56,363 bases of DNA from a virus (Duplodnaviria > Caudoviricetes). The DNA is taken from positions 1 through 56,363 of IMG/VR virus record IMGVR_UViG_3300049454_000020. One strand, given 5' to 3'. The position numbers and the translations under genes were made by a program. Positions 1 to 56,363 of the stretch are shown here, piece after piece (position 1 is the first letter of the stretch; every line of letters starts with the position of its first letter). The notes below the pieces were generated by a model, which saw only the letters and a list, made by a program, of their open reading frames with translations, was not told the DNA's origin and did no database searches.

Positions 1-160
1 AGGCGTAAGGCCGCGCGCGGAGGTGCGACTTCCTCCCAGGTCCCCGAACCCAGCCATCAAGGCTGGCGAGTCCGAGGAGACGGACATGCAGACCACCCCC
101 ACCCCCACCCCCACCCCCACCCCCACCCCCACGCCGATCCGCTGCGCACACCACAGCGCC
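1..160 (+). repeat. Terminal direct repeat / circular overlap, left copy
   Basis: Identical to 56210..56363 except for one extra ACCCCC unit. Confidence 0.97.
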
Positions 161-244
161 GCCGGGCAGTGCACTCGCACTCCCACCCAGATCACCTCCG
201 TCGGGCTCCTCTGCGAGGAGCACGTGAAGTTCTGGAAAAACTGA
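86..244 (+). CDS. Small protein with (Thr-Pro)7 repeat and Cys/His-rich C-terminus
   Basis: GAGGAG RBS at 74-79, ATG at 86; MQT(TP)7IRCAHH...C...LCEEH. Confidence 0.65.
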   Translation: MQTTPTPTPTPTPTPTPIRCAHHSAAGQCTRTPTQITSVGLLCEEHVKFWKN

Positions 245-340
245 TTCGAGCACGCGGCGGGCACCGGAATGAACACCCACTCCGGTGCCCGACCGAGCCG
301 CTCGGCTCAACTTCGAAATCGATCCAAGGAGAAAACCGAG

Positions 341-463
341 ATGCCGGGCATCCACGGCAGCAAGAAGGCGATCAAGCGGAGCGAGGCCAACGCCTCCAAG
401 CTCCGCAAGGCCAAGGAGGTCCGCAAGGTCCGCCGGGACCGCAAAAACAAGATCAAAAGGTGA
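341..463 (+). CDS. Small, highly basic protein (40 aa)
   Basis: AAGGAG RBS upstream; MPGIHGSKKAIKRS...RKNKIKR; GC-rich third codon positions. Confidence 0.65.
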   Translation: MPGIHGSKKAIKRSEANASKLRKAKEVRKVRRDRKNKIKR

Positions 464-846
464 CGAGCGGGTGTCCGGTAGCCAAGCCGGCCGGGGAGGT
501 GCGAAGCCTCCCCACCCACGCGCAATGCCGGCTTAGCCGCTGAGCCGTGATCAGCGCGGGCGCCCACCAACGTGATTGGAGGCTAGGTAATCGGTGCCGA
601 ATCCGCCGAGAGGGAATCCCGCCGTATCCAGGGAGGCCATTCGGGAGGCGCGGTTTGGGCCCGGACGCAGAGTGCCACTGAGGGCAAAGGCAGCCAGCCG
701 GGGCGATACCGGGGAGGGCGAACCAGCGGCACGTCGGGAGCGAGCCCCGACCGTCCACGAGGCCGAAAGGCCCCACAGACCTCAGCACTAACCCGCGTAG
801 AGCACCCGTGAGGAGTGCCACGCGGCCTAGACCCCCAGGAGGGGCC
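464..846 (+). ncRNA. Putative structured non-coding RNA (tRNA-like element 469-517 plus multibranch domain about 583-830)
   Basis: No credible ORF; nested helices and GNRA tetraloops read by eye; family unknown. Confidence 0.55.
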
Positions 847-1581
847 ATGAGCACCACGCAAGCGCAGCTCTTCGCGACCGAGTACGCGAAGGACACCGCA
901 CGAGAAATGCTCGACACGATCAAGGGCACCAAGACCAAAGCCGAACGGGTGACGCGGATCGCGCTCGCGGTCTCCATGCCCCACCAGATCGGCTTCATCC
1001 TCGGACTCGCCCCGCTGCGGTGGGGCTCACTGCGCGAGATCCTGGAGTCGGCGACGCTGATCCTCGGTTCCGTCCTGATCCCGGTCGCGGTCGACTACCT
1101 CATCCTCATCTGCATCCAGGTCCTCTCCGCGAGGGGAGCGGCCAACAGCTCGAAGAAGCTCGCCTTCTGGGGCATGCTCTTCCCGATCGGGGTGTCCGGC
1201 ACGGTCAACGTGCTGGCCCCCGCCCCGGCGCTGATCCGGGTCCTGTTCGGCGTCGCGGTCGTCTTGATCCCGCTCGCCGAGGGGATCCGGGCCATGACGC
1301 GGCCGGACTTCGGGAAGATCGAGCGCATGGAGACGGAGATCGCCGGCCAGGTGACGGCGGTTGAGGAAGTGGTGGTCGAGACGCGGCCAGCCAGGACGCC
1401 GACGGAGCAGCTGAAGGCGGCCAGGAAGCGCGCGGGGTACGACAAGATGACGACGGCTGAGAAGGCGCGGTGGACGAAGGCGTACAAGCCTCGGACCCCG
1501 AAGGCCCCGGACGCGGTGGACCTGATCGAAGAGTATGCGAACGACGAGCCGGTGAGCCCGGCCGTCTACGTCGGACGGTGA
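847..1581 (+). CDS. Multi-pass membrane protein with basic C-terminal tail (DUF2637/Spd-like, tentative)
   Basis: AGGAGG RBS; about four hydrophobic segments followed by a charged tail. Confidence 0.75.
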   Translation: MSTTQAQLFATEYAKDTAREMLDTIKGTKTKAERVTRIALAVSMPHQIGFILGLAPLRWGSLREILESATLILGSVLIPVAVDYLILICIQVLSARGAANSSKKLAFWGMLFPIGVSGTVNVLAPAPALIRVLFGVAVVLIPLAEGIRAMTRPDFGKIERMETEIAGQVTAVEEVVVETRPARTPTEQLKAARKRAGYDKMTTAEKARWTKAYKPRTPKAPDAVDLIEEYANDEPVSPAVYVGR

Positions 1582-1589
1582 ACGCGAGG

Positions 1590-1637
1590 AAGCGCCGCAC
1601 GGCCCGGAGAGATCCGGTGCCGTGCGGCGCTTTTTTT
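1590..1637 (+). terminator. Intrinsic terminator at the convergence of the two transcription directions
   Basis: AAGCGCCGCACGGC...GCCGTGCGGCGCTT stem running into a T7 tract. Confidence 0.9.
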
Positions 1638-1729
1638 GTGCCCTGCAACCAATCCGGGCTCGCCTGGGACGAGGGGTTGTGGATCTCCGATGTGGACAGT
1701 CACTGTCTCGATGATCAGGACATCAGGCG

Positions 1730-1882
1730 TCAGGCAACCGCGGCGATCGCGTGCAGCAGCGGCGCCATCACCCAGAACAGCAGCCCGAGCGCGACCAAGT
1801 TCCACCTCGCGGGCACGTTGAAGACGGCCAGCCCGAACATGACGGCCGCGAGTAGGTACAGCACGAGGTCCAGGACGACCAT
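1730..1882 (-). CDS. Small two-TM membrane protein (50 aa; lysis cassette), not in ORF track
   Basis: Hand translation: MVVLDLVLYLLAAVMFGLAVFNVPARWNLVALGLLFWVMAPLLHAIAAVA; starts 2 nt after the upstream stop. Confidence 0.75.
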   Translation of the reverse strand: MVVLDLVLYLLAAVMFGLAVFNVPARWNLVALGLLFWVMAPLLHAIAAVA

Positions 1883-1884
1883 GA

Positions 1885-2205
1885 CTACGGCGTCGGCTCG
1901 GGCGTGTCGGTCGGATCGGCGACCGCCGCGTCTGCGGCGGCGGACATGGCGACGGCGACGGCCTTGGCCTCGTCGACCTTGACGCCGATCGCGGTGAGGT
2001 CCCCGGCCGCGACGAGGGCGGCGAGCTCGTCGAGGATGCGGGTGAGGTCCGACGCGGCTTCGGCTTGGGCGGTGGCGAGTTCGTCTACTTTGGTTTCGAG
2101 TTCGGCCTTCGTGGTCATGATCATTTCCTCCAGCGTGTCGAAGCGGGGCGCGTAGTCCACGCCGGGATCGGTGTGGACGTGCACGTGGACGTTCACATCC
2201 GTCAT
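1885..2205 (-). CDS. Hypothetical coiled-coil protein
   Basis: ATG at 2205; acidic Ala-rich helical sequence ending in PEPTP. Confidence 0.7.
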   Translation of the reverse strand: MTDVNVHVHVHTDPGVDYAPRFDTLEEMIMTTKAELETKVDELATAQAEAASDLTRILDELAALVAAGDLTAIGVKVDEAKAVAVAMSAAADAAVADPTDTPEPTP

Positions 2206-2267
2206 AGATCTACTTATACCCGATCGGAGTTGTCTGGAACCCCTCCGGCTCACGCATCGGGCCCCCG

Positions 2268-2498
2268 TCAGCGGTCTCCGACCACGAGCGAAGGCGACGA
2301 CGAGTCGCCGACCTGAGCCGACACGATCGACGTCAACGCCGACAGCACGGCCGCGCCCAGCGCGATCCCGCCGGCCGCGCCCCAGTTCGCGTGCCAGGCG
2401 TCGAAGAGCTGGTCCGCGCCGAAGTACAACAGCGCGCCCTGCGCGGCGGACTTCAACGCCCGCTCAGCGGTGGCCTTCCAGAACTTCGAGGTGAACAT
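2268..2498 (-). CDS. Holin (r1t-like)
   Basis: MFTSKFWKATAERALKSAAQ...LSALTSIVSA...SPSLV pattern typical of actinophage holins; AGGAG RBS. Confidence 0.88.
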   Translation of the reverse strand: MFTSKFWKATAERALKSAAQGALLYFGADQLFDAWHANWGAAGGIALGAAVLSALTSIVSAQVGDSSSPSLVVGDR

Positions 2499-2506
2499 GT
2501 GCGCTC

Positions 2507-2827
2507 CTATCGTTGCCGTGGCTGGCGCGGGGTTCCGCTGTTCAGCTTCGGGTGGGCCGGCTTGCCGTCCAGGCCGCCGCGCCACTCGACGAGCTGCCCG
2601 ACCGTGTCCCGAACCTCGTTCACGTCCGTCCGGACCTCTTCCACATCGGCCCGGACTTCCTTGATCTGGCCGGGCAGCGTCGGCAAAACTTCGTTCACCA
2701 TCCGCAGCGTCCGTGTCAGGTACCGCCACATAGGCTTCACCGCTTTCAGGTACAGGTACGTGACCAGGGCGAGGATCGCGAGGATCGCGGTCGCCGCGCT
2801 GCCGACCTCGATGACGGGCTCAAACAA
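2507..2827 (-). CDS. Single-TM plus coiled-coil membrane protein (lysis cassette)
   Basis: N-terminal TM, heptad-like C-terminal half; lies between endolysin and holin. Confidence 0.7.
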   Translation of the reverse strand: MFEPVIEVGSAATAILAILALVTYLYLKAVKPMWRYLTRTLRMVNEVLPTLPGQIKEVRADVEEVRTDVNEVRDTVGQLVEWRGGLDGKPAHPKLNSGTPRQPRQR

Positions 2828-2890
2828 CGCCGCCTGCCGTTTCAGTTGTCATGTCGCTCCCGGCAGCGGGGACTAGGCCACCGGGTATTT

Positions 2891-3238
2891 CTAACCGCGC
2901 GTCAACACCACAATCAAGCCAACCACAGCGGCGAGCGCCGCGACCGCGCCCAACGCCGCGTAGATCCGCTGCACCGGCGACCACGCCTGCTCCGTCTTGT
3001 CACGGCGCGCCTCCTCCGCGTCCTTCAACGCCGCGGCGGTGGTGACGACGGTCGCGTCGCGGGCGACGGCCTGGTCGCCGAGACGCTGCACCGCCAACCG
3101 CAGCCCCCGCATCTCCTCAGCCAGGTCGCCGAGACTCCCGTTGATCGCGGCGAAGTGCTTGTCGTGGCTGGCCAGCCGCTCGGCTATACCGCCCGCGGTG
3201 TGGCCGCGGTCGTACGCGTCCGCGTGCTGCTCGCCCAT
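2891..3238 (-). CDS. Coiled-coil protein with C-terminal TM (lysis cassette)
   Basis: RLASHDKHFAAINGS helix, then hydrophobic C-terminus. Confidence 0.75.
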   Translation of the reverse strand: MGEQHADAYDRGHTAGGIAERLASHDKHFAAINGSLGDLAEEMRGLRLAVQRLGDQAVARDATVVTTAAALKDAEEARRDKTEQAWSPVQRIYAALGAVAALAAVVGLIVVLTRG

Positions 3239-3240
3239 GG

Positions 3241-4140
3241 TCAACTGTCGTTGTCCGCGCCGGCGCGGGCCTGCTCGTCCAGCTCCTCGTCGACTATCTT
3301 GCGGACCTCTTCGGCGGTCAGGTCGCCGCCCGCCGCGTCGATCTTCGCGACGATCTTCGCCAGGTCCTCGTCGGAGAGTTGGACCGGGTCCGCGTCGGAC
3401 ACGTCCTCACCGAGGGCGCCACTGTCGAAGTCGGCCTTCGAGATCGGCTTCAGGTCCTTGACCGTCATCCCCCAAAACGCGAGCCCGGCATTCATCGTGC
3501 GCAGGTCCCGCCAGCCCCACCACGACGGGCCGTTGCTGATCCCGACCGCGCCGCCCTCGTTCACCCTGTACGCCCTCGGCATGTCGCCGCCCTCCTCCTC
3601 CATCAGCCACTCGGCATAGGTCTGTCCACGCAGGACGGACAGCATCGCCCGTTTGTTCAGGTAGTCCTCGGTGTTGGCCCGGATCTCCGAGAAGTGAAAA
3701 TGCCACCGGTGCGTCGCGTCCGGGGTCCGCTCCGTCCACGACTGGAAGTCGAATCCATCCGCGGCGTCGTCAGCGTCGGCCTGGCACAACACCTCCCGCC
3801 AGCCCGCGAGGCGCGGGTCGCGGGCCAGGAACGCGGCCCGGACGCGGGCCCCGTATTTGCGGATGTTGCGCAGGTCGCCGGCCTGCGCCGATTTGAACGT
3901 CCAGTCCCCGGCCGCGCCTTTGTCGTCGGGTCCTTTCCGGTCCCCGAGAAGTTGGATGGAGTAGTCGCGCCGCCAGGCCGGGTTCGCGAGAAGGGTGTTC
4001 CGGTCGGCGTGGTAGCCGGGTTTGAAGTTCCCCCAGATTCCGGAGTTGACGGTGTCGGACGGCTCCAGCGCGACGAGTTGCTCCATGAACCACCACCACG
4101 CGGCGGTGATCCGGGCCGGATTCGGGTTGCTGCCAGCCAT
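3241..4140 (-). CDS. Endolysin, M15/LAS-like Zn peptidase
   Basis: GYH...AGD...HRWHFH metal-ligand pattern; located upstream of the holin. Confidence 0.75.
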   Translation of the reverse strand: MAGSNPNPARITAAWWWFMEQLVALEPSDTVNSGIWGNFKPGYHADRNTLLANPAWRRDYSIQLLGDRKGPDDKGAAGDWTFKSAQAGDLRNIRKYGARVRAAFLARDPRLAGWREVLCQADADDAADGFDFQSWTERTPDATHRWHFHFSEIRANTEDYLNKRAMLSVLRGQTYAEWLMEEEGGDMPRAYRVNEGGAVGISNGPSWWGWRDLRTMNAGLAFWGMTVKDLKPISKADFDSGALGEDVSDADPVQLSDEDLAKIVAKIDAAGGDLTAEEVRKIVDEELDEQARAGADNDS

Positions 4141-4141
4141 G

Positions 4142-5227
4142 TCAGACCCTCGCGAACGGCGACGACGCCATGGCCCGCTGCCGGGTCAGCGCCTCAGCCC
4201 ACACCTCGGCCCACCGCCACGCGTGGCCCTCGATCGTCTCCGCGGCTGCGGCGGCCCTGCCGGCGGCGGACATGTCGACACGCAGACCCTGGTTGTCGAC
4301 GAGCCGCCTCAGCAGCTTGTGCCAGTCCTTCGGCGTCTCCGCCAGCAAACCGACGCGATGCCGGGCGTTGAACGCCGCGTACTCCACTCGAGGCGACGCG
4401 ACCCACGGCACCCCGCACGCCGACAGCTCGAGGACCTTCAGCCCGGACTTGGCGCGGTTGAATCCGGTGTCGGCGAGCGGGGCCATCCCGACGCCGAGCT
4501 CGGCCAGTCGCAGCGGCCAGTCGAGCAGGTCCACAGAACCGGTGCAGTCCGGGTCGCGGTCCAGTCCGAGCGCTTCCCGGAGGCCGTTCGGCGGCCCGAC
4601 GCCGCGGTACGTGTGGCCGGCGCGGACGAGGCGGGCGACAGCCGGGCCGACCTGTTGCAGGTCGAAGGGGTGGGAGTGAGTTGATCCGGGCCAGCCGAAC
4701 ACGGGCGAGTCGTGGTGAGGTATGCCGAGGTAGGCGGCGGGGACCCGGTTCGCGAGGACGCGGCCGCGACCGTGGGGGGCGTAGACGGGCAGCAGCGCCG
4801 GCGTCGACACGGTGACCATGGTCGCGTTGCGGCACGCGGTCTCCGCGTTCGCCCACGAGTGGCGCGGGTCGCGGCCCGTCTTCGGGTGCAGGCCCGCGAA
4901 CGCCGGGTTGTTGGGGTCGATCTTCGTGAGGTCGTCGTCCATGTCGACGACGACGGCGACGCCCTTCGCTCGGACCATCGGGATCGCCTGGACCAGATTG
5001 GACAATGACACCCGCTGCATGACGACGACGTCGGCGTCGGGTGGGACGTGCGCGGTGACGAGCTGGCCGGTGCGCTGGTCGAACTCGCCGCCGATCCCCT
5101 CCCGGTCCGACGGCATCATCACCCGCACGTCGAGGCCTTGCGCGCGCAGCACCGCCGCCGGGGCGATCAGCCGGTAGTAGCCGCAGCCGTGGGCGTCTGC
5201 GGGGTAGCAGTAGACGATCATTCTCAC
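4142..5227 (-). CDS. Glycosyltransferase, GT-B fold (GT4-like)
   Basis: GCGYYR, DMDDD, GWPGS, APLADTGFNRAKSGLKVLE motifs. Confidence 0.88.
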   Translation of the reverse strand: MRMIVYCYPADAHGCGYYRLIAPAAVLRAQGLDVRVMMPSDREGIGGEFDQRTGQLVTAHVPPDADVVVMQRVSLSNLVQAIPMVRAKGVAVVVDMDDDLTKIDPNNPAFAGLHPKTGRDPRHSWANAETACRNATMVTVSTPALLPVYAPHGRGRVLANRVPAAYLGIPHHDSPVFGWPGSTHSHPFDLQQVGPAVARLVRAGHTYRGVGPPNGLREALGLDRDPDCTGSVDLLDWPLRLAELGVGMAPLADTGFNRAKSGLKVLELSACGVPWVASPRVEYAAFNARHRVGLLAETPKDWHKLLRRLVDNQGLRVDMSAAGRAAAAAETIEGHAWRWAEVWAEALTRQRAMASSPFARV

Positions 5228-5272
5228 CCCCGTGAGATCAACTTCGTTGAGCGTAACCCTGAAACGTCGGAA

Positions 5273-5914
5273 CTAGCCTGCTGCGTCTCCTCGCTCGGGG
5301 CGGCCGGACGTGTTGCCCATGACCTTGTCGTCGAGCCAGTGGTGGCGCCAGAGCCAGCTTTTGCGGCGCAGGTGCTTGATGGCCGCGCCGGCCTCGAGGC
5401 AGCCCAACGTGAAGTAGCGGTCCTCGCCGGAGTTGACCTGCCCCCGGTCGAGTTCTTTGAACCCGACGTGTTTGGCGAGGTCGGTGCGGACGAGGGTGGT
5501 GATGGTGGTCTCGATCGGGTTGGCGGGGTCGAACTCGTTGAGGTAGTGCCCGACGGGGAAGATCGGGTCGTCGTCGAGGATTCGGGTGGTCCCGTCCGCG
5601 AACTGCTGCATGATCTTGAACCAGGGGTAGACGAAATCCGCACCGGTCTCTTGCTGGTGCTGGACCAGCCACTCGAGGTGTTTGGGTAGGAACTCGTCGT
5701 CGGAGTCGAGGAACGCGACGAAGTCGGTTGTGGCGGCCGTCAGGGCGCGTTGCCGGGTCGCGGCGGCGCCTTCCCGGTCGTTGTCGACCGCGACGTGGAT
5801 GGCGTCGGGTGGCCGGGTTTGGCTGTGAACGCTGTCAATGGCGCGGGTGAGCATGCCGTTGCGGAGCCGTGCCGGATGGGCGGGGATGATGACGGAGACG
5901 GTGGGGCGGGTCAC
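5273..5914 (-). CDS. Glycosyltransferase family 2
   Basis: VSVIIPAH, AIDSVHSQT, FLDSDD (DxD), GED. Confidence 0.92.
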   Translation of the reverse strand: MTRPTVSVIIPAHPARLRNGMLTRAIDSVHSQTRPPDAIHVAVDNDREGAAATRQRALTAATTDFVAFLDSDDEFLPKHLEWLVQHQQETGADFVYPWFKIMQQFADGTTRILDDDPIFPVGHYLNEFDPANPIETTITTLVRTDLAKHVGFKELDRGQVNSGEDRYFTLGCLEAGAAIKHLRRKSWLWRHHWLDDKVMGNTSGRPERGDAAG

Positions 5915-5929
5915 GGGGGGATCCTCTCT

Positions 5930-6589
5930 CTACTGTGGCCGGTCGGGGCGGCCCGATTTTCCGGCGGCCCAGCCGTCATGGTGGATGCCGGTGACCCGGT
6001 CGACGAACACGCCCCGCAGGCCGGCCTGCCGCCAGTCGCGGACCATCTGCCAGTCGCTGGCGTTCTCCCCGTTCGGGTTCCACGTCGCCACCTGCAACGC
6101 CCCCTGCCAGCACATGACGCCGGTCGTGTCGAGGTGCCCCAGCTCGTACGTGTCGTCGCCGATGACCAGGTACGGGTTCCCGCCGACGCGGAAGTCCACT
6201 TTCGACACCGACCAGACGGCGTCAGCGGCCCGCATCGCCTCGATGTGGGCGCGGGCGTGGTGGGGCAGCAGTTCGTCGTCGTCGCCGAGGAAGCCGACGA
6301 ACTCGCCGAGGGCGAGCCGGGACCCGAGCATCCACGGGTACGCGCCGGTGCTGGCCTCGGTGGTCGGGTTCCGCCATGTCTCGTTGATCTGCACCGACCG
6401 CATCCGGTAGTCACCGATGCGGTAGTTGTGCTTGTCGTCGAACTCCTCCGGATTCCGGTCGGAGACGATGATGTGCTCGATCGGCCCGTCCCAGTCCAGC
6501 TTCATCACCGACGGGACGCACCGGTTGAACAGGTCCTGCTCCCGGCCGGGAAATGTCGGGGTGACGATCGACACCAACGGCTCAGCCAA
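5930..6589 (-). CDS. Glycosyltransferase, GT-A fold (GT2-like)
   Basis: VSIVTPTF, GEFVGFLGDDD, SDW; TTG start with GGAGG RBS overlapping the gmd stop. Confidence 0.85.
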   Translation of the reverse strand: MAEPLVSIVTPTFPGREQDLFNRCVPSVMKLDWDGPIEHIIVSDRNPEEFDDKHNYRIGDYRMRSVQINETWRNPTTEASTGAYPWMLGSRLALGEFVGFLGDDDELLPHHARAHIEAMRAADAVWSVSKVDFRVGGNPYLVIGDDTYELGHLDTTGVMCWQGALQVATWNPNGENASDWQMVRDWRQAGLRGVFVDRVTGIHHDGWAAGKSGRPDRPQ

Positions 6590-7526
6590 GGTCCGCCTCC
6601 ACCATCCGCCGCACGATGTCCTTGAACCGGACCTGCGCCTCCCACCCCAGCACCCGCAGCGCCTTCGACGCGTCGCCGCACAGCAGCTCCACATCGGCCG
6701 GCCGGAACCGCTCCGGCGTCGACACGACGTGGTCGCGCCAGTCGAGGCCGACGACGTTGAACGCCTCCTCGCACAACTCGGCCACGCTGTGGCTCTCCCC
6801 GGTGGCGAGGCAGTAGTCGCCGGGCTCGTCGCGGCCCGCTATCAGCGGCAGCGCGGTCATGAACTCGGGCGCCCAGCCCCAGTCGCGGCGCGCGTCGAGG
6901 TTGCCGAGGGCGAGCCTCAACGACCGGTTGCGGCTGGCCTCCGCGGCGGCTTTGGTGACCCTGCGGGTGACGAACTCGGCGCCGCGGCGCGGGGACTCGT
7001 GGTTGAACATGATCGCCGCCGACGCGTGGATGCCGTACGACTCCCGGTAGTTGACGATTGTGTGATGCGCGAACGCTTTCGCGACGCCGTACGGGGAGCG
7101 CGGGCTCATCGGCGTCCGCTCGTTTTGCGGTGTGTCGCGGACGTCGCCGAACATCTCCGACGACGAGGCGTGGACGAGCCGGACTGTGGGGTCGACGTGC
7201 CGGATCGCCTCCAGCAGCCGCAGCACGCCGAGGCCGGTCACCTCGGACATCAGCGCCGGCTGCGCCCACGACGACCCGACGAATGTGATCGCGCCGAGGT
7301 TGTAGACGACCTGCGGCCGCAGGTCGTGGAGGACCGTCTGCAGCGATGACTGGTCGAGGAGGTCCCCCTCGACGAGTCTCAGCCCGGGCAAGTCCGCCCG
7401 CAGCTGCGTCCGGGCCGGCCCCGGACGGCCACGGACGAGGCCCCACACGTCGACTTGTTGCTCGAGGAGCTGCCCGGCGAGGTAGTAGCCGTCTTGTCCG
7501 GACACGCCGGTGATGAGGGCTTTCAC
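6582..7526 (-). CDS. gmd: GDP-mannose 4,6-dehydratase
   Basis: ALITGVSGQDGYYLA, ASSSEMFG, PRSPYGVAK, FNHESPRRGAEFVTR, LGNLDARRDWG, RPADV. Confidence 0.96.
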   Translation of the reverse strand: MKALITGVSGQDGYYLAGQLLEQQVDVWGLVRGRPGPARTQLRADLPGLRLVEGDLLDQSSLQTVLHDLRPQVVYNLGAITFVGSSWAQPALMSEVTGLGVLRLLEAIRHVDPTVRLVHASSSEMFGDVRDTPQNERTPMSPRSPYGVAKAFAHHTIVNYRESYGIHASAAIMFNHESPRRGAEFVTRRVTKAAAEASRNRSLRLALGNLDARRDWGWAPEFMTALPLIAGRDEPGDYCLATGESHSVAELCEEAFNVVGLDWRDHVVSTPERFRPADVELLCGDASKALRVLGWEAQVRFKDIVRRMVEADLG

Positions 7527-8731
7527 AGCAGCACCGGCGTGGGGATGGGGACGATCCACCGGCCGCCCTGCTGCGCGAACTGCGCCTCTCGGCGCATCAC
7601 GTCGGGCAGGTAGTTCCAGACCGTCAGGACGTAGGTGTCCGGCTGTCGGCTGTCTGCGGTCGGGGACACGATCGGGATGCCGGTGCCGGGGACGTATCGG
7701 CCGTGTTTCGTCGGGGTGGTGTCCACCATGTACTGGATCAGGTCGGGGCCGATGCCGCAGAAGTTGAGCAGCGTCGTCGCCTTGGCCGACGCGCCGTAAC
7801 CGGCGACCCGCTTGCCGGCCTGTTTCTGCGCCTGCAGCATGTCCACCAGTCGGGCCCGGATCCGCTCCGCGCGTCCCTGCAGCCCGTCGAGGGCGTGCGG
7901 GCCGGCGAGCCACCGCTCGGCGCGCAGCAGCGCGGGCACGGTGTCGTCAGGAGGGCCGTCGCGGCCGATCGTAACCCGAAGGGATCCGCCCTGGGGGTTG
8001 ACCTGCTCCACGGACAAGGCCATCAGGCCCCGTTCGGCGAGTATCCGGTCGAGGGAGGTGAGGGTGAAGAACTGGCGGTGCTCGTGGTAGACGTGGTCGA
8101 ACTGGTTTCCGGTGACGAGGTCGGCGAGGTATTGGAACTCGACGACCGCGACGCCGTCGTCGGCGAGGAGCAACTCGATCCCGGCCACGAAATCGGCGAG
8201 GTCGGCGACGTGGGCGATGACGTTGTTCGCGACGATGAGCCCGGCGGGCTCGTGGTCGGCGAGGATGTCGAGGGCGGTCTGGCGGCCGAAGCCGCGGACG
8301 AGGACGTCAAGGCCCGCCTCGGCGGCCATCGCGGCGGGCCCGGCGGCGGGGTCGACGCCCAACGTCTCGCAGCCGGCTGCCTGTAGGTGTTTGAGGAGGG
8401 TGCCGTCGTTGCAGGCGATCTCGACGGTGAGCCGGCGCGCCAGGTCCCCGAACCGGCTGAGGAGCTGTTGGGCGTACAGGCGTTGGTGCTCGGCGGCGAC
8501 CCACGACGAGCCGGTGTAGAAGCCGTAGTCACCGCCCCACAGGTCAGCGTCCGGGACGAGTTCGGTGAGTTGGACGAGGGTGCAGACCCGGCACCGGAAC
8601 AGGCCCAGCGGCCACCTGCGCTGGCCGGGGTCGGGGCTGGTGGGGAAGTCGTCGGCGAGGGGCGAGTCGCCGAGGTCGAGGATTTGGACAATGCTGTCAG
8701 ATCCGCAGCCCCCGCACGCGGTTCGTCTCAT
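7523..8731 (-). CDS. NDP-sugar C-methyltransferase (TcaB9/NovU-like architecture)
   Basis: N-terminal Zn ribbon (CGGC...CRVC), EIACNDG, ANNVIAHV, FDHVYHEH, QGGSLR, C-terminal YGASAK...PGTGIPI. Confidence 0.92.
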   Translation of the reverse strand: MRRTACGGCGSDSIVQILDLGDSPLADDFPTSPDPGQRRWPLGLFRCRVCTLVQLTELVPDADLWGGDYGFYTGSSWVAAEHQRLYAQQLLSRFGDLARRLTVEIACNDGTLLKHLQAAGCETLGVDPAAGPAAMAAEAGLDVLVRGFGRQTALDILADHEPAGLIVANNVIAHVADLADFVAGIELLLADDGVAVVEFQYLADLVTGNQFDHVYHEHRQFFTLTSLDRILAERGLMALSVEQVNPQGGSLRVTIGRDGPPDDTVPALLRAERWLAGPHALDGLQGRAERIRARLVDMLQAQKQAGKRVAGYGASAKATTLLNFCGIGPDLIQYMVDTTPTKHGRYVPGTGIPIVSPTADSRQPDTYVLTVWNYLPDVMRREAQFAQQGGRWIVPIPTPVLL

Positions 8732-9708
8732 GACGCCAGGTTCCCTTCGTAGACGGCGGCCCACCGGTGGGCCTGCTTGTCGATCGTCCACATTCGCGCC
8801 GTCGCGAGCGCGCCCTCGGACAGCGCCGACAGCCAATTCGTGTCCCGCCGGCCGAGGAGAAACGTCAGCGCCTCTTGCAGGTTGTCGCCGCGCGCCCCCG
8901 GGTAGGTCAGCCCGTTCACCTCGTCGTCGACCAGGTCGGGGTATTGGCCGATGGCCGGCACGACCGGGATCACGCCGCGGCTCATGTACTCGAGCGCTTT
9001 GATCCACGACTTCGACGAGTTGAACGGGGTGTCCGCGAGTGGGGCGAGGCCGACGTCGAAGTCGAGCGCGCGCCAGTAGGCATCCATCGTGGACCATCCG
9101 TTGTGCTCATTCGGAATGCCACCCATGTAGTCGGCTCCGATGGTCCGGAATCGGACGCCGTTCCCAGCGACGCGCCGCAACGAGGCCCGGTCGTGGTCGG
9201 TCCAGTCCTGGGCGTGGAACGGTGATCCGGCCCACCCGATCGTGGTCACGCCCGGCCGCCGCTCGGCGGGCACGACGCTTGCCGGGTGCACGCAGTTCTG
9301 CAGCACCACGACCTGTTTGTTGTATGCCCGGCACAGTGCCGCCAACCTGTGGGTGGACACGGTGACGACGTCGGCGGCCGCGATGTTCGCCTTGATGTTC
9401 TCGGCCACGTCCGGCCGGCCGTACAGGGAGTAGGGGATGGTGTTGGCGGGGTCGACGTTCAACAGGTTGTCGTCGAGGTCGTAGACGGCCAGGACGCCCG
9501 GCGTCTCGCAGACGCGGCGCCAGGCCGGGTTGTCGTCGGCGAGGCGCTGCCCGACGACGACGTCTCCGGCGGCAAGCTCGGCGGGGTCGGGCCCGCGCCA
9601 GATGACCTCGAACCGCTCCGGGTCGAGGTGTGTCAGCGGCAGATGCAGCCGGTAGTGCCAGCAGCCCGCGGTGTCGGTCGCGATCGCGAACACGCGACGC
9701 CGGGTCAC
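8728..9708 (-). CDS. Glycosyltransferase, GT-B fold; paralog of 4142..5227
   Basis: GCWHYR, YDLDD, IGWAGS, APLADTPFNSSKSWIKALE. Confidence 0.88.
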   Translation of the reverse strand: MTRRRVFAIATDTAGCWHYRLHLPLTHLDPERFEVIWRGPDPAELAAGDVVVGQRLADDNPAWRRVCETPGVLAVYDLDDNLLNVDPANTIPYSLYGRPDVAENIKANIAAADVVTVSTHRLAALCRAYNKQVVVLQNCVHPASVVPAERRPGVTTIGWAGSPFHAQDWTDHDRASLRRVAGNGVRFRTIGADYMGGIPNEHNGWSTMDAYWRALDFDVGLAPLADTPFNSSKSWIKALEYMSRGVIPVVPAIGQYPDLVDDEVNGLTYPGARGDNLQEALTFLLGRRDTNWLSALSEGALATARMWTIDKQAHRWAAVYEGNLAS

Positions 9709-10394
9709 CACGGCCGGCTCCCCCATTTGGCGGCGAACGCTTCGCCGTCGCGGCCTGCCTGCTCGGCGAGGCCGGGGACCGTGGCGATGAAGGCGTTGGG
9801 GAGCCGGTTCGGGACCGGGTGCCCGCCGATCATGACCATTCCGCCTGCGGCGCGGGCTTGCCAGTCGACGTCGGTGTCGCACCACCACCACGCCATCGAC
9901 TCGTCGGGGACGACCTTCTCACGGCCGTCGAGGATCCACGCCCATCCGGGCATCCGGCCCGCGATGTCGTTGTCAGGCGCGGTTTTGAGGCGGGGCTCGT
10001 GCTCGTGGCCGAACGGGTTGGAGCAGCCCACGGCGGCTCCGGTGGCGTCCATCGCGGCGACGACGGCGTCGTACCAGCCGGGTGGGGGGACGGTGTCGTC
10101 GCAGAGGATCGCGATGTGCCAGGGCCCTTCCTCGCCGTGGCGCAGGCTCGTGGCGGCGTGGATGGCGATGTTCCACAGCCGGGACAGGTTCGGCGGCTGG
10201 TCCGGCACGGTGAATAGGGCGACGCGGTAGCCGTCGTCGAATCCCGGCTCGAGGAGGCGGGTTGTGATCGCGGGTTGTGAGGCGTTGTCGACGACGATGA
10301 CGACGTCGACTTGGGGGCCGATCGCGGCGACGCAGTCTTTCAACAGGTCGGGGCGGTTGTGGGTGAAGATGGCCGCGAAGCGACGGGGGATCAT
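9705..10394 (-). CDS. Glycosyltransferase, GT-A fold (GT2-like)
   Basis: THNRPDLLKDC, VVDNAS, ILCDD, WWCDTD. Confidence 0.8.
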   Translation of the reverse strand: MIPRRFAAIFTHNRPDLLKDCVAAIGPQVDVVIVVDNASQPAITTRLLEPGFDDGYRVALFTVPDQPPNLSRLWNIAIHAATSLRHGEEGPWHIAILCDDTVPPPGWYDAVVAAMDATGAAVGCSNPFGHEHEPRLKTAPDNDIAGRMPGWAWILDGREKVVPDESMAWWWCDTDVDWQARAAGGMVMIGGHPVPNRLPNAFIATVPGLAEQAGRDGEAFAAKWGSRPW

Positions 10395-10416
10395 CTACGC
10401 AGCGTAGAACACGGAT

Positions 10417-11127
10417 TTAGACAGTGATGGCATTCGCGAACCGTGACGCGTCGCCGAGCCTGTAGCCGCGCAGCCAACACACCTGCGTCGCCCCGGCGTT
10501 CATGGTGATCGTCCCGACGCCGCTTCGCTCCAATGTGAACACCGCGTTGTCGGTGACATCCGACGCGGTCGTGTTCCGGACGACCATGTCGGAGCCCCAG
10601 TCGTTGGACCCGCCGACCGCAGACCGCAGCGCCCACACCCCGGCGCCGAGGACCGCGCCGCCGACCGACGACCGCCGGATCCGCCACAGCGCGTTGTTGG
10701 TCGCGTTGGACGACGTGACGTCGGTTCGGATCTCGAACTTGTACGCCCGGCCCGCCTCGAACAGGAAATTGGTGATTGTCAGGATCGCGACCTCGGTGGT
10801 GATCCCGCCGGCGCTCGTGACCGTTGACGCGCCGTCGATGTAGACGACCGGGTCTTCGACAGGCGCGTTGGGGCGGCCGATGACGTACATGCCGTCCGGG
10901 GGGACCGACATCACCGCGACCCGCTCGCCGGCGGGGATCGCGCCGACAAGCGACACCGCCTGCGCCGGGACGGACAGGGCGTCGGAGTCCAATGTGACCA
11001 CGGCGGCGGCCGGGACCGTCCCGTCCGCGACGGTCGCGAACTGCAACTGCCACGTCAACCCGAGCCGCTGCGCGTTGTCCTGCACCGCCTGCACAAGCAC
11101 CTTCGCATCGCTGGCGGGGGCCGTCAT
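10417..11127 (-). CDS. Minor tail protein
   Basis: Last gene of the tail block; beta-rich C-terminus; ATGA overlap with upstream gene. Confidence 0.7.
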   Translation of the reverse strand: MTAPASDAKVLVQAVQDNAQRLGLTWQLQFATVADGTVPAAAVVTLDSDALSVPAQAVSLVGAIPAGERVAVMSVPPDGMYVIGRPNAPVEDPVVYIDGASTVTSAGGITTEVAILTITNFLFEAGRAYKFEIRTDVTSSNATNNALWRIRRSSVGGAVLGAGVWALRSAVGGSNDWGSDMVVRNTTASDVTDNAVFTLERSGVGTITMNAGATQVCWLRGYRLGDASRFANAITV

Positions 11128-12227
11128 TGGAAGCTCCGGCGCAGCGCGTGAGACATCGGGGCACCTTCTTGCAGCGTCATCGACCAAGCCAACTCGAGCC
11201 AGTTGACGCCCCGCCACCGGACGACGTCGTACGAGTCGTGCCGCGGGTCCGGCGCGGTGGCGAGCGTGGTGCGCCGGAACACCGACTGGCGGATCCCCAG
11301 ATTCCGGGCCGCGGCGGTGGCTTGGGAGCTGTTCGCGACCTGCAGGTTGACGACTTGCGGGATGACGAAGCCTCGTTGCGCGATCGAGTACGGCGCGGAC
11401 GGCGGTACGTCGTAGCTGCCGGTGATCGGCCCGGCCAGGGCGTCGCCTGAGTTGGAGGTGACCACGAACCGGTTCGGGGCCGTCAGCAAGTCGGACGTCT
11501 CGGAGATCGAGTCTTGGATGACGCGTCGGCCGCGGTCGAGGTCGATGGTCGCTACGGCGGTGTCGGGGTCGACGGTGCGGATCATCCGCAGCGCGGCGCG
11601 GTTGTCGAGCCACGGGGTCATGTAGTCGCCTTGGGTGGCGTACGCGGCGAGGACCTGCCCGCGGGTCGTTCCGGGGGCCCAGGCGCCGCTGGCGGCGTAC
11701 GGAGACGCCTCCACGATGGTGGCTGGGAGCGGCAGGCCGGCGAGGAGGTCCAGGATGGCGTCTTGGATCGCGGCCGTGGACGACCACGCGGAGGACAGTT
11801 GCTGGTCGACGAGGAACATCTCGTCGAGGAGGACCAGGGCGGCCCGGTCGCCCCCGGTGTTGATGGCGTCGGCTTGGTTGGTGAACATGAACCGCCCGAG
11901 CGGGTACGCCCCGGCGCCGAGGAGCATCGACGGGGCGACCCGGTCGGTGAGCGGGTTGATCGCGGCGGTGTCCGCGACGCCGAGGTTGACCCGAAGCTCG
12001 CGTTTGACGGTGCGGGTGGTGTCGTGGCTGATTGTCGCTCCGGACCGGATCGGGTGGAGCTCGCCGAGTTGCTCGCCGGTGACCCCGTCGACGAGGTCGA
12101 ACCGGTAGGTCGCGGTTCGTTGCCCGACCCACGTCTCGAGGTCGAGCTCGGCCTCGTTGGGGTCGGGCGTGCCGGTGGCGGTGGTGAGGGGGAGTTGGCC
12201 GGGCCAGTTCCCGATCAGGCTGGTCAT
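11124..12227 (-). CDS. Minor tail protein (hub-like)
   Basis: Position; YPLGRF, PNRFVV, PDPRHDSYDVV motifs seen in actinophage hub proteins. Confidence 0.78.
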   Translation of the reverse strand: MTSLIGNWPGQLPLTTATGTPDPNEAELDLETWVGQRTATYRFDLVDGVTGEQLGELHPIRSGATISHDTTRTVKRELRVNLGVADTAAINPLTDRVAPSMLLGAGAYPLGRFMFTNQADAINTGGDRAALVLLDEMFLVDQQLSSAWSSTAAIQDAILDLLAGLPLPATIVEASPYAASGAWAPGTTRGQVLAAYATQGDYMTPWLDNRAALRMIRTVDPDTAVATIDLDRGRRVIQDSISETSDLLTAPNRFVVTSNSGDALAGPITGSYDVPPSAPYSIAQRGFVIPQVVNLQVANSSQATAAARNLGIRQSVFRRTTLATAPDPRHDSYDVVRWRGVNWLELAWSMTLQEGAPMSHALRRSFQ

Positions 12228-14797
12228 GGCTGGACCGGGGCGGGGGTGCGGGTGAGTTCGACGATCTCGACGCGGGCCAGGTATTTGGTCCGGTTCCCGG
12301 ACGCGGCCACGGCGGGGACGCGGACGTTCGCGTACCACCTGTCGCCGATGTCGTCGCGGACGCACACGTAGGGGAGGTCCCTCCAGGCCAGGTCTCGGAG
12401 GGTGGTCGTGTCGGCGAGGCGGGCGGGGTCGATCGCGGCGGCGTTGACGAGCAGGGTGCGGGCGAACGACTCGAGGCCTCGTTCTGTGCCGTGGAACGCG
12501 GCGACGCCGTCGCGGCGGTACATGGGCAGAAACGCGACTTGGTCGCCTTCGGGGAGGCTGAACGCCTCCTCCGGCGTCCCGGACCATTGCATGATGTAGG
12601 CCGCGTTGGAGAGGCCGCTTTGGTCGGCGTTGCCGGTGAAGATCAGGGCTCCGGTCGCGTCGGGGCAGCTTCCGGTGACGCCGGGTGTCGGCGGCGCGCC
12701 CGTGACCTGGCCGGACCAGGCTCCGGCGAAGTTGTAGACGTTCAGGACCCGCATCCGGTAGACGGACGGCAGGCCGACGCGGGCTTCGAAGTCGTTGAAC
12801 CCGGTCCCAGTAACGGTTTGCGACAGCATGACCGTCTCGAAGGCGAGGGTGACGGTGTCCCACCGTTGCAGCTCGTAGGCTCCGAACCCGGACGCCGCGA
12901 GCGAGGTTTGGTTCCAGGTGAGGCGCTGGTAGGAGATCCCGGATGGGATGCAGCAGTCGGGGGTGGCGCAGTTGAGGCCGATCCCGGTGACTGTCTGGGT
13001 CAGCGGTGTCAATGTCAGACCGGTGACGGCAGGCGGGTCTTGGGAGAACAGCAGGACCGCGTCGGAGGTGGCGTCGATGGTCGCGCCGGACACGTACGGC
13101 GATCCGACGCCTTGCGGCATCCAGGTGAGCTCTACCGTGTCGCCGGCGGGGGGCTGGTAGGTGGCGACGCCGAGTTGATGCGGCGCGGGTGCGAGGTTGT
13201 AGAGGTTGCCGGGGACGCCGGACACCGCCGGGGCGCAGGCGCCCATGACCTCCCACCGGTTGCCGGCGTTCTCACCGGCCGCGGACCAGGTCCAGGCCGG
13301 GTTGCCGGCGACGGCCCCCATCGACGGCGGGGCCGCGAAGCGGAGTGTGACTTCGGCCCACCCGTCGGCGATCTCGGGCAGCGCGTCGAACGCGGCGGGT
13401 GTGATCGACACCGTCGACCCGGACAGCCCCCCGACGCCGGTCAGGGTGAGCGGGACGGTGGTGTCGCCGTGCCGGCGGGCGTAGAACCGGACCTGCGGAT
13501 ACGTGTTCGCGGCGCCGGAGATGTCGTCGTAGACGTCTTGGGTGGCGGTGACTGTGCCGTAGACGTGGGCGGCGACTTGCCGGCCGTAGGCGTGGGGCTC
13601 TGTCAACGTCCCGCCGGAGGCATGGAGCGAGATTTGCGGCAGGACCATGGTCGTGTTGGCGGTGAACGTCTCCCCCAAATGGTCCTGCGCCGGCTTTGGG
13701 ATGTTCACCTGCAGCGCCGGGTGCGGCGGGGTCTCGTACAGCTGCCGCAACGCGTTGAGGATCGGGTACGGGGTGTCTTGCACGGCGTCGATCCCCGTCT
13801 CCGGGGAGGACAGGACGACGGTGTACACCCCGGCAGGGAGGACAGGGTTGAGCGCCAGGTTCGACATGGCCCGCATCGGCATCGGGTTCGCGCCGTACAC
13901 ATAACGCTGGCGCAGGCCGTAGAACGCGTTCGCGGTCGGCGGCCCGAACGCGACCCCGGACACGGCGAGGCGCTGCTCGTCGCAGAAGATGACCTCCAAC
14001 GCGGCGTACAGGTAGAACAGGGCGGTGCCGGAGGCGTTCCCAGCCCCGGCGAGCCGGACCGTGATCCGGCCCGACGCGGAGATCTCAAACCGCTGCAGGT
14101 CGCTGTATATCCACGGCAGCCGTTGGACGGTGTTCGACGGCGTGCCGGAGAAGAACGGGCCCACCTCCCCGAACGGGATCCTCGATATCTCGGGACGTCC
14201 GGGCCCGGCCTCCGGCGCGACGATCGTCCCGGCGGACGTGGACGCGTACAGGATCCCGTCCGTGACGGCGGGCGGCATGATCGACGCCCGGCCGTCGAAG
14301 TCGGCCAATGTGGACGATGTGGCGGTGTAGAGCAGGTTTACGGCCAGAACCCGTTTCCCGAACAGGAGCTGGCTGTACTGGTTGACGGCGAAGTACAGGT
14401 CGGCGTTCGCGTCGGCGGGCGTGCCGCCGGACAGGGTCAGGTTGAACCCGTCAGACGGGTCGGCGAGGGCGTCGGCGAGGCTCGCCGCGGGTGAGAACGT
14501 CGCGTTGCCGGTGACGCCGCCGTTGTTGACGGGGATGACCACGGACCGGATCGGTCCGGACAGGTCCTCGAATCCGCGCGGGTAGACAGCGATCTGGAAC
14601 ACCTGCCCGACCGCGTCCGACGACGGCAGCTGGTGGGCGTAGAACCGGCCTTCGGTCAGGGTCCGGGGCGCGGCGAGGGTGAGACCGTGGCCGACCTCGA
14701 GGGTGTTGACGACGGGGGTGAGGAACAGGTCCTCGTCGCGGATAGGGGCCCATTCCTCGCCGAGGATGATCGGGCTGTACCAGTTGTAGTTGCCCAT
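12224..14797 (-). CDS. Large minor tail protein
   Basis: 857 aa, first structural gene after the tape measure; Fn3-like C-terminal part (DFEARVG..YRMR). Confidence 0.8.
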   Translation of the reverse strand: MGNYNWYSPIILGEEWAPIRDEDLFLTPVVNTLEVGHGLTLAAPRTLTEGRFYAHQLPSSDAVGQVFQIAVYPRGFEDLSGPIRSVVIPVNNGGVTGNATFSPAASLADALADPSDGFNLTLSGGTPADANADLYFAVNQYSQLLFGKRVLAVNLLYTATSSTLADFDGRASIMPPAVTDGILYASTSAGTIVAPEAGPGRPEISRIPFGEVGPFFSGTPSNTVQRLPWIYSDLQRFEISASGRITVRLAGAGNASGTALFYLYAALEVIFCDEQRLAVSGVAFGPPTANAFYGLRQRYVYGANPMPMRAMSNLALNPVLPAGVYTVVLSSPETGIDAVQDTPYPILNALRQLYETPPHPALQVNIPKPAQDHLGETFTANTTMVLPQISLHASGGTLTEPHAYGRQVAAHVYGTVTATQDVYDDISGAANTYPQVRFYARRHGDTTVPLTLTGVGGLSGSTVSITPAAFDALPEIADGWAEVTLRFAAPPSMGAVAGNPAWTWSAAGENAGNRWEVMGACAPAVSGVPGNLYNLAPAPHQLGVATYQPPAGDTVELTWMPQGVGSPYVSGATIDATSDAVLLFSQDPPAVTGLTLTPLTQTVTGIGLNCATPDCCIPSGISYQRLTWNQTSLAASGFGAYELQRWDTVTLAFETVMLSQTVTGTGFNDFEARVGLPSVYRMRVLNVYNFAGAWSGQVTGAPPTPGVTGSCPDATGALIFTGNADQSGLSNAAYIMQWSGTPEEAFSLPEGDQVAFLPMYRRDGVAAFHGTERGLESFARTLLVNAAAIDPARLADTTTLRDLAWRDLPYVCVRDDIGDRWYANVRVPAVAASGNRTKYLARVEIVELTRTPAPVQP

Positions 14798-14798
14798 C

Positions 14799-15182
14799 TC
14801 AGACTCCGCCGTTTTTTAGGTAGTCAAGCGCCGCCATTACGAGGTCGGGGCTGTCGCGAAACTGCCCCAACCCTGCGTTGCAGGTGATGCACAGCAGGCC
14901 ACGCACGACGCCGGTGGCATGGCAGTGGTCTGTGTGGAGCCGGCTTCCGTGCTTGGGTGGACCTCCACAAATGGCGCACTTCTTCCCAAACCAGTACTTG
15001 ACGCGGGCTCGATAGCCGGCCTTGCTGGCGTTGGCGCGTGCGTACACGCACATTTTGCACCTGGGCGAATGCAGCCGTCCGCTGGTCTGCAAGCGAAACG
15101 CGTCGATCGGTTTCGTGATCAAGCAGACGGTGCAAGTCTTCTCGTGCGTCTCAAAGACCCTGTATTGACCCTTGGCTGGCAT
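14799..15182 (-). CDS. Endonuclease VII-like HNH nuclease
   Basis: CTVC...CKMC and CAIC...HTDHCHATGVVRGLLCITCNAGLG. Confidence 0.9.
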   Translation of the reverse strand: MPAKGQYRVFETHEKTCTVCLITKPIDAFRLQTSGRLHSPRCKMCVYARANASKAGYRARVKYWFGKKCAICGGPPKHGSRLHTDHCHATGVVRGLLCITCNAGLGQFRDSPDLVMAALDYLKNGGV

Positions 15183-15186
15183 CTTC

Positions 15187-17658
15187 TCAGACCGTCCTGA
15201 CTGCTGTGGCGATGTCGCGGCGTTCGAGTTCGGCGACGATCCCGGCGCCGACGGCTTGGCCGGTGCGGTGGGCCTCGGCCTCGGTGGGAATGGCGCCGGT
15301 GAAGTGGACCCCGCCGACGTTGATGATCACACTGGCGAGGGACCCCGCCGCGCCGCCCGGTCCTGTGGCGGTGATGGCGGGGCGGGTGGCGTCGTTCAAC
15401 GCGGCCTGCAACTCGGGCAGGCCGGCGTGGATGCCCTCGACGATCCCGGCCGGGATCTGCTTCCCGACCGCGTCGGCGAACACCCTCGACGGAGACGCGA
15501 TCCCCAGGGCCGCTTTGGCTCCGTTGACGATGTCGGCCATGGCTCGCTTCACGGCGTCGATGGCCCGCCCGACCGCGCCTTTGATCCCGTCGATGAGGCC
15601 GCCGATCATGTTGCGGCCCATCTCGACGAGTTGGCCGGGCAGCGACGAGATCGCGGCCATGATCCGTCCAGGCAGCGCTTTCGCGAAGTCGACGACGGCG
15701 GTGACGCCGGCGGAGAAGTTGGCTTTCACCCGCGTCCACAGGTCGGTGACCAGCGCGACGACTTTGCCGGGCAGCTCGGACACGAACCCGACGACAGCGG
15801 CGATCCCGGCGCGGAACAGGTCCCCGGCGGTGGTCCACAGCAGGGCGACGAGCGCGGCGACTTGGCCGGGCAGGTCGATGAAGAATTTGATGATCGTGGC
15901 GATGCCGAACCCGACGGCGGTGAAGAACCCGTCGAATGCTCGCTGAGCCAGCGACACGAGCAGGCCCGGCAGCGCGGCGATCGCGGCCCCGATCTTTCCG
16001 GGCAGTTCGGTCCAGAACTGGATGGAGCCTTCGAAGAACGCGACTACGGCTTCCCAGGCGGCGGCGAACGCACCGCCGATAGCGTTCCCGACCGCGTTCC
16101 AGTCGATCGCCTCCAAGAATTTTCCGAACTCGGCGACGGCGTCGGCGAGGAAGCCGAGCCCTTTCGCGAGCAGCGTGACGAGGGGGAGCAGGCCCTCGAT
16201 CGACAGCCATTGCAGGAACGCGGCGGCGGCTTTGATCAGCGGCGCGACGATCAACAACAACGCGCCGACAAGCTCCCCGATCGGCGGCAGCAGCGGGATG
16301 AACGCGAGTGCCAGGTCGGCGAGGGTGGGGGCCAGGTCGGCGATGATGGGTGCGAGCGCCAACGCGACCGGTACCAACGCGTTCGCGAGGGCGCCGACGA
16401 CTTCCCCGATGACGGGGAACAGCGGCGCGAGGGCCTGCGCGATCTGGCCGATGGCCTTGCCCAGGTTCGCCAACCCGCCGGTGTCGCCGGCGGTGCGGAC
16501 CAGCGTCCCGATCCCGTCGATGATCGGCTTCAGGACCGGGACGAGGAATTGGACGAGTTCGGTGATGAGCGGGATGACAGCGGACAGCGCCGATCCGAGG
16601 GCGGGGGCCAACTCCCCGAGCGCGGCGCCGAGGGCGGGCGTGATGTCGGTCAGCGACTGCTTGATCTCCGGGATCACAGGAGCAAACCCGTCGACCAAGG
16701 CCTGCGACAGGGTGTCCTTGAACGTGGAGAACACGCCGAGAAGGGTCTGGGCCTGCTGCTCCATCGCCCCGGCAGCGCCGGGGAACTTTTGCATCCCGGC
16801 GAGCAGCGCGGCGACGCCCTCGGTCGCGCCGACGGTGCCGGCTGAGATTTGCTTCATCGCCTCGGCGGCGGAGATCCCTTTCGCCGCGGCGATCGCGGCG
16901 ACGCCGTTGAATCCGGGCAGCGCGCCGGAGATTTGGTTGATCTCCTCCAGGGTCACCTTCCCGGACGAGCCGATCTGCCCCAACGCCAACGCGACTGAGG
17001 ACATGGCTTGCGCGCCGCCGCCGGTGACGGAGGCGATGTTGCCGAGGGTGGTGAGGAACGGCTCGAGTTGGTCCTTGGCGAGGCCGACGGAGCCGGAGAA
17101 CGCGAGGAACCGTTTCGCCGCGTCTGCCAGCTCGGGCAGCTCGAACGGCGTCGCGGCGGCGAAGTCTTTCAGGCCGGCGAAGACTTTCGTGCCCTCTTCG
17201 ACGCCGCCGAGGAGCGAGTTGAACGCGACTTGGGTCTGCTCCATCGCGGCGGCGGCTTGAAGTCCGAAGGTGGTGAGGGCGCCGAGCCCGGCGGCGGCTC
17301 CAACGCCGGCGCCGATCAGGCCGGTCTTCAAAATGCCGAGCGCGCCGCCGAGTTTCGTGGATATCCCGCCGGCGGCTTGGTCGGTTTGCCGCTCGACGTT
17401 GTTCATCGACACGGTCGCGGTCCGGGACAGCTCGCGGAGGGCGGCTTCGGCGCGTTCGCCGCCTTGCTGGAATTCTCGGCCGAGGTCGTTGCCGGCGGCG
17501 CCGGCGGCGGCGGCGACGCGGTCCAGCGCCGTGCGGACTTCGGTGACGAGGTCGCGGAGGGCGGACTCTATGCCCCGGTCGGCCTCAGACGCGAAGCGGG
17601 AGAAGTCGGGGACGATCGCGACAGTGGCGGAGTCGATCGGACCGGTCATGAGGGCCAC
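15187..17658 (-). CDS. Tape measure protein
   Basis: 823 aa Ala/Gly-rich; FAAATPFE, ALGQI..GKV..EEINQI, LGIASPSRVF. Confidence 0.95.
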   Translation of the reverse strand: MALMTGPIDSATVAIVPDFSRFASEADRGIESALRDLVTEVRTALDRVAAAAGAAGNDLGREFQQGGERAEAALRELSRTATVSMNNVERQTDQAAGGISTKLGGALGILKTGLIGAGVGAAAGLGALTTFGLQAAAAMEQTQVAFNSLLGGVEEGTKVFAGLKDFAAATPFELPELADAAKRFLAFSGSVGLAKDQLEPFLTTLGNIASVTGGGAQAMSSVALALGQIGSSGKVTLEEINQISGALPGFNGVAAIAAAKGISAAEAMKQISAGTVGATEGVAALLAGMQKFPGAAGAMEQQAQTLLGVFSTFKDTLSQALVDGFAPVIPEIKQSLTDITPALGAALGELAPALGSALSAVIPLITELVQFLVPVLKPIIDGIGTLVRTAGDTGGLANLGKAIGQIAQALAPLFPVIGEVVGALANALVPVALALAPIIADLAPTLADLALAFIPLLPPIGELVGALLLIVAPLIKAAAAFLQWLSIEGLLPLVTLLAKGLGFLADAVAEFGKFLEAIDWNAVGNAIGGAFAAAWEAVVAFFEGSIQFWTELPGKIGAAIAALPGLLVSLAQRAFDGFFTAVGFGIATIIKFFIDLPGQVAALVALLWTTAGDLFRAGIAAVVGFVSELPGKVVALVTDLWTRVKANFSAGVTAVVDFAKALPGRIMAAISSLPGQLVEMGRNMIGGLIDGIKGAVGRAIDAVKRAMADIVNGAKAALGIASPSRVFADAVGKQIPAGIVEGIHAGLPELQAALNDATRPAITATGPGGAAGSLASVIINVGGVHFTGAIPTEAEAHRTGQAVGAGIVAELERRDIATAVRTV

Positions 17659-17673
17659 CCCCGTGGCGTGGCC

Positions 17674-18024
17674 CTATGACGTCGCGTCTGCCTGTTCGGC
17701 TGCTGCTCTGGCTCGGGCCATTCTGGCGACGTCGGCCTGCCGGCCCCTGAACCACGGCGGTGGCCGCAGGGTGGGGGTGGCGGGTGTCGGCGCGTTGAAT
17801 TGGTTGAGCGGCCCGGTCAGTTGTCTGTTTAGTTGGTCGTGTTTGTCGGGATTGGAGTTGAGGAGGATGTAGTGGTGGAGTAGGTCTAGCCAGTCGGCTG
17901 GGTCGAGGGCTCGCCATTGGATGCGGCGTTCGAGGCACCATCCGTTGAAGAGGTGCTGTCGGTGGGGTTGGTCGTCGTCCCGTCCGTCGACCCATCCGGC
18001 GAGGGCGAGGACGGCTGTGTAGGG
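17674..18024 (-). CDS. Tail assembly chaperone, -1 frameshift extension (no start codon of its own)
   Basis: Open -1 frame PYTAVLALAGWVDG...FNGWCLERRI...PPPWF...ATS* fills the gap to the tape measure gene. Confidence 0.75.
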   Translation of the reverse strand, partial: PYTAVLALAGWVDGRDDDQPHRQHLFNGWCLERRIQWRALDPADWLDLLHHYILLNSNPDKHDQLNRQLTGPLNQFNAPTPATPTLRPPPWFRGRQADVARMARARAAAEQADATS

Positions 18025-18368
18025 CGCATCCCGTACCGCTCCAGGAGCCAGTACAGGGCGGGGATGGCCTGCTGTTGCAGGTCGATGGGCTCCTCTTCGG
18101 ACAGGAGGCGCTGTTTGAACCGTTGCCCGGACCGACCGGGCAGCAGGATCTCGAACATGTCCCCGACGCGTTTGAGCGTGGCCTCGATGTTCGTGCCTAT
18201 CTGGGCGGCGTCGCCCATCTCACCGTGCAATTTGGACAGTTTCGTCAGAGCGATGGGGGAGATGATGGCGGGGGCTTTGAACACGTCGTCGTCGATCCGG
18301 AATTGGTGCGGGTCGCGTTTGATCGTGAAGTCCCGAACGCTGTTCAGGTCGGGGTCTGGTTCGGTCAT
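17886..18368 (-). CDS. Tail assembly chaperone
   Basis: Upstream of tape measure; WLLERYGMRPT followed by a low-complexity Ser/Thr tail. Confidence 0.85.
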   Translation of the reverse strand: MTEPDPDLNSVRDFTIKRDPHQFRIDDDVFKAPAIISPIALTKLSKLHGEMGDAAQIGTNIEATLKRVGDMFEILLPGRSGQRFKQRLLSEEEPIDLQQQAIPALYWLLERYGMRPTQPSSPSPDGSTDGTTTNPTDSTSSTDGASNAASNGEPSTQPTG

Positions 18369-18443
18369 GCCCGCAGTCTAGATCTTCGACGCGTCAACAG
18401 CCTTCACCGGAAACGAGCACCCCCGCCGCGCCTGAGCCCACGG

Positions 18444-18875
18444 TCAGCCTCGGGCGGCGGACAGCGCGTTGCGCAGGAACGGGTTCGGGACCATGCCCCG
18501 CACCTGCCTCGCGTACACGAACTTGCGGGACCCTTTCGGCCGGAACCGGAGCCGCTTCGCCCGCCTCGGAACAATCGGCCTCCCCGCCGGCCCGTAGATC
18601 CCAGTCCCGTCATGGACCCACCGCGCGTAGTTGACGTTCGTCCCGACCAGGACGGCGGGTTTCCCGTCCCGCGTCACCAGAACCGTCGAGATCGACGCCC
18701 GCAACCGCCCGGTGTCGACCCGCTTCGGACCCCCGACCCCGCCCAGGTTCCGTTTCGCCTGCGTCTCCACCAACAGGCCGCGGCGCATCAAATCCTTCGC
18801 CACCGCCCCGTTCGGCGAGTTCAACAGGGCCTGCACCGCGCCGAGATTCATCTGGTGCGAGAACCCGGCCGGCAT
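18444..18875 (-). CDS. HK97 gp10-like neck/tail completion protein
   Basis: VDTGRLRASI, VGTNVNYARWVHDGT, PNPFL. Confidence 0.88.
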   Translation of the reverse strand: MPAGFSHQMNLGAVQALLNSPNGAVAKDLMRRGLLVETQAKRNLGGVGGPKRVDTGRLRASISTVLVTRDGKPAVLVGTNVNYARWVHDGTGIYGPAGRPIVPRRAKRLRFRPKGSRKFVYARQVRGMVPNPFLRNALSAARG

Positions 18876-19426
18876 CAGCCGGCGCCGCACAGGCAGGACC
18901 GGACCCCGATCAGGAACGCGGTCTCGACGCCGGCGCAGCCGCCCTGCTCCCCGACCGTGACCGACGGGTTCATCGCCCACCCGCCGATCACCCGGCTGTC
19001 CTTCAGCTCGGTGAGGCAGCAGGCCAACGCCTGCCGCACCGCGGTGCGGTCGTTCTCCAGCGTGTACGCGGCGACCAGCGAAGCGGCGCACGTCGGCGGT
19101 TGGCCTTGGTCGTCCATTGTGGGCACGCAGCGGGTTACCTGGACGACGACCTGGGCGACCTGCCACGGCGGGCCGCACTTCGACCAGTCCCTCGACGCGT
19201 CGGCCGGGGTCGGGAACCGCGTCGACCCGTACACCGACTGGATGGCGAGGGCGACTTGGCCGCCGCAGTCGCAGTTGTCCCACGGGATCAGATTGGTGGG
19301 CAGGAGCAGGCACTGCCGAGTCGGGGCGCCGGCGGGGGTCTGCGCGAGGGCGTCGACCACGCACGCGCCGATCCCGGTGACGATCGGCGCCAGCGACAGC
19401 GTCAGATTAATCGTCGTGGTCGGCAC
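18875..19426 (-). CDS. Tail terminator-like protein
   Basis: Position; PWDNCDCG, RCVP, QGGCAG. Confidence 0.65.
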   Translation of the reverse strand: MPTTTINLTLSLAPIVTGIGACVVDALAQTPAGAPTRQCLLLPTNLIPWDNCDCGGQVALAIQSVYGSTRFPTPADASRDWSKCGPPWQVAQVVVQVTRCVPTMDDQGQPPTCAASLVAAYTLENDRTAVRQALACCLTELKDSRVIGGWAMNPSVTVGEQGGCAGVETAFLIGVRSCLCGAG

Positions 19427-19427
19427 G

Positions 19428-20219
19428 TCAGGTCCCGACGCGGCGGAAGCTCGGACCGTCCACGTCGAACACCAACGGCGGCGCCTTCAACCGCTGCGGG
19501 TTGTAGGTGGCGACGAACATGTCCGTCCACCGCAAGCCCAGCATCCCCGCCGTGAGCAGCTCGGTGAACGTCGGGAAGTCGATCGTGATCCCCTGCCGGG
19601 ACACGCTGGTCGCGTTGCGGCCAAACGCGCACGCCCCGCCGAGGCACCCGGACACGATCTCGCACGCCAGCTCCGCCACCGCGAGCTTCCCGACCGCGGG
19701 CACGTCCTGCCCGTAGGTGAACGTCACCGACCACGTGTCGGCAGCGGTGTCAGGCTGCGTCAGGTCCTGGCAGATCGGCCACATCCCGCCGTCGGTCCGG
19801 ACGAGTTTGCGGAAGTCGTCGACTCGGTACGACCCGGACGGCATCGGCGACCCGTTCAGCATCACCATGGTCACGGTGTTGACAGGGCCGGGCAGCCACG
19901 CCTCCGACAACGCGACGCAGGAGCAGGTGCCGGCGCAGCCGCCGCAGGTCAGGTTGTACCAGGCCCCCTGGTACAGCAGCGGACGCGGCCAAACGCCGCC
20001 CCACTCCCACCACGACCCCCAGTTGAACGGGCCGCCGTCGCAGTCGCGGCGGCACGGCCGGACCGTCAACTCGCACAGCCCGAACTGCTGCCCGGACAGG
20101 TTGTAGAGGACCTCGGTCGCCGCCATCAGCGCCTCACCGGAGATCGCCTCCGACCCGGCCGGCATGACGCAGCAAAACGTCGGCTCCCAAGCGGCGCAGG
20201 GGCCACGGGTCGCGGTCAC
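19428..20219 (-). CDS. Head-to-tail adaptor
   Basis: TVRPC, LVRTDGGMWPICQD, ELACE, VSRQGI, G...DMFV..YNP. Confidence 0.8.
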   Translation of the reverse strand: MTATRGPCAAWEPTFCCVMPAGSEAISGEALMAATEVLYNLSGQQFGLCELTVRPCRRDCDGGPFNWGSWWEWGGVWPRPLLYQGAWYNLTCGGCAGTCSCVALSEAWLPGPVNTVTMVMLNGSPMPSGSYRVDDFRKLVRTDGGMWPICQDLTQPDTAADTWSVTFTYGQDVPAVGKLAVAELACEIVSGCLGGACAFGRNATSVSRQGITIDFPTFTELLTAGMLGLRWTDMFVATYNPQRLKAPPLVFDVDGPSFRRVGT

Positions 20220-20306
20220 CGGGGCCTCCTCTCAAGCTGTGAAGGGCCGGTGAGCGCCCCCGTGACGCCACCGGCCCAACCCCACACCCTCAACGCCGAG
20301 GGTAGA

Positions 20307-20963
20307 TCACGGATAGTCGGCGATCAGGCACGTCGAAGCCGGCGGCGGCGTGGGCGTCAACAGCATCCCCTCATGGTCGCCGCTCACGATCGCGGTGTTC
20401 AGCCACGCGGCGCCGGCCGTCCACAGTGGCGACCCGTCGTACGTGTTCGCGATTATCTGCAGCATCGTCGGGTCGTCGCCGTTCGTGTAGTCGCCCTTCT
20501 TCCCGTCAGCCAGGTGCGGCCAGAACCAGTAGTTGTACAGCGGCACAGCCGCGCACGGCCCGTCGGGCAAGCCCCACAGCTCCAGCGACCAATGCGCGGG
20601 CGCCGCGTTGGACCACGTCCCGTGCGCGAACCCGACCCCGGTAGGGGCCATGGTCCCGGTCAGGAGCCGAGCCCCGATCGTGTTCACGATCAGGCCGGGG
20701 TTCCAGACGCAGAAGTCGATCGTCAGCTCGTCGTTGGTGAACTGGTCCGGGAGTTTGTAGTTGACGCACAGCGTCCCGTTCGCCTTGCGGGTGATCTTCC
20801 GGTCGCCGGTGTCGTACTGCGGCGACGCCTGCACCTGTGTGAACCCGTCCATGACCAGCTGCGCCGACCCGACGCCGGTGACGGGGACGCCGCACGAGTT
20901 GAGTTTGATGACGCGCAGCACCAAACCCTGGATGGGGCTGCTGCACAGCAGGTTGGTTGGCAT
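20307..20963 (-). CDS. Major tail protein (probable)
   Basis: RVIKLNSCG, ANGTLCV, SLELW...YWFWP; position after capsid genes. Confidence 0.72.
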   Translation of the reverse strand: MPTNLLCSSPIQGLVLRVIKLNSCGVPVTGVGSAQLVMDGFTQVQASPQYDTGDRKITRKANGTLCVNYKLPDQFTNDELTIDFCVWNPGLIVNTIGARLLTGTMAPTGVGFAHGTWSNAAPAHWSLELWGLPDGPCAAVPLYNYWFWPHLADGKKGDYTNGDDPTMLQIIANTYDGSPLWTAGAAWLNTAIVSGDHEGMLLTPTPPPASTCLIADYP

Positions 20964-20977
20964 CTACCCTCCCAGGG

Positions 20978-21901
20978 TCAGAAAGCGCTCAATGGTTGGC
21001 CGGTGACGATCCCGCCGACCGAGACGAGGGCCGCGAAGTGGCAGCAGTCCCAGCCCAGCACGTAGGTCCGCTCCGCGATCGACTTGACGGTGTTCTCGAC
21101 CCGGTTCACCGACGACCGGAAATCGGGCTGGAATATGGCGGACCGGTAGGCGAAGACCTGCCCGGTCGCGTAGATGTAGACGGCGTTCGACGCGAACTGG
21201 CCGTCCGGCCCGGTGCCCAAATAGCCGGCGCCGAGCGCGACCAGGTTGCCGGCCTGCGTCTTCACCAGCGGCCCGTCGATCTTGAACACGTTCGCTCGGA
21301 AACCTTGCTCGGCCAGGATCAGCGGGACGTGGATGACGCCCTGGCCGTTGGAGCAGTTCCCGAGCGCGGCCTCCAGGTAGCCGACTGCCTCGACGATGTC
21401 GAGGACGACGCCGCCGGTGACGAGGACCGCGGCGGTTTGCATTGTGACCCCGAACCCGTTGATGCCCAACACGACCGGGGCTGACGCCGCCAAATGGGGG
21501 TAGACGACGTTCGTCGCGGCCGGCGGGCCGCCGGTGATGTTGACGCCGCCGGTCCAGAACGCGCGCTCGACCTGCCACGACTCGGTGCGGGTGAGGGCGT
21601 CTGCGGCGCGGGCCCGTTGCTCCTGCTCGTCGTAGCCGACCGGGGGGCAGTCGACTTCCGCGAACGGCGTGAACGGCGTCGCGCCCCTCGTGGGCGTGGT
21701 GAGGTTGGGGACCTTCGAGGGCGGGGCCCCGGTGACGCAGTAGTCGTTTGTGGACCCGCCGATCCCGCAGAGGGTGGTGTAGGTGACGCCGTTGCGCCAA
21801 TGCTCGTCCGCGACGTCGTAGCGGGCCTGGACCACGGACAGAAGACCGAAGTTCCGGTCGACGAACGCGGGCGGTGAGACGAGCTGCCTGGGACCGGCCA
21901 C
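20978..21901 (-). CDS. Second capsid protein (pentamer-type, as in cluster-B-like actinophages)
   Basis: Directly after the major capsid gene; HWRNGV, VERAFW, GAGY.GTGPDG, AERTYVLGWDC. Confidence 0.7.
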   Translation of the reverse strand: MAGPRQLVSPPAFVDRNFGLLSVVQARYDVADEHWRNGVTYTTLCGIGGSTNDYCVTGAPPSKVPNLTTPTRGATPFTPFAEVDCPPVGYDEQEQRARAADALTRTESWQVERAFWTGGVNITGGPPAATNVVYPHLAASAPVVLGINGFGVTMQTAAVLVTGGVVLDIVEAVGYLEAALGNCSNGQGVIHVPLILAEQGFRANVFKIDGPLVKTQAGNLVALGAGYLGTGPDGQFASNAVYIYATGQVFAYRSAIFQPDFRSSVNRVENTVKSIAERTYVLGWDCCHFAALVSVGGIVTGQPLSAF

Positions 21902-21953
21902 AGCGTCTCACCCCCTCGCGTTCGATGCGTCTGCCACGGAAACCGGGGGCGCG

Positions 21954-23774
21954 CTATGCGCAGCAGGCGGTCAGGTCGGCGGCGCCGACCGTGCCGTCGG
22001 GGCAGATGTTGATGGAGTAGTTGCGGACCTCGTGCCCGAACCGGGCGATGAGGTGGCACTCCTCCATCCACGCGGCGGTGAAGTCGTTCTCCGCGTTCAG
22101 GGTCGAGTCGCGGACGACGCCGAGGTCCAACGTCATGCCGTTGCCTCGGGCCACAGTCCCGGCCGCGTACAGGAACCCGTTCACCGTCGCCGGGTACGAC
22201 GTGATCGGGACCAGCGCGCCCGGCTGCCCCGCCGCGCGGACCTGCCAGTCGTTGACAAACTGGACGCGGATGTTGCGGCAGTCGTACCAGGCCGCGATCT
22301 GCGCGTCGGTGACGCACATGAAGTCCGAGACGCCCATACGCTTCGCGAGGTCGGACCGGACGACGCCCTTCGCCCACGACGGCAGCACCCACTCAAGGAC
22401 GTCGTCGTCGCACATGCCGAACTTGGTGCGGTAGTCCCAGGCGCCCATCTCAGCGGTGCCGAGCAGTGGAGCGACGGCCCCGGACCCGGTCGCGCATGAC
22501 GCGCCGGTGACGGGCGCGCCCGCGGCGGTCGCGATCGCGGCGATGTACCGGGCGTTGCTCGCGTGGAAATGCGCCGACATCAGCAGCCGCAGGAAGTTCC
22601 TAGTCGACTCGGGCCAGGCGTTGTCGGCCAGGTTCCCGGCCGTGAGGCAGATGCCGTAGCACTCCAACAGGATCGGCGTCATCGTCGAGCAGGGGACCCG
22701 GATGCAGGGCTTGTTCGGGGCGCCGGTGACGGTGGCGACGTCGTCGGTGTTCGTCCACAGCCACGGCACCGTCGCGTTGCTGAACGCCGTGTACCAAGGC
22801 AGCGCGGGCGAGAACGTGTCCGCCAGGCTCGGCGAGACGGGGAAGTTGACGCCGCCGCGCTCGACCCCGAACGTCGGCAGGTCGATCATCCCGCCCTCGC
22901 AGGCGATGTTGAAGAAGTCGTACCGGTTCTGCGGCGGCGCGCACCAGCCGCCGGCGGCGACCATCGCCTCGTACTTGCCGGCGTTGCGCTGCGCAGCGAG
23001 CTTCTCGATGTACGCCTGGACCACGTCGGAGCCGGTCGTGAAGTCAGTGAGTTTGTCTTCCCACTTGTTCGCGATAGACGCGATCTGCACGCCGCCGTAC
23101 GGGTCGCCGTCGCGGCGGGCCGCGTACCGGCCACCTTGGTCGGCCATGCTCTTGGCGCGCTTCTCCATGAGATCGCCGAGGGCGCGCATTGACGGGATCC
23201 GGTCGCCGGTCTCGAACTGGCCCGGCATCCCGACGGACGCGGTCATGGCGAGGTCCTCACGCGGCGCCTCGACCGGCGGCGCGGACTGACGCGCCGCGGA
23301 CAACGACGGGTTCAGGCGCCGCTTCGGTCCGGCGAGGCCGCCCAGCTCGCGGGGCGCGGTCGTCGCGCCACCCGAGGACGCGGTGACGAGCTGCGGCGCC
23401 GCCGGCAGTACCTCGCCCTCCAGGGCCGGCTCGCCGGTCAGGTCCTCGACCGCCGCGTTCGCGACATCGGGGTCCTCGACGGCGGGGGCACGGCGGGCGC
23501 GGAGCGCGTCGAAGTCGGCCTGCGTCTTCGCGGCCTCGGCCTCGATCGCCCCGGCGCGCTCACGGACCGCGTCCAACGCGTCGGCGAGCTCGGTCGCGCG
23601 GGCCAGCTGGTCCGCGTGAGGGCCGCCGTCCTGGTCGTAGATCGAGTCGAATTCGGCCTCCGCCTTAGCTTGCAGCTCGGCGAGCTGCTCCGGCGTCAGC
23701 GCGGTCAGGTCGGCGGGAAGAGCGAACGGGGCGCCCGCGTCGCCAGCGCCGCCGCTCGCAGTGTTCTTCGGCAT
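21954..23774 (-). CDS. Major capsid protein (hexamer-type) with N-terminal scaffold region
   Basis: Acidic helical N-terminus; MVAAGGWCAP, DLP....RGG, LDLGVVRDSTLNAEND. Confidence 0.88.
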   Translation of the reverse strand: MPKNTASGGAGDAGAPFALPADLTALTPEQLAELQAKAEAEFDSIYDQDGGPHADQLARATELADALDAVRERAGAIEAEAAKTQADFDALRARRAPAVEDPDVANAAVEDLTGEPALEGEVLPAAPQLVTASSGGATTAPRELGGLAGPKRRLNPSLSAARQSAPPVEAPREDLAMTASVGMPGQFETGDRIPSMRALGDLMEKRAKSMADQGGRYAARRDGDPYGGVQIASIANKWEDKLTDFTTGSDVVQAYIEKLAAQRNAGKYEAMVAAGGWCAPPQNRYDFFNIACEGGMIDLPTFGVERGGVNFPVSPSLADTFSPALPWYTAFSNATVPWLWTNTDDVATVTGAPNKPCIRVPCSTMTPILLECYGICLTAGNLADNAWPESTRNFLRLLMSAHFHASNARYIAAIATAAGAPVTGASCATGSGAVAPLLGTAEMGAWDYRTKFGMCDDDVLEWVLPSWAKGVVRSDLAKRMGVSDFMCVTDAQIAAWYDCRNIRVQFVNDWQVRAAGQPGALVPITSYPATVNGFLYAAGTVARGNGMTLDLGVVRDSTLNAENDFTAAWMEECHLIARFGHEVRNYSINICPDGTVGAADLTACCA

Positions 23775-23902
23775 ATGGAGCCCCCGTGGCTACAGAGAAT
23801 TCGTGAAGGTTTCTCTGTGGCCGGGCTGGCCCCCCGGTGGCGCTTTGCGGTCATCGTAGACCGCGTTGATCGCATTGTCATAGCGCGCTACCTGCGCGCG
23901 TT

Positions 23903-23968
23903 CTACTCCGCTATCTCGGCGGGTGGTGGCGGCGGGGGTGGCGGTGTCGTCTTTCCGCATCCGCACAT
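23903..23968 (-). CDS. 21-aa CGCG/poly-Pro microprotein, not in ORF track
   Basis: MCGCGKTTPPPPPPPPAEIAE after AAGGAGG RBS. Confidence 0.55.
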   Translation of the reverse strand: MCGCGKTTPPPPPPPPAEIAE

Positions 23969-23972
23969 GGGC

Positions 23973-26012
23973 TCATTCACCTCCTTTGACTTTTCGGCGC
24001 AGCGCCGCGAACCGGGTCGCGGAGTCGCGGCCGATGGTCCGCGCGGTCCGCTCGAGCGTGGCCCGCAGGTCCGCTGTGGACCCGTAGCCGGGGGTGAGCC
24101 GGATCGGCATCGACGACGCGACCATCGCCCCCTCCCGGACCCGGACGGAGGATGTGACCGCGGCGGGGAAGCCTTCCACCGGCACCAGCAGCGCCGCGTT
24201 CAGCTTCCCGCCCTGCACGTCGACGGAGAGGGCGCAGGCCATCATCCGCTCGACCGTGTCCGCGTCGATGCCGTGCAGCAGCGCGCCGGCGACCCACGTC
24301 CCGGACCCGTCGGCGTACTCCCCGGCCCGGACCCGGGCGGCGACGGAGCACGAGTTGTCGTACTGCTGCATCGCCCACCGCGGGTCGGCCCGGCGCGGGT
24401 CGTGGGGGGAGGGGTGGCCGCAGTCGAACGTGATCGTGCCGGCGTTGATGCGGTACACGTCGCCATCGCCGCCGGCGACGAGGGCGGGTTTGTTGTTGAA
24501 CTCGGAGTAGTCGATCCCGCGTGGCGCTTTCACGTTCCGGCCCGAGGCCCGGAACGCGCGGTGCGCGACGTCGCCGGGCGCGAGGAGCCCGAAGACGCGG
24601 CCTTCGGGGGTGATGTGCAACGCCCCGAACGGTGGCCGCTCTCGGGGCTCGTCGAACCACCACTCGGGCCACAGCTCGGGGATGGTGATGGTGTACGCGG
24701 CGGCGGTGACGACGGTGGGGCCGGGTGGCGGGGTGGGCATGTCGGCTGCCTCCGGTGGCTCGGCCATCTCGTCGAGGATGATCTCCGCTTCGATGAACGC
24801 CTGCTCGGCGCACAGGGTGGCGGACCGGATCCGGCCTTTGTGGACAATGACCTTCGGCTCCCCGACCGGCTCCGGTGGCATGGGCTCGATGACGATCGGC
24901 GGCAGCTCCTCCACCGTCGGCTCGGCGTCGGGGACCTGGATCGCGTAGCCGTCTCCCGGCAACTCCATGGGCAGCAGCGCGGGCGCGGGGTAGATCAGCT
25001 CCACGTCTTCCTCGAACGTGTTGTCGCCGCGGATCGACACGCCGCGCAGCATTCGCAGCCGCATCAGGCGCAGCGCCTCGGCGCCGTAAAGGCCGGAGTC
25101 GTCCATGACGCCTCGGACGTTGATGAGGCTGGCCTCGTCGCGCCAGATCTCATCCATCCGCCCGACGATGACGGAGCCGTCGTGGCCGTCGTCCTCCTCC
25201 GGCTGCCACTTCAACGCCAACGGCAGCGGAGCCCACTCCAACGAGCCGGGCGCGAACTGGCGGCCGTCGCCGGACCACACGCCCTCCGGCGCGATGACGC
25301 CGTGGAACGGCGTCCCGTCGGGAAGGTCGGGAACGACGTCCTCGGCGGGCTCCAGGAGGATCTCGTCGCCCACGGCTGCGGTCATGGCCTGATTGTCCAC
25401 TCGCCCGAACGGGATGTCGATATTGGAACCTGCGAACGCGACCCGTAGCCGGTCGAACACCACCGGCCCGCACCGGTTCAGCAGTGTCTCGACCACGCCG
25501 GGGTCGTCGGTGTACTGCAACGTGAGGTGCGCGACGCGGGGCTCGCGCTGCTCGGGCATGCACTCGGCGAACGGCTCGAACGCCGCGTCGAGGCCGGCGT
25601 GGAATTCGGCGACCGCGTCTCCGGACAGGCCCAAAACGACGCAGGTGTCGACGTCGGGCTTGTCGGGGTTGAACAGCGACAACGCGAACCCGTCCGCGGT
25701 GAACGGCTCCACCGTCGCCGCGTAGGCGCGGGCGGCTTCGACGAGCGCGGCCTGCTCCTCGGGGGTCCAGTCGGCGGCGTCGCCGAGGTACAGGCCGGTC
25801 ATGTGCAACTGCTCGGCTGGCTCGCCGCCCCCGACCGCGAGACGTGCGGCGTGGCCGGCGGCGGGAAGGGCAGCGACCATCGCCCCGGTCTGCACCTCGG
25901 CAGCCGCGACCATCGTGGACGTTTCCGGTATCGGGGCGGCGGGGTCAGTCGGCTCGGCCAAGACCGCAGGCGCGTAGTTCCCGGCCATCCTCGCCCCCAT
26001 CGGATCAGTCAC
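23973..26012 (-). CDS. 2H-phosphoesterase domain fused to capsid maturation protease region
   Basis: HMT and HLT (two HxT motifs) in N-terminal third; then PEG..SGDGR.F, GH...VG, GVSI and a second repeat-like domain. Confidence 0.75.
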   Translation of the reverse strand: MTDPMGARMAGNYAPAVLAEPTDPAAPIPETSTMVAAAEVQTGAMVAALPAAGHAARLAVGGGEPAEQLHMTGLYLGDAADWTPEEQAALVEAARAYAATVEPFTADGFALSLFNPDKPDVDTCVVLGLSGDAVAEFHAGLDAAFEPFAECMPEQREPRVAHLTLQYTDDPGVVETLLNRCGPVVFDRLRVAFAGSNIDIPFGRVDNQAMTAAVGDEILLEPAEDVVPDLPDGTPFHGVIAPEGVWSGDGRQFAPGSLEWAPLPLALKWQPEEDDGHDGSVIVGRMDEIWRDEASLINVRGVMDDSGLYGAEALRLMRLRMLRGVSIRGDNTFEEDVELIYPAPALLPMELPGDGYAIQVPDAEPTVEELPPIVIEPMPPEPVGEPKVIVHKGRIRSATLCAEQAFIEAEIILDEMAEPPEAADMPTPPPGPTVVTAAAYTITIPELWPEWWFDEPRERPPFGALHITPEGRVFGLLAPGDVAHRAFRASGRNVKAPRGIDYSEFNNKPALVAGGDGDVYRINAGTITFDCGHPSPHDPRRADPRWAMQQYDNSCSVAARVRAGEYADGSGTWVAGALLHGIDADTVERMMACALSVDVQGGKLNAALLVPVEGFPAAVTSSVRVREGAMVASSMPIRLTPGYGSTADLRATLERTARTIGRDSATRFAALRRKVKGGE

Positions 26013-28081
26013 CTTCTGCCCGCCGCCTTCCGTCTCGGCCTCGGCGTGCCACGCAAGGCCGCCAAGGCCGCCTGTGTCTGCGCGATCAGCGCATCCACTC
26101 GCTGGCCCGTGTCGGGGTCAGTCTCCTCGCCGCCAGCCAACACGTCCCGCAGAGCCGACAGCCGCTCGTTCAACGCCGTGATCCGCTCGGTCCTCGACAG
26201 AGCCGGTAATACCTCGACGTCCAATAGTCGGTACTCGCTGCCGAATTGGGTCCTCCGGACGCCGCGGTCGGCGACGACCCTGAGGGGCAGCCCCCGCTCG
26301 AGCAGCATCTCGGCCTCGCCGCCCTGCAAACGCACCGCCCCGGTCCCCTTGGGGACGAGGAGCCGCATGAGGACGCCGGGGTCGCCGTCGTTGAAATCTG
26401 AGGCGAAGCTCCGCGCGGTCCGCTCCCGCGCTGAGGTGGACACGTAGGCGTCCTCAAGCCACTCAAAACCGGTGAGGTCGTGGCCGAGTCGGCGGTCGCC
26501 GAAGATGTGCCTGCCGGTGTCCATGCCTCGCCACATCTCAACGTCGGCGCGGAGGCGGGCGTGGTCGTAGATCGAGTCGAGGCGGGCGATCCGAGCGAGA
26601 GCGTCTGAACGTGCCGCGCTCAGCTCGGCCGGCGAGAAGCGTTGGCTGGACGTGCCTCTCAACCAGCCATTTATCGACTCGTAGCCTGGTCCTTGATAGT
26701 CGCGGAGGTCGCGGAAACGCTGTGCGGCTTCGGCTTGGGTCCAGCCGGTTTCGGCCTCGACCTGTAGCTTCACGCCGAGTTGGCCGGGGGTGGCGTCGAG
26801 GGCTGCGTCGTCCTTCAGGGCGCGGGCGATACGGGCGTCGAAATCGTTGGCGTCGGGCTCCGGGATGATGGCGCGGACCTGTGCCCGGTCCAACGGGACC
26901 ATGTCGCTACCCAGTTGCAGGACGTGGCCCTGCCGGTGGACGTCGACCAGCTCCCCGTCCGCGAAGTCGGTCCCGGCGACCAACGCCTTGTGCCGGGCCT
27001 CGTCGAACGGGACCCGGTCGCCGGCGTTGTCGATCGCGGTGAGGCCGCGTGTCTGCGCCAGCCGTTGCGCCTCGGCCCGGACGCGGAGCATGTCCCGCGC
27101 CTCCACCGCGGCCCGCACCCCCGCCAGGTCGGCTTCGGGAACACCGGCGTCGACCGCGAACCGCAACCGCTGGGCGAGGATTCTCGCGGTGTCGTCGTCG
27201 AACGGCAGATCACGCCGCGCCCAACCGATTTGGTCGATCTCGGCGGCGAAGTCCGCGACGGGCTCCTGCTCGGCGATGGCCTTTTGGCGGGCTCGGGCTG
27301 CTGCTCGCCGCTCGGCGGGTGTCGCCTCGACCGGGGCCGGCGCGGGCTGCGGCGCCGGTTCGGTGGAGGTGTTCGGCAGCGGGGGCGTGGCCGCGTCGCG
27401 TCTCGCATCTTTGACGACCGCGTCGGCGAGCAGAAAACCTTGCGTGCACCGGCAGCGGAACTTCTCCTGCGGCGGCAGCGTCGGGTCGGCGGGGAAGTCG
27501 GCGTCGAACCCTCCCACCGTGAACTTGGCGTTCAAGTCCACGACCTGCCCGTCGGCGCGTCGGTGCGTGGGCCTCGTTCTCGGGTCGTTGGTCGCGATCC
27601 ACTCCTTGCGCATCTCCAACCCGGACGCGCGGGCGGTCGCGATCGAGCCGGCGTTCGACGCCTCGACCACCGTCGACCGGGCCACGAGGACCGCGCTGCG
27701 GGCCGTCATCCCGGCCGACGCCCGCAACCGGTCGGCGATCTGGTCCACCGACTCGCCGAGCCGGAACCCCTCCAACATCTCGCTGCGGGCCGTCTGCCAC
27801 AGGTCGTCGCCGACCATGTCATACACGTTGCGGGCCTGCGCCAAATAAGCCTCAGCGGCCTGCGATCCGACAGACGGGAACGGGAAGTCGACGTCGGTCG
27901 CGTCGAGCATCTCCGCGTGGACCGTTCCGGCGGTGTCGTCCCACACCCCGGCGACGATCGGCATCAGGTGCCGGTCGACGGCCTCCGTCCACAATGGCTC
28001 GATCGACGCCAGGTCGTCCGGGGACAGGAACGGCTGGCCCGGCTCGTCGGAGTCGGCGGCGACCAAGACAGCTGCGGTCAC
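26009..28081 (-). CDS. MuF minor head protein fused to a VIP2-type ADP-ribosyltransferase
   Basis: KEWIATNDPRTRPTH..ADGQ...CRC (MuF); YESINGWLR, WRG, YVSTS, EAEMLLERG (R-STS-ExE); GTG start overlapping upstream stop. Confidence 0.9.
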   Translation of the reverse strand: MTAAVLVAADSDEPGQPFLSPDDLASIEPLWTEAVDRHLMPIVAGVWDDTAGTVHAEMLDATDVDFPFPSVGSQAAEAYLAQARNVYDMVGDDLWQTARSEMLEGFRLGESVDQIADRLRASAGMTARSAVLVARSTVVEASNAGSIATARASGLEMRKEWIATNDPRTRPTHRRADGQVVDLNAKFTVGGFDADFPADPTLPPQEKFRCRCTQGFLLADAVVKDARRDAATPPLPNTSTEPAPQPAPAPVEATPAERRAAARARQKAIAEQEPVADFAAEIDQIGWARRDLPFDDDTARILAQRLRFAVDAGVPEADLAGVRAAVEARDMLRVRAEAQRLAQTRGLTAIDNAGDRVPFDEARHKALVAGTDFADGELVDVHRQGHVLQLGSDMVPLDRAQVRAIIPEPDANDFDARIARALKDDAALDATPGQLGVKLQVEAETGWTQAEAAQRFRDLRDYQGPGYESINGWLRGTSSQRFSPAELSAARSDALARIARLDSIYDHARLRADVEMWRGMDTGRHIFGDRRLGHDLTGFEWLEDAYVSTSARERTARSFASDFNDGDPGVLMRLLVPKGTGAVRLQGGEAEMLLERGLPLRVVADRGVRRTQFGSEYRLLDVEVLPALSRTERITALNERLSALRDVLAGGEETDPDTGQRVDALIAQTQAALAALRGTPRPRRKAAGRR

Positions 28082-28341
28082 GGCGGGCCCAGGTCGAGCG
28101 CGAAGCCGGGGAACGGTTGCCCGTTCGACTCCCACTGGAGGCCGTTGTCGCCGGGGAACGGCTGGCGGTGGTCTGCGCGGTTGGCCCAGATCACGTCGGG
28201 GATCCCGTCGGGGAACGCGCCGCAGACCTGACCCGCCGCGCCGCCCGAAGCATCATCGTCGGGGGGCTGGTTGTCGTCCCGGTCAAGCGGCGACAGATAC
28301 CGGGCACAGGCGACGCATTGCGGCATCGGGCGGGCCATCAC
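28078..28341 (-). CDS. Small CxxC protein
   Basis: CVAC...CGAFPDGIP..IW...DHRQP.PGDNG; coupled on both sides by GTGA overlaps. Confidence 0.8.
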   Translation of the reverse strand: MMARPMPQCVACARYLSPLDRDDNQPPDDDASGGAAGQVCGAFPDGIPDVIWANRADHRQPFPGDNGLQWESNGQPFPGFALDLGPP

Positions 28342-29396
28342 ACCAACTCCCCAGCCTGGTAGCGGTAGCCACCGTCGATGAGGGCGAAGATGTCCTGCGA
28401 CAGCGGCGACGCGTCGCCGCCCCTGGTGACGACGTCGGCGAACGCCTCCGCCGCCAGCTCGTGTGGGTTCGTCACCGCGTAGTCGGAGATCTGGTCCCGC
28501 GCCAAAGCGGACGGTTTCACCCCGGCGGCCTTCGCCTTCATGGTGACGTGTTTCTTCGACGCGGTCGCGGTCGCGGTGTGGTGGGCTACCACATGCCCGA
28601 ACTCGTGGTGCGCGACCCCGGCCGGGGTCGGCACAGACAACCAGCCGGTCTCAGCGTTCGACTTGAGCGACGCCCGGTACTTCTCCGGGTTGCCGGCGAA
28701 CTCGGTGTTGAACGCGATCTCGTCGAGGTTGCCGTGACGGGTCACGGCGTAGGCATCAGTCGCGGAGTGCAAAGTCGACCTGGAACCGGGCCCGTAGGTG
28801 CGGATCGACGACACCTGCGCTTGGGGGAACATCTCCAAATCTTGGAGGACGGCCTCGCCGTGCTCGCGGGCGATCTGCGGGTCGGAGCCCGTCATGTCGC
28901 ACCGCACCTGCCGTCCCGTGATCGACGAGGCTTCAGCGGCGACGACGGCGGACACCTCGTCGGTAGTCTTCGCGTCGCGGAGGGAAGGCCGCATCGACCC
29001 TTCCTCTCCGTGCGCACCAGACCCACCACCGCCCCCACTGCCGTGGCCTTTCGGGTCCGGGCCGTCGGCGGCCTTTGGCTTCGCGCACGGGCCGGGGTGG
29101 CGGGGGTTCAGGCAGTAGAAACACCCAGCCCACCGCACACGGTCCCCAACCCCGGACGCGACCCCAGCCGCCCGCGCGATCTGTGCCGCTATCGCATCCA
29201 TCACCTCAGCCAACGCTGCGGCCATCGCCGCCTCAGCCCGGTCCTCCCACCCAGCCAACGCGGCGTCGTCAAGGCCCCGAATCCGACGCGAACGCGCCGC
29301 GGCCACCACAACAGCGTCCGCGTCCGGAGGCGACAACACCTCCACCGGGAACTCGGCGTCGTCGACAACCCTGTCAGCGAAAGACGCGACGGTCAC
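28338..29396 (-). CDS. CCHC-tagged zincin-like metallopeptidase
   Basis: HEFGH plus downstream SDYA....ELAAEAF; internal WAGCFYCLNPRHPGPCAKP. Confidence 0.78.
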   Translation of the reverse strand: MTVASFADRVVDDAEFPVEVLSPPDADAVVVAAARSRRIRGLDDAALAGWEDRAEAAMAAALAEVMDAIAAQIARAAGVASGVGDRVRWAGCFYCLNPRHPGPCAKPKAADGPDPKGHGSGGGGGSGAHGEEGSMRPSLRDAKTTDEVSAVVAAEASSITGRQVRCDMTGSDPQIAREHGEAVLQDLEMFPQAQVSSIRTYGPGSRSTLHSATDAYAVTRHGNLDEIAFNTEFAGNPEKYRASLKSNAETGWLSVPTPAGVAHHEFGHVVAHHTATATASKKHVTMKAKAAGVKPSALARDQISDYAVTNPHELAAEAFADVVTRGGDASPLSQDIFALIDGGYRYQAGELV

Positions 29397-30202
29397 GGCA
29401 TCACCTCGACATCAACCGTCCGCACGCCGCCGACGTCGTATTCCCGCCGCACCTTGAACTTCAACCCCCGCTGCAGGACGAGCTCATCCGTGTCGAACCC
29501 CTGCGAACCCATCGCCCCTGTCCCCTTCGGAACCAGGATCCGCATCTCCAGGCCCGTCTTGTTGCCGCTGTACCGGCCCGACGCGCCACCCGCCGTCGTC
29601 GTCGACACGTAGCCGTGATCCCGGAACTCCAAGCCGGTCAACGGCCCGTCGTGCCCGAACAGCTTCGACGCGTCCGACACGCCCCGATGCACGACCACAT
29701 CCCGGTCGAGCTTCGAATGCGCCATACCCGCGTCCAGGCCGGTCGTCATGTCGGTGACCCGCTTCGGGCTGTAATGCAGCACCTTCGGCATCTCCGCGGG
29801 CGGGTTCGCGACGTCGCCGCCAGTGGACCGCAACGAGTTGTTGACCATGGCGTAGCCGTTGTCGCCGTAGTCGTACGCGGCGTCGGAGACCTTGTCCCCG
29901 GACACGCCGGTTCCGCCGAAATCGTCGTCGTCGTAGGTGAGGTCGCTTTCGGTCTGGCGGTTGTACGGCGCGGCTTTCGCGGCTGCGGGCCCGGTGGCGG
30001 CTTTCGACGCGCGGTCTTCGAACGACCCCTTCGCACCGGTGCCACCACCGCCGCCTTTGACTTTTGGGGCGTCCTTGGCCTTGCCGTGCCGCTTCTCGTA
30101 CGCCTTGCTGCCCGGTTTGGCGCACGGCCCCGGATGCCTCGGGTTCAGGCAGTAAAAGCATCCCGCCCAAACCTCGCGGATCTTGGTGTCCACGGGGATC
30201 AC
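29393..30202 (-). CDS. CCHC-tagged VIP2-type ADP-ribosyltransferase
   Basis: YAMVNNSLR, HRG, YVSTT, DELVLQRG; N-terminal WAGCFYCLNPRHPGPCAKP. Confidence 0.85.
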   Translation of the reverse strand: MIPVDTKIREVWAGCFYCLNPRHPGPCAKPGSKAYEKRHGKAKDAPKVKGGGGGTGAKGSFEDRASKAATGPAAAKAAPYNRQTESDLTYDDDDFGGTGVSGDKVSDAAYDYGDNGYAMVNNSLRSTGGDVANPPAEMPKVLHYSPKRVTDMTTGLDAGMAHSKLDRDVVVHRGVSDASKLFGHDGPLTGLEFRDHGYVSTTTAGGASGRYSGNKTGLEMRILVPKGTGAMGSQGFDTDELVLQRGLKFKVRREYDVGGVRTVDVEVMP

Positions 30203-31818
30203 CTGCGGGGGCGGCGGTGCAGCCCCCGGTGACGGCCATTCGGCGACACAGCCGTCAACGCCTTACGGTCCAACGCCGCCAAATGATCCAACGCGAACTG
30301 CGCCGACGCGACCCTGCCCGGAACAGGCGTGCTGGACGGCGGCGCCGCAGCGGGCCTGGGAGGCTGCGTGACGGGCGCACCGGAGGCAGGGCCGGCCGCG
30401 GGAGGCGTCACAGAACCGCCGCCCGCACTGACCGGACCAGGGCTGCCGGCCCCGCCCCCGGAAACTGGGACCGGCCCGCCGCCGGTCAGTTGTTGCACCG
30501 ACTGCGGCGCGAGAGTCTCCGACCCGGCGACCTTCTTCCAGATCATCTCTTCCAGCTCGTCGCTGGTCGGCTTGTCGGACTCGTCGAACCCGGACTCCCG
30601 CCGCAACGCCGTGCCGGTGATCTCGAGCCGGTCGTACAGGTCCTTGGCCGGCGCGGACTTGTCGACCTTCGCCGTCAACTCGCTGGTGTCGTACCAGGCG
30701 ATCAGCTTCCCGCCGTTCGGGCCCACCGGCGACAGCCCCGACGCGCGAAGCATCGGCTGTAGGTACGCCTTCGTCACCGCGCCGCAGATCGTCTCGGCCA
30801 GCGGCGAGAACGTGATCCGGACCTCTTCCTCGGACGCGATCGCGGCGCCCCAATGGTTCTGCTCGCCCATCCCGCCCGACACCCGCTCGCGTGCCACACC
30901 CAACGTGTCGCCGAGCCGGCCCAACTCGTCGGTCCGCTCCTTCAGCAGCCACTCGTCGAGCGGGTCGTCGGCTTTGAGGATCTTCCACTTCTCGATCAGG
31001 TCGGCGGTGAACCGGATCGGGATCGGGATCCCCGCCGACGCGCGGCTCGGGTCGGCGATGTTCTTCGACGCGATGTCGATCAGCATCGACACGAACGGGT
31101 CCGGGGCCTCCTGGTACTGCTCCGGCACCGAGAAGGTGCCCTCCTGCGGGATCAGCAGCAGCCCGTTCATCGCCAACCGGGACACCATCATCGCGATGAT
31201 CCGGGAGTCGATCAGGAAAATGCGGCGCATGATCGGGACCGCCGCCTCAGCCGAAGACGTCGCCAACCACGGGAACTGCGGGTCCGGCTCATGAATCCGC
31301 ATCGGCAAATTGTCGAACGCCAAATCCCGCCACAACGACTCCCCGACCCGGACCTGGAAACCGGACGGGCCGCCGACCCGGATCGCCTCCGTCGAGAACA
31401 CGCACCAATCCGCCGCCGCCAACGGCGCCGCCGGGTCGTCGCGCTCCGCGACAAGCCACCCCTCGCCCGGAATCAAAAGCTGCGGCGTGATCGCCTTCAA
31501 AAACGCGGAATGCCCCGGCCCGCCGCCGCAAAAGTCCTGCATCAACTGAGCCGCCGGCCCGTCCTCCAACGGCTCCGGCTCGTCACCGCCGGGCACGATC
31601 TCAGCCGCGTTCAACCGGATCCGGGACATGGCGCGGGCCTGCCAGTCCATCGCCTGGTTGAACTCTCCCAGCGACCGGCGGAACCCCCACGCCTCCCGCT
31701 GCCACGACTGCGTCAGGAACACCGTCCCGGAGCGGAACATGTCCGGCGTGTACGGGGTCGCCGCCGCGGTCAGGGCGCGCGGTCGGAGGCGGGCAGGGAC
31801 GCGTCGCGTGTCCGGCAC
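30199..31818 (-). CDS. Portal protein
   Basis: WQREAW, PGEGW, NGLLLIP, NHWG, WYDTSEL; Pro/Gly-rich C-terminal tail; first large gene after terminase. Confidence 0.88.
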   Translation of the reverse strand: MPDTRRVPARLRPRALTAAATPYTPDMFRSGTVFLTQSWQREAWGFRRSLGEFNQAMDWQARAMSRIRLNAAEIVPGGDEPEPLEDGPAAQLMQDFCGGGPGHSAFLKAITPQLLIPGEGWLVAERDDPAAPLAAADWCVFSTEAIRVGGPSGFQVRVGESLWRDLAFDNLPMRIHEPDPQFPWLATSSAEAAVPIMRRIFLIDSRIIAMMVSRLAMNGLLLIPQEGTFSVPEQYQEAPDPFVSMLIDIASKNIADPSRASAGIPIPIRFTADLIEKWKILKADDPLDEWLLKERTDELGRLGDTLGVARERVSGGMGEQNHWGAAIASEEEVRITFSPLAETICGAVTKAYLQPMLRASGLSPVGPNGGKLIAWYDTSELTAKVDKSAPAKDLYDRLEITGTALRRESGFDESDKPTSDELEEMIWKKVAGSETLAPQSVQQLTGGGPVPVSGGGAGSPGPVSAGGGSVTPPAAGPASGAPVTQPPRPAAAPPSSTPVPGRVASAQFALDHLAALDRKALTAVSPNGRHRGLHRRPRR

Positions 31819-32082
31819 TGCTCACCCCCGTGATCAGCCGTTGCGGCTCATCATAGGGCGAAGATCGGCGTAGTGGCCTGCGCGGATGGCGGGCGAGCCC
31901 CGCGCCGGGAGGTGGCGGGGCCCGCCGCGCCGCGACCCCGCGCGTCGTGAGGCGGGACACAGCAGGGGCCGCAAGGGGGGCGGATGGCTGAACCGCCGGC
32001 CCGGTTCGGAGCCTAACCGCCGGCGAGCCACCCGACGCGGTCCAGGCCGGCCGACACGGCGACGATCCCCGCGAGGACCGCG

Positions 32083-32382
32083 TTAGCCGCCAGCCCGCGC
32101 AGCAGCCCGGCCGCCGCTTGTCGCCTGCTCGTCGAGGTTCGGGCGTGGCAGGCCGAGCGCGTCCCACATGTCAACGGCGACGACCTGCAACCTGCCCGCC
32201 TCACGCGCCCGAGCGGCGTGGGCCTCGCATGACGTGCCGTCCCCGACCTCCGCGAGCCGGGCCCGGATCTCGGGGAGAAGCGTGGCCAAGACCTTCCCCG
32301 CGGCGGCCTGGATGCCGCCCCTGACCGCCTCGCGAGCGGCCTGCTCAAGCCCGTTCTCATACGACTCCGCACCCTCAGTCAT
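32083..32382 (-). CDS. Hypothetical protein
   Basis: ATGA overlap with upstream gene. Confidence 0.6.
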   Translation of the reverse strand: MTEGAESYENGLEQAAREAVRGGIQAAAGKVLATLLPEIRARLAEVGDGTSCEAHAARAREAGRLQVVAVDMWDALGLPRPNLDEQATSGGRAAARAGG

Positions 32383-32795
32383 CGGGGGATCCTCGTGTTC
32401 TTCTCGATCTCCAACTCGCGGAGCTTGAACCTCTGATCGTGCTCGCCCTCAACCATGTTCATCACCCCAGCCAACCCCGACCCGGCGGCCAGGATCAGCC
32501 ACGGGAACGGGACCGACAGCCGCCAATCAGTCGCTGCCCATATCGCGCCCCCGACCCACACCGACATGCACCAGCTGCACGTCCACACATACGCCAACGC
32601 GTAGCCGAGCCCACCCATACGTCTCCCGCCGACCAACGACCCGTCCGCGTCGACGAGGCCGAATGTGGCGATGAACCACTCCCTCACCGCACGTACCGGT
32701 GGGAAGTCGTCGACAACGAGGAGGCGGGTGCCACGCCAGATCGCGACGACCATCCCGACCGCGAGCAGCAGACGCCACCAACCGTCGTTATCCAC
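32379..32795 (-). CDS. DUF1360-like membrane protein
   Basis: RGTRLLVVD...R, TCSWCMSVW, hydrophobic segments. Confidence 0.8.
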   Translation of the reverse strand: MDNDGWWRLLLAVGMVVAIWRGTRLLVVDDFPPVRAVREWFIATFGLVDADGSLVGGRRMGGLGYALAYVWTCSWCMSVWVGGAIWAATDWRLSVPFPWLILAAGSGLAGVMNMVEGEHDQRFKLRELEIEKNTRIPR

Positions 32796-33150
32796 GGCTC
32801 TCCCCGTCCGTTGGCGGCCCTGCGGGGCGGGGATGGCCGCCGTAGCCGCACGTGCATGTCAGATGGTGCGTCGTGACGAGCGCACACGTTGGCTGATGTG
32901 TCGGCCGGTGTTCCGGCAGCGCCGCAGCGAGGCTCTTCAACTGCCCCGACACACCGGCTAGCAGTATCGCCACCTTCAAGTCGTCGCCGGCCGCGAGCGC
33001 GTCACCGAGCCCGTCGGCCAACTCCTGGACGTTGACCTGGAGCTGCGCCAGCCGGCCATGCCAGCACGGCTTTCCCTCAAGCGCATCCGCAAGGCCGAAC
33101 GGGTCACGCGGATCCGGCCACATCTCCGGCCACATCTCCGGCCCAGTCAC
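32788..33150 (-). CDS. Hypothetical protein
   Basis: GTGA-coupled; 12-bp tandem duplication encoding PEMWPEMW; C-terminal H...C...CTC. Confidence 0.6.
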   Translation of the reverse strand: MTGPEMWPEMWPDPRDPFGLADALEGKPCWHGRLAQLQVNVQELADGLGDALAAGDDLKVAILLAGVSGQLKSLAAALPEHRPTHQPTCALVTTHHLTCTCGYGGHPRPAGPPTDGESRG

Positions 33151-33392
33151 GGGTCGACCAGGTCGTTGTACCGGCCAACGACCACGCCCGCGTCCACAGC
33201 AGACCCCGTCACCCGGAACACCGCCACGTCGTTGATCCGGACCGGGTTGATGTCGCCCATGAACATGTTCTGCACCTGGACCATCTGCACCCGCGTCCCA
33301 TCCAACAACGCCAAGCACCGGTCGCCGGCCTCGCCGTCAGAGTCGCCGTGAAACTCCAGGTCCGCGAACTGCAACGCCGCCACCTCAGCCAT
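33147..33392 (-). CDS. Hypothetical protein
   Basis: GGAGG RBS; overlapping neighbours. Confidence 0.65.
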   Translation of the reverse strand: MAEVAALQFADLEFHGDSDGEAGDRCLALLDGTRVQMVQVQNMFMGDINPVRINDVAVFRVTGSAVDAGVVVGRYNDLVDP

Positions 33393-33570
33393 GCCCGTCC
33401 TCCTTCACTGCGAAAATCCCGGTCAAACAGGTAGGACAACCCTGCAACACCGCGATGATGGCACCATCCACGATCACGTCGCCCTCCAGCGCGGCCGGGA
33501 GCAGGCAATGCCCGCACCACACGCCGCCGCGCAGCTCGGGCAGCAACTCCACGACCGGCGGCGCGGTCAC
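33385..33570 (-). CDS. Small Zn-ribbon protein
   Basis: WCGHC...GCPTC; GTGA-coupled. Confidence 0.6.
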   Translation of the reverse strand: MTAPPVVELLPELRGGVWCGHCLLPAALEGDVIVDGAIIAVLQGCPTCLTGIFAVKEDGHG

Positions 33571-33920
33571 GACGCCTCCCCGGCAGGCGCGAGGCCAGCG
33601 GGCACCGGACGCCAATGGCCCGGCCGCAACCCCGCCTGCCACACCAACTCCATGCCCTTCACCGGACGCAGCGGCATCCGCAGCCCCCGCGCCAACGCTG
33701 CCCGCCGCGCTCTTGGCTCAGCCCACAGACACGACAGGATCATCGCCTCCGGCGCGTCCAACACCCGCGACCCCCCGAGCGCCGGGAACGTCACCCCCAC
33801 CGTCCCGGTGTGCAACACGACCTCACACCCGCCGATCGCGGCCCGCGCCGTCGGGCACATCGAATAAGGCTGCTCCGTCAGCAACTCCTGCGGAATGTAG
33901 GCACTCCTAGAAACCGTCAC
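33567..33920 (-). CDS. Hypothetical protein
   Basis: GGAGG RBS; coupled to downstream gene. Confidence 0.55.
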   Translation of the reverse strand: MTVSRSAYIPQELLTEQPYSMCPTARAAIGGCEVVLHTGTVGVTFPALGGSRVLDAPEAMILSCLWAEPRARRAALARGLRMPLRPVKGMELVWQAGLRPGHWRPVPAGLAPAGEAS

Positions 33921-33974
33921 CGTCGATCCCTCCCCGTGGCCCGGTTGTGTCGATGTCCCATCATGCGCCCCCGG

Positions 33975-35489
33975 TCACCGCGACCACGGCAACAGCATCG
34001 TGTCCGACAACGTCACCGCGCCCGCCAACGACGAACTGCCCGACGACGGCACCGGCAACACCGACAACGCCAAATACACCGACGCGTCCAACCGCCCCGG
34101 CGACTCCGACGAGCCGAGCTGCCACGTCGCCCACTCCGCCTCCAAATCCGGCAGATACGACGACGTCACAACCCGGCCCTCCTTCCACTGCTGCGCCACC
34201 GGCTCCGCCCGCAACTGCTTGTTACGACGCGCGTCGACCGGCACAATCCTCGGCACCAACACACCGAAACGAGCCGGCTGCTCACGACGCAACGCGTCCC
34301 ACGCCGTCCGCAACGTCAACAGCGCCATGTCGCCGCCGAAGTTCTTCTCAATCACAAACCGGTCCGCGTCAATCTCCACCGCAAGCTCGCACGCCACCCG
34401 CGCCCACACATCCGACGCCATCACCGCGCTGCGGTCATGCGACAGGTGGCAACGCCCGTCCTCACCCAGGTACCCGCCTACCACGCCCGCCGTGTCCCGG
34501 CCACCACCCGACGGGTCGATCGCCACCGCCACAATCCGAGGCGACGAGCAGCCGCCGCGGCCCGGCTCGTAGCAGCGCCGCTCCCTGAGCAGTTGCCACG
34601 ACACGAGGGCGCCCTCGTTCGGCTTCGGGTCGCACTGCCACAGGCTTTGCCAGTCGCGGGCCGACACCGAGCTTTTCAGCGAATGCCAGTGCTTCAGCAG
34701 GGCGGTGGTGTTTCCGTCGGCGACCTTCGGGTGCGGGATCGGATCTCCCTCTTTGCGGCCGAGCGGGTCGGTGAGCGGGTTTGTGCACAAGGCGGGGATG
34801 ACGATGACCCGCCACCGGCCGCCAATCGCACGGTCGCCTTCGTCCTGGACCACGCGGGCACGGAGGTCGTCTTCATGCCACGGCGTTTGGATCATCACGA
34901 TGGGGCAGCCCGGCGACTGGCGGCTGAGGATGTCGGCTGAGTACCACTCCGCCGTCGAGTCCCGTTTCTTCTTGCTGTCAGCGTCCTGCCGTCCCGCGAT
35001 CGGGTCGTCGATGAAAATCAGCTCCGCGTCGTGGCCCGTGATGCCGGACCCGACACCGACCGAGCGGACACCGCCGCCACTGGTCAGCGTCCAGTCCTTC
35101 ATGGACGTCGACCCGCGGTCGAGGAACAGGCCGTACGACGCGCCGTGCCGTTCGATCAGGCGCCGGATCGCCTTGCCGCGGCGGACGGCTAGGTCGTCGC
35201 CGTAGCAGCCGACCACGATCCGGGTGGTGGGGTGCAGGCACAGCCACCAAAACGCGCCCCATTCCACAGCGGTGCGGGACTTCCCGACCTGAGGCGGGGT
35301 GTTGATCAGCAGCCGGTCGAAGTCGCCGCGCTCCAACGCCGCCATCTCGTCGCCGATCACCACCACGTGCGCCCGGACCTGATAGGCGCGGTCCAGGTGC
35401 GCGGCCAACGCGACGGGGGTGGCCAGTTCGGGGCGGGTCCCGTCCGGCGGGTCGAGGACGTCAGCGAGCGCGGCCCAGGTGGAGGTCAT
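33975..35489 (-). CDS. terL: Terminase large subunit
   Basis: PPQVGKS (Walker A), IFIDDP (Walker B), QTPWHEDDL, AIDPS, SPGRLDA. Confidence 0.95.
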   Translation of the reverse strand: MTSTWAALADVLDPPDGTRPELATPVALAAHLDRAYQVRAHVVVIGDEMAALERGDFDRLLINTPPQVGKSRTAVEWGAFWWLCLHPTTRIVVGCYGDDLAVRRGKAIRRLIERHGASYGLFLDRGSTSMKDWTLTSGGGVRSVGVGSGITGHDAELIFIDDPIAGRQDADSKKKRDSTAEWYSADILSRQSPGCPIVMIQTPWHEDDLRARVVQDEGDRAIGGRWRVIVIPALCTNPLTDPLGRKEGDPIPHPKVADGNTTALLKHWHSLKSSVSARDWQSLWQCDPKPNEGALVSWQLLRERRCYEPGRGGCSSPRIVAVAIDPSGGGRDTAGVVGGYLGEDGRCHLSHDRSAVMASDVWARVACELAVEIDADRFVIEKNFGGDMALLTLRTAWDALRREQPARFGVLVPRIVPVDARRNKQLRAEPVAQQWKEGRVVTSSYLPDLEAEWATWQLGSSESPGRLDASVYLALSVLPVPSSGSSSLAGAVTLSDTMLLPWSR

Positions 35490-35590
35490 CAGTGGGTCGC
35501 CACCCAGGCCCACGATGCCAGCCCGCACATGATGACCACCGTGACGCAGACGATCACCATGGTCACGGTGCCCTGCTGATCCTTAGTCAT
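35489..35590 (-). CDS. 33-aa single-TM peptide, not in ORF track
   Basis: MTKDQQGTVTMVIVCVTVVIMCGLASWAWVATH; TGATG overlap with terL. Confidence 0.55.
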   Translation of the reverse strand: MTKDQQGTVTMVIVCVTVVIMCGLASWAWVATH

Positions 35591-35662
35591 GCCAACACTT
35601 CCGTTCATGATTCGAACTACTGTCCGGCATACCATAATCGCTCTTATGGTATGCCTCGGAGA

Positions 35663-36331
35663 TCATTCGACGACCTGTCCGGTGATCACCCGGACCTGAC
35701 CCAACCCACGCAACAACCGCGCCGCCGTCTCCCGCTGCTCCTGCGACAACGCCAAATCCGGCGATAGCAGCACCGACGCGAACACCTCCACCTGGGCCCG
35801 CACGTACTCGTCACGGCGGGCCTCCAACCCGAGGCGGACAATCTCGACGCCGAGTTTGGCGTACCGGTCGCGCTCCTCGTTGAACAACTTCACCCACACG
35901 TTGATGCTGGCCCGCTGTTTCACCGACTTGACGTGCTTGCCGCCGTTGTCGGCGGGCACTTCCGGGACGTTGTCCGGCTCGGCGTCGATCGCGATCTCGG
36001 TGACGCCCCAGGTGATGTCGGCCATGGGGATCGACGCGACCTTCCGCTCCAGGCCGGCGACGATGCCGGCGGTGCGCCAGTATTCTTCGATGAGTCCGTC
36101 GGCGGGGTCGATGTGGCGGGGGATGCCGTAGGCGTTGGCCATGTTCCTGATCATTTGCCGTTCGGCTTTGATGATGTGGTTCGGGGCGCATCCGCCGTGG
36201 AGTTTGCAGGCTCCGATGCCGGGGTGTGGGGTTCCCCAGCCTGCCGGTCTTGTGCAGGTTCCGGGGGCTTGCCGCTTCTTCTGGCCGCAGTGGTTCTTAT
36301 CACGAGGCGGCTCTTTTTGATCTTGTGTCAA
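35663..36331 (-). CDS. Terminase small subunit (probable)
   Basis: CGQK...C...AGWGT.H...G.CKLHGG motif then helical region; upstream of terL. Confidence 0.65.
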   Translation of the reverse strand: MTQDQKEPPRDKNHCGQKKRQAPGTCTRPAGWGTPHPGIGACKLHGGCAPNHIIKAERQMIRNMANAYGIPRHIDPADGLIEEYWRTAGIVAGLERKVASIPMADITWGVTEIAIDAEPDNVPEVPADNGGKHVKSVKQRASINVWVKLFNEERDRYAKLGVEIVRLGLEARRDEYVRAQVEVFASVLLSPDLALSQEQRETAARLLRGLGQVRVITGQVVE

Positions 36332-37161
36332 GGGACGACTGACACCCCCTCTGCGCCCGTTTGCGCCCCTGCCCCGTCCTGGCCTACCGCCGCGCCTTGT
36401 TCGCCCGCCTGCGTGGCTGTGAGCGGGCCGAGTGCGGCGCGGTAGGCGTCGAGCGTGTCGAGGAGCCACATGAACTCGCTGGCGCCGGGCAGCAGCGGTA
36501 GGCGCTTGATCGACTCCTCGGCTGCGAGGACCGCTTCGAGGACCGAGCGCATGGCGTCCCGATCCGCGACCATGCGCTCCCATTCGCCGGCCTCGCAGGC
36601 GTTCAGCGCGCGGGCGTCGTCGAGTTGCTGGGCCAGGATGTCCCGCTCGGCGACCAGAGCCTCGAAGTACGAGACCTTGGCGGCGTCGAGGACGGTGACG
36701 ACCTCGGCTGGGTTGAGGGCGACCTCGTCGCCGTCCGGCTTGCGCCAGATGTAGCCGGTGCCGTAGTTGTCGACGTGGCGGACGAGCTGGCGCGCCTCGT
36801 CTCGTTCCCGCTCGGCCTGTCGCAGGGCATGACGCGCCAGTTGCTCACCGTGGCGCAGGATGCCGATGGCCAGCTCTGGGCACTCGGCGGTGTGGTCGAA
36901 CGTGACCCGGCCACATCCGGGACACGGCTTGCCGGGGCGCGGGCTTGAGCGGTGCGCCCCGGCCTTGTCGATCACGGCCCTCGCCTCGTCCCGCTCGCGC
37001 TCGGCCTTGGCGAGGCGCTCGCGCAGCTCGTCGACCTCGGCGCCACGGGCGAAGTCCAGCTCCGCGTCCGGCGCGATGCCGAGGAGGTCCATGGCGCTGA
37101 CGCGGTCGGTGATGTCGACCGTCATGGGCGGCGTCTCGGTGACGGGCTGCTGGTCGGTCAT
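36328..37161 (-). CDS. Hypothetical coiled-coil protein
   Basis: Repeated AERERDEAR; CPGC. Confidence 0.7.
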   Translation of the reverse strand: MTDQQPVTETPPMTVDITDRVSAMDLLGIAPDAELDFARGAEVDELRERLAKAERERDEARAVIDKAGAHRSSPRPGKPCPGCGRVTFDHTAECPELAIGILRHGEQLARHALRQAERERDEARQLVRHVDNYGTGYIWRKPDGDEVALNPAEVVTVLDAAKVSYFEALVAERDILAQQLDDARALNACEAGEWERMVADRDAMRSVLEAVLAAEESIKRLPLLPGASEFMWLLDTLDAYRAALGPLTATQAGEQGAAVGQDGAGAQTGAEGVSVVP

Positions 37162-37356
37162 GTGGTCGCTTCCTTGGGCTTCGAGGTAGTCGGCGGCCTG
37201 CTCGGAGAGGTGCGTGGTCTCTTCGTCCCCACGGCGGCTTGACTCCCGAGTACCTGCGCGCTGGGCAGGTCTCGCATTCGTGGCTGTCGCTGGTGACCAT
37301 GCCGTCGCCGTCGACGGTTCGCGAGGTCTCAGCCCATTGGTGGCGGTGTCGTGTGG

Positions 37357-37728
37357 TCATGGTGTTGCCTTCCGTTCGTCGGCGGCGTCGGGGCTCGGCT
37401 GGGCGCGGAGGCAGTGGCAGCCGCAGGGCTGCTCGGCTGCGAGGGCGGCCCAGTCGGCCTCAGACTTCGGCGACGGCCGGCCCTCGTGCTCGATGTCCTC
37501 GGACTCCATCCAGGTGTGGGCCTCGTTCGGGTGCTCGCCGAATTGGCATGGCGTGCACTTGGCGTAGCAAACGATGGCGGCGGTCATGGTGTCCTCCGTC
37601 GGTTGTGGCTCGTGGTGTTGGCCGGCGGCGCAGTGGCGGGAGTTCCGGGCGTCGACCCAGTGGGGTCCGCCGTCGGCGCCGCAGTCGCAGCGGGTGATCG
37701 CCTCGGCGCAGTGGCGGCAGGCAGTCAC
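37357..37728 (-). CDS. Cys/His-rich hypothetical protein
   Basis: GTG start after GAGGAGG; several CxxC pairs. Confidence 0.6.
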   Translation of the reverse strand: MTACRHCAEAITRCDCGADGGPHWVDARNSRHCAAGQHHEPQPTEDTMTAAIVCYAKCTPCQFGEHPNEAHTWMESEDIEHEGRPSPKSEADWAALAAEQPCGCHCLRAQPSPDAADERKATP

Positions 37729-37875
37729 TCGGCCTCCTCGTCGCCCTCCTGTGCCCGGTACACGTCGAAGAGCCAGCCGACGGCGCGCGCTCTGGCGGCC
37801 GGGTCGAGGCGGTCGAGGGTCGCGGCGATGCGGCGTAGGGCGTTGATCGTCGACGGGGGTGGTGGGCTGGGTCAT
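37725..37875 (-). pseudogene. Small gene interrupted by one extra base in a C5 run (or a sequencing error)
   Basis: 151 nt between ATGA and GTGA overlaps; deleting one base gives MTQPTTPSTINALRRIAATLDRLD...EEAE*. Confidence 0.65.
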
Positions 37876-38351
37876 TCGGGGCCTCCTGGGTTGGCGGGCG
37901 CGAACACGGCGCTCGGGTCGTAGTGCGGGTTCGGCTCGGCCTGCTCGAGGCGGGCGCGGCGCTTGTCGTGCTCGACCCATTCGGCGCGGCGGAGCTTGTC
38001 GGGGTCGCCGTCGGGCAGGGCGTCGCGGAGTTGCGCGATGAGGGCGCGGACCTCGTCGGAGCGGTCGTAGCGGGTGGGGTCGGACATCTGGGCCTCGAGG
38101 GCGCGGGCGGCGTTGGCCTCTCGTGCGCGGCGGCGGCGGTCGCGGTCGATCTCGAACGCGCCGCGGCGGATGTGGACCGGCATCAGGTACGCGTCGGACT
38201 CGCCGAAGTGCTGGCGGGCCGCTGCGACGCAGTCGGGCAGGTCCAGCTCGCCGAGGATCGACTGCCAGGCGACGACGGTGGCGTCGTCGACTCGGCGGTT
38301 GTCGAGGCGGGCGATGAAGACGAGCAGCCGGTTGGTGTCCTCGAGGTTCAC
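37872..38351 (-). CDS. Helicase loader/inhibitor-like protein (G39P-like)
   Basis: DNRRVD...AW...L..L....C..A...H.....YLMP; immediately after the replication initiator. Confidence 0.7.
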   Translation of the reverse strand: MNLEDTNRLLVFIARLDNRRVDDATVVAWQSILGELDLPDCVAAARQHFGESDAYLMPVHIRRGAFEIDRDRRRRAREANAARALEAQMSDPTRYDRSDEVRALIAQLRDALPDGDPDKLRRAEWVEHDKRRARLEQAEPNPHYDPSAVFAPANPGGPE

Positions 38352-39208
38352 GGGATGGTTCCTTCGATGGCGAGGCGTTGGGCGTCGTAGGCGGCGAGGC
38401 GCGCGCCTCGGTCGAGGTCGGCGATGGTGCGGTCGTTGAGCAGCAGGCCGTCGCGCTCGTGCTGGCCGTTCGGCGATGCTCGAGGGTTGGCTCTGGCGTT
38501 GAGCATCCAGTTGCGCCAGGTGGCGGCCCAGTCGAGTTTGGTGGCGTCTTTTCCGGTTTTGGACCGCCAGTGGTTGACGAACTTCTCGGTCTCGAGGCGT
38601 CCGTCGACGTTGGGGACCCGCTCCCGAGCCCACTCGACCATTTCCGGCGTGACAGCGAAGTCGTCGGGGAGTCTCGCGCCGCGCTTGCGCGGCCTCACAG
38701 AAGACGAAGTCTTCTGTGTCTGTTCCCCTGTTCCCCTGTTCCCCTGTTCCCCTGTTCCAGGCGCGACAGCCTCGCGAGACTCTCCGGAGTCTCTCGCGAC
38801 ATCGCTCCTGGGATCGCTCTGCACATCGACGTTTCCGCTGGTCAGCGGATCGCCAACGCTCACGCCATCCTCATCGGGCCTCGGATACCGGGGCCTGGCT
38901 GGCTTGTCTACCCGTTGGTGCCTGTCCCACGATCGGACATACAGGTAGCGCTTGCCGCCATGGCTGTACCGGGCTATCAGAGACGCCGCTGAGAGTGTCG
39001 CGAGACCGTCGCGAACGTAGGCTCGGGCACCGGCTGGGTCGTCCTCGAGGGCGAACAGGTCGGCCGAGATCTGGCGGTGGTCGTCGATGCCGACGCCGTT
39101 GTCGTCCACGTAGGACCACAGGCCGATGAACAGCAGGCGCACCTCTCGAGGTAGCCGCTTGATGTCGTCGGACCGCCAGAACTCCGGTTTGATTGACCTG
39201 ATCCGCAA
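38348..39208 (-). CDS. Replication initiator protein
   Basis: RIRSIKPEFW, LLFIGLWSYVDDNG, WDRHQR; C-terminal RLPDDF...KLDWAATWRNW. Confidence 0.85.
   Translation of the reverse strand: MRIRSIKPEFWRSDDIKRLPREVRLLFIGLWSYVDDNGVGIDDHRQISADLFALEDDPAGARAYVRDGLATLSAASLIARYSHGGKRYLYVRSWDRHQRVDKPARPRYPRPDEDGVSVGDPLTSGNVDVQSDPRSDVARDSGESREAVAPGTGEQGNRGTGEQTQKTSSSVRPRKRGARLPDDFAVTPEMVEWARERVPNVDGRLETEKFVNHWRSKTGKDATKLDWAATWRNWMLNARANPRASPNGQHERDGLLLNDRTIADLDRGARLAAYDAQRLAIEGTIP
38721..38758. repeat. 8-bp tandem repeat (TGTTCCCC, about 4.75 copies) in the initiator linker
   Basis: Read directly from sequence. Confidence 0.9.
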
Positions 39209-39242
39209 AAGGTGCCTCCTTCTTTCGACCTGAGGGGATGGG

Positions 39243-39746
39243 TCAGAGCAGCCGGTCCGCGCCGTCCACGGCCGCGCGGAGCCCCTTGAGGACCGCGTCG
39301 AACTCGCGGCGCACGTCGCTTTGGGTGGCCTTGTTCGACGACAGGACCCGGTTGCCGTACACGACCCACTGGTCGATGGCGGCGTGCAGGCGGGCTGCCT
39401 CGATGGCGTTGACCTCTCCGGCGGCGCGTTCCAGGGTGGACGCGGACAGCTCCAGCTCGCCTTCCTCGTTGAGGGTGCCGTAGGCGGTGCGGTGCAGGTG
39501 CAGGGCGCGGAGCACGTTGCGCAGCGTCTCCTCCTGCTCGGGGTTGGCGACCTCGAGGGCTTGGATTCGGACCTTGACGGCCTGCTCTTTGTCCTCGTCG
39601 GGGGCGGGCTCGGTGCGCTCGGCTGACCGGAGTTCTACGACGGCGAGGCGGCGGGAGCCGAGGCGGGCGAACAGGGCTGCGGCGTGCGGGTTCAGCGCCT
39701 CGTTGGCGTTGGTGGCGAGCTTGGCGTCGACCTTGATGGCGGTCAT
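39243..39746 (-). CDS. Hypothetical protein
   Basis: AAAGGA RBS; GC-rich third codon positions. Confidence 0.75.
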   Translation of the reverse strand: MTAIKVDAKLATNANEALNPHAAALFARLGSRRLAVVELRSAERTEPAPDEDKEQAVKVRIQALEVANPEQEETLRNVLRALHLHRTAYGTLNEEGELELSASTLERAAGEVNAIEAARLHAAIDQWVVYGNRVLSSNKATQSDVRREFDAVLKGLRAAVDGADRLL

Positions 39747-39773
39747 TGTGTCCTTTCTGGACGGTTGGGCGGT

Positions 39774-39980
39774 TCAGGCTGGGTCGGTCTCCACGACCGC
39801 CGTGGCGAGCAGGTTCGGGTTGCGGCCCTTGAGCGTCAGCACCGAAGTCCCCGATGCGTGGTGCTGCTCCCCGGCGAGGTGGCACGGCTCGACCACGATG
39901 AGGACGTAGTTGCCGGCCTCGACGGTCCGCTCGGCGCGCTCTCCGGTCTCGTTGTCGATCGCGACGACGGTGATGCTCAC
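39774..39980 (-). CDS. Hypothetical protein
   Basis: GTGA-coupled. Confidence 0.65.
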   Translation of the reverse strand: MSITVVAIDNETGERAERTVEAGNYVLIVVEPCHLAGEQHHASGTSVLTLKGRNPNLLATAVVETDPA

Positions 39981-40597
39981 TGGTCGCTCCCGTCTGCCGC
40001 TGCCCCGTCGCCGCCCGGAGTCAGCGCCGGTTCGGCTGGGCTTCCGGTGGCGACGAACCGGGCGATCGGGGCGATGAACTCGATCAGCTCGGCGGCGAGC
40101 CCCTCGCCGTCCACGTCGTCTTCGAGGACGTGCATGTCGGTGAGCAGCGCCACGGCGAGGCGGCTGCGGATCTCCTGCTCGACGGTGAGGCCGTAGCACT
40201 CCTCGTCGGCTTCGTGGTGCTGGCCGGCCCACTCCACGCCGGCGCCGAAGCCCTCGCGGTGGGCGTCCTCGACCTCGCGTGACGGGATCTCGGCCGGCTC
40301 CTGAGGATCGTCAGCCGCGTAGTCGTGCCCGCACGTCCGGCAGACCATGCCGACCGTCTCTCGGATTCGACCGTTGCATGTCGGGCAGGGCTCTGGCTCC
40401 AGGTCGGCGGTGAGCCGGGCCAGGGCCAGGATCTCGCCAGGGTTGGCGCGAATGGCCCGGACGATCGCCAGGGCCAGGGCGCACGCCTTGGGGTGGTCGT
40501 CGTCGGTGACCTCGCCGTCCTCGTTGAGGTCGTCCTCGATCGTCGACTCGGCGCCGCTGGCCACGATGCCGATGGCGTACTCCTCGATGGTGCTCAT
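39977..40597 (-). CDS. Acidic hypothetical protein with Zn ribbon
   Basis: CPTC...CRTC; ATGA-coupled. Confidence 0.7.
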   Translation of the reverse strand: MSTIEEYAIGIVASGAESTIEDDLNEDGEVTDDDHPKACALALAIVRAIRANPGEILALARLTADLEPEPCPTCNGRIRETVGMVCRTCGHDYAADDPQEPAEIPSREVEDAHREGFGAGVEWAGQHHEADEECYGLTVEQEIRSRLAVALLTDMHVLEDDVDGEGLAAELIEFIAPIARFVATGSPAEPALTPGGDGAAADGSDQ

Positions 40598-40803
40598 TCG
40601 CTGGTCTCGCTCTCTTCGTTGGGTTCTCCGGCGCGGCGCCGGTGCTCGGCCTGCTGGTCTGCGGTGTCGGGCATCTTGTGGGCGCGGTTGCCTTCCGGGA
40701 GGGAGCATTGGCCGCCGTCCGCGGTGGCCCAGCAGCAGCGGCGGACCCGGTCGAGCCAGGCGACGCCGTCGGGCCGGAACACGTGCTTGGTCACCGTCTT
40801 CAC
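40594..40803 (-). CDS. Hypothetical protein
   Basis: Coupled on both sides; H...C...C.LP..N.AH. Confidence 0.6.
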   Translation of the reverse strand: MKTVTKHVFRPDGVAWLDRVRRCCWATADGGQCSLPEGNRAHKMPDTADQQAEHRRRAGEPNEESETSE

Positions 40804-41486
40804 GCGGTCACCTGCCGGCGGAGGTGCTCGGCCAGCCACTCGCCGACGTGCTGCGTGTACGCGGGCGGGATGGCCTGGGTCAGCTCGCGGGCGTTGGCCC
40901 AGGGCATTCGCATGATCCGGCGGGCGCGGTCGAGGCCTGCGCGCATGTCGCCGTGAGGCCGTCCGTCAGCTCGCCTGCGGCTGGTGGCCGGTCGGTCGTT
41001 TTTCGACAGGTCGCCGTAGACGCCGATGACGCGCCGACCGGAGCAGGCGCAGCCCCCGGCGCCCATCAGGAAGACGTTGGACAGGAATTGGCGGTGCCGG
41101 CGCAGCGTGTACGGGCCGTCGGTGAGGTTGAACTCAGAGCCGCACAGAGTGAGCGAGCCCGGCATGCTGGCCCTGGACACGTTCTCGATCACCCACGGCA
41201 GGCCGGTGGCCTCCAGTGCGGACCTGGTGGCGTCGAGGAGGTGGCCCGTGCCGTCGTGGCCGGTGAGACCGGACAGGGCCGAGTGGTCGTGGCACGGCGG
41301 GCTGGCGTGGATGGCGTCGAACCTTGTCAGGTCCGCGTCGAGCAGCCACGTGAGCGCGTCGGCCCGCACGAACTCGAACGGGTAGCGCGGCTGCGGGACG
41401 CAGTCGACGCCGACCACGTCGAAGCCGGCGCGGCAGTAGCCGACGGCCGCGCCGCCGGCGCCGCAGAACAGGTCGAGGATCCTCAC
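40800..41486 (-). CDS. DNA cytosine-5 methyltransferase (short form)
   Basis: LDLFCGAGG, HASPPC, VIENV, RRHR.F, QAIPPAY. Confidence 0.9.
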   Translation of the reverse strand: MRILDLFCGAGGAAVGYCRAGFDVVGVDCVPQPRYPFEFVRADALTWLLDADLTRFDAIHASPPCHDHSALSGLTGHDGTGHLLDATRSALEATGLPWVIENVSRASMPGSLTLCGSEFNLTDGPYTLRRHRQFLSNVFLMGAGGCACSGRRVIGVYGDLSKNDRPATSRRRADGRPHGDMRAGLDRARRIMRMPWANARELTQAIPPAYTQHVGEWLAEHLRRQVTA

Positions 41487-41713
41487 GTCGCCTCCTCGTA
41501 TCGTGCGGCGATGTAGGCGTCGATCGCGCCCGTGCCTCGGTCGTGGCAGCTCCACGGCACGCCGTTGGCCGCCGCCCACGCCCTCAGCGCGGTCGGTCCT
41601 ATGGAGACGGTGGCGACGGCGACCTGCCGCGCCTCCCGCAGCTCGGCCGCTACCTGCTCGCGGTCCTCGGGGGCGATGACGGGCCACGACAGGGCATTCC
41701 CACGGCGGCTCAC
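41483..41713 (-). CDS. Small protein with Lsr2-like DNA-binding C-terminus (tentative)
   Basis: LRAWAAANG....DRG...IDAY resembles the Lsr2 C-terminal domain. Confidence 0.5.
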   Translation of the reverse strand: MSRRGNALSWPVIAPEDREQVAAELREARQVAVATVSIGPTALRAWAAANGVPWSCHDRGTGAIDAYIAARYEEAT

Positions 41714-41991
41714 GCGACCGCCCCTTGTCGCCGCGCGGTCCCGTCGCGGCCGTTCCACGCGACACCGCCGGCGACGCGGGGGAACTTCTGCGGGTTGGCC
41801 TCCTCGTACCGGCGGCACTCGACCAGGACGGGGCACGCCTCGCACAGGACGAGCGCGCGTCGGTTGGCGGCGGACAGTCCGCAGCCGCCGATGACGAACC
41901 ACTCTGCGGTGTCGGGGCCGCAGGCGGCGCGGTGCCGCCAGCCTTCGCCTCGCGCGTCGAGGCCCCATGCGGTGCGGGTCATGGTGCTCAT
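41710..41991 (-). CDS. whiB: WhiB-family transcription factor
   Basis: W...AAC...WF...C..CPV..EC...VAGG. Confidence 0.85.
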   Translation of the reverse strand: MSTMTRTAWGLDARGEGWRHRAACGPDTAEWFVIGGCGLSAANRRALVLCEACPVLVECRRYEEANPQKFPRVAGGVAWNGRDGTARRQGAVA

Positions 41992-42410
41992 GCCACGTCA
42001 GCCTGTGTCGATGTGCCCTCGTTGTCGAACGGCGGTGTTGACGCGACCGTGTCAACACCCGCGCTTGACAGCGCCACCAGCCTTGTGCGGCGTTTGCGGG
42101 CCGCGTCCCACGCGCGGCATTGCCCGCAGAGCGGCTCGGACCGGTAGCGGTGACGCTGCGCGGCGGCGGCGGTGCCGTGGGGTCGCAGCCTCCGTCCGGC
42201 GGGCTCACCGGTCCAGCCGACAAGCTCCGTCCACGTCTGGTCGTCAGGCACAGCGGCGGCGAGGACGTACAACAGCGCCTCCCGCTCCTCCGGCGTGGTG
42301 ACGGCGTGGAGCCACCTTTGGTTCGCCTCGGGGTCGTCGTCGCGAACCCGTGCGGCGAGCTGCTGCGCGATGGACGCGAGCCGGTCGGCGAGTTCGTCGG
42401 CGGCGGTCAC
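41988..42410 (-). CDS. Hypothetical protein with PHGT...H...CxxC motif
   Basis: Motif read from translation; precedes whiB. Confidence 0.7.
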   Translation of the reverse strand: MTAADELADRLASIAQQLAARVRDDDPEANQRWLHAVTTPEEREALLYVLAAAVPDDQTWTELVGWTGEPAGRRLRPHGTAAAAQRHRYRSEPLCGQCRAWDAARKRRTRLVALSSAGVDTVASTPPFDNEGTSTQADVA

Positions 42411-42576
42411 GACCCACCATCCACGGGCCGGACCTCGGCTGCGGCGAGCAGGTCTTCGCGGATGCCCCAGCCGGGTTGGAACGCGGCGGCGAGCGCCCGT
42501 ACCCGGTCGAGGGCGGCGTCCCGCTCGGCCAGCTCCTGGCGCAGCGTGGCGTTCTCGGCGGCCAGGTCTCGGTCAG
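42407..42576 (-). CDS. Small hypothetical protein (start approximate)
   Basis: SDRDLAAENATLRQELAERDAALDRVRALA fills the gap between neighbours. Confidence 0.45.
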
Positions 42577-43094
42577 ACACCCGCCATCACCTCCGGCCAC
42601 TTCACCTTGCGCAGCGCGGCCCGTTGCGCTTGCGGCATCTCGACCATCGCCGCGCCGTAGTGGTCCGCGCCCATCGCGGCGAGGACGAGCGCGTCGGCCT
42701 CGTCGTTGCCGGCCACTTCGACGGCCGGGAAGCGGCGGATGACCGACGAGAGGACCAGGTCCTTGCTCGCGTTGCCCTTGCCGGTGGCGTACTGCTTCAG
42801 GTGCGCGATCGACACCTGGGCCCATGGGATGCCGGCGGCGTCGACCGCGTCCATGACGAGGTGCCACATGCCGGCGCGGGTGAGGTGCTGGCCGGTCTGG
42901 CTGCTGATGGCGAGGCTCTCCACCACGACGAGGTCCGCGCCGCGGGCGTGGTCCATCACCTCAGCCCTGATGTGCCGGAGCCGACCGAACGCGCCCCACT
43001 TCTCGTCGGGCTTGGTGACGATGCGGCCTACCCAGCCGGCGTTGGACGCGACGCCGGTGGAGGCGAGGCTGAGGTCGAGCCCGAGGATCCTCAT
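42573..43094 (-). CDS. RuvC-like Holliday junction resolvase
   Basis: ILGLDLSLASTG, VVVE, LKQYATGKGNASK, NDEADA. Confidence 0.9.
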   Translation of the reverse strand: MRILGLDLSLASTGVASNAGWVGRIVTKPDEKWGAFGRLRHIRAEVMDHARGADLVVVESLAISSQTGQHLTRAGMWHLVMDAVDAAGIPWAQVSIAHLKQYATGKGNASKDLVLSSVIRRFPAVEVAGNDEADALVLAAMGADHYGAAMVEMPQAQRAALRKVKWPEVMAGV

Positions 43095-43438
43095 GAGCCG
43101 ACTCTCTGGTTCTCCTCGTAGATCCGCTGGTAGTCCTCACGGCTGAGGTCGCGACTGGAGATCACCACCGCGTATTGGTCGGAGCCGGTCTCGACGGGCT
43201 CGACGTGCAATCCGGCGAGCCGGTTGACCGCCTGGTGCAGCTCACCCAGGTCGGGTTGCTCTCTCCAGTCCCAGGTGAGGACGGCATGGGTGAGGCGTCC
43301 GAACCCTGGGAGGCACTGCCAGTGCAGGTGCACTGTGGACATCGGGGTGTCGTGGGGGCCCAGCGCGCTGACGGCATAGGCGACTGCGCCGCCGTCGATG
43401 GGGCCACGGCAGTGGTCGCAGGTGTAGGCGATCGTCAC
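43091..43438 (-). CDS. Hypothetical protein
   Basis: CDHC...HWQC; coupled on both sides. Confidence 0.65.
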   Translation of the reverse strand: MTIAYTCDHCRGPIDGGAVAYAVSALGPHDTPMSTVHLHWQCLPGFGRLTHAVLTWDWREQPDLGELHQAVNRLAGLHVEPVETGSDQYAVVISSRDLSREDYQRIYEENQRVGS

Positions 43439-44337
43439 GACGGGTCCTCGGCCGGGACCTCGGGGTTGAGGATCGGCAGCGTGTCCAGGTGGTCGATGAC
43501 ACGCCGCGCCTCGTCCTTCGTCAGCTCGTTGCGGGACTTGATCTCCCGGCCGACGACGATCGCGATCAGCGCCAGCGCGGCGTCCTTGTCGGCGTAGCCG
43601 CGCTCCTTCAGCAGCGGGAACAGTTTTCGCTGCTGCGGCTGCGTCATCATCTCGACCGCGACGTTCTCCGGCTGCCGCTCCGGCTCGGGCTCCGCCGCCG
43701 GCGGCGGGCCGGCCAGGATCTCAGCCGCGGTGACGCGCGCCGCCGGGGCCGGCGACCAGTCGGGCTGGCCGTCCATCTCCTCGACCGCGTACGGGATGCC
43801 GTGCAGCGCGTCGGCGGCGACCTGGCGGCAGATCTCGGCCTGGCCTCGGGCGACCATCATCTGCTGCGGGTTCTCCTGGTACTTCGCGTTCGTGGTCAGC
43901 TTCGCCTTCTCCACCCGCGCCCGGTCCCAGACCGTCTCGAAGACGTGCTCGGAGCCCCGCCGCCTGCCGCGCACGACGACCCGCGCGTCTGTCTGCTCGG
44001 GGATCCACACCTCGTGGCCTCGGGACTGGACCACGGCGACCATCGACTTGGCGTACATGCCGGGTGTGCCGGAGATGACGAAGATGGCGCGGACGGCGGC
44101 CATCGGCGACAGGCCCAGCTCGAAGCCGGTCAGGATCGCGGCGGCGGTGTCGGCTGGCTTGCCGCGGAAGTGGGTCGGGACGAACGGGGTGCGGCACAGC
44201 GACTCGGCCAGGGACGCGGCGGCGGTCAGCTCCTGCGCCCACTCGACGAGCGACGCGATGGTCGGTGTCGGCGGCGCGGTCTGCTGGTGGAGGGCGAGGC
44301 CGTTGTGGTGCTCGGTCCTCAGGGCTATTTCAGTCAA
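43435..44337 (-). CDS. RecT-like single-strand annealing protein
   Basis: FVPTHFRGKP, GFELGLSPM, P.QM..AR; follows exonuclease; TTG start after GAGGAG. Confidence 0.82.
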   Translation of the reverse strand: MTEIALRTEHHNGLALHQQTAPPTPTIASLVEWAQELTAAASLAESLCRTPFVPTHFRGKPADTAAAILTGFELGLSPMAAVRAIFVISGTPGMYAKSMVAVVQSRGHEVWIPEQTDARVVVRGRRRGSEHVFETVWDRARVEKAKLTTNAKYQENPQQMMVARGQAEICRQVAADALHGIPYAVEEMDGQPDWSPAPAARVTAAEILAGPPPAAEPEPERQPENVAVEMMTQPQQRKLFPLLKERGYADKDAALALIAIVVGREIKSRNELTKDEARRVIDHLDTLPILNPEVPAEDPS

Positions 44338-45196
44338 GGTAAGACTCCTCATGCTGGCGCAGCGCCCAACGCGGGGCGGCGACGAGTTCGATGTCGGTGG
44401 TGTAGGACGGCCAGATGCCGCTGGCGACGCAGTCGCGGTAGACCTCGCGGGCGCGGGCGTTGCGCTCGCGGCCCATGGCCCGGAACTCGGCGTCAAGTTC
44501 GACGACGCTGACGAGGTGCGGGGGGTCTTTTTCCTGGACGACGAACACGAACGCGGGGTCGACGGCAAGGCCGAGCGCGGTGACGCCGTCGAGGTACCAG
44601 GCATCTTGTTGGCAGTAGCCGTAGGCGACGGCCGCGCGGGCGAACACGGCCGGCTCGGCCGACACCGCGGTCTTGTAGTCGGGGACGATCATCCGGCGGC
44701 CGGGGATGGCGCTGGGGAGCCAGTCGAGCATGGCCCGGCATATGACGCCGGTCTTCTGGTCGCGCCACACGAGCGTCTGCTCGGGCTTGCCGCCGTTGAA
44801 CAGCGCCGACGCGTACGGGTGCGCGCGCAGCGCCTTGGCCATGTCGACGACACGGCCCCAGTCGTCCTCCAGCAGGGGCACCTTGCCCGCGCGGTGGGCT
44901 TCGTCACGCTGCTCCTGGGCGGCTTTGGTGCGCCAGTCGCGAGCCGCTACCACGACGACATCCGGGCCTGCGCCGAGCGTCAACTGGTGGGCGGCGTGCC
45001 CGAAGTCGAACGCCTTAGTGGTCTCGGGCGGATGGTCCCGCTCCCAACGGAACCGCGCGGGGCAGTGCGGCGACAGGAGCTTCCTGGCGCCGGACGAGGA
45101 CAGCGAGCCGCCCTCGACGGGGTCGCGGTGGTAGGCGTCGGCGGGAATGTCGTACACACCGGGTTGGCTGACCTGTTGGTCCAGGATGGCGGTCAC
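44330..45196 (-). CDS. RecE/exonuclease VIII-like PD-(D/E)XK nuclease
   Basis: YH, LSSSG, FG.AAH, E.T..W.D, CR..LD, DYKT, Y..Q.AWY, VQEK.PP. Confidence 0.9.
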   Translation of the reverse strand: MTAILDQQVSQPGVYDIPADAYHRDPVEGGSLSSSGARKLLSPHCPARFRWERDHPPETTKAFDFGHAAHQLTLGAGPDVVVVAARDWRTKAAQEQRDEAHRAGKVPLLEDDWGRVVDMAKALRAHPYASALFNGGKPEQTLVWRDQKTGVICRAMLDWLPSAIPGRRMIVPDYKTAVSAEPAVFARAAVAYGYCQQDAWYLDGVTALGLAVDPAFVFVVQEKDPPHLVSVVELDAEFRAMGRERNARAREVYRDCVASGIWPSYTTDIELVAAPRWALRQHEESYLD

Positions 45197-45354
45197 GGCG
45201 TCCCCCCGCACCGGCACCACACCGTGACGCACCGTCCGGAGTGGACGTCGTGGACGTGGTGCCCGCGCTCGCACAGGTCGCAGCAGGTCCGCTCGGGCAG
45301 CGGCGCGGTGACGCCGAACAGCCACCGGGCGAGCCGGGTCAGGACCGCGGTCAT
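45193..45354 (-). CDS. Small Cys/His-rich protein
   Basis: Coupled on both sides. Confidence 0.55.
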   Translation of the reverse strand: MTAVLTRLARWLFGVTAPLPERTCCDLCERGHHVHDVHSGRCVTVWCRCGGTP

Positions 45355-45596
45355 TGGTCGCCGTCCAGGGTCAGCGCCTCGCGGACCTTGCGGGCGAGGC
45401 ACGCGGCGTGCCGGTGGTGGCACGCGTCGTCGTGGGTGCCGCTCTTGCCGCCGTTGACGTCGCGGACGAGGTCGAGGGCCTTGCGAGCGCGTGTCGCGGC
45501 GGCGAGGTCCAGCTCGGCCTTCTCGCACGGGCAGCCTCGGGCCTCGCAGCCGTCCGGGCCGTGGCTGTCGTCGGGGTGGGTGCAGCAGGGGCTCAT
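45351..45596 (-). CDS. Small Cys/His-rich protein
   Basis: ATGA-coupled on both sides. Confidence 0.6.
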   Translation of the reverse strand: MSPCCTHPDDSHGPDGCEARGCPCEKAELDLAAATRARKALDLVRDVNGGKSGTHDDACHHRHAACLARKVREALTLDGDQ

Positions 45597-45847
45597 GTCG
45601 GCATCCCGACGAGCAGCACGTCGATCTCCTCATCGGTGTGGCCGGCAGCGCGGAGGCGTTCGCACTCAGCGGCAAAGGCGTCCTCCCGTGCTCGGCGCGC
45701 TTGGATCTGCTCCTCGTGGTCGGCGGCGCGCATCGCCGCTTGATCGCCGCACTCGTGGGAGCAGTAGCGGTCGCCGGTGCGGTTGAAGCCGCCGCACTCG
45801 GGGCACTCGTCAGGCTGGCCGAAGTAGACGCACACGAAGCCGCTCAT
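45593..45847 (-). CDS. Small Zn-finger protein
   Basis: CPEC...YCSHEC. Confidence 0.6.
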   Translation of the reverse strand: MSGFVCVYFGQPDECPECGGFNRTGDRYCSHECGDQAAMRAADHEEQIQARRAREDAFAAECERLRAAGHTDEEIDVLLVGMPT

Positions 45848-46479
45848 AGCGCGCTCCCGCCGCTCGTGGGTTCGCTCGGCGCGGCGGCGTGCACGCCGAG
45901 CAGGGCGGGCCGGCACAGGTCGCACACGTCGTCGTTGCGCCGGTCGACGTAGGCGTCCACGCAAAGCAGGTGCAGCTCGTTGCGGCCCTGCTTGACCGTG
46001 CCGGGCGCGACCTCGGCCGGCTTGTCGCAGCCGGGCCAGCCACAGGGACAGCCGGCGGGGTGGCTGACGACCACGCCGCCCACGGTCGCGCTGCCGCCGA
46101 GCGGGATCCGGTCGTGGAGCTGCCCGATCGTCTCCTCCCGCAGGCTGGGCTCCGGGTCGAGCACGATCGCCTCAGCGTCGTCGGGGAGTCCGGGCGCGAC
46201 GAGGTCCCGCCACCGCTGCATCGACTCGGCGGTCTTGTGGACCGGCACGCCGAACACGGGTGTCTGGCTGAAGTGCTCGTCGACCGGGTCGATGGTGGCG
46301 GCGTCCGGATGGGGCCGGACGCCGCCGTCTCCCTCGCCCTCCAGGGGGTCGGAGTCTGTGATTCGCGATTCGCGATTCGCGATTCGGTCGGCCCACGCGC
46401 CGACCCGCCAGCAGATCAGCAGCGTCATCACGCCGATGAGCAGCGGGACGGCCATCGCGGCCAGAAGGTCACGCGGCAC
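45844..46479 (-). CDS. Hypothetical protein with N-terminal TM
   Basis: GGAGG RBS; hydrophobic N-terminus. Confidence 0.55.
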   Translation of the reverse strand: MPRDLLAAMAVPLLIGVMTLLICWRVGAWADRIANRESRITDSDPLEGEGDGGVRPHPDAATIDPVDEHFSQTPVFGVPVHKTAESMQRWRDLVAPGLPDDAEAIVLDPEPSLREETIGQLHDRIPLGGSATVGGVVVSHPAGCPCGWPGCDKPAEVAPGTVKQGRNELHLLCVDAYVDRRNDDVCDLCRPALLGVHAAAPSEPTSGGSAL

Positions 46480-47461
46480 GAGCCACCTCCGGGTATCCGT
46501 CGTGGGTCGCGCCGTCGAGGCGACGGCCGTTGGCCTTCGGGTACCTGCCGCCGTTTTGCTTGTGCAGGTAGGCGACGCCGGCCGCGTCGCACTGGTCGCG
46601 GATCGCTCGGAACCAGTCCAGGTCGACGTGCCGGAATCCGGGGCCGGACTCGCCACCGGTGACCACCCAGTCGATGAACGAACGGCCCTGCCTGCATTCG
46701 GAAATGCCGTGTGCCTGACACACGGGTTCTCCCGAGCCGTCGTCGTAGTCCGGGCCGTAGTCCGGCAGCCAGTGGTGCAGGCCGTCGTCGTGGGCGTGAA
46801 GGTCGATCGGCCCGAGCAGCGGCTCACAGGACAGAAACCGTACTGCGGCAGGGGTCTGGAGCAGGCGCGGCACTCGCTCGTCGGCCCGCTGCTGGTCTTC
46901 GACGCTGACGCCTAGCCACACGTTGGGCAGCGGCCACGGCGGCACCCATTCGTCGAGGTTGCTGCCGTCTGGATTGGGGTTGCACGTCCACGTCGACAGC
47001 GGCGACGTGTTCACCGCGCCCTGCTCGAAGATCAGGGCGGTGGCGTGCTCGGCGACCGCGGCGAGGAAGTCGGGCCGGCTGATCAGGGACGCCATGCGCG
47101 GTGCCCGTTTCGTCAGCACCTGGAACGTGTGCCTGCCGGCGAGGGCCATCACCGCGAACGCTCGGGCAATGAACTCGTCGGTCACCTTGGGGTGGAACAG
47201 GTCCGACATCGAGTTGACGAACACCCGCTTCGGCTTGCGCCACCTCAGCGGCAGGTCGAGCGCATCGTCGTGCATAGCCAAGCCGAAGCCCGGCCCGGAG
47301 GTGCGCGGGTCGCCGTCGGTCTGGTACTTCGCGGAGCCCATTCCCTTGAGGCGCTTGGCGAGGGTGAGGGCGTAGCAGTTGTCGCAGCCGGGCGAGACGC
47401 GGTCGCAGCCGGTTGTCGGGTTCCATGTGGCGTCGGTCCACTCGATCGTCGTGTCAGCCAC
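46469..47461 (-). CDS. Phage Gp37/Gp68 (DUF5131) family protein
   Basis: IEWTDATWNP..GC...SPGC.NCYA, FVNSMSDLFH, LTKR, NVWLGVS, SCEPLLG, GGESG. Confidence 0.93.
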   Translation of the reverse strand: MADTTIEWTDATWNPTTGCDRVSPGCDNCYALTLAKRLKGMGSAKYQTDGDPRTSGPGFGLAMHDDALDLPLRWRKPKRVFVNSMSDLFHPKVTDEFIARAFAVMALAGRHTFQVLTKRAPRMASLISRPDFLAAVAEHATALIFEQGAVNTSPLSTWTCNPNPDGSNLDEWVPPWPLPNVWLGVSVEDQQRADERVPRLLQTPAAVRFLSCEPLLGPIDLHAHDDGLHHWLPDYGPDYDDGSGEPVCQAHGISECRQGRSFIDWVVTGGESGPGFRHVDLDWFRAIRDQCDAAGVAYLHKQNGGRYPKANGRRLDGATHDGYPEVARAA

Positions 47462-47768
47462 GGTCGGGCACCTCGACTTCGCGCCACGGTCCGGTGTGGA
47501 CGGTGCCGTCAGGCCACGCTGTCTCGGTGCGGTAGTGGGTGTGACGGAACCTCGGCTGGGCGTGGACAAAGTTCGCCGAGCCGCGCTGCAGCTGGCAGCA
47601 GCGCTTGTTCCCGGACGTGTACTGGTCGTACGTCTCGCCTCCGGGCGGCAGCAGCAGGCCGGCGTCAGCGAGGGCGGACAGGACGGCGCGAGCGTTGACC
47701 TGGTGCACGCCGGCGTGCTCGCGAACCAAGTCCTCGGTCTCGTCGGTCCAGCGCGGCTCAGTCGGCAT
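47454..47768 (-). CDS. Hypothetical protein
   Basis: Overlapping neighbours; GC-rich third positions. Confidence 0.65.
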   Translation of the reverse strand: MPTEPRWTDETEDLVREHAGVHQVNARAVLSALADAGLLLPPGGETYDQYTSGNKRCCQLQRGSANFVHAQPRFRHTHYRTETAWPDGTVHTGPWREVEVPDRG

Positions 47769-48282
47769 TGGACTGCCTCGCCGCAGCGGTCAGGAGCGCG
47801 CGGGCCATCTCGCGCGCGGTGTCGAGCGGCACCCACGCCGTAGCGCGGCCGTGCAGGAGGATCGAGACGTTGCCCTCGTCGTAGCGGTCGACCGTGATGG
47901 CCGCGTTGTCGGACTCCTCGCCGTGCCACGGGATCTCCACCGGCTCCGCGAGGTCCGGGACGAGGCGGACCGGGGTGCCCCTCGCGCAGACCTCGGCCCA
48001 CGAGCGCCATGCGGCGTCCGGCCCGAACTCCAGCCAGCGCAGGCTCTCGTCGTGGAAGGGGCCGGCCTGGCGCCAGTAGACCTCGTCGCCGACTCGCACG
48101 ATGGAGTCGTCGGGGGGCTCCTCCGGCAACGGCTGCGCCACCTCGGTCAGCAGGGTGAGCGGGATCCACACCACCTCGCCGTCGATGTAGAACCCGGCCG
48201 CTGGCGCGCCGGGTTGGCTCCGCTCGTGGTGGGCCTTGCGCTTGGTCCCGCCGAGCGCGCTGGGCAGCAGGTACGTGGTCAC
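47758..48282 (-). CDS. Hypothetical protein
   Basis: GTGA-coupled; GGAGG RBS. Confidence 0.7.
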   Translation of the reverse strand: MTTYLLPSALGGTKRKAHHERSQPGAPAAGFYIDGEVVWIPLTLLTEVAQPLPEEPPDDSIVRVGDEVYWRQAGPFHDESLRWLEFGPDAAWRSWAEVCARGTPVRLVPDLAEPVEIPWHGEESDNAAITVDRYDEGNVSILLHGRATAWVPLDTAREMARALLTAAARQSNAD

Positions 48283-48689
48283 GTCGCCCGCCCTCCGATG
48301 TGGACCAGCTCGGCGACGTCCTTGGACTGCCAGCCGTCAGGCCACGCGGACGAGATGATGGCGTTGAAGCGGGTCGTGTCGCCGATCGCCGCGTGCCGGG
48401 CCATGTACCCCGGCTTCGGTTGCGCGACGACGTCAGCGGCGTGGCTGGCGCCGCCCGTGAGCGTCTGGGCGCGGCGTTCCATGGCGGCGTGGACGTCCAT
48501 GCGCCACCCTCCTGTCAGGTCCGTGCAGAGGGTGCCGAGCGGGGCGGTGAGGCGGGTGTAGTCGCCGACGGCGGCCCACGGCAACGTGATCGTGGCGCGG
48601 AAGTACGCGAACTCGCGGCGCATGGCCCACAGGCCGAGGCCGGCGATGGCGGAGCAGGCGAGGATGGCGGCGAGCATGCGGAATGTCAC
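48279..48689 (-). CDS. Hypothetical protein with N-terminal TM
   Basis: GTGA-coupled; hydrophobic N-terminus. Confidence 0.65.
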   Translation of the reverse strand: MTFRMLAAILACSAIAGLGLWAMRREFAYFRATITLPWAAVGDYTRLTAPLGTLCTDLTGGWRMDVHAAMERRAQTLTGGASHAADVVAQPKPGYMARHAAIGDTTRFNAIISSAWPDGWQSKDVAELVHIGGRAT

Positions 48690-49186
48690 GACGCCACCTC
48701 CGCGCCGAAGACCTTGGCCATTGCCTCGAACTCGTCGGCGCTCTCCGCTCGGGCAAGAGCCGTCACGGCGTCGCGGCTGTACGGCAGCTCCATGCGGAGG
48801 CCGTTGGCCAGCGTGAGGCCGACTTCTACGCGGCCCGTGATCGGGCAGTCCTCGTAGACGCCGCGAGAGGCGTGCCCTCGTCGAATGTTCTCCTGGCCCG
48901 TTACTGGTTCGAGGTGCTCAGGATTGAAGCAGGCACGGTTGCGGCACAGGTGGTCAAGTTCGATCCCATCACCCAGGGACCCATTGAGAGCAAGCCAAAC
49001 CCAGCGGTGCACGCCCAGGGTCTTCTTGGCGCGCTTGACCTTGCCATAGCCGTGGATGTTCCGAGCGCCGGTCCATGTCCAGCACCCGCCGCTACCGATC
49101 GTTAGCCGCGCCAGCAGGTAGTCTGCCTCTGCCGGGAACCCCTCCCGCAGCGTGGCCGCAGCCGGCCGCAACAAATCGGCGCTCAC
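48686..49186 (-). CDS. HNH endonuclease
   Basis: CWTWTG, GYG, HR, LDHLCRNRACFNPEHLEPVT..EN. Confidence 0.9.
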   Translation of the reverse strand: MSADLLRPAAATLREGFPAEADYLLARLTIGSGGCWTWTGARNIHGYGKVKRAKKTLGVHRWVWLALNGSLGDGIELDHLCRNRACFNPEHLEPVTGQENIRRGHASRGVYEDCPITGRVEVGLTLANGLRMELPYSRDAVTALARAESADEFEAMAKVFGAEVAS

Positions 49187-49422
49187 GACTCGCTCCCCTC
49201 AAGCACAGTGAGGCCCAGCTCGGTGAGCGCCCACACGACGCTGCCGGGCGGGAGCATGGCCCAGCCGGCGTCAAGCGCCTCGCGGGCGTCGTGCGTGGCC
49301 ACCCAATGGCCGGAGGCGAGAAGGCGGAAGACGTGGCCGCCGGCGGTGACGACCCGACGGTCACGGATCGCGGCGAGGAACGCGACGCGGCGCGGGGTGA
49401 TCTCCAGGATCGGGCGGGTCAT
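49183..49422 (-). CDS. Hypothetical protein
   Basis: Coupled on both sides. Confidence 0.65.
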   Translation of the reverse strand: MTRPILEITPRRVAFLAAIRDRRVVTAGGHVFRLLASGHWVATHDAREALDAGWAMLPPGSVVWALTELGLTVLEGSES

Positions 49423-49787
49423 AGCTCCACCACCACAATCGGCATGTCAGACCGGATCATGCGCAGCTCGGCGATCGGGTCGATCACGGTGTGGTCGCCG
49501 GGTTTGAGCGGCTCGACCTCGCGGGTCTCGCCGAGCAGGTCGACCTGCTCGGCCAGCCAGCGCCACACGTGCGCCTCGTCGGCGAAGTCCGGGGCGACGA
49601 CGTCGGCGAGGTCGGGATGCTGGGCGAGCAGCGCGGGCCGGCACTCGTCGCTGGCGCGCGGCAGTTGGTGGGTGAACAGGTTGTCGCCGGTCATGTGGTT
49701 GAGCAGGTTGTAGACGCCGCCGACGTGGTCCGGGCTGACGAGGCAGCCCGTGGTCACAGACAGGATGTCGCCGAGGTGGAAGCGCAT
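49419..49787 (-). CDS. Hypothetical protein
   Basis: FHLGDILSVTTG.L...M.G..L.THQLPR; GAGG RBS. Confidence 0.75.
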   Translation of the reverse strand: MRFHLGDILSVTTGCLVSPDHVGGVYNLLNHMTGDNLFTHQLPRASDECRPALLAQHPDLADVVAPDFADEAHVWRWLAEQVDLLGETREVEPLKPGDHTVIDPIAELRMIRSDMPIVVVEL

Positions 49788-50071
49788 CACGCCACCTCGG
49801 CCATCGCTGGCAGCAGCCCGAGCAGCCGCAGCCACTCCTCGGCCTCAGCCGCGCTGCTCGGGGTGAGCGTCGCGCCGGGCAGCGCCTGACCGGGGGCCTT
49901 GTGCTCCAGCAGCCCGTGCCCGCAGATCACCTTCGCGGTGCGCCGGAAGTCGCCGGGCGCCCAGTACAGGTGCTCGTGGTCGAGGGCGATCCCGAACACG
50001 CATTGCCGCCAGCCGGCGGCGCGGCGGGCCTCGACGAGGCGGCGGACGACGGCGATGTCTGCGGGCGTCAC
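49787..50071 (-). CDS. Hypothetical protein
   Basis: Coupled on both sides. Confidence 0.6.
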   Translation of the reverse strand: MTPADIAVVRRLVEARRAAGWRQCVFGIALDHEHLYWAPGDFRRTAKVICGHGLLEHKAPGQALPGATLTPSSAAEAEEWLRLLGLLPAMAEVA

Positions 50072-50724
50072 GACGTCACCAGCGACCCGGCGAGGGCGCG
50101 GGCCTTGGCCGCCTCTGCGCGGTGCTCGTCCGCCCGTGTCGTCCAGTAGTCGGTGTCCGACCTCGTGTCGCGTCGCGCGTAGTCGTCAGCCTCGGCCGCC
50201 TGCTTGTCGAGGCTGACAGCGATCCTCTCCAACTGGGCGAGGCACACGTCGAGCGGCAGCCACACGTCGTCGAGGACGGGCGTCCCGTTCTCGTAGAGGA
50301 CCGTCGACAGGTAGCCGTAGTGAGTGTTGATGTGCATGTGCGCGGACCGGTCGTAGAACGCGGCCTTGTAGAAGATCGACACCCGCTCGCGGCCGTGCTC
50401 GTCGACGAGCCTCGACCACATCGAGTGGTCGGTGGCCTTGCGAGACCATCCGGGCGGCAGCGTCGCGGTGCGGAACATAGGGTCGCCCCGGTCCGGGTCC
50501 CCGAAGGTGAAGCCGAGCGCGAGGTACTGGGCGTCGTCGCCCTCGTCCTGCGTCTTGGTCGGCAGGCGGTCGGAGTTGACGAGCTGCGCCTGGCCGGCTG
50601 CCTCCATGCGCTCGATGGCGTCCGTGGGGTCGCCGGGGCGCGGGCTCGCAAGCTGGTCGAGCAGGAACGCGGCCGCGTTCGCCGAGTCCTGCATGTCGGC
50701 GGTGGTGTTCCGGATCTCGGTCAT
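50068..50724 (-). CDS. Hypothetical protein
   Basis: AGGAG RBS; LP.GW....TDHSMW...D..GR.R..IFYKAAFYDR.A. Confidence 0.8.
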   Translation of the reverse strand: MTEIRNTTADMQDSANAAAFLLDQLASPRPGDPTDAIERMEAAGQAQLVNSDRLPTKTQDEGDDAQYLALGFTFGDPDRGDPMFRTATLPPGWSRKATDHSMWSRLVDEHGRERVSIFYKAAFYDRSAHMHINTHYGYLSTVLYENGTPVLDDVWLPLDVCLAQLERIAVSLDKQAAEADDYARRDTRSDTDYWTTRADEHRAEAAKARALAGSLVTS

Positions 50725-51087
50725 GCGATACTCCTGTCGGTTGGGCCCCGCGCTTTCGTCTCGCTGACTCGCGCGGGGCTTTCGTCTTGTCTTGGTGGGG
50801 CGGGCTCCGTCCGATTCGGAGCCCGCCCCGTGCCGGCCGCCACGGGAGGGCAACGGCCGGCTTCCGCGCTCTAGCCGGGATCTGCCGGGCCGGCGAGCGC
50901 GGACGTTGGGGGGCTGAGGCCCCACACGACTTCTTCGGTCACCGGTTCACGCCCCGATGCCGCAGCCCGTCCGGGATGTCACGCCGGGCTGTGTCGAGGC
51001 GTCCACGCCGGATCGCGGCCAACGTCCGGGCCTCGACCTCAAGGCGGCGTGCGCGGCGGCGTCGGAGCCGGGCGAGCAGGCGGCGGA

Positions 51088-51579
51088 TCACCGGGTCACC
51101 GCCGGTCGCTCGCGGATCAGCCAAAAACCCTCGCCGTGCTCATCCTTGTGGTGGCGGCCGACCTCCCAACCGGGGAGCGCGGACAACTCCTCCCACGTCC
51201 ACCGCTCGCCCCGCGAGCCCCAGCCATCCTCCGGGCGGTTCATCACCCACGCCTCCGGGGGTGGCGCTCCCAGCCATCCTCCGGCGATGTCGCTGTCACG
51301 CACGCGGACGAGCACCCGATCGCAGAACGCCTCCAGCTCGCGCGGCTCGGCCGGGGTGAGCCTCGGGCACGCGCCACAGTCACCCGAGGCGGTGCAGCGC
51401 CCGAACCTCCCCCATCGCGCGCGCGGGGTGTTCCGCGACTCCACGAGGGTCGCGTACGACCTCGGGCGTAGCGCGCACTGGTGCGCTGGCCGTTCGTTTG
51501 CGTTGAGTGAGAGCCGGTTCATGCCCTTGCCGTCCGGGCCGCCGGGCCGGACACGTGGCGATTCGAGGAAGACGGGCAT
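51088..51579 (-). CDS. Hypothetical protein
   Basis: TGATG-coupled; C...DCGAC, Trp-rich C-terminus. Confidence 0.65.
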   Translation of the reverse strand: MPVFLESPRVRPGGPDGKGMNRLSLNANERPAHQCALRPRSYATLVESRNTPRARWGRFGRCTASGDCGACPRLTPAEPRELEAFCDRVLVRVRDSDIAGGWLGAPPPEAWVMNRPEDGWGSRGERWTWEELSALPGWEVGRHHKDEHGEGFWLIRERPAVTR

Positions 51580-51689
51580 CACCGGGTCACCGCCCACACG
51601 AAGACCAGCGGCGTGAGCACGACCGCGACCGGGATCAGGGCCAGCGCCCACGCGACGGCCATCAAGCCGGCCTCACCGTGGCGGGTCAT
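51579..51689 (-). CDS. Small TM peptide (36 aa), not in ORF track
   Basis: MTRHGEAGLMAVAWALALIPVAVVLTPLVFVWAVTR; coupled on both sides. Confidence 0.55.
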   Translation of the reverse strand: MTRHGEAGLMAVAWALALIPVAVVLTPLVFVWAVTR

Positions 51690-52009
51690 GACGACGCCCG
51701 GACAGCGCGGTGGGCGTCAGCCAGAGCCGCGCCCTCGATCAGCCGGACGCCGACCATGCGGGCCAGGTCCGGGCTGTACGTCTGGTCGCCGTGGCGGACG
51801 ACGCCGTCGGCGGGGACGGCGGTGATCGGGTCGCGGACGCCGAGCAGGTCAGCGGTCAGCGCCCCGTCGGCCGTGGCCGTCCAGCGGGTGTAGTTGCGGG
51901 GAACGGGTGTCATGCTCTGGGTGGACATCGATCTCCAAGTGGTTGGTGTCCGTGGGGCGTCGGCCTGCCAGGGCCGGCGTCCCGTCTTCATGTCGCCGGC
52001 GCGGGTCAT
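51686..52009 (-). CDS. Hypothetical protein
   Basis: ATGA overlaps at both ends. Confidence 0.55.
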   Translation of the reverse strand: MTRAGDMKTGRRPWQADAPRTPTTWRSMSTQSMTPVPRNYTRWTATADGALTADLLGVRDPITAVPADGVVRHGDQTYSPDLARMVGVRLIEGAALADAHRAVRASS

Positions 52010-52203
52010 CGGGTCACCAGCGCCACGACGAGCGGGGCCATCGTGACGATCGACGCCGGGGCCAGCAGGACGACGGCGCACGCGCCGCTGCCCGACGAGC
52101 CGCCGCCGCCCCACGGGCCGGTGCCGGCGCGGCCGGAACGTCCGCGGGGGCCTCGTCCGGCGCGACCTTTAGGGCCGCGTCCTGCGTTCCCGTTGCGGTT
52201 CAC
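52006..52203 (-). CDS. Gly/Arg-rich protein with C-terminal TM
   Basis: GTGA-coupled. Confidence 0.55.
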   Translation of the reverse strand: MNRNGNAGRGPKGRAGRGPRGRSGRAGTGPWGGGGSSGSGACAVVLLAPASIVTMAPLVVALVTR

Positions 52204-52400
52204 GCGGCACCAGCCGGCGACGGGAGAGTGGTCGGCGTGAGAAGCGCTTCGACGTCCTCGCGACGGAAACGCAAAAGGCCGCTGGGCAACGTGATCGCCG
52301 CGATGCGGCCTTCACGTACCCAGCGGCTTACGGTGTTCGGGGTCACCTGACACAACTCAGCGACCTCGCTGGTGGTGAGAAGCGACGGACGTGGTGTCAT
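52200..52400 (-). CDS. Excisionase/Cro-like MerR-type HTH protein
   Basis: LLTTSEVAE...V...TVSRWVREGRI...LPSG..RFRREDV; divergent from the repressor. Confidence 0.88.
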   Translation of the reverse strand: MTPRPSLLTTSEVAELCQVTPNTVSRWVREGRIAAITLPSGLLRFRREDVEALLTPTTLPSPAGAA

Positions 52401-52407
52401 GCACCAC

Positions 52408-52486
52408 AAGGTAGGGTGCGGACACGAGTGGTGTCAAGCACCACTCGTGGCCGTAGTCTTGCGCGATGTTGCATAACACGTACGAT
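52408..52486. promoter_or_regulatory. Divergent promoters and operator of the lysis/lysogeny switch
   Basis: Minus strand TTGACA-N18-TACCTT 7 nt before ATG 52400; plus strand TACGAT (52481-86) 7 nt before ATG 52494; inverted repeat CACGAGTGGTG-N5-CACCACTCGTG at 52423-52449. Confidence 0.8.
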
Positions 52487-52493
52487 GACGGTT

Positions 52494-52898
52494 ATGACCA
52501 CTTCAGTTGGAGAGCCCCGAACGGGATGGATCGCGGATGACTCCACCTTCGGCGCTCGGCTGGCGCTGATCCGTCAGCGCATGTCCTGGGGCAACGTGAA
52601 GGAAGCGGCCGACGCCTGCGGCTTGCCGGCCGAGTCTTGGCGCAGGTGGGAGCGAGACGGACGCGCGCCGCGCGACGTCGTTCAAATCGCGGAGGTGATC
52701 GCCGACAAGACCGGCTGCGACATGGGCTGGCTGCTGGCCGGGTCGAGGTTGAGGAGGACACACCCTATTGGTGGATACCAGCGCTCAGGCAGTAGGCGTC
52801 CGCCGACCGGACGGCGCGACCACAGCCGACCGGCCACGCACGGGCCGCCACTCGGACCGGGTCGCACGTCGCGAGTACACCCGCCCATGGCCGCATGA
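52494..52898 (+). CDS. Immunity repressor (XRE-type HTH) with unstructured tail ending MAA
   Basis: TFGARLALIRQ, EAADACG....WRRWE.DG..PR, WLL. Confidence 0.85.
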   Translation: MTTSVGEPRTGWIADDSTFGARLALIRQRMSWGNVKEAADACGLPAESWRRWERDGRAPRDVVQIAEVIADKTGCDMGWLLAGSRLRRTHPIGGYQRSGSRRPPTGRRDHSRPATHGPPLGPGRTSRVHPPMAA

Positions 52899-53001
52899 CC
52901 GATTCACTCTCCGATCATGCTCCGTAACAGAGCCGAAACATTGGAACATGCGTCCGTGTCGCTGATGTGACCTTGAGTCACCCGTCACAAGGATCCCTAA
53001 A

Positions 53002-53826
53002 ATGACCAATCTCATCCACCGCCACCTCAAGCACCTAAAGGTAGGCGGCCGAAGCCCGAACACCATCTACGACAGAGGCAGAGTCCTCGTCCGAGTCGAC
53101 GCCGAACTCCCCTGGGGCGTCGAGGACGCGGACGGCGAGGAGATCGCCGACTGGTTCGACGGCCGCAAGTGGTCGCCCGCCACCCGCGCCTGCTACTGGA
53201 TGCACCTCTGCTGCTTCTACGACTGGGCCGTCGCCGAGCCGGACGGCCCTACCCTCAACCCCATGTCCAGGCTCATCCGCCCACCCGCCGCCCACCACCT
53301 CCCCGACCCCGTCACCGACGACGAGCTGGCGCTCGCGATCAACCGGTCACCGGAGCAGCCCTACGGCCTCGCCGCCTACCTCGGCTCCTACGCCGGGCTG
53401 CGCTGCGGCGAGATCGCGGCCCTCCAGCGCGAGGACATCACCGAGCAGCGCGTCTTCGTCCGGCACGGCAAAGGCGACCGGCCGCGCTACGTCGACACGT
53501 CCCCGATCCTGTGGGAGCGCGTCAAGGACATGCCGCACGGCGTCCTGATTCGCGGCAAGCGCGGACGGCCCATCGGGGGGCGCACGCTCACGCAAGAGCA
53601 GCACCGGCACTGGGTCAGCGTCGACCTGCCGAGAGTCCACCTTCACCGGTTCCGGCACTGGTTCGCGACCACGCTCCTCGTCGGGGGAGCGGACATCCGC
53701 AGCGTCCAGGAGCTGATGGGTCACGCGTCGCTAGCCACCACCGAGCGGTACCTCAAAGTCGTCGACAAGCACCGCCGGGCCGCTGTCCGGTTGCTCCCGA
53801 TGGTGGTGGCACGAGCCGGGGCTTAG
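53002..53826 (+). CDS. Tyrosine integrase lacking an N-terminal arm-binding domain
   Basis: GLR..E, GKG, HRFRH, LMGH, TERY; only 274 aa. Confidence 0.93.
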   Translation: MTNLIHRHLKHLKVGGRSPNTIYDRGRVLVRVDAELPWGVEDADGEEIADWFDGRKWSPATRACYWMHLCCFYDWAVAEPDGPTLNPMSRLIRPPAAHHLPDPVTDDELALAINRSPEQPYGLAAYLGSYAGLRCGEIAALQREDITEQRVFVRHGKGDRPRYVDTSPILWERVKDMPHGVLIRGKRGRPIGGRTLTQEQHRHWVSVDLPRVHLHRFRHWFATTLLVGGADIRSVQELMGHASLATTERYLKVVDKHRRAAVRLLPMVVARAGA

Positions 53827-53913
53827 CCGGCTCGTGCTTGCCACCCGAAGGCGCATAAAACATGATGAGGCCCGGACCCCGCCTCGTCACTAAGTGAGCA
53901 AGGTTTGCCGCGC

Positions 53914-54156
53914 TCAATCCGTCGAGGGCGTCTCAGGTTTCGAGACGACGAACACCCCAACGCCGGCGACGCCCTCGACCAGGCGACGGTCATGCAGCAG
54001 CCCGACCGCCCGGACCACGGTCGCGAGCGACGACGAGTAGATCGTGACGAGCTGGGAGTGAGAGGGCAGCTTCCCGCCCGGCGGGTACTCGCCCGACTCG
54101 ATCCTCGCTTGGAGGTCGTCGGCGATGCCCCGGTACGTCAGACGTTCGACGGGCAC
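53914..54156 (-). CDS. Small GntR-family regulator
   Basis: YRGIADDL...I.SG.YPPG.KLPS, GVGVFV; AGGAG RBS before GTG. Confidence 0.88.
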   Translation of the reverse strand: MPVERLTYRGIADDLQARIESGEYPPGGKLPSHSQLVTIYSSSLATVVRAVGLLHDRRLVEGVAGVGVFVVSKPETPSTD

Positions 54157-54172
54157 GGTGATTCTCCTGAGT

Positions 54173-54250
54173 TGGCTCACTGAGTGAGCCATGCTCATCA
54201 CCTCCCCGTCAAGACCGTCATTGACTATGTGAGCTAAGTGAGCATAGCGT
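54173..54250. promoter_or_regulatory. Operator-like repeats and rightward promoter next to the GntR gene
   Basis: TGGCTCAC-TGA-GTGAGCCA palindrome at 54173-91; TTGACT-N18-TAGCGT at 54221-50 with CTAAGTGAGCA in the spacer. Confidence 0.7.
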
Positions 54251-54378
54251 CGAGCCGGAGGGCCCCGACCTGAGTTGGCGCTTACGAAGGGGCCCTCCCC
54301 CCCAACCAACAAAGTCGGGCCCGAGCGGCGGTATGAACGCCGGCACGGGCCCTTGATCAGACACTGGAGGTCTGACCC

Positions 54379-54597
54379 GTGACCAGACTAGAGCCAGCGC
54401 CAGCAGGCCAGCGCACAGAGCCGAGGGCCTTCGTGGTGGGCGACCGCGTCTACCAGGTCCACACCGACTGGCCCGGCACCGTCGAGAACGCCGACAACCC
54501 CACCCGCCCGGACGTCAAATTCGACGGCGTCACCAACGCCGTCCCCATCGACGCCGCCCAACTGCGCCACCACCCGGTCACCGGCGGCGGCAGATGA
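54379..54597 (+). CDS. Small beta-barrel-like hypothetical protein
   Basis: GGAGG RBS; GDRV...GTV...V.FD. Confidence 0.7.
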   Translation: MTRLEPAPAGQRTEPRAFVVGDRVYQVHTDWPGTVENADNPTRPDVKFDGVTNAVPIDAAQLRHHPVTGGGR

Positions 54598-54893
54598 CCG
54601 CCGACCCGGTCCGCGCCGCCGTGACTGAGGCCGTCGAGGCCCTGCAAGCGTTCGGCGAGCTCACCCGAGACCAGGCCGCGACCGTGCTGCCGTACTGGCG
54701 GCACTACTCCACCCTCGGCGAACGCGGGGCCGCCGCGGTCCTGCGCCGCTTCCCGCCCGCGGACCCGGTCGACGCAGCCGTCGAGGCGGGGGAGCCGCAC
54801 CCCGGCGGCGGATGGATCAGCGGCGCCACGATCGGCGGCGGGTCACAGGTGTCCAGGGGGCGAGCCCAGTCGCCCCCTGGGCTTGGTCAGTAG
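54594..54893 (+). CDS. Hypothetical protein
   Basis: ATGA-coupled. Confidence 0.55.
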   Translation: MTADPVRAAVTEAVEALQAFGELTRDQAATVLPYWRHYSTLGERGAAAVLRRFPPADPVDAAVEAGEPHPGGGWISGATIGGGSQVSRGRAQSPPGLGQ

Positions 54894-55189
54894 TACTGCT
54901 GTTGCTGTTGTGGCTGGTCGACTCGGACGGTGACGCGGTTGACGGTGTTCGCGGCGATGATCGGCTTGACCCACCAGGCCAACGCGACCCACCACAGGAT
55001 GATCGCGACGGGGTACAGGCCGAGGGTCAGCACCGACCACTTGACGGCGTTCCAGAACGTGCGTGGGGGTTTGCGGGGTCGGGCGAGGGTGACGGAGCCT
55101 GGTGTTTGCGCGGTGACGACGAGCCCTTTCCCGGCCCAGTACGCGACTGTCTGGTCGAGCTCACGGGGGGTGACAGTTACGGTTTTCAT
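54887..55189 (-). CDS. Membrane protein
   Basis: ATGA-coupled; SVLTLGLYPVAIILWW hydrophobic segment. Confidence 0.7.
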   Translation of the reverse strand: MKTVTVTPRELDQTVAYWAGKGLVVTAQTPGSVTLARPRKPPRTFWNAVKWSVLTLGLYPVAIILWWVALAWWVKPIIAANTVNRVTVRVDQPQQQQQYY

Positions 55190-55630
55190 TCCGTGAGGGT
55201 GGCAGAGGTGCGCAAGAATTCGCGTCGTCCGTTCGGCTGGCGAGGGGCCATTCTCCGCGTCCAACGGGTATCGCGCGCATGGGCCGCGGAGCGACAACTG
55301 GATGGGCATGAGAAGTCTGTAATTCCGATTTCCGCGTACCACGGCCGGGCAAGGTACGCCGCCACCCGGCCGTCAACCTGTAGCGCCAGACCGTCCTCCA
55401 CCTTATGCACAATGGTGTTGCATCGAGGACACAGCAAGCCGCGGACGGCGAGCCAGCCGAGCGCATGGTCGTGGTCAAGGAACAGGCCAACACCACTGCG
55501 ACGCATTGGTTTTCCACAGATCTCGCAGCATCCACCCGAGCGCGCCAACAGCAACTCGTGCTGCTGGCACGTGATGTGGTACGCCCGGTGCGCGCAGCGC
55601 GGATAAGTGCGGTGCGCCTTGCCTGTTCAC
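55186..55630 (-). CDS. Endonuclease VII-like nuclease with an anomalous 5' end
   Basis: YHIT...LL....G.CEIC, LDHDH...VRGLLCPRCN; GTG at 55630 is one base out of frame. Confidence 0.75.
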
Positions 55631-55818
55631 TCGGCGGATTCGGGGCGGTGACGGGCAACGTACCGCCGTAGGGCGCGCTCAATCACGGCGGTCATCGTCT
55701 CGTTTTTCAGTGCCGCAATCGCCGCCGCCTCGTCCCAAACCGCTCCGACTCGGATGTTGCGCTTTGGGGTCACGCCAGTTCTGGGCCGGCCGCGCGGCCG
55801 TTTACCTGCTTCGTCCAT
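55627..55818 (-). CDS. Ribbon-helix-helix-like DNA-binding protein
   Basis: RGRP.TG.TP.RNIRV...W..A.......TMTAVIERALRRY; TACGTT 7 nt before ATG suggests leaderless translation. Confidence 0.8.
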   Translation of the reverse strand: MDEAGKRPRGRPRTGVTPKRNIRVGAVWDEAAAIAALKNETMTAVIERALRRYVARHRPESAE

Positions 55819-55854
55819 ACGAGTAAACGTACCACCGAAATGTGCCCCGGGCCC

Positions 55855-55884
55855 TTGCGTCCCTCTGGTTTTCTGTGGTACACT
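55855..55884 (+). promoter_or_regulatory. SigA/HrdB-type promoter driving the junction-spanning transcript
   Basis: TTGCGT-N18-TACACT with TG extension; predicted start about 55891. Confidence 0.7.
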
Positions 55885-55890
55885 AAATGT

Positions 55891-56290
55891 ACAAGGCAAG
55901 GACAACTACACAGCACAGACCACTAGCCAGGAACCGGGACCCGAAAGGGCAGCAGGAGGGCTATCGGGAAACAAGCCTCCAGCGCGGGGTGACGAAAGCC
56001 AAGCGATCACGAGAACGAGGTCGGGACAGTGCGCAGGACAGGACGGGGATAGCCCCCGAACCGCGAGCGCCTCTAGCCGACACGGACGAACGCGACACGA
56101 CAGCCGAGCAACACCCCCGCCCCCAGGCAGACGACACCGCGCAGACGCGCGACCGGCGCCGGGGGCCACGGACCGCGAGACGCAGCGCAGGCAGCCTGAC
56201 CGACCACTGAGGCGTAAGGCCGCGCGCGGAGGTGCGACTTCCTCCCAGGTCCCCGAACCCAGCCATCAAGGCTGGCGAGTCCGAGGAGAC
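55891..56290 (+). ncRNA. Putative ~400-nt structured, U-poor leader or ncRNA
   Basis: No credible ORF; several hairpins; tRNA-like closure at 56161-56254. Confidence 0.5.
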
Positions 56291-56363
56291 GGACATGCAG
56301 ACCACCCCCACCCCCACCCCCACCCCCACCCCCACGCCGATCCGCTGCGCACACCACAGCGCC
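56210..56363 (+). repeat. Terminal direct repeat / circular overlap, right copy
   Basis: Matches 1..160 with five rather than six ACCCCC units. Confidence 0.97.

What the first reader, a model, noticed from the sequence alone, without database searches (positions are those of the whole stretch)
29076..30169. Identical 19-aa zinc-knuckle-like tag on two unrelated enzymes: candidate capsid-loading signal
Seen: WAGCFYCLNPRHPGPCAKP occurs at 30113-30169 (N-terminus of an ADP-ribosyltransferase) and at 29076-29132 (ahead of a HEXXH peptidase). The peptides are 19/19 identical, yet 12 of 19 codons differ synonymously, so the protein sequence is being conserved rather than recently copied. Each tag is followed by a Lys/Gly-rich linker and then the enzyme. 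Known: the spacing CX2CX4HX3C is one residue short of the retroviral CX2CX4HX4C knuckle, which binds nucleic acid during packaging. Inference: a portable tag that loads interchangeable effectors into the head, via DNA, portal or MuF, for injection. I do not know of a characterised system like this.
Basis: partly seen in the sequence, partly recalled or inferred. Interest (0 to 1): 0.88.

Follow-up and report, generated by a model that had tools for sequence, protein, structure and literature searches.

The report
Shared zinc-knuckle label on phage effectors
Two unrelated enzymes encoded next to the head-assembly genes of an uncultured phage carry the same short cysteine/histidine label, and relatives put that label in front of other enzymes too, so it looks like a swappable address or release tag for proteins that travel inside the virus head.

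Summary
WAGCFYCLNPRHPGPCAKP occurs twice (29076-29132 and 30113-30169, minus strand): 19 of 19 residues identical, 12 of 19 codons different, all synonymous. The rest of the two proteins is unrelated.

The window is a temperate actinophage-like virus. Portal, ADP-ribosyltransferase (ART), HEXXH peptidase, an 87-aa ORF, a MuF-ART fusion and a 2H-protease fusion are chained by five GTGA start/stop overlaps.

A profile of the tag, run against 1.84 billion representative proteins, found 14 hits, 13 of them real. In this small clade the tag precedes four cargo types: ART, a PARP-like domain, the HEXXH peptidase and a GNAT acetyltransferase. It also lies inside a MuF-tag-ART fusion and at the C-terminus of cargo-less mini-proteins coupled to MuF. 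All 9 tags with known context lie between portal and protease.

Homologues of the HEXXH and GNAT cargoes carry one of three other short motifs in the same slot, so the tag is one of at least four interchangeable carrier-cargo junction motifs. None was found in Pfam, PDB sequences or the searchable literature.

"Portable tag on interchangeable head-module effectors" is supported. "Capsid-loading signal" is plausible but untested, and a release or processing role is about as likely. The closest known systems are the T4 capsid targeting sequence, MuF polymorphic toxins and polyvalent proteins.

The parts
30113..30169 (-). Tag copy 1 (WAGCFYCLNPRHPGPCAKP), residues 12-30 of the ART
29076..29132 (-). 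Tag copy 2, identical peptide, residues 89-107 of the HEXXH protein
29393..30202 (-). ADP-ribosyltransferase gene (269 aa); its GTG start overlaps the portal stop (GTGA)
   Evidence: PF03496 E 3.5e-9; phrog_3895; R173, S200-T201 and E240 invariant in 9/9; AF2 ART domain confident, tag pLDDT 34-44; overlap
30029..30112 (-). Lys/Gly-rich linker behind tag 1 (ART residues 31-58)
   Evidence: pLDDT below 50 for residues 40-58
28338..29396 (-). HEXXH zincin-like peptidase gene (352 aa); GTGA overlap with the ART stop
   Evidence: phrog_7153 E 4e-5; HEFGH and distal E invariant in 21/21; AF2 domain pLDDT 97-98; weak fold hits to Zn metallopeptidases, best E 2.2e-3
29169..29267 (-). Predicted helix ahead of tag 2 (peptidase residues 44-76); shared with P0004, P0005, P0010, P0011, P0018, P0022, P0030 and P0063
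   Evidence: pLDDT 83-89; alignments
29001..29075 (-). Gly-rich linker behind tag 2 (peptidase residues 108-132)
   Evidence: pLDDT below 50
28078..28341 (-). 87-aa Cys/His-containing ORF. It is coupled to both the peptidase and MuF. Its homologue is fused to the tag in P0015 and to an H-P-G-x-H-x-Q motif plus the HEXXH domain in P0037
26009..28081 (-). MuF protein with an internal ART domain (start at the GTG that overlaps the 87-aa ORF stop)
   Evidence: PF04233 1.6e-15 and PF03496 4e-9; TIGR01641 1.5e-7, below the cut-off
23973..26012 (-). 2H-phosphoesterase-like domain fused to the head protease/scaffold region
   Evidence: PF13563 1.7e-5, below the cut-off; phrog_859, phrog_18402, phrog_2659
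30199..31818 (-). Portal protein
   Evidence: phrog_776 E 8.5e-95; about 30% identical to actinophage portals

Best explanation
The tag is a small Cys2-His-Cys module, probably zinc-binding. It marks the boundary between a virion-incorporation part (MuF, or a short N-terminal adaptor) and an exchangeable enzyme cargo in head-module effector proteins of a small clade of temperate actinophage-like viruses. The proposed mechanism has four steps. (1) The cargo genes are translated together with portal, MuF and protease. (2) The N-terminal adaptor plus the tag is recognised by one phage-specific factor in the assembling head, which brings the cargo in. (3) The Gly-rich linker behind the tag is then cut, by the maturation protease or by the tagged HEXXH peptidase. 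(4) ART, peptidase and acetyltransferase are thereby freed inside the head and leave with the DNA at infection. This makes the tag a combined address-and-release label of the kind known from the T4 capsid targeting sequence. Shown here: the tag's conservation, its portability, its position in the head module, and its interchangeability with other junction motifs. Inferred, not shown: zinc binding, recognition by a partner, cleavage, packaging and ejection.
For: Selection acts on the peptide, not the DNA: 12/12 codon differences are synonymous and the simulation gave 0/200,000. The tag is portable. It precedes ART, PARP-like, HEXXH and GNAT cargoes and follows different N-terminal parts, namely MuF in P0008, the 87-aa domain in P0015, a helix, a strand-like segment, or almost nothing. 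The context is uniform: 9/9 tags with known neighbours lie between portal and protease, and the window has five consecutive GTGA overlaps from portal to protease. Tags are uniform within a genome. Cargo-tag pairs in one phage are 19/19, 18/19 and 17/19 identical in protein but only 43-46/57 in DNA, whereas between phages identity is 10-17/19. Window versus L003/L004 shows the same three replacements in both paralogues. An analogous case involves another junction motif: P0029 and P0037 share an identical 16-residue stretch inside an alignment that is 40% identical overall. This pattern fits a shared, phage-specific reader. Published framework: T4 internal proteins are diverse but share a capsid targeting sequence (PMC3012670, passages), and MuF/portal-linked ARTs, 2H domains and zincin peptidases are proposed to be head-packaged and processed (PMC5512222 and PMC9503650, passages).
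Against: No experiment or structure supports binding, cleavage or packaging. AF2 gives the tag no confident fold (pLDDT 34-44 and 47-57), though AF2 models no metal. The tag persists in a MuF fusion (P0008), where an address should be unnecessary. Five mini-proteins carry the tag with no cargo; a stop codon is confirmed in DNA for two of them, in L005 and L010. Their tags form a separate subclass that is only 11-12/19 identical to cargo tags of the same phage. The within-genome uniformity rests on three phages, and old gene conversion followed by synonymous drift would give the same picture. The family is tiny, so the result may not generalise.
Confidence: 0.42

Rival explanations
1. The tag is a pure release or processing signal. 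It and its sister motifs are recognition sites where the head protease or the co-encoded HEXXH peptidase cuts cargo off its carrier. Docking is done by MuF or by the N-terminal adaptor, not by the tag.
For: The tag lies between MuF and ART in P0008. Sister motifs lie between MuF and GNAT in P0066 and P0072, and between an ART and a GNAT in P0055. The motif always abuts a Gly-rich linker and then the start of the cargo domain. A HEXXH peptidase is encoded in every tag-bearing phage with enough sequence to judge: window, L004 and L005, plus the P0009 contig. Iyer et al. 2017 propose that such peptidases split polyvalent proteins into functional units (PMC5512222, passages). The mini-proteins end where the N-terminal cleavage product would end.
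Against: Cleavage sites are usually short and extended, not a four-ligand metal knuckle. The four junction motifs share no obvious common cut site. A free mini-protein that equals a cleaved pro-piece has no clear use. No cleavage data exist.
Confidence: 0.22
2. The tag is a nucleic-acid-binding knuckle. It ties the cargo to the packaged DNA so that the cargo leaves with the DNA.
For: The Cys-Cys-His-Cys spacing is one residue short of the retroviral knuckle. An aromatic residue is invariant between the first two Cys (Y or F). A Lys-rich stretch follows the tag in the ARTs.
Against: There is no match to any Pfam zinc-knuckle family even at E 10 and none to PDB sequences at E 10. The linker of the peptidase copy is not basic. 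Internal proteins of tailed phages normally enter the prohead before the DNA does (general knowledge).
Confidence: 0.12
3. The tag is a passive structural staple: a small metal-stabilised turn that only keeps carrier and cargo apart, with no specific partner.
For: AF2 does not pack the tag against either enzyme domain. Sister motifs of quite different sequence fill the same slot.
Against: A passive spacer would not need 16 invariant positions across the family. It would also not need to be identical in two paralogues of one phage while differing between phages.
Confidence: 0.08
4. The shared peptide is a by-product of recent duplication, gene conversion or cassette recombination and has no function of its own.
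For: Loci of this type shuffle cassettes. L003 has an orphan N-terminal fragment and a tyrosine recombinase gene next to the MuF-tag-ART gene.
Against: 13/57 nucleotide differences, all synonymous. The DNA identity of the two window copies (44/57) is no higher than that to orthologous tags in other phages (43-45/57).
Confidence: 0.02

Closest known systems
T4 capsid targeting sequence (CTS) of internal proteins and Alt
   Same: A short conserved peptide sits ahead of otherwise diverse, fast-evolving cargo proteins that are carried in the head and injected, and one T4 cargo (Alt) is an ART. Sources: PMC3012670 passages and PMC5512222 passages.
   Different: There is no sequence relation. The tag here is a Cys2-His-Cys motif. 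It is often internal (residues 89-107 in the peptidase, about 474-517 in P0008). It also occurs without cargo. Targeting and cleavage are not shown. The virus is an HK97-like siphovirus-type actinophage relative, not a T4-like one.
MuF polymorphic toxins (Jamet et al. 2017, PMC5576092) and MuF/portal-effector fusions
   Same: Head-module location in a temperate phage; variable C-terminal enzymes including ARTs. The window has a MuF-ART fusion of its own, and the relative P0008 is MuF-tag-ART.
   Different: The two tagged window proteins have no MuF domain. My term search of that paper for 'conserved motif', 'linker', 'cysteine', 'zinc' and 'cleavage' gave 0 occurrences, so no junction motif is described there under those words. 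I did not read the whole text.
Polyvalent proteins with zincin-like MPTase hubs (Iyer et al. 2017, PMC5512222)
   Same: Same repertoire of domains (ART, zincin-like HEXXH peptidase, 2H phosphoesterase, MuF), and the same proposed logic of head packaging followed by proteolytic release. P0055 and P0037 are small polyvalent forms.
   Different: In the window the domains are split into separate, translationally coupled genes, each with its own label. 'Knuckle', 'zinc ribbon', 'Zn-ribbon' and 'linker' gave 0 occurrences in that paper.
Retroviral-type CCHC zinc knuckle (Pfam zf-CCHC)
   Same: Order of ligands (Cys, Cys, His, Cys); first two spacings of 2 and 4 residues; an aromatic residue between the first two Cys.
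   Different: The last spacing is 3, not 4, in every member seen. No Pfam hit at E 10.
Encapsulin cargo-loading peptides (recalled, no call)
   Same: Short label plus flexible Gly/Pro-rich linker plus enzyme cargo, loaded into an HK97-fold shell.
   Different: No sequence likeness was tested. Encapsulin labels are not Cys/His motifs. This is an analogy only.

Membership tests
Retroviral-type zinc knuckle (zf-CCHC, CX2CX4HX4C) | Spacing C-x2-C-x4-H-x4-C | tested here: not met
   All tags read C-x2-C-x4-H-x3-C
Retroviral-type zinc knuckle (zf-CCHC, CX2CX4HX4C) | Match to the Pfam profile | tested here: not met
   0 families at E up to 10 for both tag-bearing N-terminal pieces
Retroviral-type zinc knuckle (zf-CCHC, CX2CX4HX4C) | Binds one Zn ion and single-stranded nucleic acid | not testable with these tools
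   AF2 models no metal; tag pLDDT 34-57
T4-type capsid targeting sequence | Located at the extreme N-terminus of the cargo | tested here: not met
   Near-N-terminal in the ART (residues 12-30), but residues 89-107 in the peptidase and about 474-517 in P0008
T4-type capsid targeting sequence | Conserved label on otherwise unrelated cargo proteins of one phage | tested here: met
   window; L003/L004, L005
T4-type capsid targeting sequence | Sufficient to package a foreign protein; removed by the prohead protease | not testable with these tools
   Needs virion proteomics and reporter fusions
MuF polymorphic toxin | N-terminal MuF domain (PF04233) on the same polypeptide as the toxin | tested here: not met
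   No MuF domain in the two tagged proteins. It is met by the neighbouring 708-aa ORF and by the relative P0008
Polyvalent protein (Iyer 2017) | Two or more effector domains in one polypeptide | tested here: not met
   Each tagged window protein has one recognisable enzyme domain. The relatives P0037 and P0055 have two
ADP-ribosyltransferase, Alt/VIP2-like (PF03496) | Profile match above the curated cut-off and conserved R / S-T / E positions | tested here: met
   36.7 bits against a cut-off of 23.4; R173, S200, T201 and E240 invariant in 9/9
Zincin-like metallopeptidase | HEXXH plus a downstream Glu ligand on a helical/three-strand core | tested here: met
   H264, E265, H268, E313 and E317 invariant in 21/21; confident AF2 model
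Zincin-like metallopeptidase | Significant profile or fold match to a known peptidase family | tested here: inconclusive
   No Pfam or NCBIfam hit; phrog_7153 at 4e-5. In Foldseek the best hit is a putative Zn metallopeptidase (4l7a) at E 2.2e-3, then lethal-factor and Pro-Pro endopeptidase chains, with none at E<=1e-3

The most novel reading that the evidence does not exclude
The Cys2-His-Cys tag and its three sister motifs (H-x-P-G-x-H-D-Q-x-x-H-G; R-D-x-x-G-R/K/Q-F; P-G-Q-R-Y-x-H-G-W-I-P) form a general, undescribed label system of actinophage-like viruses. In this reading each phage uses one label type on all its head-carried effectors, and that label co-evolves with a phage-specific reader (a head-interior receptor or a processing peptidase). 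This would be the siphovirus counterpart of the T4 capsid targeting sequence and of encapsulin cargo-loading peptides, and it could be used to predict ejected effectors or to load chosen proteins into phage heads.
Probability: 0.3. Interest if true: 0.8.

Novelty: new variant of a known kind. Interest (0 to 1): 0.6.

Why it matters
How tailed phages other than T4 and P1 choose which enzymes travel in the head is largely unknown. For MuF- and portal-linked effectors it is inferred only from gene fusions. A short, recognisable label at the carrier-cargo boundary would turn that inference into a testable rule. It would allow ejected anti-host or anti-defence enzymes to be listed from sequence alone. 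It would offer a handle for loading foreign proteins into actinophage heads. The observation that labels match within one phage and differ between phages points to a specific reader that could be looked for.

Tried and rejected
- **Complex prediction.** MuF (alignment A5) plus Zn plus the tag (alignment A1), with the tag as partner, scored 0.01 and 0.00 against a mark of 0.32. The verdict was 'no answer' and the controls were not run. It says nothing for or against binding. Three earlier hand-ins met a full queue.
- **Likeness of the pre-tag helix to the MuF N-terminus.** hhalign aligned the expected Trp-led helices, but with probability 0.47% and E 0.12, so the likeness is not supported.
- **GenBank phages.** There was no megablast match for 28000-31900. 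tblastn found nothing for the peptidase, the 87-aa ORF or P0037. The 25 ART hits cover only the enzyme domain, never the tag.
- **Exact degenerate DNA patterns in IMG/VR.** The strict pattern gave 0 hits. The loose pattern found only the two contigs already known.
- **GTDB species genomes.** Only two weak matches, probably by chance, in an Acidobacteriota MAG and a Rhodoferax MAG. I did not follow them.
- **Metagenome contigs.** One real extra locus, L010; the other four matches were 8-17 residues long and I dropped them.
- **PDB sequence search with the tag profile.** 0 hits at E 10.
- **ESM Atlas.** Nothing usable for the N-terminal module.
- **Spurious profile hit.** P0014 in the profile search is a repeat protein that matches only 'GC-x-YCLN', and I set it aside.
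- **Literature strings.** Searches for the junction-motif strings found nothing relevant.
- **Speculation noted, not adopted.** Weak fold neighbours of the peptidase include Pro-Pro endopeptidases solved with N-P-P-containing substrate peptides (titles), and the tag contains N-P-R-H-P (N-P-P-H in mini-proteins). This is only a lead.
Full report
**1. The observation**

On the minus strand, 29076-29132 and 30113-30169 both encode WAGCFYCLNPRHPGPCAKP.
- The two peptides are 19/19 identical. 12/19 codons (13/57 nt) differ, and all differences are synonymous.
- C-x2-C-x4-H-x3-C occurs nowhere else in the six frames of the window.
- BLASTP of the two whole proteins aligns only this stretch (20/22, E 1e-13).
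- In a simulation, 13 random substitutions kept the peptide in 0 of 200,000 trials. Twelve third-position changes kept it in 379 of 200,000.
- The peptide, not the DNA, is therefore what is conserved.

**2. The setting**

The window is an IMG/VR virus record of 56,363 bp with GC 69.5%. It has an integrase (53002-53826) and a tape-measure gene. Its portal is about 30% identical to actinophage portals. No GenBank phage matches it closely.

The minus-strand gene order is:
- large terminase
- portal (30199-31818)
- ART (29393-30202; PF03496)
- HEXXH protein (28338-29396)
- an 87-aa ORF
- MuF with an internal ART (26009-28081)
- a 2H-phosphoesterase-like/protease fusion (23973-26012)

From portal to protease, every gene start overlaps the previous stop as GTGA, five times in a row.

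In the ART the tag is residues 12-30. In the peptidase it is residues 89-107, behind a conserved N-terminal region that includes a confidently predicted helix at residues 44-76.

**3. Relatives of the tag**

A word-based search with ART residues 1-45 found 7 proteins.

A profile of 8 tag regions (A1) was run exhaustively against 1.84e9 representative proteins and gave 14 hits at E<=1e-3. One of them (P0014) is a spurious repeat protein. Scans of IMG/VR, GTDB genomes and metagenome contigs added only loci L003, L004, L005 and L010. The tag is therefore rare and confined to one small clade.

Architectures seen:

| Architecture | Members |
|---|---|
| tag + PF03496 ART | window, P0001-P0005, P0011, L005 |
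| MuF + helical region + tag + ART | P0008, 740 aa |
| tag + HEXXH | window, P0009, P0022, P0030 |
| tag + GNAT | P0006, P0019, P0063 (P0063 has two tags) |
| tag + PARP-like domain | P0010, P0012 (Pfam support below the cut-off) |
| mini-proteins ending 1-5 residues after the last Cys | L005 6295-6528, L010 877-1053 (=P0016), P0015, P0017, P0018 |

For the L005 and L010 mini-proteins the stop codon is seen in the DNA, and each is coupled to the MuF start by a GTGA or ATGA overlap. For P0015, P0017 and P0018 I have no DNA. P0015 is the homologue of the window's 87-aa ORF with the tag added at its end.

All 9 tags whose neighbours I could read lie between portal and head protease: window 2, L003/L004 2, L005 3, L010 2. 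L003 and L004 are taken to be one phage because their MuF reading frames overlap and P0008 spans the join.

**4. The tag is one of several junction motifs**

Homologues of the HEXXH domain (22 found, 21 aligned) carry one of four motifs directly ahead of the conserved domain start:
- the tag: 4/21
- H-x-P-G-x-H-D-Q-x-x-H-G: 8/21
- R-D-x-x-G-(Q/K/R)-F-(A/S)-S-G-G: 7/21
- H-P-x-P-G-Q-R-Y-x-H-G-W-I-P: 2/21

The 32 GNAT homologues show the same four options:
- the tag: P0019, P0006, P0063
- the H-D-Q motif: 6, plus P0019, which has both
- the R-D-x-x-G-x-F motif: 11 or 12
- the H-G-W-I-P motif: 5
- no motif: 2
- P0068 and P0071 are fragments

The sister motifs also occupy the equivalent positions elsewhere:
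- between MuF and GNAT, in P0066 and P0072
- between an ART and a GNAT, in P0055
- after the 87-aa domain in P0037, where P0015 has the tag

In L005 all three cargo proteins share one nearly identical H-D-Q motif, and two of them also carry the tag.

None of these motifs has a Pfam family or a PDB sequence relative. Full-text searches for five motif strings found nothing relevant.

**5. Uniform within a phage, different between phages**

Cargo-tag pairs of one phage are 19/19, 18/19 and 17/19 identical in protein, at 44, 43 and 46 of 57 nt. Between phages, cargo tags are 10-17/19 identical.

By DNA, each window tag is as close to the tag of the orthologous cargo in another phage (43-45/57) as to its partner in the window. 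Yet the window and L003/L004 differ by the same three replacements in both paralogues.

P0029 and P0037 are reported with the same contig count and longest-contig length, so I infer that they come from one contig. They share an identical 16-residue H-D-Q motif inside an alignment that is 40% identical overall.

This pattern is what a shared, phage-specific reader would produce. Old gene conversion followed by synonymous drift cannot be excluded, and the sample is three phages.

**6. Structure**

AF2 models the ART domain and the HEXXH domain well (pLDDT up to 98). It gives the tag no confident fold (pLDDT 34-44 and 47-57) and does not pack it against either enzyme.

Foldseek places the HEXXH domain nearest to Zn metallopeptidases: 4l7a at E 2.2e-3, then lethal-factor and Pro-Pro endopeptidase chains. 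No hit reaches E 1e-3. This fits the 'MPTase' of polyvalent proteins described by Iyer et al. 2017 (passages).

**7. Reading**

Shown:
- a selected, portable Cys2-His-Cys junction module
- on interchangeable enzymes
- in the head-assembly gene chain
- positionally equivalent to three other short motifs

Inferred:
- The cargoes are head-packaged. This rests on analogy with T4 Alt and its capsid targeting sequence and with MuF/portal fusions.
- The tag is read by a common phage factor.

Whether that reading means docking, cleavage or both is open. The MuF-tag-ART fusion, and the sister motifs found between effector domains, argue for a release role. The cargo-less mini-proteins and the metal-knuckle character argue for a binding role. 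I therefore put a combined address-and-release label first (0.42), a pure processing site second (0.22) and a DNA tether third (0.12).

**8. Novelty**

The general idea is in print: T4 capsid targeting sequence, MuF polymorphic toxins, polyvalent proteins.

I did not find this tag, or the set of interchangeable junction motifs, in the sources below:
- the passages I read of PMC5512222, PMC5576092 and PMC9503650 (term searches)
- the library searches

I did not read those three papers in full. Their supplements were not looked at and could bear on this claim.

Noticed in passing
window 1-129 and 56210-56338: A 129-nt direct repeat (99% identical) sits at the two ends of the record. The copies differ in a G-run. 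The record may therefore be a complete genome with terminal repeats or a circular assembly, although it is classed as linear and 82% complete.
   Followed up: partly
window 23973-26012 (-): The head protease/scaffold protein carries an N-terminal 2H-phosphoesterase-like domain (PF13563 1.7e-5, below the cut-off; phrog_2659). This makes it a third kind of enzyme tied to a head-assembly protein in this phage. Iyer et al. suggest that such 2H fusions degrade host immune nucleotide signals.
   Followed up: partly
window 26009-28081 (-); L005 6525-8693; P0008: The MuF gene has a variable internal slot, holding an ART in the window, a PI3/PI4-kinase-like segment in L005 (PF00454 at 0.002, below the cut-off), and nothing in P0008. 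In the window and L005 the slot lies ahead of a conserved C-terminal helix that ends the protein; in P0008 that helix continues into the tag and an ART.
   Followed up: partly
P0023-P0072 (homologues of the HEXXH and GNAT cargoes): Three further short motifs fill the slot of the tag just before the cargo domain: H-x-P-G-x-H-D-Q-x-x-H-G, R-D-x-x-G-R/K/Q-F, and P-G-Q-R-Y-x-H-G-W-I-P. No Pfam family and no paper was found for them.
   Followed up: partly
window 28078-28341 (-); L004 6810-7064; L005 10611-10835; P0037: The 87-aa Cys/His ORF directly follows the HEXXH peptidase gene in 3 of 3 loci, and its domain is fused to the peptidase domain in P0037. This suggests a functional pair. It belongs to an unnamed family of small phage and actinobacterial proteins (Atlas scores 0.93-0.94).
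   Followed up: partly
L003 1476-1620 and 1694-2671: Next to the MuF-tag-ART gene lie an orphan copy of the N-terminal adaptor segment (no tag, no cargo) and a tyrosine-recombinase-like gene, both inside the head module. This could be a trace of cassette exchange.
   Followed up: no
window 30199-30202, 29393-29396, 28338-28341, 28078-28081, 26009-26012: Five consecutive GTGA stop/start overlaps link portal, ART, peptidase, the 87-aa ORF, MuF and protease. This implies coupled translation of the effectors with head-assembly proteins.
   Followed up: yes
window 4142-6694 (-), 40800-41765 (-), 53002-53826 (+): The window also holds three glycosyltransferase-like genes, a weak C5 DNA-methylase-like ORF and a tyrosine integrase, so the phage is probably temperate.
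   Followed up: no

Follow-up and report, generated by a model that had tools for sequence, protein, structure and literature searches.

A family of large, U-poor, multi-domain RNAs, probably untranslated leaders, upstream of DUF2637-like membrane genes in soil-type viral contigs

Block A (55890-56294) of the window, the whole 56,363-nt stretch of viral DNA analysed here, was best explained as the untranslated 5' leader of a plus-strand operon, and leaders homologous to it were found in 12 other viral contigs. Comparative analysis showed this family to consist of large (about 220-545 nt), U-poor RNAs with several domains of predicted structure, and the family is apparently undescribed so far. 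Block A would be a cis-acting leader, for which control of translation in cis is the most likely function, held with moderate confidence. The genome that carries it was best explained as temperate, high-GC, actinophage-like and from soil, with the operon in its lysogeny-side corner; integrase and regulator genes were located near block A. The layout described in the initial annotation (promoter, terminator, two micro-ORFs and one membrane gene) was found as given there; the observation was confirmed overall, and its interpretation as a whole was supported in part.

The predicted operon extends on the plus strand from the promoter-like site, across the assembly overlap, to the intrinsic terminator (Table 1). 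Positions 56210-56363 duplicate 1-160, minus one CCCCCA unit, thus the "junction" is a place where the assembly overlaps itself, the genome being either circular or terminally redundant. The transcript that had been proposed to span a circular junction would cross it, but the junction itself is this repeat. Periodicity of GC3 indicated coding at 51-230, 321-440 and 860-1560, and GC3 was flat over 55840-56200 and 470-830. The three spacers, estimated earlier at about 400, 95 and 380 nt, measured 405 nt, 96 nt (245-340) and 383 nt (464-846) and look non-coding, and ORF1, ORF2 and the membrane gene look coding.

Table 1. Positions of the predicted features in the window (strand and basis are given where available).
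Feature	Position	Strand	Basis or details
Divergent Arc/RHH-like gene, 63 aa	55627..55818	-	phrog_6506 (Arc-like PHROG), E 3.5e-6
Promoter-like site	55855..55884	+	TTGCGT 55855-60, 18 nt, TGG-TACACT (extended -10; TACACT 55879-84)
Leader domain D1	55901..55996 (96 nt)	+	Covariance model R1, 108.9 bits
D1 helix P1a	55920-21/55966-67	+	Covariance model R1
D1 helix P1b	55924-28/55959-63	+	Covariance model R1
D1 helix P1c	55934-35/55955-56	+	Covariance model R1
D1 hairpin P2	55940-42/55947-49	+	Conserved; GNRA loop GAAA 55943-46
D1 hairpin P3	55975-79/55986-90	+	Conserved; loop CAGCGC 55980-85
Optional middle module M	55997..56107	+	blastn against L036, L068
Leader domain D2	56108..56252	+	blastn and stems from sequence reading
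D2 helix GCCCCC/GGGGGC	56119-24/56161-66	+	Read from sequences
D2 closing helix GGACC/GGTCC	56170-74/56248-52	+	Read from sequences
D2 T-loop-type hairpin GGAGG-TGCGACTT-CCTCC	56228-45 (= 19-36)	+	Read from sequences
ORF1 translation-start module	56259..56297 (= 50-88)	+	15-module alignment
Pre-SD hairpin CCAGCC-ATCAA-GGCTGG	56259-75	+	Part of ORF1 start module
SD-in-loop hairpin GTCCG-AGGAGA-CGGAC	56279-94	+	Adjoins ATG 56295-97
ORF1, 52 aa	86..244 (start repeated at 56295)	+	GC3 0.87-0.97
Hairpin past ORF1 (GGGCACCGGA ... TCCGGTGCCC)	259..290	+	Fold of 242-345
ORF2, 40 aa, Lys/Arg-rich	341..463	+	GC3 0.87-1.0
Second long spacer	464..846	+	Flat GC3; MFE z -1.0
T-loop-type hairpin, second spacer	493-513	+	Sequence reading
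Conserved pseudoknot-like motif, second spacer	528-557	+	Sequence reading
SD-in-loop hairpin CCCC-AGGA-GGGG, second spacer	Ahead of ATG 847	+
Membrane protein, 244 aa, DUF2637-like	847..1581	+	74 relatives found
Intrinsic terminator	1591..1637	+	Long GC stem 1591-1631, then T7

A predicted promoter just upstream of the leader was shown to be conserved. The site claimed at 55855-84 is present in the sequence, and an equivalent (TTGnnn-N16-18-TAnnnT, at most 90 nt upstream of D1) occurred in 10 of 13 homologous loci vs 8 of 1158 control windows, with the D1 hairpins beginning 8-53 nt past the -10 hexamer across loci. The generic promoter scan gave no site at its threshold because the agreement of this site is only 7/12. 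At the other end, the terminator claimed at 1590-1637 was confirmed as a stem followed by a T run, and the terminator scan revealed no U-tract terminator inside the operon. The divergent gene had been called RHH, which is in agreement with its Arc-like PHROG match, but its Pfam RHH-type matches (PF07704 and PF09957) were both under the cut-off.

Block A is the lowest-T region of the window, with 12 T per 300 nt (window mean 47.5, sd 9.2), so the first block, noted earlier as U-poor, is in fact the extreme of the window. U accounted for 5.8% over 394 nt of the window leader, in which only three NUG were counted, and for 5.8-9.5% in all 13 leaders vs 14-18% locus-wide. Real genes in the window have GC3 of 0.83-0.96, while GC3 was flat in block A, and searches for direct, inverted and tandem repeats gave nothing notable there. 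Judged by energy, "hairpin-rich" was not a fitting description of the spacers, since the MFE z-scores were only -0.9 for block A, which is no stabler than its shuffles, and -1.0 for block C (the 464-846 spacer); the sole outlier was the 259-290 hairpin (fold of 242-345, -44.7 kcal/mol, z -4.8, equally stable shuffles 0/200). The structured RNA proposed for the first block was borne out by comparative evidence, without support from folding energy, and what had been taken for a loose hairpin-rich spacer proved to be one homologous multi-domain leader, ending in a translation-start module.

The 5' domain, D1, folds as an irregular GNRA-capped hairpin, then a second hairpin with the loop CAGCGY. 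With model R1, 12 distinct loci besides the window reached 78-107 bits, which brings the total to 13. Pairing was kept in 99.6% of cells of the 13 sequences, and compensatory changes on both sides were found in 11 of 18 pairs, while none of 500 shuffles was as good and slid controls paired at 29-49%; on these figures D1 is a conserved domain of the aptamer-like kind that marks riboswitches. Covariation among homologues, the check that the initial annotation had suggested, was thus present, and it was already visible in a MAFFT alignment of seven sequences. The tetraloops across loci were GAAA, GCAA, GCGA and GAGA, and G-U pairs were present; both were counted for D1 acting, as predicted, as an RNA of the plus strand. 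Its internal loops hold near-invariant unpaired words, an invariance that is partly by construction, because the D1 members were gathered with patterns that fix some of the loop words. The hairpin CCC-GAAA-GGG (55940-49) drawn earlier is real and kept as the GNRA hairpin. The other, GGAGGGCT/AGCCTCC (55955-80), could be drawn in the window (centroid), but its arms pair elsewhere in relatives. In locus L080 the promoter, the junction and the start module are all retained in the absence of the D1 hairpin, so D1 is not essential to the module.

Module M is optional. Matches of 78% in blastn joined 55904-56149 with L036 and 55912-56157 with L068, both spanning M, and in L067, L066 and L061, which are without M, D2 comes directly after D1; by blastn, whole leader modules were there in some relatives and missing in others. 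The stretch from 56108 to 92 matched L067 (75.5%), L066, L061, L053 and L068. In most leaders a closed junction encloses a hairpin of the T-loop type, whose loop is UUCGA or UGCGA. By sequence reading the T-loops are UUCGAUC (L066, L068), UUCGACU (L067), UGCGACU (L053) and UGCGACUU (window), and the stems of this hairpin vary between loci yet keep pairing; in the window copy the loop counts 8 nt and the closing helix is imperfect. MAFFT set the junction helices out of register, so no pair count was taken and the junction domain rests on reading the sequences. The D2 equivalent of L066 matched the mascRNA model RF01684 with 25.1 bits (cut-off 42.5; E 0.006 in a 431-nt search and 0.78 in a 54-kb search), which was seen in L066 only, and the window gave no match to this model. 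ARAGORN found 0 tRNA genes in the window and 12 loci, and CCA is absent after the tRNA-like stem of the L066 type.

The leader ends in the start module of ORF1, in which the SD sits in a loop of 6-7 nt directly 5' of the AUG. The module recurs ahead of later cistrons and precedes cistrons unrelated in sequence. In the alignment of 15 modules 93.3% of cells pair and 8 of 9 pairs covary (shuffles as good, 0/500), and among the 28 ORF starts of the operons 21 had the SD-in-loop hairpin, vs 65 of 364 control sites, with AGGGAGA as the SD loop at 14 of the 28. For relatives, a fold pairing an anti-SD word with the SD was predicted to lie 0.4-4.6 kcal/mol from the SD hairpin in 8 of 10 modules tested; the anti-SD/SD words were absent from the other two. 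The competing anti-SD word is conserved at a fixed place. UCUCCC, complementary to the SD loop, lies in the junction of L051, L052, L065, L068, L080, L082 and L087, and among the D1 loci UCUCCC was found in 3 of 13 leaders and CUCCC in 9 of 13. The window leader has one CUCCC and zero UCUCCC, and CUCCC is missing beside its ORF1 module. A switch in the window would therefore have to draw on CCUCC, an arm of the T-loop hairpin, and it is chiefly the relatives that carry the two-state idea.

ORF1 could encode a Pro-Thr repeat followed by a Cys-rich tail, with no Pfam match at cut-off and no relative in other loci. For ORF2, whose start was corrected to 341, there was no Pfam match in the correct frame and no relative in other loci by local tblastn, run with the query frame one base off. 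The "RNA-plus-peptide" module proposed earlier was not upheld, since conservation across relatives covers the leader and the membrane gene and does not extend to the micro-ORFs. The 259-290 hairpin has no T run and was not called by the terminator scan. Within the second spacer, 501-627 had a blastn match in L066, and 530-559 had one in each of L068 and L035. The membrane protein of the window scored 14.0 bits (E 0.048) against PF10935 (DUF2637), not reaching the cut-off of 22.8. Four of the 11 leader-linked proteins were above it (L061 43.1, L066 50.2, L068 26.5 and L035 25.3), five further ones were under it and L054 gave no match; overall, 10 of the 11 reached or came close to the Pfam cut-off for DUF2637. 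PF10935 is also carried by P0074, a distant homologue of the membrane protein, and a DUF2637-like membrane gene lies 3' of the leader in all 11 loci long enough to tell.

The whole window gave 0 matches in Rfam 15 at gathering thresholds, a scan which the initial annotation had called for and which agrees with its statement that no known family could be assigned. At E up to 10, 55750-56363 gave two short chance-level matches, both outside D1 and D2, and 1-1700 gave terminator-hairpin look-alikes only; C4-type models matched neither the window nor the relatives searched. No match was obtained by blastn of 55600-56363 and 1-1700 against 50,697 cultured phage records, or for the leader against 72,556 plasmids. 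An 18-mer scan of 185,579 species genomes returned 14 matches, mostly in Sorangium, all rejected as chance-like by their flanks. Model R1 had 0 matches in 151 actinobacterial genomes (the class of a Pseudonocardiaceae MAG), a null that shows little because scoring was limited to 27 candidates in each genome. In the pattern scans, 12 of 19 new stretches from the first were rejected as not D1, and 9 of 12 from the second as not the module. So far, the leader RNA has been seen in soil-type viral contigs only. The membrane protein as a single query gave no viral locus; among its 32 closest membrane-gene relatives (L003-L034) D1 was found in 0/32, nucleotide similarity was restricted to the membrane gene, and MAFFT of the upstream regions gave no usable conservation. 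No regulator gene was common to the flanks of the loci. The search of sequencing runs found no RNA run with the window sequence, and the contigs of three DNA runs held only the source contig, a 60-nt piece of D1 and a near-identical piece of 117 nt. In the literature no description of the leader RNA was found, although one in a supplementary motif table could have been missed, and the papers naming DUF2637 were unrelated.

The leader would most probably influence translation initiation in cis. In many relatives the upstream CUCCC could pair with the SD in place of the SD hairpin at near-equal predicted energy, which would make a two-state switch, and the upstream conserved domains may bias it on binding a small ligand or a factor made by the host or the phage. 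Depletion of U would strip NUG starts, U-initial stops, U tracts and AU-rich nuclease sites, through which the long leader is proposed to stay silent and stable. As a tentative extension, these large phage RNAs may form a new riboregulator class, which would either sense a cellular signal (metabolite, tRNA, ribosome or host protein) or yield, by cleavage at the tRNA-like junction, an immunity RNA that acts in trans, and which would set the translation of a prophage cassette via the uniform SD-in-loop modules; the DUF2637-like protein may then act in superinfection exclusion.

The main rival to cis control is excision of the leader as a stand-alone RNA by RNase P or RNase Z, for which the T-loop junction would serve as tRNA-like punctuation; this was considered unlikely. 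Cutting would free a stable structured RNA of 170-330 nt together with a short-leader mRNA, and the freed UCUCCC or CUCCC could pair in trans with the AGGGAGA start loops, like P1 c4 and P4 CI. The T-loop-type hairpin in the closed junction of most leaders, the L066 match, in which an acceptor stem stacks on the T arm, the uniformity of the SD loops and the complementary UCUCCC in seven loci are consistent with this, but the mascRNA score is below its cut-off, in one locus only and with E 0.78 in the 54-kb search, neither a tRNA nor a CCA was found, and the window leader has neither UCUCCC nor a C4-type match. A constitutive "armour", in which a compact, U-poor and GC-clamped fold with SD-presenting hairpins would guard an mRNA made from the prophage against RNases of host or phage and insulate the translation of each cistron, with no regulated switch, would fit the U depletion of every leader, the single start module ahead of unrelated cistrons and the want of a common regulator in the neighbourhoods; the near-invariant loop words of D1, its GNRA loop and the T-loop point instead to specific tertiary or intermolecular contacts, the anti-SD competitor is kept at its place, and this reading seems distinctly unlikely.

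D1 might also be a processive antiterminator of the HK022 put type, which would bind RNA polymerase and let it read through the hairpins and spacers of the operon. This is improbable: D1 does consist of two hairpins close behind the -10 hexamer, and the operon does hold long untranslated stretches and the very stable 259-290 hairpin, but it has no U-tract terminator within, L080 keeps the rest of the leader while lacking the D1 hairpin, and there is no likeness to any curated family. Every plus frame is open in block A because T is rare, and integrase and regulator genes are nearby, so a disordered, U-codon-free protein gene (e.g. 55887-56210) or operator, attP or origin DNA in place of an RNA was considered as well. 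It is hardly credible in view of the flat GC3 compared with real genes, the whole modules that come and go between relatives, the compensatory pairing, GNRA loops and strand-specific G-U pairs, and a 107-aa frame without Pfam or PHROG match in a repeat-free block.

Like riboswitch and T-box leaders, the RNA is a large conserved multi-helix leader right after a promoter, with conserved unpaired loop and junction nucleotides, a GNRA motif and a putative T-loop motif, and an SD at its 3' part that could enter two exclusive pairings (predicted, mainly in relatives). It differs from them in that the window leader has no Rfam match, the start module is repeated ahead of several cistrons, the family is modular with optional parts, and it was found in phage contigs with a DUF2637-like cargo. 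P1/P7 c4 RNA and P4 CI RNA are leader-derived phage immunity RNAs matured by RNase P. The likeness to them lies in a structured RNA from the leader of a lysogeny-region phage operon, with a tRNA-like feature that could direct processing and with short words that could pair with the operon's own ribosome-binding sites. The window leader, in contrast, has no Rfam C4 match, and the complementarity, 5-6 nt long and weak in the window, coincides in part with the general SD/anti-SD rule. The put RNAs of HK022 are processive antitermination elements, and compared by description they share two adjacent hairpins made right after a phage operon promoter, but the leader extends over 130-450 nt more of conserved structure and internal U-tract terminators are absent. 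The mascRNA of MALAT1 and the t-elements of plant mitochondria, which are tRNA-like punctuation elements, share with L066 an acceptor-like helix that stacks on a T arm within a longer transcript; the leader differs in its score under the curated cut-off, its bacterial/phage setting, the absence of a standard anticodon arm, and the 8-nt loop and imperfect closing helix of the window copy.

It is rare for a large RNA to have several conserved domains and tertiary-contact motifs, and such RNAs have time and again proved to be riboswitches, ribozymes or RNA machines. The leader RNA is phage-borne, in the lysogeny corner, and would control or accompany the DUF2637 membrane protein family, giving RNA biologists a defined candidate suited to compensatory mutation, and phage biology a handle on the expression of actinophage "moron" cassettes. 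ROOL and GOLLD are large prophage-associated ncRNAs, free-standing genes of 400-800 nt that are in Rfam. Like them, the leaders are big, intricately folded phage or prophage RNAs, while the window RNA, which has no Rfam match, continues into the genes of a translated operon and has that operon's ribosome-binding site at its 3' end. Two features are unusual by themselves, namely the extreme depletion of U and the recurrence of the SD-in-loop start module.

The plus-strand leader operon of the window combined a conserved promoter, a fold of several conserved domains whose 3' end is the first cistron's ribosome-binding site, a start module (a two-hairpin translation-start element) recurring at later cistrons, and linkage to a DUF2637-like gene. 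The promoter was not called by a generic consensus scan. The motif proposed in the initial annotation was present, and its equivalent (TTGnnn-N16-18-TAnnnT, often with TGn) lay within 90 nt upstream of D1, the 5' domain of the leader, in 10 of 13 loci; control windows from the 13 loci had it in 8 of 1158 cases. This places D1 at the 5' end of a predicted transcript. The proposed terminator was called by a terminator search at 1591-1637. The U-poor first block described in that annotation was also recovered, since block A (55890-56294, the untranslated leader) had fewer T per 300 nt than any other part of the window, whichever strand was counted (12 T; mean 47.5, sd 9.2), and U content was low in all 13 leaders (5.8-9.5% vs 14-18% locus-wide). 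The spacers had been called hairpin-rich; by folding energy the hairpin at 259-290 was the only one to stand out (z -4.8), and values were ordinary for block A (z -0.9) and block C (464-846, the second long spacer; z -1.0).

Features of the leader operon and neighbouring genes in the window
Feature	Position	Strand	Remarks
Tyrosine integrase	53002-53826	+	
Arc/RHH-like gene	55627-55818	-	
Promoter-like site	55855-84	+	TTGCGT, 18 nt, TGG-TACACT; read from sequence
D1	55901-55996	+	irregular long hairpin P1a/P1b/P1c/P2 with conserved internal loops and terminal GNRA tetraloop; second hairpin P3
Helix GCCCCS/SGGGGC	56119-24/56161-66	+	read from sequences; C-G in window, G-C in L067
Pre-SD hairpin of ORF1	56259-75	+	
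SD hairpin of ORF1	56279-94	+	5 bp; 6-nt loop is the Shine-Dalgarno sequence (SD); ATG immediately after
ORF1	86-244	+	GC3 periodicity, coding
ORF2	341-463	+	GC3 periodicity, coding
Membrane gene	847-1581	+	GC3 periodicity, coding

The last 154 nt of the record were a copy of the first 160 nt minus one CCCCCA unit, so the "circular junction" crossed by the predicted transcript is an assembly overlap. ORF1 contains a Pro-Thr repeat built of CCACCC units, with 6.7 copies at 93-132 and 5.7 in the overlap (56302-56335), which is why IMG/VR classed the record as linear; either the sampled population varied in repeat length or the assembly slipped.

Loci gathered through the membrane protein shared DNA similarity confined to the gene. 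The entry to the family was a public 620-nt contig of run X2, which matched 55912-55971 only, differing at six positions and in its flanks. Patterns drawn from this stretch, exact and degenerate, were scanned against IMG/VR and gave L035, L036 and L051-L054, and the D1 covariance model R1 with a second pattern gave L061, L065, L066, L067, L068 and L074 (= L077). The other 12 new stretches from the second pattern were not family members, and the 14 places where an 18-mer matched species genomes looked like chance. R1 scored 78-109 bits at full length in 13 distinct loci; the family, as ascertained by patterns, is small (13 D1 loci plus 3 further). An Infernal/Rfam search of the window gave no family for the leader, which the initial annotation likewise could not assign to a known one. 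No match to the leader region was obtained among 50,697 phage records, nor to the leader in 72,556 plasmids, and no description of the RNA came up among the titles and abstract openings covered in the literature. We rate the leader as a new family within a known class, structured cis-regulatory leaders, with a real chance of something more.

With only seven sequences, aligned by MAFFT alone, RNAalifold already predicted the D1 fold, with compensatory changes in 9 of 18 pairs. When all 13 sequences were aligned to R1, an alignment fitted to the model, 99.6% of cells paired and 11 of 18 pairs changed on both sides; none of 500 shuffles equalled these values on any measure, and shifting the partners by 1-3 columns left only 29-49% pairing. 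P1b occurred as UAGCC/GGCUA, CGCGG/CCGCG, UAGGG/CCCUA, CAGGG/CCCUG and CACCC/GGGUG, the P2 loop as GAAA, GCAA, GCGA and GAGA, and the P3 loop as CAGCGY in 11 of 13 loci above covarying stems. The invariance of some loop words is partly by construction, because the discovery patterns fixed them and left the stems free. Of the two hairpins first drawn here, CCC-GAAA-GGG is P2, while GGAGGGCT/AGCCTCC is a preference of single-sequence folding whose arms belong to P1b and P3. In L061 alone (5528-5623, minus strand, with the adjoining 3' bases), a five-U run (GUGGUUUUUCA) was seen 3' of P3, and from this sequence D1 could end there in an intrinsic terminator yielding a short RNA.

The remainder of block A was shared with relatives as well, module by module. 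The stretches 55904-56149 and 55912-56157 matched L036 and L068, respectively (both 78%), and the part from 56108 through the overlap to 92 matched L067 (75.5%), L066, L061, L053 and L068. This later module lay directly 3' of D1 in L067, L066 and L061, so 55997-56107 is an optional insert. By inspection, the junction domain had a closing helix (GGACC/GGUCC in the window; CAGGC/GCCUG, GCGAGC/GCUCGC and GACGCG/CGCGUC in short leaders) and a T-loop-type hairpin preceding the start module; its helices were not in register under MAFFT, and the domain rests on inspection and not on a count.

For the start module, exactly the two hairpins of ORF1 were predicted by RNAalifold in 15 modules from 11 loci, where 93.3% of cells paired, 8 of 9 pairs covaried and 0 of 500 shuffles reached the score. 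A hairpin with the SD in its loop (usually AGGGAGA), ending 0-3 nt before the start, preceded 21 of 28 ORFs in leader operons, against 65 of 364 control sites, which were SD-preceded NTG codons elsewhere in the window; CCCC-AGGA-GGGG preceded the window's membrane gene. In many relatives a CACUCCC word, absent at the window's own ORF1 module, held a fixed position just 5' of the first hairpin, and its pairing with the SD would cost or gain only 0.4-4.6 kcal/mol relative to the SD hairpin in eight modules (predicted energy).

The leader would most likely act in cis on translation initiation, its two states being the SD hairpin and the alternative pairing of the SD with the anti-SD word, and the upstream domains may sense or recruit something. 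In the strongest rival reading, the leader would be processed at the T-loop junction to give a stand-alone RNA, and the initial idea of a processed RNA would then be right. The L066 junction aligned to the tRNA-like mascRNA model, with stacking of the acceptor stem and the T arm, at 25.1 bits, below the cut-off of 42.5, and ARAGORN saw no tRNA in the window or the loci run. Constitutive protection by the leader and put-like antitermination are less likely possibilities. That block A is coding or a purely DNA-level element is very unlikely: GC3 was flat over 55840-56200 (and, in block C, over 470-830), unlike the three coding stretches, and GNRA loops and G-U pairs make D1 an RNA of the plus strand.

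Of the 13 distinct D1 loci, the 11 that extended far enough all had a multi-pass membrane protein gene downstream; the other two were cut. The gap from the leader was about 130-260 nt in L051, L052, L054 and L065; one to four unrelated small ORFs intervened in the window, L035, L061, L066, L067, L068 and L074, and ORF1 and ORF2 had no relatives among the other leader loci. Against Pfam DUF2637, four of the 11 proteins scored above the cut-off, six below (the window's at 14.0 bits) and one had no match. The junction pattern added the operons L080, L082 and L087, in which the module immediately preceded a gene of this type and D1 was absent; L080 kept promoter and short leader, the D1 hairpin simply missing. 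In block C, a pseudoknot-like motif (528-557) was conserved, an A-U pair of relatives being C-G in the window. The word AGGGA-nn-CCGCCGAAU was repeated in relatives' spacers before the membrane gene, with up to four tandem copies (L066, +700-800 from D1; also L035, L061 and 600-640 of the window), and may represent a recurring unit for protein binding or folding. Among the C-termini compared (window, L051, L052, L054, L061, L065, L066, L067, L068, L074), almost all carried a short (A)PVSP word close to the end of the protein, beyond the transmembrane part and a basic stretch rich in Ala, Lys and Arg (EPVSPA in the window, PMSP in L074), suggestive of a conserved site for docking or modification; L035 was without it. 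Judged by eye from translation, a divergent 474-aa serine-recombinase-like ORF adjoined the operon in L051, and a tyrosine-recombinase-like ORF lay upstream in L052.

The window (56,363 nt in IMG/VR, GC about 69%) is a temperate actinophage-like virus without a close cultured relative, its capsid protein sharing <30% identity with those of Microbacterium, Gordonia and Mycobacterium phages. Nearly all genes were on the minus strand, in the order RecET/RuvC-type early genes, terminase, portal, capsid, tape measure and a lysis-side end near 1.7 kb; the opposite end held the tyrosine integrase, a GntR-type gene, an endonuclease VII gene and the Arc/RHH-like gene. In addition, a 269-aa gene amid the head-morphogenesis genes (29396-30202, minus) matched a PHROG labelled ADP-ribosyltransferase (E 3.3e-10), and three glycosyltransferase-like genes (4145-5227, 5276-5914 and 8731-9891, minus) were seen in the tail and lysis-side region.
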